A stretch of DNA of 64,000 bases from contig OZ038378.1 in assembly GCA_964036045.1 (NCBI GenBank), positions 184,202,001 through 184,266,000 of the forward strand, read 5' to 3'. Source of the stretch: Eutreptiella sp. 'Long Island Sound 2002'. Its lineage: Eukaryota > Protista > Euglenida. Below the pieces are notes generated by a model. The model was given only the letters and a program-made list of their open reading frames with translations, did not search any database and had not been told where the DNA came from. The position numbers and the translations under genes were made by a program. The first letter of the stretch is position 1, and each line of letters opens with the position of its first letter. Positions 1-64,000 of this stretch are shown piece by piece.

Positions 1-760
1 CAACTCCGTGATCGTCTCAGGGCGCTTCCACTTCTGAATAGCGACGAGCTTCCCTGGACTGGGTCGTCGGGTGCCATTCTCTAGGAGAGAACCACAAAAT
101 TCGACTGATTTTAAAAATAATTTTCCCTTCTTTGGCCCACAAATCAGCTGATTGGCGTCAAGAATGTCCAAAACTTGGTTCAGCTGCTTCTCATGTAGGG
201 CCACCAGCTCGGCTTCGGTCAGTCCCTCCCCTTCCGTCGCGATGATTATGTCATCTATGTACACACTCACGAAGGCACGAAGCTCAGGATGGGTTGTGAA
301 CAGCACATCCTCCATCATTCTTTGAAAAAATGAGGGGGCGTTCTTCAGCCCCATGGGCATGACGGTCCATTGGACTGGGCCACATGGCGTGCACATACAG
401 GTGAGAGGTCGGCTGTCCTTCCTCAACGGCATTTGGTGAAAGCCGTGGCGGAGATCCAGCACAGAAAACAAACGACCTCTTGCCCTCTTGGCGATTTCCT
501 CCTCAATGAGGGGCAGGGGGTGTGAATCCGCCTTGGTTTCGGCGTTGAGATTGCGAAAATCAACAACCATTCGCCAACCATCAATGGTGTTCTGGTCTGC
601 AGGCGGTGGCTTCGGGACTGTGAAGGGTGCACAGCACCATTCGCTGGTCATACAACCCTCAAGCCAACCAAATTCCCTGAGATTTCTCTCGATGATTTTT
701 CTGAGGATCTCATGTTTATGTCCATGGTTCTCATAAGGGCGCTGTTTTTTCGCCTTGTAC
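1..760 (-). other. Reverse transcriptase domain, Ty3/Gypsy type (partial)
   Basis: WRMVVDFRNLN at 576-546 and YIDD at 261-250; left boundary is the window edge, right boundary approximate. Confidence 0.93.
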
Positions 761-2487
761 CCTTCACGAAGCTCGATGAAGGCTTCACCGAACTGTCCAC
801 GGACAGGGGGATCTTTGATCAACTTCCCTGAAAGGGTTGTGTCCTTCCGTTCCTCAAAAATCTTTTCTCTTGACTTGGAACACAATTCAGTGTCCACCTG
901 ATCGCCAGGAATTACTGTCGAAAAAACCTTGGCGACTTCTTCGGCTTTGGCAGGAAGAATCTTCTTACGGATGTCCCTAAACAGGTCCGTATCAACTGCC
1001 TCTTGAAGATAGGTGGGTCGTGTGTCGAAATCCCAGGGATTCTCTTCGTGATCCAGCTCCTCGAAAGGATCCATGAAAGCTTCCACAGGGGGTTTTTCAT
1101 AAAAAACTCTGAATTTGCGGCGCAATTTCGAATTTTTCTTCGCCCTTGCACTGAAGATTCTTTTCGATGTCGATCGTATTGGGGAAGAGGGAGACGAGGC
1201 GGATCCATTGGACGTTGGATCACCTTGGGTATCTGACGGACAAAAATCAGAAAAAATAGATTCATCATCAGTACCACGCTCAACCTCAGATTCAGACCCA
1301 ACACAAGAATCAGTACCAGAATCAGCAGAATTAGAGTCAGAAAGCTTTCCATCCACCAGGAATGCAAGCGAACTCCAGGACCGCTGTGGCAGGGGACCTG
1401 TGTCGTCCCTGGCATACAGCTTAATCTTCCTGGGAAGTTCGATGTAATCTACACAAATGTCTTGTAATTCCTGAAACCAAGGCTTGTCGTCCCACAAAGG
1501 CACAACTAAAATTGCCTGGGTTTTATCTTGCTTGATTTTGTGGATGACCTGCTGGATTAAGTGAAACGGAGGATTAATCCACAACTTCTTGTCCCATTTG
1601 TGGGTCCAAGCGTCGCGAAAGTGCTTGTCAAAGCGCTTGTTCTCGCGGTTAGCAAAGGCATCATACTGTGGCCAAAAGGAATGGTGCTCATGAAAGTATT
1701 CACAAATTGCATCGCGCCATTTGTCGACAACTCTGTAGGATGAAGAGTGCCAGCGCGAAGGGCGTCGTGGCTGGGAGTCCCTACGAAGACATTCTAACTC
1801 TTGGGAGTAATCGGCACTCCCATTCACCTCTGCAATGGTGACATCTTCACCAAATTTTGGTGTCACCTTTTGCTTCAAAAATTCTTCTGCACTTTTAAAC
1901 CCTGCATGCAAAAAACGAAATTCAGGACGCTCCAAGGGACCTGACTCCAGCAAAAAACAACGACGATGACCTACGGGCGCTACCCTGTTCTTGCGAAGCC
2001 AAGGATGGCCCAAATAAAGGTCATACTTTATGTCGGCACGGTAGAAGTAGTCATCCTTAAGGACAATTTCCTCCACATTACCTTCTTCCCAAAGGTCTTG
2101 AGCGACCAAATGAGTCGATATATAACAACCGCGTTGCCCACCTGCGAGAGAATGTCCAGAAACTCCCTCGAGGGTAACAGGATGAGGCGATTCAAACACG
2201 CAGTCGTCGGGTAAGAATGAATTGGATTGGAGATTTACCTCTGATCCATTGTCACACAAACAAGTGGCGAGGTGGAAATTTCCCTTGCAATCAGAGACCC
2301 ACAGCTTTGTGACAAACTGACGGGCCCTGTGCTTGGACTGTACACCAACCTCGTCCACTACAACAGAAGGATCCGCTGCCGGATCCAGGGGAGAGGAGAC
2401 AAGCGACCCTACATCAAGTAATGGTCGCTCTGGAATCTGGGGATCATGCCTGAAATCGCCTGGGGAGGGGCAATTTTCGTGGCTCCC
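1..2487 (-). CDS. pol: pol polyprotein (partial): aspartic protease - N6-adenine methyltransferase - reverse transcriptase; in frame with gag after TAG
   Basis: Manual translation is open from 2487 to base 1 (missing from the ORF track because it runs off the edge). Motifs: CDNGSEVN, YDLYLGHPWL, YDAFA, WINPPF, ILVVPLW, WRMVVDFRNLN, HPLPLIEE, LDLRHGFHQ, MPMGLKNAPSFFQRMM, VYIDDII. Confidence 0.92.
1348..1740 (-). other. DNA N6-adenine methyltransferase domain (Dam-like, DIRS1-type MT) inside pol
   Basis: DAFA at 1662-1651 (SAM-binding motif I-like), DAW..KW, NPPF at 1575-1564 (catalytic motif IV), then LIQQVIHKIK..AILVVPLWDDKPWFQEL, matching the layout of the DIRS MT domain. Confidence 0.85.
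1950..2310 (-). other. Retropepsin-like aspartic protease domain with a D-N-G active-site variant
   Basis: LATCLCDNGSEVNL (D at 2253-2251) and C-terminal YDLYLGHPWL motif; boundaries approximate. Confidence 0.8.
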
Positions 2488-5400
2488 CTAGGCGTTCTGA
2501 CCTCCAGCGGCTGCGTTAACATTGTGAACACAGCCTGATTCGTCGATCCACTCCTCTTGGAACGGATCATCTGCTGGATTCAGGGCATTTTCGACGTAAT
2601 CTCGATCCGCATCGGACACCTGATCTGCACCTGAGACCTGATCCACACGATGGTTGCCCTTTCCGCGTCCACGGCCACGGCCGCCGGATGATGGGCCACC
2701 ACCGTCGCCACGCCCTCTGCCCTTACCAGAGAAAGGGGTTCCTGAAGGATTTCCCTTACCTTTACCCTGTGATCCTGGAGCATTTCCTTTGTTTGTACCG
2801 GATTGAGGGGTTTGGCCTGGATTTCGATTTCCGCCTCCGGCGTTGCCATTGGGACTTGTCTGGCCGTTTGGCTGCCCACCGGAGCCGGATGGAGTCCGAT
2901 TTCCTTTGCCTTGGGACCCGCCAGGGCCTCCAGTATTTTTGTTTCCACCGGAGGGGGTCGGATTACCCTTTCCCCCCTTTGCACCATGCACCTGTCTGTC
3001 ATTCCTGTCTGAATTCTGCGAATTACTGACATTTTCACCAATCACCTTGTGATCATAAGCAGACCATCGGTGATTACCAGTAGAATGCGTCTTAGCTCGG
3101 TTCGTAGAACCTAAAAGAAGGCAGATGCTACAATGATCCTGAACATTCCGGGTGTCATTCACCTTCTTGTTGCCCTTTTGGGCCCCATTTTGGGTGTTTT
3201 GCTGGGTATTCTTGTTTCCCCCAAGACCCTCATGGAAATTTTGATTAGCGGCGTCAGCAAGCCGCTCAACCTCTTCCCACAGTTCCTGCGGGGTGAACGA
3301 AAACACCCAGTTCCTGGCCTTCAGGCGATGGCCGTGGAAACTTACTCCCCTATTGAGGACTTGGACAAACAAGTCCCGATCCTCGTGTTCATTAAACTTG
3401 ATTTTCCACGTGTTTTCAGTGAATTTCACCTTGGTAAACGACGTGGGGGAACACTTTTGAAGTGCTTCCCTGACGGTGAACCTGTTGGCCGAGGCATCAA
3501 AGCCTTCGACCTCTGCCCACCAGGTCTTGACCTTTTCTTTGGATTGTTTATTCCGAAGGGTGGCGGCAGTTTCGGAGGGGATCTTGTCAAAAATCAAATT
3601 TTTCAGCTCGGCACTAGAAAATTTTTCGCCTGAATGTTCAGATTCTTCTACGAGATTCCAGAAGCGCTGTCTCTTGTCTTGCACTTCGTGCAAGATTAAT
3701 CGAGAGAATGAAGGAAAATTCTTCAACATCTGGTGGTAATGGTCCTCTGGCAGCCGGGATCCACGTACCTCCAACTGTTCCCACACCTCATCAAAGGTAA
3801 GGGGGGAACTTGAATCCTCACGATCACTCCAGGTCCGGAGCCAAGTGTTGGCCGGCGCTCCCTCAAGGCAGTCCAAGAGGGCCATCAGGAACTGATCATC
3901 TTGGAGTTTTTGAGTCTTAACCCACAGTTTAAATTCCCGTTGGAACTGAGGCCAACGTCTGGGGTTTCCATTATACTTCGGTTGCTTGGCAACCTGACGA
4001 AGTCGCAATGAGGTAGGATTAAGGAGTGAATCCAGCCCAACACCAGCCGTAATGGCAGACACCTTGGCGGCATCATTAGCCACACCAGCTCCGGCGAGGG
4101 TCTGGGCGAGCAACATCTGGGCTATTGCATTGGAATCAACAGCAGGAAGGGCAGTACGGGAGGCAGTTCGCTTGGCATTCTGAGCCTCAGTCCTAGCCTT
4201 CGCCGACCTACTCTGAGATCGAGAGATTGTAACCCTTTCCTTTAGTTTATTCCTGCTGATCCTGGCATCGGTGGTCTTAGAGTCCACCGAAGGAGCAATC
4301 GAAAAAATTTCTGTCGCCTCCTCCGACGGTTCTGTTGTTTGTTCCACCGATGATGCGCCCTCAGACCGCATGTGTGTCTTGAAAAGATCTTTAATTCCCA
4401 GCGTCTGAATGATGAGTTGCATTTGATCTTTGAGGAATTGGAGCTCAGTATCTCGCTGTAATCTGCAAGAGCAGTCGGCAGGACAGTACATACCGTGTCC
4501 TGAAGGGCCTGAGCAGGCTGTCGGACCGCTAATCTCAGTGGTTCGCAGCCAGGAGTCCACTTGGGGAGCTCCTTCAGTCCTAATTTCCAGGCTTGCCTGC
4601 CTGGCTGCCTCTAAAGTTCCTTCCTCAACCGCGGCGGCTAGATCGTCGCGGATGGAAACAGAGGGATGAGGGGCGGAGGGCCCGGCAACAGGTGCCTTGG
4701 TCTTCTCCTTCGGGAAGGGGCTTGCCTCCCAGATCTGCAAAAAAATGGCAAAAGATTCATCTTCTTGAGAACGCCACCACATCCTGGTATTAATTTCTTC
4801 CTGAAGAAGGAAAAAATATTCAAATGAAAAATCAGAGGCGATTCTTTCTTGACCTATCAGCTTAGACGTGGCTAATGGACAAAGGGCCTCAAGCGCCTCA
4901 AGGTTACGGGTCACTTCTGAAGACAAATGGTTGTCCCATTGTGCCCAAGAGGCTGGTCGATTATAGGTAGGTACCTCAGCTGGACCACCCATCTCAATGT
5001 CGTCAATGTCGGCGTCGATGGTCTCAAAATGTGGACATTGGTAAGGAGTATTAGTACCTGCCAGATCCGTAAGCTCCACCGGAGCGTTGCCATTAGCGTA
5101 GGCTGGGAGATTCCAGCTGCTTGATGGCCAATTTCGACTGGGATCTTGATTGTAATCTGGGCCTCCACAGCTGCTGATTTGTGCCCTTCTTGGGCAATTT
5201 GGGCTTGCGCAAGGCATTCCTCTCAAGGCCTCGTTCGCACAGCACCACGGCAGCGTAATCGTTACGTCTCCGGAGGTGGCGGAGTCTACGGGGCCGTACT
5301 GGGGAGCTAGCTGTGGTTGGGACACCAAAGGAACAACATTCAGGTAGCCTCTGCTACCATGAAAGTGCTGCCCTGGGTCGTTGAGGGTGCCGGAGGGCTC

Positions 5401-5523
5401 GGGGCCGGCAAGACCAGTGGGGCAGGCACGCGAGGAGTCTCCCTGGATGTTGTTATTGGGGGTAGAACCGGATACTCGGACACCAACGGAGGCGAGAGCA
5501 GCAACAACTGAAGCAAGGTCCAT
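2488..5523 (-). CDS. gag: Gag-like protein, 1011 aa
   Basis: ORF track; capsid-type PKYNGNPRRWPQFQREFKLW motif, CSIC-X11-H-X4-H cluster, Gly/Asn/Arg-rich tail; directly upstream of and in frame with pol. Confidence 0.88.
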   Translation of the reverse strand: MDLASVVAALASVGVRVSGSTPNNNIQGDSSRACPTGLAGPEPSGTLNDPGQHFHGSRGYLNVVPLVSQPQLAPQYGPVDSATSGDVTITLPWCCANEALRGMPCASPNCPRRAQISSCGGPDYNQDPSRNWPSSSWNLPAYANGNAPVELTDLAGTNTPYQCPHFETIDADIDDIEMGGPAEVPTYNRPASWAQWDNHLSSEVTRNLEALEALCPLATSKLIGQERIASDFSFEYFFLLQEEINTRMWWRSQEDESFAIFLQIWEASPFPKEKTKAPVAGPSAPHPSVSIRDDLAAAVEEGTLEAARQASLEIRTEGAPQVDSWLRTTEISGPTACSGPSGHGMYCPADCSCRLQRDTELQFLKDQMQLIIQTLGIKDLFKTHMRSEGASSVEQTTEPSEEATEIFSIAPSVDSKTTDARISRNKLKERVTISRSQSRSAKARTEAQNAKRTASRTALPAVDSNAIAQMLLAQTLAGAGVANDAAKVSAITAGVGLDSLLNPTSLRLRQVAKQPKYNGNPRRWPQFQREFKLWVKTQKLQDDQFLMALLDCLEGAPANTWLRTWSDREDSSSPLTFDEVWEQLEVRGSRLPEDHYHQMLKNFPSFSRLILHEVQDKRQRFWNLVEESEHSGEKFSSAELKNLIFDKIPSETAATLRNKQSKEKVKTWWAEVEGFDASANRFTVREALQKCSPTSFTKVKFTENTWKIKFNEHEDRDLFVQVLNRGVSFHGHRLKARNWVFSFTPQELWEEVERLADAANQNFHEGLGGNKNTQQNTQNGAQKGNKKVNDTRNVQDHCSICLLLGSTNRAKTHSTGNHRWSAYDHKVIGENVSNSQNSDRNDRQVHGAKGGKGNPTPSGGNKNTGGPGGSQGKGNRTPSGSGGQPNGQTSPNGNAGGGNRNPGQTPQSGTNKGNAPGSQGKGKGNPSGTPFSGKGRGRGDGGGPSSGGRGRGRGKGNHRVDQVSGADQVSDADRDYVENALNPADDPFQEEWIDESGCVHNVNAAAGGQNA

Positions 5524-5930
5524 GCTGATTGTGGTCCGGCAGAAAATCCCAGTCTATGAAGAAAATTGATGCGAATTATTCTAAATACATCTGAGTGTCC
5601 AAAACTGTCTGAAAAGATTTCAATAATCCAATTATGTAAAAATGTTTAGCCGATCTGGCCCGCGAGCGCGCGTCAGCGGCAAATAGCGATTCCAGCTAAA
5701 ATAGCGGAACGCGGCGGATTTACGGGAAATGGACCGCGGAATCAAATCCGGCATATCAGAAATATATAGGAAATATCCTGAGACTGAGCTGCGAGGCGGC
5801 GATTCCGCCGAAGCAAAGAAAATGACCAAAATGTAGCCAATCTGGGCAGAATGTCTGAAAATCTGAGCAGATGGGGCTAGCTGCACTTACAGGGGTGGAG
5901 AGGTGCACTAAGCTGAATTACAGTACCATT

Positions 5931-6593
5931 TCAGAACTCCTGACCTGTGTCACGCCGTGACACGCGCTCCTTCTTTGGCTTTCTTGTTCTCCTCATCCCA
6001 CGGTGCGTTGTTCGCAGCTCTTCCCCGCCTTCTGGTTCTCCTCCCGGCGTTTCCGGATCAAATCCATAATGTTCCCATACTGGATCCCCAGGTCCTTGAT
6101 ATCCAACAGGTTTGGCTTCAATGACTTCCTTGCCGACCGGCCCGTGTGTCGATGGCATCGTTTCGTCCTCTTGTTCCGGTCCGTGCTCTGCGCAAACCCT
6201 GTATACCGTGGCGTCCGGCGCCTCCTTTGGATCCCATTTCCACGCCGTTTTGAGCTGCAAAACTTGCACGATCTGGTCCTTTGTCATTGTCCGTGAATCC
6301 CAGTGCGGCGCTCTCAGGTGAACTTCACGCATGATCAATGAGACTCGCAGTTCTTGTTCCGTAAAGGGCACTGCGGCCGCCTGTTGTGGTTGCTCATACC
6401 TCCAAACACCATTGATCTTCCAGCTCCAGCGTCCCGTCACGAGATCAAACTGACGCCGTACTCCGTTCTCATCATCCGTAACCCATGTACACTCCGTGGC
6501 AGCGTTCAACAAACTGTCCGGCGCTCGTAGTTGCCGTAGTTGGTGTATTGTTGCCTCCGCCACCGATTCACGTTGTCGCTGGATGCTCATCAC
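5931..6593 (-). CDS. Unknown 220-aa ORF upstream of gag, possibly within the 5' LTR
   Basis: ORF track; complex Trp-rich composition; no recognised domain; GTG/ATG start uncertain. Confidence 0.35.
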   Translation of the reverse strand: MMSIQRQRESVAEATIHQLRQLRAPDSLLNAATECTWVTDDENGVRRQFDLVTGRWSWKINGVWRYEQPQQAAAVPFTEQELRVSLIMREVHLRAPHWDSRTMTKDQIVQVLQLKTAWKWDPKEAPDATVYRVCAEHGPEQEDETMPSTHGPVGKEVIEAKPVGYQGPGDPVWEHYGFDPETPGGEPEGGEELRTTHRGMRRTRKPKKERVSRRDTGQEF

Positions 6594-6892
6594 CGTCTTC
6601 TCCTTCGTACCTTTCGGTCTCGGCTATGCCTGGTTCACCGTGTATCCCTTTCACGCTCGCGTCAGTGGGCCGCCTTCGTCGCCCACTCTCGGAAGCAAAT
6701 GGAATGTAAGTGGACTCGTTCTTGTCTCTTTTTCCTATCACGTGATTTTTGCTCTTCAAAATCTCGCTGCAAAATTTTTCCAGTCTCCTCGTCCACGTTT
6801 CCCTGAGTGTCCCTGCGAGCACAAAAGGGCAGGTCTATGACCTTTATTCATGATAGTTCATTCTGCATCTTCGTAAGTCATAGAACACGACA
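5948..6892 (-). repeat. Candidate 5' LTR (TGTC...GACA)
   Basis: Minus strand starts TGTCGTG at 6892 and ends CGTGACA at 5948, with AATAAA near 6847-6842; no second LTR in the window to confirm. Confidence 0.3.
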
Positions 6893-7337
6893 GTGTTCCA
6901 TTTGCCTGCCTGCAGGCGAAACATGCTGGCATGCAACACAAAATCTTAAAATGTAATAAATCTACATTTATGCATGCCGAAAAATTATTTGTACACTCAA
7001 CACACATCTACTGTTTACTTCTCTCTTTATCTTTCTTCTGTCGTCAGCGACAATCTGGCGCGGGATCTGGCGCGCGCTTCTATCCTGGCGCCGCCTGTCA
7101 CAGAACATCCGGTCAAAAATCCAAAAGATAATCCAAGAAAATCTGTCAAAAAGTAAACTCTGTGTACCTGTCAGGAAAAACCCATTGCATCATGACCTTG
7201 CCTTGTACGTCGTCGGTGTTGGGGATTTGAAGGAGGTTTGTTTGTGTTTTTTGGGGAAATGTTGGATGTATAGGCCAAAGCCCATTGCAATGCAACAAAG
7301 GACTTCAAAAATTATTACAATTTCGAAACGCCCTCAG

Positions 7338-7363
7338 CGACGACGACGACGACGACGACGACG
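7338..7363. repeat. (GAC)n microsatellite
   Basis: Direct inspection. Confidence 0.9.
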
Positions 7364-8319
7364 CTGAAGACGACGAGGACGAGGTCTATGAATTGACTAC
7401 GTGAAGGAATTAGCAAACCCCAACAACATGTTTGAGTTGAAGGAATCCAAAAAATTATTGGAGGACTTCTTTGAATTTATTGAAGCAATTGAAGACCTAT
7501 GAGCTATGGCAGCGACCTACAGCACTGTCGACGACTTGGTAGAAGACAGAATTCGACGACGACAGCCATGGGCCTTGGTATGCCCCATGGATTGACACTT
7601 GGAGGCCATCAAGACTTACTCCCAGGGTTACTCTACAAAGGTGGATGGTTTCCTACTATTTGGATGGTTTGACTTGATGGAGATTGCTACCGGATGGGAC
7701 ATCTCATATGCCTACAACTGATCTTGACTGGGGACGCGTTGAAGCGATTGGTTTAAGTTAAAGAAGAATCTTTGAGCCAAATCAACTGATTTATATTCAT
7801 TTGTTCAATTTTGCATAGACACTTATATGTGAATTCTTTTATTATTATCTTAAGCAATTTGTGCTTCCTTTACGCTATTTTTGCAGCTGCAGCCCTGGAT
7901 TTTCTTTGTGTTGTCTTTGGTTTCAGGGTCAGGACATCATACAAGTACATTTTTGTGGTTGTTTGTTTGTTTACTATTTTTTTGTTTTTGTCTAAAAATT
8001 TTTTTTGGAGAAAAATACATATTTCTCCGGGTTCTCTTGGGAGAATCAGCCCCAGACCCACCCTTTTTCTGGCTGGGTGTGTCTGAGCTTGGGAGGGGAG
8101 TGTTCACCCGGTAGAACTATGTGGTGGTTAACAATTGCGCGAGGCCTCGCGCATAAAATTCGATAAATAATGCATTTTTGTAGGCATGCAATGAACGGGA
8201 AGAATGCGAAATGATGTTGCAATCATTTGTTCTGCAGACCATGTTCATCCCACAAACAAGGGGAACGCAAAATGTATTTATTGGTTAATTTCGGCTAAAA
8301 GCAAATCATTTTCCACTGA

Positions 8320-8336
8320 AATAATAATAATAATAA

Positions 8337-8373
<37 letters not shown>

Positions 8374-8405
8374 GCCGTTGTTGTTGTTGTTGTTCTTGTT
8401 GTTTG
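8320..8405. repeat. Compound (ATA)n(GTT)n microsatellite
   Basis: Direct inspection. Confidence 0.92.
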
Positions 8406-10403
8406 TGCCCAAAATGAAGAAGCAGGCAAAGCGACGTGTACAGAATTTTTGTTGCGGTTGTTGTTGCTGGTGCCCAAAATGAACAAGTAGGCAAAACGAC
8501 GTTTGCAAAATTTTTGAACTAAGGTGCCTCTCGATCAGCTTCGGAAGTAGTCCGAATAAGATCGACCCTCATGTTCCAATATTGATGACACCTTCATTTG
8601 TGAACTGCTCACTCATGCCAGATAACAAGTATTGCGTAGCTCTACGATGGTGGTTGGAAACATCAATCCTCCATCCATATACTAATAGATACACTTGCTT
8701 GATGTACTTTCTATTTCTTCTATCACTTCTGATGTCATGCAATCAGTTGCTGCCTGGACGGGTTGGACCACTGCATCGTAGAGTGCTAAAAACTGCTCTC
8801 TCCATGGTGCTCACAAAGAACTCACAACAGCAACACTCTGGCACTAGTATGTAGTTCAAGGATGGGGCATGGATCACACAACTGACCTACTGTTCTTCAT
8901 GATGGTAGGGCGCTAACTATCTACTTTTTGACGTATTTTTTTTGTGATTTTCTATATTTTCTGGCGGCTTTTCGTGTTTTGACTCTGCACTCAAGCTTTG
9001 TACGTGAAGCATGTCCCTTTTATCGGTCCAAGGTGCGTTGACGAAAGGCGGGGGCTACAGTGAAGCCAGCGGGTCACACATGCGCCGGCTGAGATGTATG
9101 AATTTTCACGTGCCGCCATGCATTTGTCGCTTGTGAAATATTCAATCCTGCAATCCATTCTTGCGTTAAAGTTTTTCTCACTATACAGCCTTAGTTTGGT
9201 CAATGTTTCTCTGATGAGTTGACCCTTGCTTCGCTTGCATCGTGCTTTACAACTGTGTTTTAATTGTGTTCTTAGGCAACAGGGAGAGTGACCAAGCATC
9301 TTTTGGATGCCGAGGCCGCCAAGTGAACAAAGGGGGCATGCAACAAGCTGCAAAGCAATGAGATAGGATGGAATCCTTCGCATTTCCCCCTTAGATGGGC
9401 ATAGGCTGCTGATAAGGTGCGCAATTGATTTTATATACAATCACCGACTACTTTCAAATACATGTTACATAATAACCACTTGTTGCAATTTTTTGTTGTC
9501 ACAACAATCAACTTTTTGTAATTATTGTGTTTAAGATAATGAACTATTCACCAAAAGAGCTAGGTTTTTACAATACAAAAAGACAATGTACACGCTTGCG
9601 ACAATACAAAGCTCTCCTTTCTTGAACGAAAACATCACCTTGTGTATGGATACAACATTCTTAGCAATTTGTAAGTGGTATGATTAACCAGTTTTGATGA
9701 ATTCTCAAAACAATAGGATGTGCCAATTATTTTCAAAATAATCCTCCATAATTGCCGGTCGTTGGTAAAACCAGTTTTGAACAGTGCCCAAATTTACAGG
9801 TCTGGATGGTCGTAAGCCGACATCTAGTCCTACAACACCCATAGCATCATCAGTTTCATCATCATGCAAGGTATGGCGCACTATTTGTAGCTTTGTTTCT
9901 GGGTACATGACCTGATTGTGCTTGAATGGCCTTCCAAAAACAATCCCAACCATTGGACACCAAAACCAACTAGCCACTCGGTAGGCATCATAGCCTGAGG
10001 CCTCAGCGTCTCTCAGCCACAACGCTTTTGTTTTCACTTGAAGTTTCATATCCCTCTATCCAAACTGGGCAGTCAACAAATTCACACCCTTTTCATTACT
10101 TTCCTTTTGGGGTGTGAAATCAAAATGAAATGAAATTAAAAAGTGTGCCAAATCGGGCAAAAATGGGTAAAAAAAGGTAGCAAAATGGGCTACAATAGCT
10201 GAAAAACATGGGCCTGCTGGGTTGAAAGGTGTGGCCCAAATCAACAGGGTGTGAAATTGCTGACTCCTATGTAGCTGAGCATACTTACCCTTGAATTTGC
10301 ACCTCACATACATTTGGTATACTTTTTTAGAATGGGGGCAAGCCCGAGCCTGCTTTGAAATTTTAATTTTTGTTAATCTCTTTCGGACACTACGGCCGAC
10401 GTT

Positions 10404-10890
10404 GGGGCTAAGTGTTTGCACTGTGTGGGCACTGCGTGCATATTGCGCACGCAGAGGCTAGGATACTCACTCAAGAATACCTGTCACCTGTTTACTAAGG
10501 GGAAGGCTGAAAGGTATCAATACCATAGGGTTGGCCAGGTGTCCATCGATATTTCTGGTTGTAGTTATAACCAACAGCATCGTCGAAGAAGAGCTGTCCG
10601 GTCCTGGTGTCGACTCGCCACCATCGAGTATGGGCGATCGAGAGCCTTCGAGCAACGATGACCACGTTGACTTCTCTGCAGTTGTGGACGTGGCCATACC
10701 GATCGATGATCTAGAGCATCTCGGTTCGAGAATCACCTTGAAGACGACCAAGGTTTTGGTGCCACATCGTAGATGCTTGGGAAGCCAAAAAAACCCTGGT
10801 ACGGAACCAAAAACTTGTGAACTAGGGTTCGAGTATTTGCCAACATCCAAAACTTCGCACTGCGTGCGCACTGCATGCATGGCATTCCCT
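10404..10890. mobile_element. Degenerate MITE related to the GGGGG-ended 11-bp-repeat family
   Basis: GCACTG(T/C)G(T/C)GG/GCGC-type tandem motifs near both ends (about 10418-10450 and 10857-10880), GGGG at the left and TTCCC at the right; TSD not clear. Confidence 0.4.
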
Positions 10891-12424
10891 GGGAATGCCG
10901 CAACTGGCGGCTTTTCTTGTGCCTCCCCATGCCACACTCCTTTTCCTTTTTTTATGCATTTTCTTAAAGATGCACAAATTTGTGGTGCTTGCAAACTTTA
11001 AACCAAATGGTCTAGGATCAGTTGTGATGAAGCGCGCTTTTGACCCAATTTTGAGCCCAAACTCACACCCTTGTGTGCACACATTGCCCCACCTCATTGC
11101 ACATTCTATCCCCCAACATATGTATGGATACACAGCCATATACATCTTCTGTTGCTAAGGTCTGCAACCTAGTGGTTTTGAAAGCAATCGGTTGCTAGAG
11201 GTTGTTTTCGAAATACCACCGGTAGGTGGAGGTGGTAAGTTTTTTAACAATCACCGATTTTACGGAATTTCGGCCGTGAGTGGAGGTTTATTTTCCATTT
11301 TTCAACAGGTTACCGTCGGTGTACCGGTACTCCCGGTCACCTCCACAACCTGTTGCAGACCTTATCCGTTGCCATAAACAGAATCCTCCGCCCAAAATGT
11401 ATCCCCAAGTGTGTGAATATTGCTGGCCTTTGCTTGTGACGTTCAGTTGTTTAAGCTGCAGTCAGCTTGAGCGAGTCGGGCGAGCGAAGAAGCATCTCGA
11501 GGGAGCAAAGCAACAGAGCAAGCCCTAATAAAGGCAGTGGTGCACGCCTGAAGGCACAAACGAGCACACATTGGTGCATATGTGTGCGTACATAGGGATA
11601 TGTATGCATACATGGGGCATATGTGTGCACACATGGGGCTACGTGTGTCAATAACCTTCATCGTGCAGCCTGCAACCTGCAGCACAAAAAAGTGGAACAA
11701 CAAGTATCCGGACTGCCATCACAAACAATACAAAACATCAAAACAGACACAAGAAAACAAAAACACTGCTGTACAATGCATGCAAAATGTTTGTCTCACA
11801 ACTGGCCTAGTGGATATACACACATGCCAGTAAAAACTGAGGAAACAAAAAAGATGTTGTCTTCCTTCCGGAAGGAAAGGCGACCACTTGTCGCCCTCTC
11901 TTTGGCACAACAAAATATCTAAAGCTACAACTGGCTGGAAACATCCAGGTATCAGAGCACACTACCAGGTGCTTCACACCCAAGACAAAAAGAATGTCAA
12001 TCCATCCATACAAATGCACACTGATATCGCGATTGAGATCTGCAGCGGCAGGCAGCTGCTTCCAAGCATTAGTAACCCTGTTGCGACCTGGGCAGCCAGG
12101 GAAAAGGAACCACAAAGAGAGTTGAAGACTGAGGAAGGATTCGTGAGCAAAACAATGGTGGCTCGTTGCCACTTTTCCAGACAACGAAGATGCAAATCTT
12201 GCAACCTCCACCAGCAATTGGATATTGACACATATCATGTACACCCGGATTGCCTGTTTCAAATCCCATGAAACATCCTGCTGTGTGCATACTTCGATGA
12301 AGATTTGTTGACACGTCATGTACTAGTGGTGTTCATCATCGTTATCCAGCGTCATGTCGGCCTTGGACAATGTCACCAAAATCGCGCTTTCCATGCACCA
12401 TGGTGTTTCGAGGCAGCACGCGTT

Positions 12425-13904
12425 GCGGAATTCCTTGCACTGCGCGTGCTGTGCGCGCTACTTTTAGACTAGATTCCCCGCGGAGAGCCTCCAGGCACGC
12501 CCCTTCCAAACGCCCTTAAAATTAGGCGACCCCAACTATCCTACCCTTGGGGGTGCAAAGTAGCCGAGGGGTGTTAAAATTGCATTCTAACATGGAAATT
12601 TTTTCTCGTTTTTTTTCACTGAAAAAGGTTGCGTCCAAATTTGATGGGTTTTACTCCACTGAAACTTGGGTGTGCTGGAATTCCTTGTACCTGAACATTG
12701 GGGGAATGTTTGCCCGGCGCGCGCCCGGCGCGCTACTTTTAGACTATGTTCCCCCCGAAGAGCCCCCAAGCACACCCCTTGGAAACGCCCTTAGAATTAG
12801 GTGACCCAAACTGCCCCAGCTCAAGAAAGTTGCAAACTGGGGTACACAGTACCACTCTCGCTCCTTTAAGGGCGGTCTTGGTCAACAGCTTAGCAAGTTG
12901 GGAGAATGGGGGGTTAGGATAGCACAACCGCATCGATCTCCAGTAGAAGCGATAGGCGTCATTGAGGTATCGCGAACAGTAGAGCTGCATCATAACATTG
13001 GTCCCACAAGTGTGGGTGTCAATACATTCAGTACAATAGTGCTCCTTACACTCATCCCAAACTACAACGGTGGAGCGTTCTGGCAACACAACACACACAC
13101 TTCTGCCTCATCCTCTGCCTCATCTTGCGTGCCACAACCGAGCAAACAGCTGCTCAATGCGTGCCCTATACCACCCGGGCACGTCATTGTAACATTGTTG
13201 GCGGGCTGTCAAAGTGCCATTCTTTCTTCCAATTAATCGCACAATGACATGAATCCGGCCCTTATAAGCACCATCATGGCCCCCAACTTCGAAATCAAAG
13301 AAATCACCTCGGGTACGAGAAGGTCCATACCCATCCCAAATCTGCTGATGTCCCGGGGGCCAAGGGGCAAATCCATATAATGTTGCCCAACATATCAACG
13401 GCAACAGTCCACCGGTGGGGCACGGGTCAAAAAAGATGCCCGGCGCGCGCCCGGCGCGCTAACGTTCCCCCATTGTGTACTGACACAATATCACACAATC
13501 ATGTCAGACATCAGACATCAACATCGCACGTAAGATGTCCAACATGCCACATACTCTTCATCTCTCCAGAATCCTTGTTTTGATGAGCAGTGAAGGGACT
13601 GACGGAATATGTGTCAATATGGCTACACAACCCCTGCCTTCTCAGGGTCCCCAATGGTGGGGAGAAATCAACCTGGAAAGAAGTGGATGTGGTGAAAATG
13701 GGCACAAAATGTGTGAAAAGAGGTGGAAATGGGTGCAACTGGGTGAAAATGCCATATCCCCAATGTGGAAGAAGCATCAAAACCTGCTGTCAAACAACAA
13801 TGATGCCCCCGAGTATCACAAAAGATGGGTTTCTAGTGCAGCCAGACGCCCAAAGAGTCGCACTGCGCGCACACTGCGCGCACAGTGCGCTTAAGGGCCC
13901 CCCC
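12425..13904. mobile_element. Older related PIF/Harbinger-like element hosting the 12700-13471 insertion
   Basis: 12437-12540 resembles the left end of the inner element (gcgctacttttagacta...aaacgccctta.aattagg.gacccaa); right end has GCACTGCGCGC repeats then CCCCCCC at 13898-13904. Confidence 0.5.
12700..13471 (-). mobile_element. Internally deleted PIF/Harbinger-superfamily (PHIS) DNA transposon with a transposase C-terminal remnant
   Basis: TIRs GGGGGAATGTT / AACGTTCCCCC; ATT duplicated at 12697-12699 and 13472-13474; GCCCGGCGCGC tandem at both ends; remnant DGAYKG...YNDVPGWYRARIEQLFARLW resembles DDE_Tnp_4. Confidence 0.85.
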
Positions 13905-14374
13905 TGGACAAGGGTGGAGGGTTGGAACCCCAAAATGAGCCTTGGAAGGATGTGGTCCACAGATGCTGGGACGCAATTTGAACCTCCACCTTGTGAGGGC
14001 AACTGGTGGTGAGTGGTGTGTGCTTCTCTGCACTACTGTCATTCACCCTTGCTGACCAACATATCTTAGCAATGCTGACATGAAGCATCACGTGATTGCA
14101 TAAATCTAATGTACATACAGCAGGACACACAGGGTGAAAGGAAAACTCAGCATTCGCCGCAACCCAAACCTTGCATGGGCACCTACCCAGACAGCCAGAA
14201 TGCGATCAGTGCCCATCGCACTGCCAGGAGCAACCAGCGTTCGAGGAACTCCACGCTGCAACGCCTAAGTCAAGGTACCTGTGCCACCTGCATGTATCCT
14301 ATGTAACCCATACCCACACCGAATTGAGGTGCTCTCAGCAAGCTGCCAAAGACATTGCTAGGCAGCACACTCCA

Positions 14375-14375
<1 letters not shown>

Positions 14376-14440
<65 letters not shown>
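14376..14440. repeat. (CA)n microsatellite
   Basis: Direct inspection. Confidence 0.97.
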
Positions 14441-14442
<2 letters not shown>

Positions 14443-14689
14443 TTGAAGCGAGACGAAGAGGCGTGACAAACAGAGCACTGCACTGGTCAGTAACGAATCT
14501 TGTCAGGCCGTAAGAAAGTAGAAGAAGGAGTGGAAAAGCATGCGGCTAGGCGCCTTTCTGCAGTACAAGAAGTATACGGTCACTAGGCACCAACGGGTGG
14601 GGCGGTCCACTTGTCATGTCCACCTGCGAAAACATGCTTCAGGCAGTGCCTGTGCTCTACCCCATCCTGTCCCCTGTCCCCCGTCCCGT

Positions 14690-14690
<1 letters not shown>

Positions 14691-14719
<29 letters not shown>
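14691..14719. repeat. (CA)n microsatellite
   Basis: Direct inspection. Confidence 0.93.
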
Positions 14720-14721
<2 letters not shown>

Positions 14722-17018
14722 CACAAGCGCGCCCGCGCGCACATACACAATGATACTAAGTAGCTGTCACCCCGCACACTCCGGCGCAGGTGTACTAGAT
14801 AGTGCCTCGACCAGGCCCGGTTTCGAAGATGAAAATGGCAGAAAACCCCGGTTTGATTTGTCATGTGATCAGAGGCATATGGTCCACCTTCGATAAAACG
14901 TGGATGCCTGGGGTTGAACGTGTTTCCAGTGGCAACCAGTGCAGTAGGTCAAAATGAATAGCTTACGTAGGATGGCTCCATTTGAAAACATTGCTTGAGT
15001 CGCAACTTGCATTGCCAAACCAGAAACCTGCCATTGCCTGTTTGCCTGTTGCGGATACCAGCAATTCTGAGCCCCGCTAGTCTCTTGATGTGTTCACTTC
15101 AAACTCAATTCTTTGGTGCTGCACCCAAGGGGTCGTTGCCAATGACGCGGGTGCTGACGCACATGCATCTGCAGCATATCGGAACCCGATAGGGCCCTGA
15201 TGGTACAGAACCCGATGGTACCCCCCCCACCCGCTGGCGCAAAATCAGGGAAAACGAGGGTAACACGGAGTGGTGTCACTGAGACACCCCCGAGCTTGTG
15301 CGCGACCCATGGTGACCGCAACAAAGAAGGGATGCATCGAAAACCTGCCCATACTTCACCCAAACTCACAACACTGTACACTGTACAGGGCGCTGTAGCA
15401 CAATGTGCAGGCAAAATTGAGTATGTTCTTGATGTTCTCACGGCCCATCAGGAACATCAGGAGCGGTGGAATAGAAGCCCTTTGCAACCTTGTGCCTCAT
15501 TGTACATGCTTGCCGATTGGGGCAGGCTTTGGAGCGGCCTTGGCTGTGGGCTTTGGAGTGGGTTTGGGCTTCTCATTCTTTGGTACAAAACTGCCATCAG
15601 CAAAATCTTGCCATGAGCAGAAAGAACTGTCACAGGCATGAACCCGCCGCTCCTTCGCTGTACAGTCGGCACACAACCACATCACGCTTGACCGCAAAGA
15701 CCGTGGTCGGAAGCACAACAGTGACATGGGGTCACGTGCTTAGACACGGCCGGGGAATGGGAGAGGGTGCGCTCCGAGGATGCAAAATGCAGGGACGGGT
15801 GGAACAGATGAATGGGCAGTTAGCCCGTCAGTCAGTCAGATTGCACCTGGAGTGGAGGGCAAAGGTACCAGAAGGCCCAGGCACAAGAGCAGCACAGAGA
15901 GGCTTTCTTGCACTTCGATCTGACGAACGCACTCTACTGTGCCCCGGACGTTGTTTGGCACATTCGCAATGCGTGCGAACAAGGATCCTTCCTCTTTTTG
16001 TTGGGGGGTCTGGTTGGCCACCACGTGTGCAGAAGGGAGTGACGGTACAGATGTGACAGAATGGAGAAAAAACATGCCGCAAGGGCCGCAAGACTCAAAG
16101 GCTTCACTGCAGGGGCCTTTGACTGGCGACAGACATGCGATGCGGCACGGGCAGAGAGGTTGTCACCGGTACAACCCCGTGCAAACCATCTCCATTTGGC
16201 ATAAACTACCTGAAGCGTAAGCACAGACGGACGGAATGTCAGGAGAAGTGTCAGCCACTGCAGGCGAAATTGTCGGTGCTGTGAGATCGCATCATGATGC
16301 ACCAACAGGAGTGGTATGAAGACCCCTCGCCCCCCTGCGAGCTCCTCATTGAGGATGTAGTGCTCCGTGTCAGTTCGCATCCCGAGTGGCAGTTAAGCAG
16401 AAATATGTCAAATCTGCGGCAAGTTCTGATCTCGGCATCCTTTTTTGCATCTCTTTCTCATGCGCCCTCCCAGAGCATGTGGGTCAATGTACAGGAACGC
16501 CTGGGAACAGGTGATGGGGGCACCATGCGCATGCTCACGGTGTTTTGACGCAAGAGGACTCTAATAAGGTGTCCTGGCGCAAAATGTCGCTGCTGTCTTG
16601 GTCCACAAATTGTTGGGAACAGCCTCACAGCAGGAATTTGCGCTTTTAAGCCAGTGCAGCTTTGCACACGTGCAGCAGTGCTTTCTGCCGACTCAGGGTG
16701 ACCTGGCGCCGCTTGCGCACATCGTGCTTTCCCACGAGGATTGCTCGTGGCCAACGCATCAACATGAAGGGGGTGACCTAAGCTACGTCCAGTCAAACTC
16801 CCGCACCTTGACCACAACCCTCTCTCTTCGGGCTTCTGTGCTTGTTCCGTGAGGCATAGCGTTGCCCGGCCAAAACAATCCAACACCGCAGCCTGACAAG
16901 CATTCATTGCGAGCCGAAGGTCACCGAAGGACTGATGCAGGCATCTGCACAATACTTCAGCGTGAGAAACCACTGCACAAATTCAGCCCTTCTGTGCCCC
17001 TTTCTCTGTTTCGCTGTT

Positions 17019-17405
17019 TCACGCAACCTCCAGGGCCCCCAGCAGCGTCACAAGCTGCGGTAGCCCCTTCGCACCGACCCCATCCTTCATGATCCGCGAG
17101 CGTAGCAGGACGGCAGCCTCCAGCAGCTTGCGATGAAACTGCTCCCGGTACATCGAATATGTGCGCATCAAGAGCTGCGTCTCGCTCTCTGTGAGATCTT
17201 GTTTGAGAGACGTGGTCACTGCCTCCCCCGGGATGGCACGTGTGGCCGCAAACAAGGCCAACAGCAAAGCTCGCTTCTGCAGGTCCGCTTCCAGGCAGTC
17301 GGGACGCGCGAGCTGTGCTGACAGAAGACCCTCGAGCTCGCGCTCATCACAAACCGTGTGCCATTGGTCTTTGATGCCCCCGACATGATGCGCTCCGACT
17401 ACAAC
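17019..17405 (-). CDS. TraB-domain protein, exon 4 (terminal)
   Basis: Acceptor tcacag at 17406; starts VVVGAHHVGGIKDQW (TraB VAVVG.GH..GI..W motif); TGA at 17021-17019. Confidence 0.78.
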   Translation of the reverse strand, partial: VVVGAHHVGGIKDQWHTVCDERELEGLLSAQLARPDCLEADLQKRALLLALFAATRAIPGEAVTTSLKQDLTESETQLLMRTYSMYREQFHRKLLEAAVLLRSRIMKDGVGAKGLPQLVTLLGALEVA

Positions 17406-17650
17406 CTGTGACACCAGAAATCGAGATGGGGTTCGGAGACACGATGCGTTTGGACGGCCTTCCCACTCCTTTGCCTGCCACGGAGGCATTCGGGAGTTCA
17501 CTGGCCCTGGGTTAGATGGAGGTGGATGGAAGGCTGGTGTGCCGGTCTTGATCATTTCTTGTCCTGCAGAACGCACCGTGACATACATCGATTTGAGTCA
17601 TAATGGCCCATGCATCACTCATATCCGGATGCCCGCACATATCCCAGTGT

Positions 17651-17862
17651 AGAAAGGATTTTTGAGAGGGTTGCAGAGGGGTATCAGAGGGTTGTGAGAG
17701 AGGACCACAGAGAGGATTTTTGAGAGGGTTGTAAAGAGGGCTGTGCAACACTTTTTACAACCCTCTCTACAGCCTTTACCACAACTCGCTCCACGGTCTT
17801 CTCTGCCACCATTTCTACAAGGCTCTCTACAACCATCCCTGCAACTAGTTCTACAACCCTCC
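17651..17862. repeat. Foldback-like pair of inverted 12-bp minisatellite arrays
   Basis: GAGAGGGTTGTAAA at 17722-17735 is the exact reverse complement of 17754-17767; 12-bp periodicity in both arms. Confidence 0.75.
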
Positions 17863-18653
17863 ATGCATGCAGCCTGCCCATCCTGCTGCCGCAATGAAGA
17901 ATGCGGAATGCTTTTCATTCCCCAGGCACACCTTTTTAATGCTGTGTTTCCTGTGTCACGAAATGTTTGCTGCGATCTATGATCTATGGCAGCAGTGATC
18001 TATGCAACAGACCACTGCTGCCCATGGCATTGCAGAGGGCATTGTATGGCACATTAGAACAAACGGGCAGCCTGACCGCGGGTGTTTGCACTGCGAGACG
18101 TAGCAGCCTGAGCACATCAAAGAGCTCTTTTTGCTCTTTTTGTCTACCACACGAAAGCAGCAGCATTTGTGTACACAAGAGCACAACCACATGCTTTCAC
18201 ATGTGTTGCCTGGTCTCTACCCGTTCTCTTTTGGAAGGTGTAATGCCCCCCCCCCCCCCCCCCAAGCAAGTCGGAGCTGCCCCAATATCATTCCAATGTC
18301 TGCTAGGCACCAGGCAGATAGATCCCAAGGCTTGCACCATTCCTCATGCTCAGCACACCCATAGCGGCCAGGACCACAGTTTACTGGCTAATTGCGTGGA
18401 CCGCATGGGCCTCGCAATTTGAAGATGATGCTGCGTCCATTTTGCCACTGTTGTGAATTCCTGAGGGTACTCCGGTGGTGGTATTGTGGTTTTAGGCTGG
18501 ATTGGTGCTCTTGGGGGATCAACAACGCCTACGGCAACAACAACGGATCAATCAGAACCTGCTCATTCTGAGACTAGAGCAAAGGAGTTTAGAACAGACC
18601 GGGAGCCAGGCTGTGTCTGAGAGGACTCGGGGTTCCACCGCCCACCCACATAC

Positions 18654-18968
18654 CATGACTGGGGCACGGCTGCTGGCCTGCAGCGCACAGTGGGTCATGA
18701 CTCGCTGGCGTTCCTGAAACAACTCAGGAAAAGGGGGCAGCAGCAAATTCTCCATCACCACTGGGCTGCTGTCCTCCTCTGCGGTGGCCGTGAGGGACTC
18801 CACCACCTCATTCACCCCGTCCTCCAGCTGTTGTACACTGTAGTGTGACACCAATCGATCCACTGTCATCCAATGTGGTCGGTCACAAAACATGATGTTG
18901 TATTTAAGTCGGAGGGCCTGCAGAACTGCAACGACCTCTCCACTAATTCTCCCACGAAACCGTTCCAC
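18654..18968 (-). CDS. TraB-domain protein, exon 3
   Basis: Acceptor gtacag at 18969, donor GTATGT at 18653; IMFCDRPHWMTVDRL (TraB GDRP..T..R) and FPELFQERQRVM (P.L..ERD.YM). Confidence 0.8.
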
Positions 18969-20276
18969 CTGTACAGACGTGTGGGACAGCGACCACGGGA
19001 AGCTGCATCGCTGCAAGAGCACACACGGCGAAGGCACATGCAGACATCTCCGAATACTGTCCATGGGAGGATCACTGTCTGAACCCATGTGAGGTCACAG
19101 TCGTGTCAGGGTCACGTACGCTATCCCGGTTATGGCTGTCCTGCCCCCCCTGCCCGAAGCAGCAGTACTGGAGGGAAGAGCCAAAGGATATGAATCACTT
19201 GGCAGCACTCAGCAACACACAAGCTACAAGCTGTGTTCTTCTAGACCCACAACGCTCGCCCTCTTGCATGGCACTGTGTCTGTAGCTTGGTACATGGTTC
19301 CATTGACAGGTGAATGTCTTCCCTCTGGCTAACCATTGCTAGTTCCACCTCTGTTTGCTGTTTCTGACCCTCTACCTGCCAGGTGAGTTCTTCATTGATC
19401 TCTCACTCTCCCCAGCCACTTTAATGCTACTATTGCCTTCTGTCGCACCAAACGATTCACGGAGAGCGCATTTGGCTCCAAATTCCACGCCCGCCCCTGC
19501 AACTGAGCATTCCCTACTTGGAGCGGCCATGTGGCTGTGTTCAAGTCATGCGGTGGTAATGTTGTAACTGAAGTGGGAGTGATGCTGCAAGTGTACAGGG
19601 TTGCCTGGGGAATGGGTTTAGTGTCTTGGGGCTGCACGCCCCAACAATCAGGGGGCCGGTGTAGAAGGTGGGGTTCGTTGTAGTGCAGGACCGGGGCACC
19701 GTGCCGTATGTCATTGCGCTTGTTCGCTCATCAACCGGCACAGACAGAGCTCCTTGGGTGGTGGAAAATTGGCTTGCGCCCACGGGGGGTCACGGATGTC
19801 CATTTCCCAACCCCCCCCCCCTTCTGGCCCGCCGTGACGGGGCAATGACAACCGGTATACACAGCCCCCCAGTCCCCCCCCCCTACCCCCAACGGTGGTG
19901 GTATTTATGTCCGGTCTATTCCGGTTGCATCCCATAGCACGGGGGGGGGGGGGGGATGCAACGCCCCACCATGGCCTCCCGTTGGCAAATTAGTCTGATG
20001 CAGATGTCAATGAAGACACATTTGCAAAGTGGTGCTGTCAGTGGCCCCCTGTGTTTAACTGACTTTTGTTTGTTTCCTTGTCAGGGGCTGGTTGCTTCGG
20101 GGAAGGGGTCGAGAGCAGGGGGGGGGGTTTAAGGGGTATGTGTGCCTGTGACTGACACAAAGGGTCCCCCCTGATGGGGGGACCTGTAGAAAACTGTCTT
20201 GGGGGGGGCATGCACATGCAAACATGCAAACATGAAGACATAAAAAGGACCAAAAAAGCGAAGGGAAAAAACCATT

Positions 20277-20348
20277 CCATGAATCTGGGATTGAACCCAG
20301 GACTCTGGAATTGGAGCCTAGGCCTGCTACCAACTAAGCTAAGTCAGG
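20277..20348 (-). pseudogene. tRNA-like pseudogene or SINE head (anticodon loop reads CCA, Trp-like)
   Basis: A-box TAGCTTAGTTGGTAG, B-box GGGTTCAATCCC, downstream TTTTTT; acceptor stem pairs only 5/7 and the anticodon stem is mismatched. Confidence 0.6.
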
Positions 20349-21007
20349 ATCTGGCTGAAATGAAAAATCAGAGAGCATATAGCATACTAAAAAAAAAAAA
20401 GGCTGACAATGAGGACCATACATAGGTCCTGTCACAGGTGTCCATTTCCCAACCCCCCCCCCCCTCCTTCAGGCGACAGCCGTGACCCCCCCCGGGCGCA
20501 AGCCAATTTTCCACATGCCCTTGGGAAGACGCATTCATGTTGCCCTTAGCACAAGGCAACCCCTTAGTCTGCACGTGGACCATGGATACATCCCCCCACG
20601 AAGGTAGATCTTCGTGTGGCCTCGCAGTGCGCCTCGGCCACTGACCCCTTGACTCACGAACTTGCGAAATGGATTCGCCGGATGACACTGGCTCTGGACC
20701 GAAAACATAAAACATGTGCACAATACCCACAATGCGACCAAGGGTATGACCCACGCAGCGTTTCAGTCCAGCAGCAGTCCAGCAGCAGAACTGTCAAGCC
20801 CGTGTTACGATGATCTCCATGGACACAGTGTCACCAACGACAACAACCACCGGCCATTGTGGTTGCTTGACCAAATTCAGCGTGCACTTGCATACCCCCA
20901 GCTCTGCCATCTGTTGCGTACTCAGTGTTCCGTGGGACAACCCCGATTTTTGTAGTGCTCTGGCGCCCCATCGAAATCGCACCTTCCCTCAGGGGTGGGG
21001 TCCGCTG

Positions 21008-21409
21008 CAGGGCTTTTTTTACCTGTGAGGGAGGGGGGCGAGGGGTGATTTGAGAGACGCACGCACCCAGATTTTTGGAGGACCAAGGGACTCAGAAATG
21101 TCCCACCCACCCACTCACTCACCCACCCATCCACCCACCCTGCCACCCGCTCGCCCAAAAGCAGAAACTTTTTCTCACCCACCCACCCCCAAAATGTCCT
21201 ACCCGCACGGGGGGGGGGGGGGGGACACCCTGGTCTGGTCTGGTCTGGCTGTACTGGCCCCCAGCGTCCAGCAGTCCGCATGTAGCGGCCACTGGCCGCA
21301 CGTCCAGTCGGGTACACCAACTCACCCATACACAGGTTGGACACCCACCTACCCAGAATTTCTGAAAACCTCCCCACCCCGCCCACCCAACGCACTAAGA
21401 AAAACCCTG
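21008..21409. mobile_element. hAT-type MITE
   Basis: CAGGG...CCCTG termini; flanks GTCCGCTG / GTCCCCTG (7/8 match, 8-bp TSD). Confidence 0.7.
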
Positions 21410-21503
21410 GTCCCCTGCTGGTGGAGGCTCAGTCGCTCTTCTCATCCTTCTAAACTGTGCTCATCCCAGTCAACAAACGGGGAAGGGAGGAAATGCAACC
21501 AAC

Positions 21504-21662
21504 CTGCACAGCAGACACAGCCTTTTGGAGCCCAGCATGGGACGCGAAGCTCTTGGAGTATGGGATTATGTCGCCGGTCTGGAGGATATCAGCACGGGGC
21601 ATGGGGCAATTGTGGTTCTCCATCAACACTTGGGGCTTCCAGCCTTCGAACTTGCATTGCTC
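21504..21662 (-). CDS. TraB-domain protein, probable exon 2
   Basis: Acceptor tttcacag at 21663, donor GTTGGT at 21503; 53 open codons in phase 0; GWKPQVLME resembles TraB KPDVVFVE. Confidence 0.62.
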
Positions 21663-22879
21663 CTGTGAAAGTTGGGAGCCCTACAGCAGTCGGCCTAGCC
21701 TAGAAAGGGGGGCGTGTCCATAAAGGCTGGTTGCTTGCCGTGTAGTACAACACCGGAAGGGCGGCTAGACCCGGTCCCGCTGCGACCCACCACTCAGCTA
21801 TCTGTCAAAAACTCTGGGGGGGGGGGGGGGGGGGGGGTCCGAGGGCCGCTGGTGGGGGGGGGGGGTCTGAGAAGGAACAAAACCACAACGTCCACAACCC
21901 TACACAACAACTTTGAATACTTGTTAGTATTACATCCTCACTGTTTAGGGTTGAAAAGAAATTTATGGGCCGCTTTGCCGCTTTGCGGCCCGAGTGAGAC
22001 CAACTGTGGTCTTGCCTGTCACATCGCCGGGACCGCTATCTTTCAAAACCCCAAGGGGGGAGGGGGGTCGCATACAAGGACTGGGCCCAGCTGCCCCTGG
22101 GGTAGAGTCAGTCATAAAGGGGAAAAGGCGGAAGGATGCAATTGTGCGGGTGAGAGCGGAATGTTTGTCCCACTGCCCGGGGATGGGTTGGCAGGAAATG
22201 CACAATCCAAGAGGGCAATGCGCTTGCCGACTTAATGGCAGCCGGTCAAATCACCGCACGCCCTCCATGTGGATGGGTGCCAAAGTGGGGGAGGAAACGA
22301 GCAAAAAGGATGGCTGTCCTAACAAGCGTTGGTCGTACACATGCGACTGGCCGGCTGGGAAGGGGGGATGGGGGAGGAAGAGGTAAGCCCTGCCGTCTCC
22401 GGGACCTCAAAGAGGGGGAAGACACCCGAGTGGCTACATAGCCCTTGCCGCCTCGAAAACCCCGACAATTGATTTTTCGACTTTTACTGACTGCTGCACG
22501 AACATACGTACCAGGCACGCAATGACGTTCATGCCCCAGTCATTACATACATCGGTCGCCTGATGGGGTCCGGGCTGGGGGACCTGAGTGTCCCCCGGCG
22601 AAGGGGGTCCTTCCCAAAAGTGGTGGCCTATGGGCATGGGCACATTTAGCAGTGCAACTTCTCCGTTTTCTTTCGCGCAAGGCCGCAAGCAGGTCACAAA
22701 GCGCTCCACAGATGCACGTCCTAGTATGCATATGCAGCAATGTTCGGCAGTCCATCGGGAGCTCTTGGGCTCCTACACTGTCAACCAGCAGATCAATTGA
22801 TTGCTTACCTTTGGCCTTGTTTTGGCGACACCGTTGTGCCTCTATTGAACAGTACAGGTAGGCGCCCAAGGGGGTCTCA

Positions 22880-25800
22880 CCATTGACTACTCATCTTGCT
22901 TGCGCTGGCACTCCTTGGCCAAATGAGCAGAGGTAGGTTCGGTTTCTATTGGGGAGGAGTATCAGGGGAGTTGTAGGGTACGAGGAGATATGATGTGTGG
23001 GTGATTGTGGCCCCAAGTGGAGCTAAGGCGTCATGTCATTGAAATCCCTCTTCCTCGTCGGAGTCAGAGATGGGGTTGTGACATCCAGATGAAATTGACA
23101 TCGTGTCAGACTGGCAATTATACTGAGAACTAACTGCCGTGCTTGGGGTGTTTATCCTCCTGCGTTGTCTTGGGGGGGCTGGTGTGGTCAGGGCTGTGAG
23201 GCCAATTGCCGCCCATATTTGCTCCAGGTCATCAGACCCAGACTCAGATGACCTTCCAAAGCTAAGCGTAGACGCTGTATCATCAGAGGAAACTGTACTG
23301 CTAGAATTGTGATCAGAATGTTGCCTCGGAGGGTCGATATCTGTGAAGTCCTATTGGGTTGGTTGGATACCACCGCTCTCGTGCTCACAGAGTAGCCGGC
23401 GTGGCCCGGTGAAGACGGGAGAGCTAGCACAGGGTGTTATAACGTCAGTATTGTCTACAGACCGTGGAATGGCTGGCTCCCGAGGCGGAGTCGGGGTGCT
23501 GGGTAGCCGCAAATTTAAAACTGGCCTTTCCGGCAATGATAACACAAGATACAATGGCGAGCTGACCCTGCCCTCTTCTACCAGTGCGTCGGCTCATTCA
23601 TTCCCAAGTATGTTTGTGTGACTGAGAACCCTAAGCCAGCGGAGTGTGGGAGACACTGTATCCACTAGCCCTAGTGGTTCCATCCAAAGATCTACATTGC
23701 AAACAGGCCCGGATGGGCCAACCCATCCTGCCTCACGCCAACGAAAGGCTGATCCTTTTAGGCCGTCATACACGTAACGTGAGTCTGTCACGATGACTAA
23801 TTTGATGTCATCCGATTTAAAATGTTGTAAAACTGTTATGACAGCTTGAAGCTCTGCTCGATTATTTGTTTGGACTGCGGAGGGGTGGAGGTGACCTTTA
23901 GTCTCCCATTTGCCCATCCAAGTGCACCCAAAACCAGCTACCCAGCCAATGTTGGGGTGGTGTTTGGCCGATCCATCTGTAAAGACCAAATTCCAGCCCT
24001 CTTCCTCTAACTGTTTGATGATTTTCTTCACCTCTACAGCTAATGCTGTTTGCGTTCTTGGGTGCGACGTTTCTTTGCTATGTGTTTGTCCTGACTAGAC
24101 GAGTCATCTACGTGAGCTGTGACAATTCCCTTCGGGAGTGCACCTGTCTGAGATAGTGTTGCAAGAGCATCATGGAATTGAAGTAAAGGTGCTGACATGG
24201 AGTGGAGTGGTTCCCATAAGACAACTTGTGAGATGACCCGACTCCACTGTGACAATAAACTGTCCCCATTCGGCAATATGGCCTGTTGCTTCACTAGGTT
24301 GCGAAAGGACCAGTGAGCCGCTCTGGCTATCCACAGTGACACACCTTGGGGTGTGTGGAACGAATGTGGGGTCGGCAAGGCCCGAATGGGGGTGCTGCGC
24401 CCGTCCACGTAGGATGGTTCCCAGCAGAACTCGATGGTATCACAATACACTGATACGAACCTGCATTCTGTAAGCGCATGTTGTACAATTTCAATTTTCC
24501 AGCAGATGGGACACCAGGGGAAATTAGTCCAGTTTTGGAGTCGCTCCCCTACTTTGACTTTTGCCCAGAGGGCCTGGAAAACAAGGTCCTTGAGAAAAGG
24601 TGGAAATCGAGAGCGCCAGAAGGCTCTTCGTGTATTTGTAGATTGTTGCTGGGTACCAGCGGCACTGGAGACATCTTCTTGAGGCATTCCGACTTGCCCT
24701 AGCTGCCCACCAAGACCGAAGGTATGGACCAATCAGTGGCCGGTAATGACCTGAATTTACGCAAGGCGATTGGATAGACTGTCTGCCATGTGATCCCTAA
24801 CTTAGATGAAAGATTTTGACGTGGCTGAAAGGAGTCATCAAACAGATCTCCTATCCGGAGGACCCCTTTCCAGATCAAGGTGGGACAATAATAGGTTAGA
24901 TGCTCAACATTTTGAAATATGGCGGAATGCCATAAGGGAAGGTCTTTGACTGAACTGTTGTGAGGTGGACCTTCTAAACAGTATTGCCTGGCTTGAGAAT
25001 ATGACTTCAAAGACAAGGGCAGAAAATTCATGGTGGAGTAGGGGATGGGCCCTAATTGAAGGTACGGGAGGGACCGAAGATCCCAAAGGATACGGTACTT
25101 GCTCGAAAGCGAAGGCGCACAAAGCACGGTATGACAGCCCGGTTGTGCACAAAGGCCATGAAAAACAATCCTGACTGATTCTTAAGCCATGTGTCGGGGG
25201 GGGGGGGGGCAATGAGCAACCCCCGTAATCAGGTAGCAACAAAGTTTGGGCCACGGTGACGCCCCAGTTGTCAAAGCCTAACGCCGTGTTGAACACTACT
25301 TTCGAGGAGCGTTCTTCCTATTCAGTGGCTCTGTAAGCTTTGGCTGTCAAGAGAAGGACTGGTAGAACCCACATTTTTTTTTCAGGAGTTGAATTCTCTC
25401 CTGAAGAGAGAGGCCAAAGGAGGCAACTAGTGAGGCTTTGCACTGGGTCTCCCCTGAGGTTTTGGACAAGGCTTGTGATACCAAATTGTTGTTGCCAAAC
25501 AGCACACCCAAGTATTTCACATGGTCCTTGATGGAAAGTCCACATTCCCGGAAGTATTCCGATTCGTCAAATCGAAAATTTCCTTCAAGTACCAGGGCTG
25601 ACTTGCTCAAAGTAGGTTGAGTGCGGACACTACCCCAAAAGCATACATGGAATCAATAATGCTTTTTAAATTGTGCATATATCTGCTCCTGGTTACTACG
25701 CACAAATCATCGATATACATGAACGGGTAAGCCCCAACCAAATCGTCAAACAGAAAAAGAACCACCGAAGCACAAAAGGAAAAGAGGAGGGGAGAGAAGG

Positions 25801-28800
25801 CCCCCCCTGCCCAATACCTGCTCTCGGCTCGAAAGAAATTTCTTTCACCACCCCCCGTCACGCGCAGAAGTGGTACGGAGCAATCAGCGTGGATAAAATG
25901 AACTGAATATGAAAAGGAGAGATCTTAATCATAAGCAGGACGGCCTCCACAAACGTGTGGGAGAGTGTGGGAATGGCATTGGAAAAGTCAAAACTCACTA
26001 GAGCACACTTGTCCAGCGAGTTAAATGCCTCCTTTTACCCCCCAAATGTGGTGGAACATCTGTCAGCCTTTGACACAGCCCACTTGTTGTTTATGGGTTT
26101 ATTGCTGAAAAATTTGCTCTACTTGCAAACACACAATATTCATGAGCCATTTCTTTTTGATGTCCTGTAGCGCTATAGGACGTAGCTTGGAAACCATCAT
26201 CAGGCCTGCGGCCTTGGGAATACAGTTTATGAGACCCAAATCCCATAGGGGCGGCAGAGACCCTTGTGAGAAGGAGTCTTGGGCAATCTCAAACATAAGG
26301 GGCTGGAAAAATTCCCAGTCGGTTGTATATATGTCTGCACTGATGCCGTCGAATCCCGGCGACGAGGAGCAATGAAGACGGTCTAGTGCCTCAGCCCCTA
26401 GACTCTCAAATAGTGGCCGGAATGGGGCCCGTGACATAATGGCAAAATTGGATGGTTGTTTGAGTTTGCGTAGGAATGCCATGCAATCCTCGAGCGAGGA
26501 TAGTCCCAGGGAGGTGAAATCTGCCCAGTGCTCCTCCAAGGCTTGTGCCATGGCCACCGGGTCAGTGAGCACCTCACCACCCTTGTTCTTTACCCATCCC
26601 GGCCTCTTGCGAGCCTGTAATGCTCTCATTGACTTGTTAATTTGTTGTTACCTCTCCTTTTTTGTGGTTGAACTGACTCGACGAATCCCCTACAAGGAGC
26701 CCTTTGAGTTTAGCAAGCAAAAGGCTGCCCACCTTATCACTGTGATGCCTTTCATACAGAGACACTAGCCGGGAATAAGGCTTTGCATGCAGTGTGGGCT
26801 CCAGGCCTTGCGAGAGCACAAAGTTCCATCCTTGCTGGGAGACGCAGTGTACACATGAGCCGAGGAGCAAAGGAAGAACCCGGGGTTCTTCCATCGGTTT
26901 GACATCCCTCGAAAACTGCCTAGCTATGTTCCTAATGACATCATGTGCAGCGTTCCACTGTTCCAGTGATGTACCTTCAAGTGTGGAGAGCTGTTCATGA
27001 ACCTGGTGGACCTGCTGCTCCTTAGATAAGAAATCAACGGGACGGCGTGATCTGGGATGTTGGGTATTGAAGACCGGGGGGAACATGCGGCAACAACACA
27101 TTTGTGGTCGGAGCAACATAAGTATGAAGTGAATGCACAAGATAAGTGTCCCTTAAGGGAATTGGAAACATGTAGCCTGCGTCTGGACCTGTCACGATCC
27201 GAAGAATCTGAAACAGAGTGCCCGAAGGTGTACCCTGGTGGTACGTCGTGGCTGCCCTATGATGTTAGGTTGTGAACTTCACACCACGCATCGGCGAGCC
27301 CAAGGGACTGTAGCGATGCAACTTCGGTGTCTCGAGCTGCAAGGATTTCTAGCTTTTTTTCCTCTGCCGAGTTCTCTGTATCGCGTGTTGGGACCACAAG
27401 CAAGTTGTGGTCAGCGAGCATGACACATTGCCCCTAAAATTTGTAAGAGAAACCCACTCAAGACTCATGAAACGAGCAACAAGGAGGCGGCAGTCCAAAG
27501 CCGTGGCTTCTTGGCAGATATGGGAATGTTTCCAGACTAGGCCTACACCGCCACGACCCGCTGCATTATAATTCAACATGAGATGGTACCCCAGGCGATC
27601 AAAATGTTTCTTCAATTTCCCCTCCTCTTCGGGCGAGGTAGCATGATGCTCTTGCATGCAAGCGATGTTAATTGACACTGACATTAGATACTTTGAGAAA
27701 ATTGAATACTTTCTGAACTTTTTCTTGCCACGCAAGATTTTTGTGAACATCCTGTTAATATTGAAGGTCTTTAAATTCAAGGACGCGTAACAAGGGGGTG
27801 GGGAGGCCAAGGGAGGGTCAGAGCCTGTGGCCGTGTCCGAGTCATGTGTCGCACTCATGGCTACTTATGCTGAGTTCCCTTGATTGCTTGGACACACGCG
27901 ATATTCCATTTGTTGGTCTGCCCAGTTGTTTTCTGGGAGGTTTTAGGCCGTGGCCTGGCCTGTACTTTTTGGGAGTGTGCATTTCGTTCTTCAATGTAAT
28001 GCCGCATAGTGATCATCTACATGGGACGCTTGCGATGTGGGTCCCTGATGATGGACCCACTTAGCTCTTTAAGCTGTTGACCGCCTATTTTCCATGCCGC
28101 AAGCGAGATGTCTCCCAATGTCCAATTGAGCCTGGTTGCCCGGACTATGGATTTCTGTTTGGCTTTGAAGGCTTCAATCAAGTGATTGTCCTCCATCCAG
28201 ACTAGGACATCATACATTACCATGGTGTCACAGTCCGGTTGGTAAGGGCCGTAAGAGGAGTTGGCAGAAGATCGGCTGGATGCCGTGCTTTCCGTCATGT
28301 TAGAGGCATGTTTGTTGGATCTTTCATCTTTGGACAGGATTCCTTGTGTTTCCAGATCAAACTTGACCGTCTCAAACCAGCTTTGGGCTGTCTCATACGA
28401 CTTGAATCCTAGTCGGACCTTGGATTTGCCAGCTAACAGCAAATGGAATGATTCTCTAGGCATGTCACTTTGCATGAGAGCAGCACATATAGTACTCCAG
28501 AGAAATGGAGAGGCGGCCTCTTTATAAGAGACTTTGGGGTAGAATTGAAGGACTATGGGACAGTCTTCAAATGTTGTCCCATCATATTCCCATTCTTCTA
28601 TGTGTGCAAAATAAGGGTAGCCCTTGTAGGCCTTTAAGACGTGCTCATCTGAGTTGAGTGCCTTATGAGTGTATGCAGGCGTTAGTTGCGACAGTTCGTT
28701 GAAATGAGCAACCAGCACGAGATTGGGTCGCTCAACCAACTCATCTACACACAGAACACTGCGTACTTACTGGACTGGCATATCAGCCAGTGAGGACCAC

Positions 28801-29900
28801 TTGATCGACTGGTTGTCACCTGACGAGAGGCGGGATTCATTTTGGAGAGTAAGGTCCATGCACTCCCAAACAAATTGATAGACCAGATGTTGTTGTTCAA
28901 ATTGTTTAAGCGGCAATACTTTGTTGGGCACGCTGATCTCAGCGGATTGATCACGTGCTTTGACGACATTTTAAATGATGGAAGATGGGAAGGCTCCTCC
29001 AGGAGGTCGTTTGCGGGTCTGTGAATTTTGTTTCTCTTTGGAGCGATGATGATTCTCAATGTCTTGCCTTTGTTGTTCAAGTTGTTCGCACTGAGCACGG
29101 ATGATGGCTTTCTGTTCTAGGATGTACTGTTTCAAATCAGCAAAGGGGTTCCGAAGGAACTCCTGAATGACACATTCGGCTTTGTAGATCTGATCATTGA
29201 GTGACACAATTTCTCACAATACTTTTTGCTTTGCCTCTGGGGAGGCCTCTGTTGGTTGTTCCTCACATTGCTGCTCAGCTTCTTTTTTCTCATCCAACAA
29301 TTTGTTGAGATTGCCGCGCGCTGCGGCAAACCGCGAGTCTTCGGGAGCTTGGAAGTGCTTAACAACGATGCGGATGGTCGCAGCCACCTGTTTCAGGGCA
29401 GCATCTCTCTGCGATAGCTCAGGAGAGCTGGGATTAGCCTGTTTGAGCTTTTCAATTTCACCATGCAGGATTGCTTGACGGGACAACAGATCATTGACCC
29501 CTTTGAGGGCCCGAACGACTTCCGCGGAATCATGGGCAGCTTCTTGCCCAACATTTTGCGGAGTTGACAACATACAGGTAGATTTATGGCAGCAAGGGGG
29601 GGGGCCTACTGCAAACAGGGCCCACCTCCCGCCGGTGGCACTCGTTGAGCATGCACTTGGCCCCGCTGGACCACGCATGACACCGCCCCATTGCTATTGG
29701 AGCCACACCCGAACCCAACGGGCAGAGTTGCCGCCCGTGGAGGCGCCCCACCCCCCGACTCAGCGTGCGCACAGGCACCAACTGAACATAGCTTGGCAGC
29801 CCCCCCCCCCCCCCCGAATACCCCTAAATCTCATCGCCCGACGAAGGCTGACCTGGGGGCAGGCCTACACATGGAGACCCCAAGGAGGCCCCGATTGAAC
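22880..29900 (-). mobile_element. Decayed L1/Tx1-type LINE: ORF1 - APE endonuclease - RT - zinc finger - RNase HI; boundaries approximate
   Basis: Coiled-coil ORF1 fragments at 28017-29678; APE motifs NLKTFNINRM, CMQEHH, GRGGVGLVWK; RT motifs SSPGFDGI, GLINCIPK, RPIALQD, FSPLLF, MYIDD, VKYLG; WCPIC..E.VQHALTEC; many frameshifts and stops. Confidence 0.88.
23594..24031 (-). pseudogene. RNase HI domain of the LINE, cellular RNase H1/RnhA type
   Basis: VFTDGS, QTNNRAEL, VTDSRYV, RWREAGW.G..GPVCNVDLW, LSHTNILGNE. Confidence 0.88.
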
Positions 29901-30523
29901 CAACACACAAACAACCCATAGCCTCATCGCCCCGCAATACCCGAGGGAGCCGCCACCGATCCCCCGCAAGTGTCCCCCGAGCCTCTCGCGCACCCCCTAC
30001 CACACCCCCATCCTGTGCACCATCACCCAAACTCTGGAACCCGCCACAAAAGCAACCACGGCAAAGACACCAATAGTCACTGCGACCTCAACTCTGACCT
30101 TGTGCCACACTCCCTGGCTCTCGCTGCACCAGTATGCTCCCCACAGGGGACCTGTACCGGGGGCGGCGGCCCCCCAAAGCCAACCTCGCAGCCACGAACA
30201 AAAATGCTCCAAAGATTATGAGACCCGAGAACGACCACGGAAGCGCAACACAAGAAGGCGCCGTGCCCACCCCCGAAGGCAATGTCCACTGCGGGCCAGC
30301 ACTCCTACACCGAGACCAGCACTTGATAAGGAGCCAATGCACGACTTGGATGCCCCACCATCTCCGGAGAGCTCCTGCCCGTCCATCCCGGGATCGCTCG
30401 TGCTTTCGAGACATGGACGTGGTGCGCCGTTGACTTCCCCCCAACAGTCGTCCGCCATGCGCACAGCCACGCGCACGGCCACGAACACAGCCATGGGTCA
30501 TGGCCAATGGTTGGGGTGCTGTT

Positions 30524-31054
30524 CAGGCTTTGGTTATAAGAGGGAGGGGGGTCTTTTGGCTCTGAGATCCACTCAACCAAAAAAAACTTGACCCAAAATT
30601 TGGCTCAGGGAAAATCAAGTTTGGGGGAATCTTTGCCCGGCGCATGCCCGGCTCGCTACCTTTGTATTAAGTATCCTATCTCCAGCCCCTTATCCTCACC
30701 TGGGGAAAACCCCCAAGTAGACCGCACTAGACCGCAAACCTTCCCTACTAGGCACCTTGCATAAGCCGAAACATGAGAATTCAACAACACAAAATGTCAC
30801 CCCCACCACTTCCAACCACCACCCTTGCCATCGTCATACATTGGGTGCAAGAGATGGGCCAGATTCTTAAACACGGCGAGAAGGTTCTGCAGGTTATTTG
30901 ATGAGGGGGGGGCAGAAAGAGGCACGGGTGGGGAATGGTCAAAAAAAGATGCCCGGTGCACTAATACTCCCCCTTTGAATAAGCGGCCCTTTGTAGGACC
31001 CACCCAGACCCCCCACCACCACTTTATGTGCTAATTCCTTATAAACAAAGCCTG
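30524..31054. mobile_element. hAT-type MITE, same family as 34977-35885, with a nested insertion
   Basis: CAGGCTTTGGTTATAAG / CTTATAAACAAAGCCTG termini; flanks GTGCTGTT / GTGGTGTT. Confidence 0.8.
30623..30973. mobile_element. PHIS-type MITE nested in the hAT MITE
   Basis: GGGGGAATC...ACTCCCCC termini, TTT on both sides, degenerate GCCCGGCGC 11-bp repeats; right subterminal ggtcaaaaaaagatgcccgg shared with 12700-13471. Confidence 0.72.
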
Positions 31055-31584
31055 GTGGTGTTGCTCACAGGCCTACAGGACGTGTGCCATTCGCGCCAGT
31101 AGGCCATCATGGTGTCCCCCTGGTGAACAACACTGTCGACCCCACCCCCTCCCTGCCCCGAGGAACAACAGGACACTAGCCAGCAGCCACAGAAAGGTCA
31201 CCCTGTGTGGACCACCCGGCCGTTGCTTGGTCCTCACCGCTTTCGGTCACCCGCAGGCCTCCATTTCGCCGCATTGCCGCATTCACCGGGCACAATTCAG
31301 AGAAGAGGCACTGGCATTTGGTACACGAGGGCCTTGCACCATGGCCCCAGCCCTGGCCCTCACCTAAATCAGCAACCCCGCGGACTCCGCGGAGTCTCCG
31401 ACCCACCAAAACATCGCGTGACAAACTCCGGCCCACGTAGGGCATCGCGACACAAACTCGACCCCAGCCTACACACAGCCACAGATACGCCACACAGAGC
31501 CACACACAGGCACAGCCACGCTACGTCACACCTGCGAGCCAATACGCACACGCCGAGCACAATTTGACAATGTGTGCGGCACAC

Positions 31585-31800
31585 CTCCATGCCTGTCAAT
31601 ACATTGTACACCTTCTCATTATTAGTGGTCTTGTTGTAGTCAATGCCGATGACATGTACATCATGGCCGCTCGTGGGATTGCTCAATACACAATATGAGG
31701 GGCCCTCGCCAGAATTGAGAATAGACGATGTGGCTGCAAAGCGTGCCCGCGATTCACGAACACGGGACAACAAACCGATCGAAGGGCCCCACTTCCGCAT
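31585..31800 (-). CDS. TraB-domain protein, exon 1, with Arg-rich N-terminus (possible mitochondrial presequence)
   Basis: ATG 10 nt after a TCTATTTTAG acceptor; DVHVIGIDY..TNNEKV resembles the TraB first strand and helix; donor GAG|GTGTGC at 31584. Confidence 0.62.
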
Positions 31801-31810
31801 TGCACAAACT

Positions 31811-31825
31811 CTAAAATAGAGAAAC
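31811..31825 (-). promoter_or_regulatory. Candidate spliced-leader trans-splice acceptor of the TraB gene
   Basis: Pyrimidine-rich TTTCTCTATTTTAG ending at 31811; inferred from euglenozoan SL trans-splicing. Confidence 0.5.
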
Positions 31826-33519
31826 GCCGATCTTCACAGCACTAACATCCACTGGATTACCCATACCAGCACTGAAACCACACATCACTAAAACCCACCA
31901 TGCGCTGGTCAAAAGCTGCAGCTAAACATCACCCGACCAAACAGAATGCATGTCCCATTTGTTCTTGGGAAAGTGCCCTTACGCTCATGATTGATTGTGT
32001 AAAGGCATCCAGGGGCGGCAATGAACAACACAATCGTGGAGGGAAACCATTTGGGGACCTCAAGGTCATATGTTCGCTCATGCATGCAACCACAACAGGA
32101 GGAACAAGCCCCGGGGGTTGACAAGGAGGATCATGACACCTACTCGTCCCAAATTTGTAGAAAACGGGGCGCAGCGGGACATTTAGGGGGCCAAATGCAG
32201 GAAAGGACGAGCTCCCATAGGCCGTTGGGCTGACATCCCATGCCTGCAGGTGGTAAATTGGGCAAAATGCGACTCAATACGGGCAGTCACATGCAAATTC
32301 ACATGAGAGCCTGTACAATCTTACACGACCAAAGCCGTGTGACTGGATGCTCCAATCATGCCCCACAGTATCCATGAACATTGTTATCAGGTTGACGGTC
32401 TGGCAGCTACAGGACATGACATTCTACTGCTCCCCAGGAACTTTTCGGAGGTTGACTTTTCGGAGGACGTGATGGTGGAAACCAGCAAACTATCTTGCGG
32501 GTGTGTCGTGGTTTCTCAGAAGTGAATCAAATAGCCCATGCGTGATTTCAGAACCACACACGGTTGGACCACAACTATTGGGGACTTCTCTCTCTCTTCT
32601 CTATTGGGGAGTCTCTTAACTGAAGGCAGAAAAGCAAATACCAACCATTGTTCACCTCAACGCGGAGTGGTCGCAGTGGTCATTTATTGGCGTCTATTCG
32701 GTCTGCGTCCTCCCAACCCTCCCTGCCCCGCATCACCATCCTCCGCTTTTGTGTTCCGCAATGTGTCACCACACCCTGCGCCGCTCGTGTGGTGCCATCT
32801 CACCTGCTCGTAACGCCCCCGGATCCCACGTGCGCCTCTCCTCGACACTGACCAGGTGGTGCACTGAGCAAGAGTTAATATTTGAGATGCACCACCTCCC
32901 CAACCCCTGCATCTTCCCTCAAATATAAGTCCTTGAAATGGTCAACGATGTGCGGGGGTCCGCTTGCCCACACAACCCAAAAGGCCCCATCCGACGTGGC
33001 GCGGAAGTGCACCTCACGAGTCACCCTTGAGGTGGGCACTAGCACATGCACTTCCCAATGGTCCGGGTGAGTCCCATCTTTGCACCACCACGACACTGTG
33101 GCTGAATGATATGGCCGCTCGCGTACCGACTACGAAAAAAACGACATCAAGGCGAACATCTCCAGCTCTGTAATCCCTGTGGGGTGCCCTCCCGAGTAAC
33201 CACTTGGAAAGAGAACCTGCAGTGGGGGGGGCACATCAATCAATGCTCCCCAGACGCCCTGGTTATCATTCCATGCCATGTCATGCAACCCAATGATGCC
33301 TAGCCTCTGGTCCGCCTCACTGCTGGCCATCTCTCCCCAAGACAGCACCCACTGAACCTTAAATGACTGCCGCTGTTGGTGCCCACGACATGCCATCAAA
33401 AGTTAAAGCGCCCAAAGAAAACCATCTGGCACAGCATTGTGTGACCACACAATGTTCACAACCTACAATCTCGACCGAAGATCCCATGTGGTGTTGCGGT
33501 GTAGTGAGGGAACCTCGCC

Positions 33520-33830
33520 GCTCACTGCCCCATGCAGTGCAGTGGTATTGGAGGATTACCACTGCCCACTGCCCCATGCAGTGCAGCGGTGTACGGAAGC
33601 AGCCCCACCGCATCATTGCCCAATGCAGTGCAGCGATGTACAAAGGAAGGCCCGCCACCCACTGCCCCATGAAGTGCACTGGTGTACTGCAGGATTACCA
33701 CCGCCCAGTGCCCCATGCAATGCGGGTATGTACTGAATGATTGCCACCACCCACTGTGCCATGCAGTGCGCGGAAGTGCAGCGGTGTACAGAAGATCCCC
33801 ACTGTCCACTGCCCCATGCAGTGTAAGAAT
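33520..33830. repeat. Degenerate ~45-bp minisatellite with core CACTGCCCCATGCAGTG
   Basis: About 7 diverged tandem units seen directly. Confidence 0.85.
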
Positions 33831-34557
33831 GAACCCCCTTGCCTTTATCTTGGGCCCTTTGGGGTACGTTAAAGGTGTTCACATGTATATTTCCCCTTAC
33901 CAGCACCTAAATTTGCCTAATATGCAGTCAGCAGGAAACAATACAGCACACCCTCTCTTTCTGTGCCATGTATAAGTGTATCCATGATGTGTTGATTAAG
34001 CGTTGGGCACCCCCTCCGGGTCGGATAAGCCGCCCTATTGCTCAGTCTCAATTGTTGTCACAGCAGCAACACCCTGGTATGTTTGACACCACGTTTGGGC
34101 AGCATCCGTGCATAGCTTAAGAGATGCATTGGCACTATCGCAGTTTAGCTAAACGGGGCATGGTTCCCAATTTTGATGCTTTTCTAACGTGCTGGATCAG
34201 CATGCTCCCATCATGGGGTCGGGCAACCCTTCGCCACCGACACAGCGAGCACGATGACTTCCTGCAGCACATCAGGGTGTTTTGTGTTATCGCCAAAAAG
34301 CCCCAGGAAATGCACAGTTTGGCCACAGACAGCCCCAAACCAAGAATCGTCCATAATTTGGGTTACGTGGCTCAAAATGCGATTCTGAAGGCGCCTAGAC
34401 CACCCGCAACACCCCACTTTTTGTGGTTTTCACCCCTGGGACTCGCCCAAACGGATGCCTGGACCCCCGTACCAGTGCCCACCAGGCGGCGGCAAGCTGC
34501 AAGCTCGAACCCAAGCAGGTGGGTACCAAAAATGGGTCAGCAGGGCCCACCAGGGGC

Positions 34558-34920
34558 CAGGGCGGTCCTTAACGGAAAGAAAAAAAGTGTTCCGGTACCA
34601 GTTTTCCAAAAAAAAGCCCGCGGGCACTCCATGTGCTCAACCATGGTTGGTGGCGGTTGGCGGTTGGCGGTTGGCGGTTGGCGGTTGGCAGTTGGCAACT
34701 GGCGGTTGGTGGCGGTTGGCAGTGGTTGGCAGTTGCTGGTTGGTCGCCGCTGGCGGTTGGTGGCGGTTGGTAGTTGGCGGTTGGTGGCGGTTGGTGGTTG
34801 GCAGTTGGTGGCGGTTGGCGGTTGATGGGAGTTGGCGGTTGGCGGTTGGTGGTCCCTTGGGGCGGTCCTTAAGGGCGGTCCTTAGCAAAAAAAAAATCTG
34901 GTTCCTTAAGGACCGCCCTG
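34558..34920. mobile_element. hAT-type MITE with an internal (GGCGGTT)n array
   Basis: TIR CAGGGCGGTCCTTAA / TTAAGGACCGCCCTG; perfect 8-bp TSD CCAGGGGC. Confidence 0.92.
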
Positions 34921-34976
34921 CCAGGGGCCAAAAAATGCAGAGAAATGGCCTACACTCCAATCCCCACAGTTCCCAC

Positions 34977-35885
34977 CAGGCTTCGTTTATAAGGGGCTGG
35001 GGGGTTTTGGGATTTTGAGGCACCCACCCACCCAAGACCAAGCCACCCACCCAGACCCCCCCCCCCGTCTTATAAACATTTGAGGGGGGGGTTGAGGCGC
35101 TCTCCCGGGGCTGAATGGCTCCCCAGCCCCACCTGAGGTGATGGCGTGCAGTACTACTGCTACTGCTGCTGCTGCTGCTGTTGGCATTGTTGTTGCTGCC
35201 ACCACTCCTGCAGTTGCTATTGCTGCTGCTGCTGTTGGTGTTGTAGTTGTTGCTGGTGTTTGTAATGCTACTGCTGCTGCTGCTGCTGCTGCTGCCCACA
35301 GGGTTCTGCTCCTTCACAAAAAATGCTGAAAGAGTCTTTGTAGTCTGCTGGCTCTTCAACCATTTTTGGTGTCGATCACTTTTGAAGTGCTCACGTTCAG
35401 CCTTTCCCACATTGGATATGAGTACTCCACAACCGCAGCGGTACTTCCCAGGCTGCTGCATAGCAAAGCAAAATCAAACAATGAGGTCTGCAGATACACA
35501 CAAAGCGATCCCCAATGGCATGACAAAAAATGTCACTGTAGCTCCGAACCTTGCAAAAAAAGCGGAGCTCAGAAAAGTCTTCCTGACCAGGAATTAAACC
35601 ACTAACCTCTAAATCTACGCACAACTGCACTACCGTTCAACTACAGTCTAGTTCTGCTATACTTACCTCCCATTCAGGTTGTTGAACACATTTTCAATCG
35701 AAAAAAAAGCGCCACCAGCCTGCACACTAACATTAAACGGGGGGGGGGTCCCAGACTACAGACCCACCCACCCAGAGTACAATTCTAAGAGGGGGGGGGT
35801 CCCAGACTTTTGACCCACCCACCCAGGCTGGGGCACCCACCCAGACCCCCCCCCAGTTAACTTAATTCCTTATAAACGAAGCCTG
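34977..35885. mobile_element. Non-autonomous hAT-type element with a Zn-finger ORF remnant and CTG/GTT low-complexity tract
   Basis: TIR CAGGCTTCGTTTATAAGG / CCTTATAAACGAAGCCTG; perfect 8-bp TSD GTTCCCAC; minus-strand CGCGVLISNVGKAEREHFKSDRHQKW. Confidence 0.9.
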
Positions 35886-37684
35886 GTTCCCACAGATGTT
35901 CAAGTTGGGCCCCGCATGCAATGCATCATCACAAAAAAGATGGCATATTGCACGAGAACAAGGGCGGTCACATTTCATGACGGCATTGGTGATGGAATAT
36001 GTGTTCCAGGAGCCTGTTGCGCAACCATTGTTACTATTGTTAACATATCATAAAATTTTGCCAGGGCACAATTTCGCCACATTCTTCACGGCAAAACTTT
36101 GGCTGTCACTTTCTCCTTGCGAAGTCCCCCACACACAAAAGATGAGCTTGTTCACATCCCTGACGGTGTTGCTGAATAAAGCAGCAATCGGCGATGCATA
36201 CAAACGCCATCAGAATGACTGGATCTCAAGCAATTTGCCCACTCTGGCAACCAACCAACTGACGTAGCGATCCCGTGGCGAAACCAAGACGCCCATGCGC
36301 TTCAGCGCCTGGGTCCTTTCCCCCTCTAAGATCTATCTGAACACAGCCCCCGCAAACGCTCAGCCCTACCTCTGCCAAGCAAAAAAGAGGGCTGGCTGAC
36401 AGAAAGCATTTCCAGAGCAGTGCCCAAACTGACTTGCCACTTGCCCATGCTTTGCTTCGCTTCGCTTTGCGCTCTGTTCTGTCCGTAGGTTGCATACTGT
36501 ACTCGGTTCCTGCAGACATGTCTGGGTGCATGGGGAATTGGACATGCCATTCACGTGTGATGGCGTGATGGAGCAGACGCGGCTGAAACCATCCAGTAAT
36601 ATGTAGTAAGTAAGTAAGTAAGTGAGTGAGTAATATGTAGTAAGTAAGTAAGTGAGAATGGAACAAATGTACAGTTCACATCCATGAAATATCACTTTAG
36701 GTCGAAGAAAAATACAATCTCACGACAGTTTGCCAGTCAACAACACGCAACACTTGCTGCTGACATAGAACAATGTCAGGACGGACACAGCTGTTGTGTC
36801 CAATATGCTGAGCCGCCAGTGTCTGCAGTAGCCCAGCTTGTGTCGTGGATGTCACCAAAACTTAGCCTCTACGTCATGAGAGGCTTGGGAATGCAACTAG
36901 CCCCGAAGGAGGGGTCTCTCTCTTGACAGAGGGGTTCGGAGGATGTACGTCCCTTTAAAAAAAGGGGGGGTCAAACTACAAGGGATAGCAGGTTCTTTCC
37001 TCCAGTTCTCTACTGTTTCAAAAGTATCCTATATTTGATACAAGTCACTATCTCGCAGTGGCGGCCGCAGCACCAACACTGCTGCAACATGACCACCACG
37101 ACCACCAGCACCCACATTCAAAAGGAGAACAAAAATATGGATTGTTCACAGCAACTCTTGCAGGACAATTTGGGGGCACAGTGCGGAATCCGTAGCCTCT
37201 GCAGAATGCCCCTGCAACCGCCTCAGAGCTACATCATTCACAAAGATGTCTCGTCCTCTGAACATGCAGCTGCCCCGGGGGGTCAACCCGAAAAGGTCTC
37301 CATGAATCAACACGTCTCTTTCCTGGCTCGGCTTCTGCACGTGGTGCCAGTAAATTCCTCTCCTCAGTATCTGTGCCTCCGAACCAAGTGGAAAGGAACA
37401 GACACGTAACCAGCAAAGGGTCAGTGGCGGCGTGTCTTAGGAATCGGGGGCAATCCAACTGCACAACTTCCCAATCTGGGAACGTTTGTCAATGACATGA
37501 AAAACAGGGCTGCAGGACTGCACTGTGTGCCGCCTGGAAGAAAGCGTCAGAGAAGCAAATGATGTTGGTCCCCTGCCAGCCGCCATTGCTTAACCGACGT
37601 TTCCGTGCCTCATAACGTAAATGCACGCGGTGCGGCGACCATGCGCCGATTGACCAGCCTCTAGGGCCTGGGAGCTGCCGGGCC

Positions 37685-37930
37685 TTACGCTGGACTCCAG
37701 GAGCCGTGCAGGCCAGCCGTGAGGTGGTGCGGCATCCGCAGCTTTGTCACGGGCCCTTGCTGCAGGTTTGAGGCGTCCAGAATCGCCAAATAGGACTTGT
37801 GCGACTTGGCGTCGTACATCAGCACCAACAAATACCCGTCGTCTTCCTTCTGCGCCCCCACTTTGGGCACAAAGATGGGCTCGCCACCGAATTGGCTTTT
37901 GCATTCAGGCACCCAGGCGTCATGCGCGAC
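37685..37930 (-). CDS. Carotenoid/apocarotenoid cleavage oxygenase, exon 5 (terminal)
   Basis: Acceptor gcacag at 37931; GGEPIFVPK, EDDGYLL, LHGSW (4th Fe-binding His); TAA at 37687-37685. Confidence 0.93.
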   Translation of the reverse strand, partial: VAHDAWVPECKSQFGGEPIFVPKVGAQKEDDGYLLVLMYDAKSHKSYLAILDASNLQQGPVTKLRMPHHLTAGLHGSWSPA

Positions 37931-38447
37931 CTGTGCAATTACACATACAGCAACACAGGCAGTCACGCGTCAGTCCCTCATGCAAGTAGTATGATATGCA
38001 CCTCCAGTCACAACAGGAGAGGCAGTGTGGGGGCGGCAACAACATCAGCTATACCATTGCCATCGGGGTCAGGGAAGAAAGCACCAAAGGGGCAAGGCCT
38101 GGGGTGAGCGGGCAGACACGTACGTGGGCACTCTCCCATAGCGAGCTCCCTGAGGATGCTCACAAATTTGTCGTGTTTTGGCATTAAGGACCACTCTAAA
38201 GCACCACGCCCATAACTGTCCAGTCCCCATTGGTTGCTATCCAACTGCTGCTCGTTGCCCTCCTGACATGGCACACCACGCCACGCCACGCCACACCGCA
38301 CCACAAACGGCACCGGCAAAGAAACATCGCCAATTTTAAGGCGAATGCCCAGCACACAGTTCTCAGGCATCTTAAGTCGAAGAGGGCGTAAGGAGCAGGG
38401 CATGATGGAGGTGAGACAGGTGAGGCGAAGGGGCACAGCAACAAGAC

Positions 38448-38780
38448 CTGCCCCTCTGGTTGCGAGGCGTCGACTTTTAATACCCCAACATTGGGGCCAA
38501 AATTGGGCCCCCGTGTCCGCGCGGTAGCGGCGTAGATATAGCGGTGGCGCTGGCCCACGACCTTGGGGTTACAGGAGGGGAATTCACAGCCGCGGTCCGC
38601 CAGGAGGTACCGCTTGACAGTGCCCTTTGCGGGGTCCAGCACATGGCGGAACAGCCCTGCCCAAGGCCCAGCCCCTCCGTACTCGTTCCCGCGGAAGTAG
38701 GTCTTGTCGGCATTGTCCAGAGTCATTCCGAAGTCGATGCCGCCCTGGAGGCAAACGCTGTCCGCGTAGATTAGTCCATC
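38448..38780 (-). CDS. Carotenoid/apocarotenoid cleavage oxygenase, exon 4
   Basis: Acceptor ctgcag at 38781, donor GTCTTG at 38447; DGLIYADSVC, CEFPSCNP..VG..HRYIY, VLKVD. Confidence 0.92.
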
Positions 38781-41221
38781 CTGCAGCCATGAAGAGGGTG
38801 AGGGAGGTCATAGGAGGGAGCAGGGGGAGAAGAGGGCGCAGGAGGGGCCGGTCGGGGATGAAGGAGAGGCAAAGGGGAGGGTGCTTGCCCGGCACCCTTT
38901 TGAGAAAGTGCCCCAGCTTTGGGGCTTATCCTCCCCTGAAGGGGCCCCCAGGGACACCGGAAAAATGTCCCTCTGCAAGCGAGGTCAACCTCAAATCCAT
39001 CCGTCCGTCCAGTCCACACAACCAGTAGCACAGCATTACTGGCGGTGTTTTTGGCCTTGGCTGCCAAGTCCAAAAAGCCACTCTGCACAGGGGGGTTCAA
39101 GTTCAGCCGATCCCTTGGGGTTAGGGAGCATTTTTGAACCTTGAAACGACCTTCAACTTCCCAGTCATCCTCATTTTGTTCCGAGCATTTTGAAACACCC
39201 ATGCAGCATTCGCCATTCACCACACGTTCGTTGCCTCGATTGCCCCACGGGCCTTTGCCACAACCGTACTCGCTGTTAGATGCCTGGCGTGTGTTCCCCC
39301 CATTGGCAAACCTCTTGTTCCCCTTTGGCGCAGGTTGGTGGGTCTGGAGGGAGGGTGGGTGGCGCGCCCTACACGAAACAAACCCCCTTGTGGCCCCTTC
39401 CGCAAGCATCGGCCCTTTCTGCCGGATCAGTCTTCTCTATCAGAGCCCATTGGTTGACCCCCTGCGGCGAGCAGTCCCCACCATCTGGCACGATGCACGA
39501 TGCATTAGCGCGCAACTCGGAGGGAGCACCAGCGGCTTCACCAGAGGAGTTTAAATTTAGACACTGTGCTCCTGGCATGCAACAACGTTGTGGCGGTAGT
39601 ACAGCACGAGCCCCTACCCTCCTCCCCACGGCCTTCAACTACGCCCTCCCCCCCGTACACCAAACCCCTTGTGCCTGGGCGGTTCTTCCCTTTGCAGAGC
39701 GTTTGTAAAGCATTTTATCCAGTGCATTGGGGTGTGCACGATTATCAAGCTGGAGTCCCCTGCCTAGACAACGCCCGGAAATCACTTGCTGTCAAAAACT
39801 GTGCCACTGCGGACATGCGTTTCTTGGTAACCGCGGCGTGACCTTGAAGAATGGGGTCAGCCATCGCCATTTGCTCCTTTCTGCGCACGAGGTGCCAGAT
39901 TCCCACCAACCCAAACTTGGGGCAGATATCCAGTTCCTTGATGAGAAGGCACACACTGATGGCTTACATGCCGAAAGCGATTTGGTGCCGATTGCGAGGT
40001 CGCCAGGTACTTGTGCAAGACATTCGCAAGTCCTCTCTAGTAGCAACACACTGTGTGGTTGCCAACGACTTGAAGTGGCGTGTGTACGCTTCGATGGTTG
40101 AATTTGGCTCGGACGCGATGGCCGTTGTGCAAGTAACATGTGCCTTAGACCGGCACATGTTTTCCAACTGGACGACCTAGTTGGAGAATCGCTCCACATT
40201 CTGGTCCAAGACAGCCTCTCTAACTCTGAGCCACGATGAGGACACTTCCATTCACAATGCCCTCTCCCACAGTGGCCGTGGCTGCCGGGCGGTGGCTGAT
40301 TTGTATGCCAGCGCCTGCCACGGCTTCCCACTACATACACCGCCCCATCCATCATGCGAAACCGCCATGTGCTGCTGCAGCATATCGGGAGGAGGACTCC
40401 ACTTCAAACTGGGATCCACCATGCCAATGAGCATGGTTATCAAGACCAAAAGCGCGACCTTGATCCTCTCATGGGGCCGCGCTAGTGGTGTCCTGGAGAT
40501 CTTCCCAGCCTCGTTTTGACCTCTAACTGGGCAAATTCACCTTTTCACATTCAACTAGCATATTGAGTACGTTGTCAACCGAGGTATCTATGGCAAGCTG
40601 CACACGTAAGGCCCTTGCTACTTGCTTTGTGTTCCACCTGCAGCCGGCAGATAGACAATCCCCCTCATCGCCATGGTGAGGTTGTCCGCCGACACCCTCG
40701 CTGCCCACAACGGACACGCGCTCATGCTGGTGAGCTCCGGCTCTTCTTCAATCGGCCTTTTGTTGAGCATACCGTAGCAATACTTGAACCCAGGGCAAAT
40801 GAAGTGGATGAACAACCCCGACGGAAAGAACTGTCGATCAAGCACACAAGGGAAGAGCATGGCAATAACAATACTGCTAATAAGGCTTTTGTGCCGTAGG
40901 AAGTCCACTTGCGGGGTCCATTCCCCGACGGGGGCACATTAGCGCCTTCCGCCTGTCCATTCCCGCGCTCCGTCCTCCTTGTGGCGAGCGCATCATGTCC
41001 AGGGGGGCGGGGGGACCCCTCCTCCAATGGTTATCCGATGGTTCTAATACATCCCTGGGCAAAATGGTGTTTGGGAGACATCAAGGAGGAGTTGGCACAA
41101 TTGAGTCCCCATACCCTTCAAAAACGCCTTGAAAAGCCCCTGGCTGGCACTGAAACGGGTCAAAAATACATTTTTCAACAGTGTTCCTACACCGATCATG
41201 CATCCATCGGCGGCCGCTGAC

Positions 41222-41530
41222 CTGTTCATAGGCATTCGCGTGGTGGAAGATAAACTGCGTGATGGACAGAGGGACGTCCAACATCTTGGGCTTCTCTCCC
41301 TTGGCCCGGGCAGGGCCGCGCGGAACCAGATACCACTTTCCAGGGATTCCTTCTGTCATCTTGAGGCACTGGGCGATGCTGCTTTTGCCCCACAAATACT
41401 CCAATCCAAAAGTCTTGAGGTCTAGTGTGATGGGGTTGAGGTAGAACACATAATAATTCTCCGTCACTGCGAAATCGTGCACAAAAGCAAAAGCTTTGCC
41501 CGGCACCGTGTACTCCGAGCTATCCAGCAC
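41222..41530 (-). CDS. Carotenoid/apocarotenoid cleavage oxygenase, exon 3
   Basis: Acceptor gttcag at 41531, donor GTCAGC at 41221; AFVHDFAVTENY and FHHANAYE (2nd and 3rd Fe-binding His). Confidence 0.93.
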
Positions 41531-42279
41531 CTGAACGGGAGTGTGGGGTATCGTCTGTGTAAATGTGCCGGGATTGGGGTGCATCATTGGAAGCAAGTCT
41601 CAACAATGGGTCATCGGTATGCATCAAACTAGGACAGACAGTTTCTGGAAATGAGGGTGAGGGGGAAGGAGATGGGGGAGGGGTAGGGGGGAAGGGAGAT
41701 GGAGGGGAAGGGGAGGGGGGCGGGGGGGTACGCACCAATATCTGCGTCCCACAGCACACAGGGTACGATTTCGAATACGGGGAGTGGCTGATATACAACC
41801 CGCGCTGTCACCGCGCCCACGTTTTCGGGGTATTTCCCAGGACTCATCAGTGATGATTTATCATGACCACAGACCCACTTCCGTTGAGCTCTTCAGGAAA
41901 CATGCCATCCCTTCATGACACGGTACCACTGCCCATGTGCCCCACAGCCCCCAGCGTTGACGGTTAACGGTGACCACACCACACTCCCAGGGTCCACCGC
42001 CGCAGCCGCAGCTCGCTACCTTACATGCTCGCCTTCTCCGTACGTACGGTGGCAACAGGTTTGCGGGCGCGGGTCTGGTTGGGGGTGCCGTGTGGGCGTG
42101 AGAATGGATGTGGATGTGGCATGGGAACAGAGATACCGATGTAACTGGGGACGGGACGGGACGTGGGCCGGGAATGCGGATGCCGATGCGAATGTGGATC
42201 GCGGGGATCGCACCACCACATGGTCAACCAAGACACACCCTCCTGGTAATTCCCACGGCACACGGGGCGGGCGGAGAAC

Positions 42280-42852
42280 CTCGAAGCTGCCTTCCGCGAA
42301 CTCCCACACACGGATGCGCAGGTCCCGCCCCCCGAGCGCCGACACCCCAAAGTTCACCAATCGGTCTTCATAGTGCCGATAGTGCGCGGCAAACTCCTGG
42401 CCCTCTGGCAAGACCCCGTCCAGCGAACAGGTGCCTGTCGTCTCCAGAGTCTCGGGGTCCAAGCGGTGTGGGCCACCGCCCTCCCAAAGGGCCAGCAACC
42501 GGTCCCCCCACCGCACAACCCCCGTATTGGCGATGTTCTTGGGCTTGATGTCCAGTGGGTTGTAGAACCACGAGTCCGTGGGGTTGCCCACAGAGAACAC
42601 GCCGCGGTACAGTGCCTTTCCCGCCTGCTTCTCCTTCACATAGCCCTCAGTCTTGACGAACCGGGACGAGAACGTGATCTGGTCCCCGAACCGGAAGGCG
42701 CAGACGTACCCGTCCCCATCGAAGGGCTGGTCGATGGGCTTGCCATCCGGGGTCTCCAGCAGGCCAGGCCCGTTGCGGTAGAGGATGCCCTTGGGGAAAT
42801 CGGAAGGCAGCGTGCCCTCGATCATGTCGTCTTTGAAAGTGTAGTCAAACTC
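42280..42852 (-). CDS. Carotenoid/apocarotenoid cleavage oxygenase, exon 2
   Basis: Acceptor ttgtag at 42853; GTLP...G.LYRNGPG, PFDGDG, KNIANT, LLALWEGG.P..LDP.TLET, AAHY (1st Fe-binding His). Donor GTTCTC at 42279 chosen by homology; an in-frame GT 18 nt further is an alternative. Confidence 0.92.
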
Positions 42853-43388
42853 CTACAACCAGGGATGCATACGAAGGGCGGGGGACTCAGAGCATGTTGC
42901 AGGATCCATTGCTGGAAAATTGCACCGGATAACCAGAGGGTATCCTGGCAGCACCACAAGATGCAGTGGAAAGGTCAGAAGATTGTGCAGGTGCAATCGC
43001 TAGCCATGGACAAGCTGGCGCACACGGTGCTTACTGGGGTCAACCAAAAGGAGGCACCGCCCTCTGAGTCAAGCCATACCCCAAAGCCTGTGGTGTCCCC
43101 TTGGATTATGCATTTCAGCTGCTACTGCTCGTTTCTGGGCACCCCTTGAAAGTGGACCATGTGACCGCTTCTTGGTGACCCGTGCACGGCGACAGCCGCG
43201 TCTCGTGGTACACGTTAGAAACGCAAGTTCACCACTAGTGAGCAACGTTTGATTGAGCACTGTTTGACTTGAGCACAGTTTGCGCAGTCGAACTGGGGTA
43301 CTGCAACGGCCGAGTTAGACACACAATGTTCGGCCCTCCGCTAAGGGTTTCGCCATTGTGCTTTATGGTTGCTATCTGTCTGTGCTGT

Positions 43389-43434
43389 AGTTCCTGCACA
43401 GTTCCTGCACAGTTCCTGCACAGTTCCTGCACAG
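43389..43434. repeat. (AGTTCCTGCAC)x4 tandem repeat
   Basis: Direct inspection. Confidence 0.9.
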
Positions 43435-44468
43435 CACGCACACAGCACGCACTTTGCAAGGTAAAATCGGAGATATGCAAGGAAATCCAGAGTTTGTGAT
43501 CATTCTTGTACATCCATTGAGTATTGCACCCCAAAGCATGGCCAAGAACCAATCGTGATGCTACGGTGAGAGACAGGATTGGATAGAGGGGCCTAGCTGA
43601 AGCAGTTGTAGGAAGCCAAAATGGCTGGTTGATTGCGCAGTGTGCACCCCTTTTCTGACTCTTGTGTAGTTGAAGCAGTGTAGTAGAAGGGCATCCACAA
43701 AGGAGTGAGTGGGTCCTTGTCATGGAGTTGCGGCCCATGATGAAAAATCACATGTGAGGAGTGACATTGATTGTACGTACTAGTCATTGGGTGATTCCCA
43801 GTATACACTTACAAAGGACAACATGTAGCAGGAACCGGTAAAAACAAGTAAAAATGGGTGGAAGGGGGGTGAAAAGGGGAGGGAAAAAGTGCAAATCTTG
43901 CTATGCCATATCCCCAATTAGGAAGAACCTCCAAAATACCCAGTATCAAGCAACAATATGCCCCCAATACCACAAAGTATGGGTCTGTGGTACAGCATAA
44001 ATGAAAACTCCGCATAGCGCACACACAACGCACCCTTCGCTCCCTAAGCCTCCACCTCTACAATGCACTACCCTGTTGCTCGTCTGTGTTCCATTTTTCG
44101 CCCCCCCCCCCCCTACTCTATTGTGTACAACAAAGGGCAAATTGACCCATCCATCTTTTAGCCGTATAGGTGAGCATATACATACTACCCTATGGTTGGG
44201 ATATCTATGCAATGCCTCACCCTCTGTACAATGTGCTTGCTGCTTTGGTTTCTATTGGGTTTGGGTGGTTGGGCTTTGGGGGAGCAAGAGGGCTATCTTA
44301 CTCCCTACATCCTATAGCTTCCTATAGCTCCCATGCATCCCTTTGTACCCTTTTGCGTCCAGTGCACACCTTTGCGTTCTGTTATTTGCACAGGTGTTTG
44401 CAAACACCACACAACAAGGAACTTGCACCGCCCACAACAAAGGCATGATGGTGCTCAGTGCTTGAAGA

Positions 44469-44695
44469 CAGGGCTGTCCTTAGGGAAAAAGGAACAGGTC
44501 CATAACACCAACAGAAACGAACGTTGTTCAAAGGGACACTCTCTGCTTCATGGTCATGGGACCTTGTAGTTGGCGGTTGGTGGTTGGTGGAGGTTGGCGG
44601 TTGGCGGTTGGCAGTTGGTGGTCCCTGGGGGCTGTCCTTAATGGCTGTCCTGTACAAAAAAGAGAAAAAAATCTGGGTTCTTAAGGACAGCCCTG
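44469..44695. mobile_element. hAT-type MITE, same family as 34558-34920
   Basis: CAGGGCTGTCCTTA / TTAAGGACAGCCCTG termini; flanks CTTGAAGA / CTTGAAGG; internal GGCGGTT repeats. Confidence 0.85.
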
Positions 44696-44731
44696 CTTGA
44701 AGGAGGGAGGGCAACAAATCACCAGGAATAG

Positions 44732-44763
<32 letters not shown>

Positions 44764-45276
44764 GTGTGTGCGTGTGTGTTGGGGTTCTACCGTTTTTACC
44801 AGGTCTTCCCAATTGGACCCGTATGGCCACACTGGCTTCCTCGGGTCGGGTCGCTTCCCCATCATAGCAGGCCCACAGTGCAGGCCAGGGGTATTTGCGT
44901 CCCTGTGTTGCCCCTCGACCAGTGCGATGTGCACTTTAGGCCAGAACCTGGCTCGCTGCCCCAGGACCACCCTGGAAGTGGGGTGGTGGCTCTGTGGCTT
45001 CCGCCGGGCCAGCTCCACGGTATTAGTTCGACGAGCCCGTCATCGCCATGTTGCCCCGTGTGTTGTGTGTGTATTGGGGCTTCCACAGCTGGTGGTGCTC
45101 GCGGCAGCGAGGCAGCGAGGCGGCCTCCACGGCCTACTCATTTGGCGAGTTCCCCAGAAAGGATGCCCTGGATGCACGGCTGCCGCCGCCCGCCTCCAGA
45201 CATGCCCGCTCCGGGGATCGAACCCACGACTCTTCGGTTGCAAGACCTACGCTTAGCCCGGTTGAGTTAGCCGGGG
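44732..45276 (-). mobile_element. tRNA-headed SINE-like element ending in a (CA)n tail
   Basis: tRNA-like head at 45276-45204 (B-box GGGTTCGATCCC, Thr(TGT)-like arm), ~105-bp linker, ~330-bp body, (CA)n tail at 44777-44732. Confidence 0.65.
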
Positions 45277-45282
45277 ATCCTT

Positions 45283-45601
45283 GTGTGTGTTGGGGTACTA
45301 CCGTTTTTACCAGGTCTTCCCTGTTGGACCTGTATGGCCACACTGGTATCCTCGGGTCGGGTCGCTCCCCATTATAGCAGGCCCACAGTGCAGGCCAGGG
45401 GTGTGTCCCTGTATTGCCCCTCGACCAGTGCGATGTGCACTTTAGGCCAGAACCTGGCTCGCTGCCCCAGGACCACCCTGGAAGTGGGGTGGTGGCTCCG
45501 TGGCTTCCTCCGGGCCAGCTCCACGGTATTAGTTCAACGAGCCCGTCATCGCCATGTTGCCCCGTGTGTTGTGTGTGTATTGGGGCTTTCACAGGTGGTG
45601 G
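45283..45601 (-). repeat. Second, headless copy of the same ~320-bp SINE body
   Basis: Near-identical direct repeat of 44768-45098, seen by eye. Confidence 0.9.
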
Positions 45602-46626
45602 TGTGTGTGCGTGTGTAGGGGGGTCTTTACTCTAGGGGTTCCACCAACCAGGCTGGTGGTTTGGTCGGTAGCTAGGTTTGTCGCCAGGCTGGGCTGACAA
45701 CTAGCTTGCAGGCTAGGTCAGCGGCTAGGTTGGCGGCTGGGATGGTGGCTGAATTGGCAGCTGGGTTGGCGGCTGGGTCCAACAACTGGCTATCCACAGT
45801 CACAACACATGTGCATACAATTGCAGCTGGCAGTGGGCGCTCTGAATGAATCTTTTGTCAATTGCTCAGCCAGGACACAAATTGACTGGCTGCTATGCTG
45901 CTCAAACGACGCTCAAAACAACGTTTGAGTGTTGTCTGAGCAGGATGCCAGAGGTTTATTTTGAGCACCTTTGGAGAAATTACCAAAATACTTATTGAGA
46001 CTCTCAACCCCAAACCCAGTGCAAGCTCCAAGTGCGTGTGTAACCCTTCACGAGCCAGGGCAGGCATATACACTTCATTGTGGTACGTTGATCATATGGG
46101 TGCTTGGTCCACATGCTGACCCTGCTACCAAGTACAGGAAGTGGTTGGGGCCGCTTTCCCCTGTTGTTTGGCTGGGTTCTATGTTGTTTGATGGTTGGGT
46201 TGGTGGGTGGTTTGCCTGCTGGGTTCGGTCGGAATGAACCACCACCAAACAGGACAAAACAGCACCACTACCCAGAAGAAGGCAGACACAGCCAAGCCAT
46301 CAACCCAACCATCAAACAAGCTGCCACCCCAGCCGTGCCCATCTACTACACTGCACACAATTGCAGAGCGCACTCAGCCTGGTGCTGGGCAGTGACTTGA
46401 GCTCTTGTCAATTGCTGCCAAATGCTCAACGCTCCGTGCACTCAAATGCCGCTCAACCGCGGAATGCTGGCGCTAGTTTGAGCGTCATTTGGGCAAACGG
46501 AGCGGATCTACGCTTGAGCGTCCTTTGAGCACTTTGGAGCGATCGCAAGAGGTCCGCCCAGACAAGGAGCGCCAGGCTCAGCACAATCTGCAACCATGTG
46601 CATGTGTGTAGTGGCTGTGCACCGCC

Positions 46627-46627
46627 A

Positions 46628-46718
<91 letters not shown>
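46627..46718. repeat. (CA)n microsatellite in intron 1 of the oxygenase gene
   Basis: Direct inspection. Confidence 0.97.
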
Positions 46719-46722
<4 letters not shown>

Positions 46723-46816
46723 CCCAAACTTCGGATGCAAGGTCATAAATTGCCCTGAAAACACAATTTGGAAAATTGTGCCACCTGCCTGCTCCCTCGC
46801 ACGTGCATGTCCACAC

Positions 46817-47404
46817 CACTTTTTGGCTCTTGTACAGCCCCAACCACTCATCATAGTCAAAATCCATGGGCTCATCCACATCAAACTGGATGATCTCTTG
46901 CTCAGGAGCTGTCACTGCCCCAGCGCTGTTCAAGCGGGTACCACTAGTGGCCATCAGCGCCTGTGTCTCTGAGCTCCAGCCACGCAATCGGTAGGCAGCA
47001 ACTGCAGAAGTGACGAATGTGGCCAAAGCTAGCAGTAGGGGCCATTCAGACCAGAGCATGAAGGCTGCAGGCTGCACCGCCTGAGGAGCGGCAGCAAGAT
47101 GGACCTCCGCATGCCTACCAGCGGAGTGGGCAGGGGCGGCAGGGGCGGCAGGGGCGGCATTGTAGCGCGCCATGGAGTGGAGTCCACGGGGCTGTCGGGC
47201 ATGTGGCAGTTGCATGCCTCGGTCTGCGACGCCTCGGGTGGTGGGGGCCATAATGAGCAGCGAGCTGCCGGCAACATCCCGGTGAACCATGCTGGAGATC
47301 CACCCGGCCGCCACCCCGGCACACAGGCACAGTAGTGCGGCCGCCTTGCAGGGGGCAAAGGGCATGGGCCCTGCTGTGGGGCTGTGCACCTCGGGGGCGA
47401 TCAT
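46817..47404 (-). CDS. Carotenoid/apocarotenoid cleavage oxygenase, exon 1, with euglenophyte class-I-like plastid presequence
   Basis: ATG 47404 lies 7 nt after a TTTTCGCAG acceptor; hydrophobic signal region, Ala/Pro/Arg/Ser-rich transit region, second hydrophobic stop-transfer segment WPLLLALATFVTSAVAAY, ALMATSG; DEWLGLYKSQKV joins EFDY of exon 2; donor GTGTGG at 46816 (alternative GT at 46819). Confidence 0.85.
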
Positions 47405-47411
47405 GTTGTGC

Positions 47412-47425
47412 CTGCGAAAAGCATT
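47412..47425 (-). promoter_or_regulatory. Candidate spliced-leader trans-splice acceptor of the oxygenase gene
   Basis: GCTTTTCGCAG ending at 47412, 7 nt before the ATG. Confidence 0.55.
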
Positions 47426-48545
47426 TTGGTGGGCAGCTTTGGCATCACATGAGGTGTCCATTTTTCCATTCCCTGCTCCGTGTTCACCCTGGGACAGCTA
47501 CAGCACAGAATCACCATGATCCCGATGATCTTGGAAATCAAGTGCACATACACATGCCCCACAGTGCCCGCCCAATCAGTGCCGCCGAAAGGGTGGCTGT
47601 GATATTAAGGGGGGGCTCCATGAGTTGCAGAAACAATGCATGTGATCATCGTGGGCAATTTATGGCGGTGACTGAGACTGTGTAGACTGTGAGACTGTGT
47701 AGAAATGTGCGGGTTCGCGCTGGTGCTTCGGCAAGTAGACTGCCGGTATGGGCTAGTGCCTGGAGGTGGATTACAAAGGAGATCAGATTGCTTGCGCCCC
47801 AAGTTTGCAAGTTCCTACGCCCATTCATAGCCTACTGTCGCGACATGTGACGTAACCTTTATCCAGGAAATGGCGATTATCCATGGCGTCAAGAAGCATT
47901 GTCCAGAGGTCTGCATTGAGTACAGGCGCCTGGGTCTTGCACCAACGTGCCACTTGTTGGCGGTCTGGATTCCAAGAAAAATACGGTCAGTTGCAACGGT
48001 GTCTGTTCAAGGAGAGAAATGTAGGCACAGAATCCACCCTATGCTCTCCCCATTTATTTGTTTGAAGTTTGTACAGTGGCATGGAACCATAGGTTTCCCA
48101 GTGTTCACTAGGAATATGATGACTGCATTCGCAATGCAGAGCAAAGCAAAGCAGCAAAACTTGTCAAAAACCCGTGGGTTCAACCTGTGTTTGTACAAAG
48201 CAAGAGACAAATGGCGAGTTCGCTGTTGTCCGATGTTATACATCACACAGTGAGTTTCGGTTTACTGCCTTTATGTGTTTACCTGCATGTATGCACAATG
48301 TATGCGGCGATATGATGCATGTATGGTTTGCCCCGTTCAAACGGGGTGCTCGTCGCACCCCTCTGCCCACCACATGTCATGGAGGTAGTGGGCCATGTGT
48401 GCTCCTGATCCCTGGATTTCTGTGTTACCCACCTTCACTGACACTGGACGTCTGGTGCGATTGGAGAACCTGGACAGTGATTTTTTTTTGGTCTGTACCA
48501 TGATTCTACTGGTATTTGGTCTGTCCGCATGTGTCGTCGTGTCAC

Positions 48546-48641
48546 TGACAATTTTCTGGATGGTGCTGCATGTGAGCGTGTGCGGTGTGCTATTGACGAT
48601 TTTCTGGATGGTGCTGCATGTGAGCGTGTGCGGTGTGCTAT
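48546..48641. repeat. 48-bp tandem duplication
   Basis: tgac(a/g)attttctggatggtgctgcatgtgagcgtgtgcggtgtgctat x2. Confidence 0.92.
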
Positions 48642-48980
48642 GGGCTGTGCACATACCTCTAAGCCGGCTGTGTGGGTGTCCCTGTTGTTGCAGTGTGTGG
48701 CCGGTGCATTTTTGGTGGGCTGTGCTGTGCAGCACTGGGGCTGCCACCGCATCTTTTAGGGTCACTGTGGGTGTGTCGTTCCATACCTGTGTGAGGTCGT
48801 CCTCTGGTCGGAGTAACGCGAGTTTCACCACGGGTTGTTTGGCCTTATGGTCCAGGAGGCACTGTTCGGCTGGCACTTGGGCTAACCACAGCTTGTCGTG
48901 CATGATTTGCTGCCATGGTCTGGCCCCTGTAGCCGTATCATACAATCGTTGTCGGTGGCTGAGCCACCATACCCTGGGGT

Positions 48981-49231
48981 ATTGACATGACCTGCTGGGA
49001 TTTCTAATACCCAGATTGATATCCCATTTGTTGTGGCGTGTAGATGTAAGAAGAGTGCAAGTGTTAGGACGAGACAAGAGAAACTGAACCCTAAGTGAAG
49101 GTAAGACCATAGGCAAAATCATGAACTCATGGCATATGGGGACGCGAAATTGCTCGCTTACACTCGCAGGTTATATGGCCGTCTTTTGAGAACATTGCTC
49201 GTCTTGTGCTCTCGTCAGTAGTAGTACTGCA
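48981..49231 (+). repeat. Left terminal direct repeat (pseudo-LTR-like)
   Basis: Matches 56184-56378 plus 57102-57157 with about 12 substitutions counted by eye. Confidence 0.93.
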
Positions 49232-52071
49232 GCTTTTACGTAGCCGCTCGTTTCCCGCGGCGTTCAACCTAGAAGTTTAATACGACACATCCTAAGGACT
49301 CGCTCCCGAACACGTTTTCTCAAGTTTTCTCAAGCTTGTGAAGGCCTATATCGACGGAAAGAAAGTATCCGACACTTTGAACAGTATGGTCTGTGGCACA
49401 TGTTTTATCTGCGGCGGTGAAGGCCACTTGGCCCGTGAATGTCCTTCGAAGAAATCATCATCCAATGATGACGCCCGTCTAATGGTTCGAGCTCATCTCG
49501 GTTTTGGCCTAACGGCGATCCAAAAATCTATTGCCCATACCACGGGAAAGACGGTCCATAAGCCAGAAGAGTGCCGGCTTGGACCAACAAGAGGACGCAA
49601 GGTGCACGACCACGAGACATGGAACTCCAGCAAGAAATTGCGTCGGTCCTCGTCGATGTGCTGCCCGAGCATGCGGAGAAGGTTATCCTCAAGATCATTA
49701 AACACGGAGTGCGCATCAATTTCCCACGACCCGCAACATCTACCGATGCCAAGTACATCACCAAGAGCCTACCTCAGGTCAAGAGGACATTCATGTACAA
49801 TAACACCATCGGCATCCCGTGCGACGTCCAAGAGGAGCGCGACAAAATCGTGGAGTCTTTCAAAGATGCCCATGATGAAGGACGACCGCGTGATGTGAAA
49901 GCATTCTCCGACGACGCGAAGACCCCATCCGGACCTTTGAACTTTGGTGCAAAGAACTGTCTTTTGGTGCGAGCACAAGCTCTACTGCGACGCCACATGT
50001 ATCACTCCTGCCACAAGATGCCCCGCTCGCGGCGACCACACCGCAAAAGCCAACGACCTCACCATCACCTACCGCGGTTGACGTGGACATGACGGAAGCG
50101 GTGCCGGATTCCCTGCGTACAGAGGTGCAGCGACTCGACAGCGAAATATCCCATATCAAAGGTGACATTGCGTAGCTCAAGAGCAAGTTCAACCACTTGG
50201 ATGGCAAGTTGGGAGAGCTCACGGCCGCTCAACCTACCCAACTAATGCCGCGACCACCGGAGTCCGCTACCGTTGAAATGCAGCCCCAGCAGCACGTGTG
50301 GATCGTCGCCAGAAAAACCCAATTCGATAAGTACAAAGCACTCAAAGTATTGGTGATGGCAGTGGCGGAGAACCGTGACTCGTTCAAAGGATTGGCGTGG
50401 TTGGCAGCAGGATTGCCGCTGACCGATTGGTGCACGGAAGGCCCCGTGACGGCGAATATGGATGAAGCTTCCGCGAAGAACATCCCCTCCAACATAGCAC
50501 AATAGGACATATCCCACTCTGATGCAAACCCTGCTCATGACACACACTGCTGCACACTCGGCTCTCAAATGGAGGTGTGGATGCAGCGTACATACACCAC
50601 GCCAAACATCGCACACACTAAAGGCGAGCACACCCAACCAAAGATTGACTATCACGTGATCCACACCGCAATGCTTATGGACCTGCCATCTATGGCGACA
50701 AATGGAAGCTGACCTGGATACGGGTGCGGCCATGCTCCAAGCTACTGTGAACACACTCCGTGCACATGGCCACCATTTGCGTGCAGAGGTAGTGGACACG
50801 TACCTCGGGATGCGAGGCATCATGTACTCCCTTGCACGCCGTATCAGGGAACTCAAACAACAAAAAGAGTTTCTCACGAGGTATAGTGACCCGAGTGGGC
50901 CTGTCCACGGTGCTACCGAGTTTGATTTTTGCATCGATTATCCTGCCCACCTCCCCTCGTACAGGCCCTTGGCCATGATACACATCATTACCGGGCATTG
51001 CATACCATGTGGTCCAAATTCACTTTTTCCTATTGATTGGTAACTTGGATTGAGGTACGGAATACACACGCCTTGAAGTTCCTGCAATGGTGTAATTCAT
51101 GTATAGCGTCCACCAGATCTGCTATGCACATCACCATGACACCCTGCTCGCATGACACACCACCACAAACCAACGAAGACTCGCCACCACCGTGGCACTT
51201 CGACGAAACAGCACTGCGCCGAGCGGTGGAACAAGACCTCTTTGCCATGGAGTGAGGTCAAAGGCGCAGACCGGCCAAGAAGCCAAGCCACACAGCGGTC
51301 TCCAAGCCATACGACCGTGAAAAACAGTCTGCCATTCTCCGCGAGCGAACGCTACTTGCATGTGCGCGCATCTGGGGACTGGATACACACATCGGGTGGC
51401 ACGCGACCACTAAAGTTGTAGGCACGTCAGTGTGGGTTTCTCCCGACCCTATGTACCGTGGCCTGCAGGTGAAACAAGATCTCAGCGAATGCTCTGTCAC
51501 GTCCACAGGCTTGTTTGCCTGTTGGTTACTGCCCGACAACACACAGGCACCTTCCTGGCAGAGACAACATCTGTCCCACATCCAGAATGCACTCCACGGC
51601 CCATCACCAATTCGTGTCGTCCTTGTGGTACCCCACTCTCATCACCTATGGGACACCTGCCATGCACATGTTTTTCCACCACATACATATGCTATTGCGC
51701 AAGGGTCCACAAAGGTCGGCGACCAGTGGAGTATACTGTTCATCCAAAATGGTGCGGCGGCTGCGCTCCGGCCCGTGTGCCACGCAAACGTTACCAATCA
51801 GTTAGGCCCCCTCCTGCGACGTTGGGGCCCGCCCATGTTCCCTACCCCCTCCCACACCGCGTGTCTTGTCCAGGTACCTGTACCCGCCCCTCACTCCCGG
51901 CATATATCCTCCAAAACGATTTTCTGGGCAGTCCGGCACACAGAATGCAAGGTGCGTAGGGAGGCCATGGCCACAAAAACTTGGCGCCAAACGTGCAGGG
52001 CATCATACACCCGTACCAATCAGGTGCTGCGGTACGCTCCCTGTGCATGGCTCTGCCTTGTTGTGTCCTAG

Positions 52072-52720
52072 ATGGATGACAGATGGCTGAACAGCCTGGA
52101 AACGGCGGGCATGTGGGTGTATGCCGCTTGGTCCCTGTTAGACGAGAGGATATACTATCGCCAGACAGGGGCCAAGGGTGAAATAAAGTTAGTGGCGGAC
52201 AGGTTCCAGGAGGAGATTGCCGATGCACAGGCCTTTGCCAAATTGTACACCAGCAAAGGGAAGCGGGGGCCCATCTACCTCAGGACAATGGCCCGCCTGC
52301 ACCCGTCCAATTTCTGTGTACCTGTCCTACGCAAAGTGCTGCGCACTTCAGCTAACGGCCAGGAGCGAGCATTCATTGGGGGCGTTTTCGCACAGCGCGC
52401 GCACAGCGCGGGCACAGCGCTCGCACAACGCCAATTATCACGGTGATTATCCAGGTAACAACCCTGAAAACCACCCACCTGCGGAATCATGCACAATCAA
52501 TTCAAAACTCAAAAATTCAAACATCTAATGCTTGCCATGGGTCCCAGGGACCTAACTTCTGCCCCCTGTAGCCCCACCCACTGCAGCAGCCATTCAATGA
52601 CGTCCTTTCAACCTTCTGAACTTACCGAACTCCCGGTGGTGGAGAACGGCCAATTTTTCGCACAGCGCGCGCACAGCGCACGGTACGCCCCCATTCAGCG
52701 CAACCCGCATAACCTGAATG
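52072..52720 (+). pseudogene. GIY-YIG endonuclease domain split by a MITE
   Basis: Removing 52378-52692 and one ATT restores in-frame QERAFIQRNPHNLN, the E...I....P.LN end of the domain. Confidence 0.72.
52378..52692. mobile_element. PHIS-type MITE, 315 bp
   Basis: TIR GGGGGCGT / ACGCCCCC; ATT TSD at 52375-52377 and 52693-52695; GCACAGCGCGC 11-bp repeats at both ends. Confidence 0.9.
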
Positions 52721-54004
52721 ATAAACGCCCCCACAGGAAACCATATATGCGGTGGCTTCTAAGGTCAGGACTATACACACAGCTCACATCCTGTGCCCTG
52801 CAAGACAAAGCAAAATGGCTCCACTACATTTGCACGTCGAGGCTGCAGCTGCACCCGATGGACGCGCTACGCATCCTAATTCACGCGCGTGGTGTGATAC
52901 CCCAAGGTCAGTTTTCTCAACCGCAAACCAAACTGCTGCAATATGTCAAACAGCAAACGGGTATGATACTGCCCCCCTCCCTCACCTTCAAGCTGCCGTC
53001 CATCACTAAGGAGGCACGTAGAATGGTGCAACGGTCGGCGGCGACTTTCTTTCGCCGTACCACATACCCCAAGCCCGTAGCGCAATACCTCGCGTCCATA
53101 GTACAGGTGCCACTGAGTGTACCCTCCAGGGTGTTACATGCCTTTATGCAGAGATAAGATTAGTGTGTCCTTAGACACGTTGACTAAGCTCACCGCTGAC
53201 CCAAATATGTGGGGCAGCCGCCAGAATGCAGGATATGACACCTGTGCGGCATGCGTCTTGTATCATCCTGCCAGCCTCACCCGTGTGTTCCGGCACACAC
53301 ACACAACCAGGTTTTGTCCGCGCAGAACAATTATGCATGTATACCCTCCAAAAAGCGCTACGTTCTCGATGTGGCTGAGTCCCTTGGCCACGTGCGACGC
53401 CAGCTACCCAAGGTACGCGTGTTCGCTTTTCGCAGGTTGGCAGCACAAGTGTATCAGGTGGTCAAAAAATGCCAGATGCCATGTGCAGGCTCTGTGGACC
53501 GGCGCCCAAGTAGGGCAGAGATCCACGATTTTCACGAGACTTTCCCAGCGTGGCGCCCTATACGTCTCGACAAGAACACCCACCGTTTCGTGGTCTTGTG
53601 TACTGCTATGTATTGTGCATGCCTCTGTAAGATTTTTGCAGCTTCTGTCAATTACAAACAGTACCACAGCTAGGGCCCCCTCCACATATGCGTTGTACGC
53701 CACGTATAAAATGTACTTTCTCATACTTGCTCGCATGATACTTGCAGTCAGCAGTCACTGCTGCACCATCTATATGCGTACACGGCTGTCAACCATGGTA
53801 CCAGCATATAAGGATGTGCGCGTCCCGGTGCCCTCAAAACTGCCCCCCTCAACTACGGGAGACAGCACGGGTGCAGAGTGGAACACCTTCCGGGCCGAAA
53901 TTTTCGAGCATGCCATGACGGTGGTAGAGGAAGCAACGTCCCTGCGACCACTCGTTGTCCAGCCTGCCCGTGCCGTGGACACCCCAAAGACAAAATTCTG
54001 GTAG

Positions 54005-55070
54005 GTGCCAGGGGTCACAGTACCCCTAAAAGGAAAGTGCATTGGCTCAGGGGACACGATCGACCCCGCCCTGGCGAAGTACCGAGAAAATTTTACCCAA
54101 GTACACCACCCCCTCTCCTCACTTCTAAAAAAGTGTAGTCGCATAGCCACCGTCATGCTCAAACAGTATACCCACAGTTTCATGACATTGGAAATCCTCG
54201 ACCAAGCACACTTGGTGTGGGGTTTTCTGCAGCCCGCCCGCGAGTGGTATGCCAAGACCAACACACCCGTAGGGGTATTTGATTTGGATCTAGAACACAT
54301 GTTCCTGTCCATCCAGCGCAACAGGGTGCCACAGGCGTGGAAAAACCTCGCCTCCCGGTTTTCCAAGATGCTACCCACTCGCCGCGGCACCGACCACCTG
54401 TTTGTAGCAGTGGCCAAAGGCCAGTCCAAAGACATGGATGTGTTCGGGGCCCACAGCTCCAAATATTACGAAAAATTTTCCCTTTCCGAGTTCCACACGT
54501 TAGTGTGCCTGGACCTCTACACCAATGGCCTGTCGGGTCACAAGTGTGGCGATTGGCGGGCCTCTCAGTGCCCAGAACGCCTCCGCTATGTGTATGGAGG
54601 CGGAAAGCAATGTCCCTTGGGGCAGCGTCCTTCCATCACACATCAAGTCAGGGCGCTTCCGGGACAATATCCTCTGTGGATGCCCCCTACAGGAAATCCC
54701 ATACTCGATGGGTAAAGTTAGGGCCGTACTTGAACGCATATACAGCATGACGCCGAGTGTCGAACAGGCAGGCAGAAGTGCGACTTTCTTGGAGCTCCAG
54801 ATCGAGTGTCGGGGTTCAGCATTAGAGTGGGGACTCAAACAAAAGGTGATATTGTCTCACCTGTCCCCCACACCCCCCGTGAGCAGATACCCCTCCCCAG
54901 CGCAACCCCATGCGGCAGAGGTTGTCCATGGCCTCGTGTGTAGCCTGGCGACCAAATGTGCCACTTTTGCATCCACCCCCCGCCACAGGTGCGAAAACTG
55001 TAGTCACACATGCTGGGAACTGCAGGACATAGGATACCCAAAGACAGGGTGGGAACCGGTGCTCAGGTGA
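54005..55070 (+). pseudogene. Penelope-like reverse transcriptase, frameshifted, catalytic DD reads DN
   Basis: ORF-track fragments 54005-54715 and 54525-55070; RFRDNI at 54654-54671. Confidence 0.8.
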
Positions 55071-56183
55071 GCATTCAACCGCCAGCATGACATCGCCATG
55101 TCCTGGAGTACCTTGACTGCATCCCTCACATGGACCTGCCCGGTACCCCCATGATATGCGCTGATGCATCCGGATGTCCCCCTCCCACAGTTCCATCTGT
55201 CCACAGGTACCCCATCAGTTGACGATTTCTTCCAGGCATGGTTCGTAGCCGGTGGCACCATACCGCCCAGAGCAAATGCGCTGATGGCGACAGTGGACCC
55301 CATTTTGTTTCCCGCTATACTCCAGACAGGAAATGCGGCAGTGCCAGCCCATACCCATCGCCCACCACGGCAGGGATGCTTACCAAGGCCGGCCAGCAAA
55401 AGGACAACCGGACGAAAAACACATGACAAACGCGCTCCAATGCCGGCAGCACCGAAGGCTCACCACAGGAAACGCAAACGTACACAGGACCCCCCCCCCA
55501 GCAACAAAAAAGTGCCGCACCAACCCCCACCCGCCCACACAGCACCTGCGGCGCCCCAGTCCACAGAGAACCGGAAGCGTACCAAGCCCCAGTCCCCCCG
55601 ACCCCCCACGCCTGAACCCCTCCCCCCCCACCCGCACTCCTACAGTCCCCGCAGCGCCCACCGAAGAAGCGCCTTGTCGAGCGTGCATGCCGAGAATACC
55701 AACCCCCCCCCAAGAATCCCCGAGGTCGTCAATGTGCTCGGATCCCTCCGTCTCCCCCCCCCCCATCACCACAACGCACCCACAGCCCTGAAGTACCAAC
55801 TGTGTTGCCCCCCTGGGGCCACATGCAGACAGCCAACGCAGATCCATAGTTCAGGAATGGTGGCGATAGGAGATTGCACCATGGAAGGTGCTCATCCTTG
55901 GACGCCACTACGCAGCACAATATGATCCAATGTCCACAGAAAACCGATGGTTGAACGAGAAATACAGGTACCATGTACCTTTCCATTATGGCACAGAAAC
56001 AGCCCCCCCACCTCAGGAAATGTGGGCAGACGGCATTTGGCACATGGGCACTGCAGCTGCCCAGCACTGCTTCTTCCAACAGGAGATGAGGGAGTTCTGT
56101 GATACCTCCAGCAACGAAGATCTGTGATTGACCATCCCTTATGTCACACCACGAGTCAAATCCTGACCCACCACAGGTGGGTC

Positions 56184-57157
56184 ATTGACATGACCTGCTG
56201 GGATTTCTAATACCCAGATTGATATCCCATTTGTTGTGGCGTGTAGATGTAAGAAGAGTGCAAGTGTCAGGACGAGACAAGAGAAATTGACCCCTGAGTG
56301 AAGGTAAGACCGTAGGCAAAATCATGAACTCGTGGCATATGGGGACACGAAATTGCTCGCTTACACTCGCAGGTTATATTCCTTTGGCTACAGGTACGCA
56401 TTTCATAAAGTCCGGTCTTCCGGTCTGCCCGGTCTTCCCGTTTCGCGCAGTTTATTCTAGCAAAACTTGTACTTTACGCCGGTTTACGCAGTTTATGCAG
56501 TTTATGCAGACCGAACAGTTTATGCAGTTTATGCGGTTCGTTTTAGTTTACCAGAAGACCGGTCCAGACCGGTCCAGACCGGTCCTTAAACAAACCGCGT
56601 AAAACGATCTAAACGGGCCGGTCCGATCATTTCGAGCAGTTTATGCAGTTTATACAGTTCACATCAAAAACACGTATAAACAGGTCGAACCGGTCGGACC
56701 GCCCAGTTTAGCGCGTTTTATGCAGTTTGTTCAAAGACCGGTCCGGACCGGTCCGGTCTGGTCTTTACACGAAGTGAAATGAACGGTTCGGTCCGGTCGG
56801 TTCGATCAGTTCGTCTCGTTTTATGCAGTTGGCGCAGAAGAAGTAAAAACCTTGTAATCCTTGTATCCCTTTTTCGTTTGAGTTCGTTTGAGTTGGTACA
56901 AAGACCGGTCTAGACCGGTCTTGTGATCTGCCAAACTGGTCTACATGCAAAACTCTAATCCTTCGTCGAATCATCAAAAAACACCAAAACCACAAGATCC
57001 GCCACATGCAAATACCCCTGACCCAACTTTTCACACAAAAGTCACAATTTGCACAAAAATCCAGACCGGACAAGACCGTTGTGCTAGTAGCCAAAGGAAT
57101 ATGGCCGTCTTTTGAGAACATTGCTCATCTTGTGCTCTTGTCAGTGGTAGTGTTGCA
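56184..57157 (+). repeat. Right terminal direct repeat, interrupted by a MITE
   Basis: 974 bp minus the 721-bp MITE and 2-bp TSD equals 251 bp, matching the left repeat. Confidence 0.93.
56379..57099. mobile_element. MITE, 721 bp, with TA (or ATAT) target duplication and internal GACCGGTC / GCAGTTTAT repeats
   Basis: Perfect TIR TTCCTTTGGCTAC / GTAGCCAAAGGAA; empty site ggttatatggcc visible in the left repeat near 49172-49183. Confidence 0.93.
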
Positions 57158-57554
57158 TCTCCATCTCCCATGCCATATGTGCAAAGTTAGACTCAATGCG
57201 TGATATGTTAGTAGCTATGGACAGTGCTTTTTTACCATTGGCAATTGCCAGAGCTCGAACTAGTTGTGGGGCCATCAGGTCAGTCTCCAATCTATCTATA
57301 GTATCTGCGGATTGGAGGGTTCGTAGTTAACCTTCCACTAAGCACCTTATTTTTCAGGCCCTACCTCTGTTTCAAGGAAGGTTAAGCCTCTGCCTAGCTG
57401 CTCAAAATCCAGTTCCACCCCGTAAAGGTCAGTCAGGAATGCCTTCAGGTGATGTGCCTAGAATGGACAATACTTCAGTGGGCATAAAAACATGATATTG
57501 TTCCGGAACCGAGCAAGTTTTCAGAAAACAAGCCCCTTGCACACATCGCTTTAG

Positions 57555-57790
57555 AGTTTTTTGACGGCCACACCACTACCAATGGACCACACCACAACTA
57601 TTCCACATGCTTGTGGAGCGAAACTCCTATAAACCAAGATTTTGGGAGTAGTGAGTGTCGAGCTTGGGACACTAGGAATGCCCCATATTGTGGCAGTAAT
57701 GGGAGCCCTGCATTTTGCCAAGATGCTTGGTGCTTTGTGTCGCGTGGCAATGGTACACGGCCATTGATGCTAACGAAACGGGCGCAATAC
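57555..57790 (+). pseudogene. Possible exon or gene fragment of a Cys-rich kringle-like extracellular module
   Basis: DFGSSECRAWD...YC.....PAFCQDAWCFV spacing; no clear splice sites found. Confidence 0.35.
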
Positions 57791-57793
57791 CGG

Positions 57794-57881
57794 GTCCAAA
57801 TCAAAGATGGTGTTGTTGCACCCAACACATGCAACTAGTCCAAATCAAAGATGGTGTTGTTGCACCCAACACATGCAACTA
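57794..57881. repeat. Perfect 44-bp tandem duplication
   Basis: gtccaaatcaaagatggtgttgttgcacccaacacatgcaacta x2. Confidence 0.95.
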
Positions 57882-60049
57882 CTTCAGCAGCAAGCACCAA
57901 CTCCTCAGCCAAAATCAATTGAGCATGGTAGTAGACGGGGGCGAATGTTTATGTCAAGGCGCACGGGTGTAGTCTATACTGGAGCTGCGCCTACCAGGGG
58001 GGGGGGGGGGGTTCGGCCGACCGGCCAGCCAGCCACCCAGCCACCCAGGCGGCCACCTAGCCAGCCACCCAGCCAACCACCATTGCTTTGTACATGCATG
58101 TTTGCCTCACCGCCCTTGCTCTCAAGATCTCAAGATGATGTCACCGATCCATGGAGTGTGTGGTAAAAATTCCTTCCCTTTAAACAAGGCACATCATGCA
58201 TCGGGATGGGGGTTTGGGTTGTTTGCTCGTTGCACATTCGTTTGATGCGGTGATTCTATGTTTTGTGTTCTTGGTCTTTATGGGAGGTTCCGAAGGCAAG
58301 GCAACTTGGAGTATGAGGTAAGGGTGTTCTTGAAAGGTGGCCGACCCCCCCCACCCTTGCAAACCCATCCCCATAAGCACACCATGCGTGAGAAGAGGCG
58401 GTACAATGGTGCACTACGTATTTTGGCTGTTTTCCAGGGGCGCGCCAACCAGCCAGCCAGCCAAGGGGGGGGGGGGGTTCCAAAGCCTCCCAGCCACCTA
58501 GCCGCGGCTAGGCGCAGCTCCACTGCTTATAAGATTGCATTTTCGCAGGTATGCCTGTCTTGGGTTCGCAGCACGAATAATGCTTCACACACAGCTTCAG
58601 GGCCGCCCTGATCGCAAGCAGCATGCAGCACAAAAAGCAGTGGATCACCGCGAAGGCGTGGCCCCGGTTCTTGGGAATGCGTAGCGTGTGACTGCCAAGG
58701 CCGCGTGGCTGGGCACTAGATGTGGACGGTGGAGTGAACAGGAAGCTGACGGTGTGTTGTGGAGTCAACAACACAAGGCGACCCAAATTCGGACCCAATC
58801 TCAAAAAAAAAAAAAGAGTGTGTGGGGCTTGCGGGGACCTTGTGTAGTCTGCCGCCCCAGGCCTGCAGGATTTTCTTCGACCATCAGTTGTTCACCAGCA
58901 AGCAACAGAGGTGTGGGAGGGGTCTTTCTTGAAGGTGCCGTGGAAGCCGAAGGATTTTATGCAGTCGATTGGTTTATTTTTGACACATTGGTTAAGTTTT
59001 TGGGAACCGCCTATGGGGCTGAATAGTCAACCCTTTTCGGCCTCTTCGTCGTACATAGGGCCCACAGCTGTGTTTCAAGCCCCTATTAGTCACCACTTAT
59101 GGATTGCGACGATGCTAAATTTTGAGGTGTTTCTTATGTTTTGGATTTGCTCTCTTATGGCGTGGTTGAACGTGGCCCCTGTTGCTGAAAAGCCAAGGCA
59201 TGTGTGCTCGACCGTTCTGCGAGACGTCGCATCATTCCACAAGACCACTTGCCCATCCATAACCCCGTTCACACTGCACACCCGCCCTGGCTCACAGCTG
59301 CCCATCGACGAATGTTTTGAAGGAACCCCTCACCGATAGATAATGTAGAAGTGTAATAGTACAATACGTACACCACCGCCACTCACAAGGCGATGAGACC
59401 AACAACGGCGGGCGATCTAGCAGCACTTTAGACATGGTAGGCCCAAGTTATGAGCGATTCAAAATGCCATCGTGGCCTATTACATCACTACACCCCTGTC
59501 CACTTATGTCTAGCTAACAACAACAACAGCAACAACAAGCACAAGGTAGGATTGTCCAGAGTGCAAAGCTGAAGGTGAATCTGCAAATGGAAGATGGCCT
59601 TGTGGCCGGCGGCCATCTTGCTCATGCTAATGGGAACCACTGTTGAGAACAACACATGACAAAGTGAGGACGAAGCCGCCTGCGGCATGAATTTTGGCCA
59701 CTGACCTGAGTGTATTCCCTTTGCCTCCTCGCGTTGCACATTGATTTCGATCGTAGTCTCAAACCAACTATCTTTTAGCACCATAAAAGTAAGGGAAGTA
59801 TGGAACTTGGGTGTTTTGGGGGTTGTAGGAAGGCGCTTGCTCGGACTTTCTCTTTTGCTTCTTTCACTGCAACGAGTGCAACTTCCTCATTCATGCAACA
59901 CTAGATTTAGAGAGGAATGTAGCTGGGCCAATCAAGCAGGCGCGGGGAGCAGAGGAGGTAGACCACAATGCATTTCACCCTGTGTGCTATAACCCGCCAC
60001 ACTAGGAGCGGTATGCGTCACTTTGGTACAAAAAAAGTCTATGGCTAAT

Positions 60050-60235
60050 TTGTGTTGTGACAAACTTTTTGGTCGCGGGAACGAACGTTTTGTCCGTGGG
60101 AAGAGACATTTTGTCCATGGGAACAAACTTTTTGTCTGCGGTGACAAACTTTTGGTCTATGTTGATGGACGTTTTGTCCATGGGAATGGACAGTTTGTCC
60201 CTGGGAACAAACTTTTCTGAATTCTGAATTCTGAA
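60050..60235. repeat. ~21-bp degenerate minisatellite (TTTGTCCATGGGAACAAACTT) ending in (TCTGAAT)x3
   Basis: Direct inspection. Confidence 0.82.
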
Positions 60236-60699
60236 TTCCTACTTGCTGTCTCTAGGCTCAAGGGCTTTTCAGCTTATGCTCCATTGTTGGACCCACGATG
60301 CAACACGCACGGCGATGACACACAACAAAGCGGATGAGAAAATACGCCGCAGAGAAAAGGAACGTTGTCGTTGCATACATCATGTTTTTTCGCAACCTGG
60401 ACCGTGCATGCTACGAACTAACTTATTTAAGTGACCCTATGACTGTGGCCCCTCTCAGGGCCACGAACGTTTTGTATGTGGTAGAAAGGACGCAAGTCAC
60501 AACGGTGTACCATCATGGGTCATTCCCGTTTCACGGGTCCCTCGTGATGTGTACACCTCGTCTTTCTGCAACCCTCTTATGTGTCCAATGTGCCACCAAT
60601 GTGCAACCCATGTGCCACCCATCTCAATGGTGAGCAAACCCAAAGCCGGACATGTCAACGGGCAGAAATAATTGCAAGCTGCCACAACAAGAATAATTG

Positions 60700-62600
60700 A
60701 GTTTATCGGGTTTATCCTTTCAATACCTCTTGATGCTTTCTTTGTTCCGGCTTTCAATCACCCTTGAAGGATCAAGTGAACCACGTCAAATGTTGGTCCT
60801 AGTTTGAGTATGGGCAGCAGCATCCATTGGGAAAATTTCGATTTCTGCAAAATGCAACCGATTGTGGGGTTGGTTCTTAGGATCGCCACCATCCCAAATA
60901 ATAGTGCATCACAACATTGCCCCTTCAATAACCCATGCAAGCACAAATGCACGCAGAATGACGGGCACTATGTGGTTCATGCGTGTGTAGAAGGTGTTAC
61001 AGTCAAGGGCACTCAACATGACCACAAGCGTCATCATTTTATGCGACAATTAGTGGCAACAGGAAACAAGAAAGAAGTTTGGGGAACCTTCCTACAAAAA
61101 AAGCTAAGAAAACTATCCCCAAAGAAACTCCTTGCACATTCTATTCAAGACTCTACATACATATATGTATCCCACACACATTTCCGAGCGCATCAAAGAT
61201 AGCTCGCTTGGGGGTACAACTTGATTCGGGGCAGCAATTGTGGGGGGATGCAAGCAAAGAAACCTTCCATCCACTTTAGTCATGACCCCTCTGCCCACAG
61301 CCTAAGCAAAGGAATGAAGTCCAACACAAATAGAAGAGCGCCGCAAATGCCTTGGCCATTGGGGGGAGCCACTTCTAAAGACACATCTCCGCGACTAGGC
61401 TGTGAGGCAACGCGCACGACATAGTGGCACAACATGAAAAGCATAGCTATGGCGAAAAAACATGGACACCCGGAAAGTCATGTCCAAGTGTGTACGTGGA
61501 GGGAGGAAAAGGTAGTACATGAGAGTCGTGCCGGGGGGGGCTGGTACGGGGTCCTAGTTGAACCCCATTCTTTTTAATGTATTCAAATTTGCTATGATGC
61601 GTACTCTTCAGCGGGCAACGTTAGGCAAGCATACACAAAGCGGGAAATTGGCTTGCGCCCATAACACAACTCGAAAAAAAATAGACACTCAGAAAGTCTC
61701 CAACCCAATGGAATCCAATCAAATCCCATCTCATTGTGGCTTGTCGTCCCGAAGGTCATTGTTGGGAAAAGGGGAAAAGCGTTCGACCTGCCGAGCCTTA
61801 AAAGGCTGACCGATGCACCTTCAATGTACAACACCGCCATGAGCTTACCAACTCCTCGTAAGGGGTGATGCTTCTGTCGCGGTGACAGGAATGTGGCTGC
61901 GCCTGGCCACCGTCACTCTGGTCTCGAAGCCACACCCCGCTTCCGCGAGTGGCCGACTTTTATATTCGCGAAGCCCAGCTTCGAGGCGGGTCATGTGCGC
62001 ACTGGTGTTCCTCCGACAGAATCACGCTTTGAGGCAAAAATAAGTTATGTTCATGCTTTCCATGGAGATAATCAACTCCATAAACCACCTGATATCCTTG
62101 TTTGCAGCCACACTTCATGCTGCACTTTTTCGGAGGCCTTGCAATTGCGTCGTCGATGTTCTCACTCGTGGAATGTTTCGTACGTAGTGGTGTCCCAAAT
62201 TGCAAGTCAAGATAACGATGTTTTTACATGATGCTTTCACACGGCTCCCCTTGGACTACAGTTACGTTACGTGGGTGGGGTGCCTACTCCACTCCGGGCC
62301 GAGACCGTTGGGAGTTTTGGACGCTCTAGGTTGCAAGTTGGAGCAAAGAAAAGTCCAAAATGGTTGCAGATTGGGGGGGTTCTCAAGAATGATCTCCCGG
62401 AGGAGCGAAAGTTCACCAACCCGACCTATGCCGTATTCTATTGATCGTTTGACTAAACTTTTTCTTGCATTTGGTCATTGTCATAAAATGGAGGGGTTGG
62501 GCATATGACTACAAGGGCGTGACCACATCAAAATTCTTCATCGCCATGGAGACAACTTAACGGGGGGGGGGTGTCTTCGATACCATGTTTGGTGTGCAAA
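60700..62600 (+). mobile_element. Heavily decayed Ty3/Gypsy pol remnant
   Basis: Ordered eroded motifs: MPWPLGGA, AHDIV, SKCV.G, KAFDL..LKRLTDAPS, LLVRGDAS, SQIASQDNDV..HDAFTRLP; boundaries approximate. Confidence 0.6.
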
Positions 62601-64000
62601 GCGCGTCGATTATTATCGCTTGTGGGAAGGATAGTCTTGACTTGGGGGATTGTTTGGGCATCGAAAACGGTTTCTTTCATAGCACGTTGTGCGCGAAGCA
62701 CCACCGTCCATGTGGGGTGCGACTCCTAGCCATGCCGGGGGGTATCGGATTCCGGCTGTGGTCGATGGGCTCTTCACCAACGGCTCCACCGGAAACGGCG
62801 CCGTCCATCCCTCGGTTCGCAACGGTAGTCCCACTCTTGGAAACTTCTACGGTGGCCTTCCGGAATCTCCGTACGCCGCGAGCTTCGGAACCGTTGTTCA
62901 TCCAATTGGCGGCTTCACCGGAAGTGTGTATAATGGTGCATCCTATCCCAACGGCACCTATGGCCCCACCTTGGCGCGTGGCATTGCGGATGTCAACGGT
63001 TATGCAATATCTGGATACACCGGTCCTCCGACGTACCACAATGGTGTTGTGGGTTCCGGTTCTCCCTTCGGCTCTAGTGGTATGGCTCCTCGTGCAACAA
63101 GATTAGTGGCGGAAACATGCGTTTAGTCATGGCGTTTTGGGGGCGTGGTTGGAGGTGGTATTTTTGATTGCTTGGTCACCACAGAAACCATGCCACGATT
63201 TGGCCACTCCCGTCTCGTCCACACTTGGTGGGATACTGGGGAAGGTCTTGTGTGGCTCCGTGTGCAATGAGTTGGTTGGGGAGGGGGAAAGCGCTAAGAG
63301 TTTTGCGCTACGAGCCCCTTGATCTTTGTGGTGCGATCCCTCTCAAAAAGAAGAGGATATCCTTGTGTAGTCGTGGGATAGTTTGTCAACTTCGAATCAA
63401 ACGACATGAACGCCACAAGTTAAATGAAGTGAATGACATGATCTTGATTCTTTTGGCACTGGCTGGAATAGTGTTTGTGTAAAGACACGCACCGCCGACC
63501 ATAAAATATGAAATGTTAAGTGCTTTACCTTTTTCTCGAAAAAGCATCGTATGAAAGTACTGTTCGTCGACTTGATGCTTTTTTTTAAAGTTGTTGAGCT
63601 TGTGCTCGTGTCGTTGCGCTGCAGTCAGTTGTAGACATGATCTTCGGTGCATGCTTGTGCACGGGGGCCGGATTTGTTTTCCCTCAAAGGCAAGCCACTA
63701 GGATTCCTAAAGGTTCCGTTCATACGTGCGCCAACTTCTCGTCAAAGCCCTCTCGTTGAATCGACGAATGCCGATGGGTAATCGACGAATGCCGATTGCC
63801 CGTCCCGGTCCATTTGAGTGTGGTAGGTCATGCTTGTGTCTTAGGTCAAGGCACCCCGTGGAGTTCTTCGAGTGTTGCAGAACAACAAAGATTAGCCCGT
63901 AGACAAACTGACCCTGAGCCGGTCGGGAGCCCGAACGCTCAATCGCGGTACGGGCGCCACCTGTCTGATCAACAAGTCGTGACGGCACAATTGTCGCGTG

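Follow-up and report, generated by a model that had tools for sequence, protein, structure and literature searches.

A complete Ty3/Gypsy-type DAM-LTR retrotransposon with a Dam-like methyltransferase domain between protease and reverse transcriptase in Eutreptiella

The minus strand at the left end of the window, which is the whole 64,000-nucleotide stretch of Eutreptiella DNA analysed here, carries a retrotransposon reading frame in which a domain resembling N6-adenine methyltransferases (MT) is placed between a protease (PR) and a reverse transcriptase (RT). This locus raises the question of whether the MT is a genuine and maintained part of the element, how old its capture may be, and which nucleic acid it may modify.

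As shown in Table 1, the element extends 4.9 kb past the left edge of the window, and its total length is 10,778 bp. The two LTRs differ by 3 mismatches (99.4% identity), a 5-bp target-site duplication, ACCCC, is present on both flanks, and the LTR boundaries are identical in 5 further copies. The primer-binding site presumably pairs with the 3′ end of a tRNA of the initiator-Met type, and a polypurine tract, GGAGGGGGAG, directly precedes the 3′ LTR. The element is a complete, recently inserted and apparently autonomous copy of a very abundant LTR family, which is assigned as Ty3/Gypsy (Metaviridae) chromovirus-like on the basis of its domain order and Pfam families.

Table 1. Features of the element in window coordinates, or in neighbouring coordinates where they lie beyond the window.
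Feature	Position	Strand	Remarks
5′ LTR	5360..5891	-	532 bp, TG...CA; self-BLAST
Primer-binding site TGGTAGCAGAGG	5348..5359	-	directly after 5′ LTR; read from sequence
gag ORF	2491..5523	-	1011 aa from first ATG; start ATG within 5′ LTR
In-frame UAG	2488..2490	-	single, at gag/pol boundary; candidate stop-codon readthrough site
pol ORF, first 829 codons	1..2487	-	open throughout window
Retropepsin-like protease domain	1888..2331	-	homologue alignments; structure model and Foldseek
Dam-like (PF05869-type) N6-adenine methyltransferase domain	1342..1767	-	142 aa, pol 241-382
DAFA motif	1651..1662	-	D42 and F44 of 47-homologue alignment
NPPF, catalytic motif IV of N6-adenine methyltransferases	1564..1575	-	alignment, genomic copies
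Acidic Ser/Asp-rich low-complexity linker	808..1341	-	pol 383-560, between MT and conserved pre-RT segment
RT core (RVT_1), YIDD box	91..615	-	pol 625-799, E 1.8e-25
RNase H	L013:3464-3868, beyond window	-	RT_RNaseH_2 match at pol 874-973
Integrase core (rve)	L013:2354-2566, beyond window	-	pol 1308-1378
Chromodomain PF00385	L013:1634-1747, beyond window	-	pol 1581-1618
3′ LTR	window-equivalent -4886..-4355 (L011:5114-5645), beyond window	-	self-BLAST

The gag and pol genes lie in one frame and are separated only by the UAG codon. A GGGGAG...CTCCCC hairpin is located directly 3′ of this codon (about 2455-2487), and the UAG and its context are unchanged in all 5 copies in which the junction was located. 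The gag product shows a weak match to DUF1759 and has a C-terminus rich in Gly/Asn/Lys and in RGG. An Rfam scan of the window gave no match.

The pol frame, described as uninterrupted in the preliminary description, is indeed open from 2487 to 1 and continues beyond the window to a pol of 1727 aa (to window-equivalent -2693; L013:1307-6487, minus strand). From its N-terminus, it encodes a retropepsin, then the Dam-like MT and a disordered acidic linker, then RT, RNase H and a DDE integrase, and finally a chromodomain. The model of the protease has a pLDDT of 90.2, and its top Foldseek matches were all retroviral or DDI1 retropepsins, with a best E of 2.6e-4 and a probability of 1.00; its active-site loop reads DNGS (2242-2253; LCDNGS at 2242-2259), where the distant homologues have DTGA. 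With this protease fold upstream and the RVT_1 match downstream, the MT does lie between a retropepsin and an RT, as had been described. The RNase H, the DDE integrase and the paired LTRs expected of a full element were all found, although the rve match (E 1e-6, 29.3 bits) is slightly below its cut-off of 32.6 bits; the chromodomain match, at 27.4 bits, exceeds its cut-off of 25.1. The Pfam scan of pol gave no match to Phage_integrase (tyrosine recombinase) and no DNMT. Matches to Phage_integrase exist in the host genome.

The bounds of the MT domain were set by a profile of its homologues, and the segment 1348-1740 marked in the preliminary description falls inside them. The motifs named there were found in their places, where DAFA and NPPF are followed by the ILVVPLW..KPWF stretch and then by the Ser/Asp-rich linker. 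Across 47 aligned homologous domains, the F of DAFA and the second P of NPPF are invariant, and the D of DAFA and the N of NPPF are each conserved in at least 90%. DAFA is presumed to be the equivalent of the SAM-binding motif I. When the 151-aa MT segment was compared by phmmer with 1.8 billion representatives, 1623 hits had E≤1e-3, and 124 of these reached E≤1e-10, so the domain is not a matter of chance.

The match to a Dam model that had been anticipated was obtained at the level of the homologues and in a weaker form for this copy. The Pfam Dam profile (PF05869) matches this copy with E=1e-4 and 22.2 bits, which is below the gathering score of 28.1 bits, and the match covers profile positions 10-106 of 169, leaving the C-terminal third unmatched. 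Among the aligned homologous domains, 42 of 47 match PF05869 at E≤1e-3 (best 8e-13), and the homologues P0016, P0022, P0027, P0050 and P0023, which phmmer finds at E 1e-15 to 1e-23, pass the cut-off with 29.5-39.7 bits. The domain also matches phrog_111, annotated as 'DNA methyltransferase', and the nearest ESM Atlas cluster carries PF05869. A word-indexed protein search with the MT region alone returned clusters of 964 and 4843 member sequences, and nothing outside this same family. The MT shares profile homology, the same conserved motif order and a small single-domain form with the phage-type enzymes of PF05869 / PHROG 111, but it forms part of a retroelement polyprotein and, in this copy, scores below the gathering threshold. 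Hia5/Hin1523 were also considered as members of PF05869, a membership that would have suggested activity independent of sequence, and were rejected, as a published paper relates the Hia5 family to E. coli and T4 Dam.

A search of the MT profile against PDB chain sequences gave a chance-level match only (E 0.11, a DUF4827 protein), and therefore a comparison of folds was needed. To our knowledge, PF05869 has no member with a solved structure, and because of this the fold evidence comes from more distant methyltransferases. The AlphaFold2 model of the MT domain has a pLDDT of 89.7 and a pTM of 0.86. The significant Foldseek matches are all SAM-dependent transferases, nearly all of them methyltransferases, and are led by PCIF1 (E 1e-4), followed by KsgA/DIMT1, RlmJ and M.TaqI. 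The same holds for the functionally annotated matches listed by VIA-align, where the Z values are 10.0 for PCIF1, 8.2 for METTL5, 8.1 for DIMT1, 7.3 for both T4 Dam and E. coli Dam, and 7.1 for M.TaqI, a range of 7-10 that is middling by the tool's own grading. N6-adenine enzymes head the match lists. Judging from the model, we are confident that the MT would adopt the class-I (Rossmann-like) SAM-methyltransferase fold.

The best structural match, PCIF1/CAPAM (PDB 6irx, 6irw), is aligned over 135 residues with an rmsd of 3.6, and the catalytic tetrapeptide of PCIF1 is also NPPF. However, the identity is 13%, and PCIF1/CAPAM, a host enzyme acting on RNA, has 700 residues and includes a helical domain for cap binding; the likeness is one of resemblance and not of membership. 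The structural ranking bears on an alternative in which the MT acts as an adenosine-N6 methyltransferase on RNA or on an RNA:DNA hybrid, not on dsDNA, and would mark the genomic RNA (internal m6A or cap-adjacent m6Am) or the hybrid formed in reverse transcription. PCIF1 is first in both Foldseek and VIA-align, PH1948, METTL5, DIMT1, ErmC′ and KsgA outrank T4 and E. coli Dam, 3 of the 47 homologous domains match Pfam PCIF1_WW, and the MT adjoins the RT within a polyprotein that is packaged together with RNA. On the other hand, the gap in Z is small, and the lack of a solved PF05869 member biases the ranking toward the content of the PDB. N6 enzymes acting on DNA and those acting on RNA share the pattern (N/D)PP(F/Y/W), and the sequence profiles (PF05869, phrog_111) favour phage DNA methyltransferases.

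Further evidence on this alternative comes from a preprint of May 2026, in which DAM-LTRs are defined, including chromodomain-bearing ones in Euglena gracilis (Fernandez-Moreno et al. 2026; bioRxiv 10.64898/2026.05.21.726589). When DAMs of DIRS elements, DAM-LTRs and adintoviruses were expressed in dam-deficient E. coli, 6mA was not raised, and the authors raise an RNA:DNA hybrid as the substrate; however, DAM-LTR copies are reported there to be enriched in DNA 6mA. We consider the RNA or hybrid enzyme to be an unlikely reading. If true, it would mean a retroelement-encoded, PCIF1/METTL5-like epitranscriptomic writer acting on its own genome or replication intermediate, and it would account for the negative heterologous DNA assays of related domains.

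The element itself is bracketed by an outer pair of 485-bp direct repeats detected by self-BLAST. An artefactual origin of the PR-MT-RT order, be it from a nested fragment of a DIRS element, a chimera of the assembly or a capture unique to this copy, would be in line with the nesting of this copy in another repeat-flanked element and with the caution, given in the preprint, that some Euglena DAM-TE architectures may be nested insertions or assembly artefacts (Fernandez-Moreno et al. 2026). However, the same uninterrupted frame is found in dozens of dispersed copies, in a second family whose MT shows 36% divergence, and in remote proteins of the databases; the element has normal LTRs and no tyrosine recombinase in the pol scan, and the outer repeats are absent from 5 other full-length copies. 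The outer repeats belong to a host element that was the target of this insertion, and a reading of them as DIRS/PAT-like split direct repeats was rejected by the same absence. Given the many independent identical copies, an assembly chimera of the pol frame is very unlikely, and the artefactual origin as a whole, to which we assign a negligible chance, is already refuted by the comparison of copies.

The family is very young and present in high copy number. Among 3726 candidate DNA matches to the element, 40 were scored, and all 40 were at 98% identity, in addition to the near identity of the LTRs. Of 150 Dam-domain matches that were scored, about 60 lie within open frames of 1722-1757 aa, and the full pol is kept in 5 of the 7 copies examined. 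Both ORFs and NPPF are intact in this copy, as had been noted, and the MT, present in many copies and in the second family, is not confined to a single decaying copy. Contigs of RNA libraries match positions 1231-1615 and the LTR; these are metatranscriptome contigs of 150-350 bp for which DNA carry-over is possible, and their identity over the MT region is about 96-97%. Sequence words of the element also occur in estuary and sediment metagenomes. A spliced-leader 24-mer of the E. gracilis type was counted 5458 times in the genome and its reversed control 0 times, which marks the genome as euglenid. Three loci of the MT-A70 family (PF05063), which may include the AMT1 gene expected in a DAM-LTR host, were found in the host genome at C18:42.93 Mb, C18:43.30 Mb and C5:3.05 Mb.

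The conservation of the MT was evaluated between this family and a second one, family B, represented by the intact element L035, since copies that are 98% identical differ mostly by decay after insertion, which would be uninformative. As dS is saturated between the families (pS about 0.8 in every segment), only pN and amino acid identity are quoted. The MT has a pN of 0.27 and an identity of 64%, and the identity is 61% in the protease, 53% in the chromodomain, 39% in the spacer between protease and MT, and 44% in the linker. This indicates that the MT domain and the protease have probably been maintained to about the same degree over the long term between families.

The same comparison bears on the alternative that the MT is no longer catalytic and is kept as a structural, nucleic-acid-binding or cofactor-sensing module, for example as a spacer between protease and RT or as a dimerisation unit. 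The size of the domain, a minimal core of about 140 residues, and the negative assays in the preprint (Fernandez-Moreno et al. 2026) would be consistent with such a module. However, DAFA and NPPF are intact in both this family and family B, with NPPF intact in 18 of the 19 genomic copies parsed, and at least 90% of the 47 divergent homologues retain the catalytic Asn, and at least 90% the motif-I Asp, a pattern that is predicted by selection for catalysis and not for mere folding. We regard the loss of catalysis as quite improbable, and we hold with moderate confidence that the MT domain is catalytically active.

The MT is homologous to that of the DIRS1 group, with which it shares the pattern DxFA ... 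W ... NPPF ... VPxW, and the DIRS-order homologues P0121 and P0142 match it at a phmmer E of about 1e-10 to 1e-9. In DIRS1 elements, the MT follows RNase H, a tyrosine recombinase is used without protease or DDE integrase, and the repeats are inverted or split, whereas here the MT precedes the RT and is accompanied by a retropepsin, a DDE integrase, a chromodomain and ordinary LTRs. Membership of the DIRS1 group was rejected on the presence of rve, the absence of Phage_integrase matches from pol, the ordinary LTRs and the position of the MT before the RT.

The order seen here recurs among the database homologues, where P0016 and P0115 carry Dam-RVT_1-RNaseH-integrase, P0023 and P0030 carry RVP-Dam, and P0027, P0034, P0050, P0062 and P0124 carry Dam-RVT_1; in nine homologues, a DTGA retropepsin lies upstream of Dam. 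In a tree of 102 related MT domains, computed without a prokaryotic outgroup, this domain falls among the entries with Dam before RT, apart from a clade of five entries with RT before Dam (DIRS order). Because PR-Dam-RT is common to at least two families of saturated divergence here and to distant database homologues, the capture of the MT is probably old and not specific to this element. The independent capture or module swap proposed for this element in the preliminary description is thus not upheld.

Nor is the architecture new. Dam and RT lie in one ORF of a non-DIRS LTR element, as in the DAM-LTRs already described, including those of E. gracilis (Fernandez-Moreno et al. 2026), and this copy is a clean further example and no new kind. 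As described there, where two Euglena clades are distinguished, the E. gracilis DAM-LTRs are likewise Ty3/Gypsy-like, with a DIRS-derived, prokaryote-like Dam with a conserved Asn-Pro-Pro pocket in pol, a C-terminal chromodomain, a euglenid host and a high copy number. The 'EpiLTR' of the same text differs in that the present element has no DNMT. The PR-Dam-RT position, the layout with a candidate UAG readthrough and the DNGS protease variant are seen here and are not stated in that text. The cytosine-methyltransferase retrotransposons (de Mendoza et al. 2018, PMC5890265) likewise supply a DNA-modifying enzyme of their own, but this is a C5-DNMT, an enzyme of another family that sets a different mark. 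Very probably, the present element is a DAM-LTR whose MT domain is kept by selection.

The overall best explanation, with a probability of roughly 0.8, is a young DAM-LTR. Its Pol-borne MT would methylate the intermediates or the new insertions of the element itself. In such a process, Gag-Pol would be made by readthrough of the UAG codon, and the MT would enter the particle as part of Pol, where it may either be freed by the protease or be kept tethered to the RT via the flexible linker. It would then methylate adenine N6 on nascent cDNA, on the RNA:DNA hybrid or on newly integrated DNA, and, following the proposal of the preprint (Fernandez-Moreno et al. 2026), new copies would carry 6mA, which in the host goes with permissive chromatin. 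The assignment of the element's own DNA or hybrid as the substrate is tentative, with chances somewhat below even. The earlier reading of a protease-released 6mA writer is not supported, and the heterologous assays of the preprint were negative.

Conceptually, this locus adds nothing beyond the preprint (Fernandez-Moreno et al. 2026). Its value is that of a fully annotated, intact reference copy, in which the LTRs, target-site duplication, primer-binding site, polypurine tract, candidate readthrough stop and every pol domain are placed. A young and abundant family, together with a second family diverged to saturation, makes a test of conservation possible, and the structural pull toward RNA N6-adenosine methyltransferases such as PCIF1 and METTL5 sharpens the question of the substrate. 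Retrotransposons with their own DNA-modifying enzyme indicate that mobile elements can manipulate the epigenetic code of the host, besides evading it.

As shown in the table below, the pol frame lies on the minus strand and runs open from just past the gag stop to position 1; with the left-flank DNA included, it comprises 1727 codons. The preliminary description had listed a retropepsin, the DAFA, NPPF and ILVVPLW..KPWF motifs, an acidic linker and an RT in this frame, all of which are present. In the full element, pol also contains RNase H and an integrase (rve), and paired LTRs are found. The integrase is not replaced by a tyrosine recombinase, as rve was matched and Pfam found neither a tyrosine recombinase nor a cytosine methyltransferase on the 1727-codon pol. 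The structure model of the domain upstream of the methyltransferase (MT) has a pLDDT of 90.2, and its structural matches are retropepsins only (DDI1, RSV, HIV, FIV and XMRV proteases). The active-site loop D-N-G-S is the same in family B, the second family of such elements in the genome, and in the database homologue P0004, and a canonical D-T-G-A retropepsin lies directly upstream of Dam in nine more distant homologues.

Features of the element. Positions are those of the window; negative values are window-equivalent positions left of its edge; L013 is DNA fetched from the left flank.
Feature	Position	Strand	Source
LTR pair (532 bp each)	-4886..-4355 and 5360..5891		self-comparison
PBS, TGGTAGCAGAGG	directly 3' of 5' LTR		
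gag stop (UAG)	2488-2490	minus	
Hairpin GGGGAG...CTCCCC	about 2455-2487, directly 3' of the UAG	minus	
pol, 1727 codons	2487 to -2693 (L013:1307-6487)	minus	
Retropepsin-like stretch, LCDNGS	2242-2259	minus	sequence read
Protease loop D-N-G-S	2242-2253	minus	
DAFA motif	1651-1662	minus	sequence read
NPPF motif	1564-1575	minus	sequence read
ILVVPLW..KPWF block, then Ser/Asp-rich acidic linker	pol frame	minus	sequence read
RT with YIDD box	pol frame	minus	sequence read
Dam (PF05869)	pol residues 255-340		Pfam
RVT_1	pol residues 625-799		Pfam
RT_RNaseH_2	pol residues 874-973		Pfam
rve	pol residues 1308-1378		Pfam
Chromo	pol residues 1581-1618		Pfam
PPT, GGAGGGGGAG	directly 5' of 3' LTR		

The LTRs start with TG, end with CA, are 99.4% identical and differ from each other at three positions, and a 5-bp duplication, ACCCC, flanks the element. 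Because five of six other copies have exactly the same boundaries, the element length is 10,778 bp. Counted from its first ATG, which is within the 5' LTR, gag has 1011 aa, and it shares the frame of pol, with one UAG between them. All 5 other copies with a located junction have the same UAG and context, and the minimum free energy of the 70-nt context is −20.5 kcal/mol; by analogy, the UAG and hairpin look like a candidate MLV-style readthrough site. At window 5360-5553 (minus), the open frame of gag lies inside the 5' LTR, as does its first ATG (5523), a putative start codon, and the frame continues across the end of the LTR and through the PBS; Ty1 offers a parallel, as its gag also begins in the LTR. 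The stretch of about 1.66 kb from the pol stop to the polypurine tract (-4354..-2697; L011:5646-7303 in a second left-flank fetch) has no long ORF, the longest stop-to-stop stretch being 111 codons, which makes the 3' untranslated region unusually long for an LTR element. Outer direct repeats of 485 bp, 99% identical (-6787..-6303, L011:3213-3697, and 6705..7189), enclose the copy and about 2.2 kb of other sequence, including a 220-aa ORF at 5931-6593 (minus). They are absent around five other full-length copies, which rules them out as part of the family; the copy was probably inserted in a small non-autonomous LTR-type element bounded by these repeats.

Whether the MT segment is METHYLTRANSFERASE was examined by sequence, conservation, Pfam, other libraries and structure. 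When the 151-aa segment was compared by phmmer with 1.8 billion cluster representatives, 1623 matches reached E<=1e-3 and 124 of them E<=1e-10. In an alignment of 47 such domains, F44, W64 and P73 are invariant, and Y17, D42, A59, W69, N71, K83, P96, W98, W103 and W137 are conserved in >=90%; the window copy has every one of these residues. Against the Dam profile PF05869, the window copy itself, at 22 bits and E 1e-4, stays below threshold, but E values are 1e-3 or lower for 42 of the 47 domains (best 8e-13), and several of them exceed the gathering score. The PHROGs match is phrog_111, 'DNA methyltransferase', and the nearest ESM Atlas cluster is annotated PF05869. The AlphaFold2 model made with the alignment has a pLDDT of 89.7 and a pTM of 0.86. 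In a Foldseek comparison with PDB structures, PCIF1/CAPAM comes first (E 1e-4, TM 0.57), followed by KsgA/DIMT1, RlmJ, ZCCHC4 and M.TaqI. An independent VIA-align search gave Z scores of 10.0 for PCIF1 (135 residues), 9.0 for PH1948, 8.2 for METTL5, 8.1 for DIMT1, 7.9 for ErmC', 7.3 for both T4 Dam and E. coli Dam, and 7.1 for M.TaqI; among the matches listed, all those with functional annotation are SAM-dependent transferases, nearly all methyltransferases. Taken together, the sequence, conservation, Pfam, library and structure matches identify the segment as a compact class-I SAM-methyltransferase domain, predicted to be of the N6-adenine kind, and its sequence makes it a homologue of the phage Dam family PF05869.

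The ranking of PCIF1, METTL5, DIMT1 and Erm above the Dam enzymes is a fold-level likeness that fits the main rival reading, in which the substrate would be RNA or an RNA:DNA hybrid, as does the negative outcome of DNA assays of related domains, where dam-deficient E. coli expressing them did not gain 6mA (bioRxiv 10.64898/2026.05.21.726589). However, the sequence homology is to phage DNA methylases, and more 6mA was reported on the DNA of such elements in two ichthyosporeans and Euglena gracilis (same preprint); we consider an RNA or hybrid substrate unlikely. A non-catalytic role is disfavoured and seems quite improbable, as the catalytic Asn and the motif-I Asp are conserved.

In the 2.28-Gb assembly, where the window occupies G000:C1:184202001-184266000, a DNA search with window 1-2500 gave 3726 candidates, and all 40 scored were 98% identical. 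The many identical independent copies exclude an assembly or nesting artefact as the source of the protease-MT-RT order. Of 7 copies that were read over their whole or almost their whole length (window copy included), 5 keep the entire pol frame and 2 keep both ORFs; with a related Dam domain as query, about 60 of the 150 matches scored lie in open frames of 1722-1757 aa. The domain is thus not confined to one decaying copy, with NPPF in 18 of 19 copies with a parsable motif and an intact 1728-aa pol, in the same domain order, in a family B copy (L035). The exception, KSPF, occurs in a decayed family B copy (L029, G000:C5:89064912-89065361), which is the public cluster representative P0002; its relatives all carry NPPF, and sequence comparison indicates that this copy alone has lost the catalytic Asn. 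Between the window family and family B, synonymous sites are saturated (pS ~0.8). At the protein level, RT is 85% identical between the two, RNase H 82%, IN 73%, MT 64%, the protease 61% and the chromodomain 53%; the protease-MT spacer reaches only 39% and the acidic linker 44%. By these identities, MT has changed about as little as the protease and clearly less than the segments on either side of it, which argues for purifying selection on MT through a long period of retrotransposition. RNA-library matches to the element are short metatranscriptome contigs only, and words of the element were found in estuary and sediment metagenomes.

Domain orders of relatives were obtained by Pfam scans of longer database hits. 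The Gypsy order appears as Dam-RVT_1-RNase H-integrase (P0016, P0115), RVP-Dam (P0023, P0030) and Dam-RVT_1 (P0027, P0034, P0050, P0062, P0124); the Copia order as rve-Dam-RVT_2 (P0028) and, with Dam assigned by the alignment profile, upstream of RVT_2 (P0055); and the DIRS order as RVT_1-RNase H-Dam (P0121, P0139, P0142) and Dam then Phage_int_SAM (P0114). A maximum-likelihood tree was built from 102 domains, arbitrarily rooted, with few rows labelled and without a prokaryotic outgroup. It unites the five DIRS-order rows in a single clade (support 100/66), and these rows stay on one side of a branch in every bootstrap tree; all Gypsy-order and Copia-order rows are on the other side. P0001, P0002/family B and P0004-P0006 are grouped with the window MT at 99/95 support; P0001 and P0002 match the genome at 100% identity. 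Within its scope, the tree argues that protease-Dam-RT is an old, shared architecture. The preliminary description had proposed an independent capture by this element, which is at odds with both the tree and the occurrence of this order in distant homologues.

Its claim of novelty is likewise pre-empted, because Fernandez-Moreno et al. (22 May 2026, bioRxiv 10.64898/2026.05.21.726589) described adenine-methyltransferase domains, by their own account the first, from non-DIRS LTR retrotransposons, and named these elements DAM-LTRs. They inferred at least four transfers from DIRS-like into Ty3/Gypsy-like elements, and described a Euglena gracilis DAM-LTR/DIRS group, chromodomain-bearing members and a conserved Asn-Pro-Pro pocket. 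The window element shares with them the MT in an LTR element, the chromodomain and Asn-Pro-Pro.

MT-A70-family loci, possible AMT1 orthologues, are also present in the host genome. Matches to Phage_integrase (tyrosine recombinase) number in the dozens; they lie in open frames of 580-730 aa and cluster at C16:21.8-22.3 Mb, C25:20.65-20.97 Mb, C22:19.45-19.53 Mb and C23:11.93-11.99 Mb, some of them being mirrored duplicates on different contigs. They may represent YR-element arrays or viral regions that have become endogenised. A 24-nt query, which we take to be the Euglena-type spliced leader and use only as a lead, occurs 5458 times on both strands (e.g. C1:29492-29515), versus 0 for the reversed control, which points to a euglenid host. 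The matches listed on C1 are dispersed and irregularly spaced, not solely in tandem arrays, a pattern that suggests SL-RNA genes scattered through the genome or retroposed copies that carry the SL.

Beyond the established anatomy, fold, motifs, conservation and copy number, we propose that readthrough of the UAG would yield Gag-Pol, and that MT would enter the particle within Pol, either freed by the protease or tied to RT via the ~180-residue disordered linker. It would then methylate adenine N6 on the replication products of the element, and new insertions may so gain a mark that the host links with permissive chromatin.
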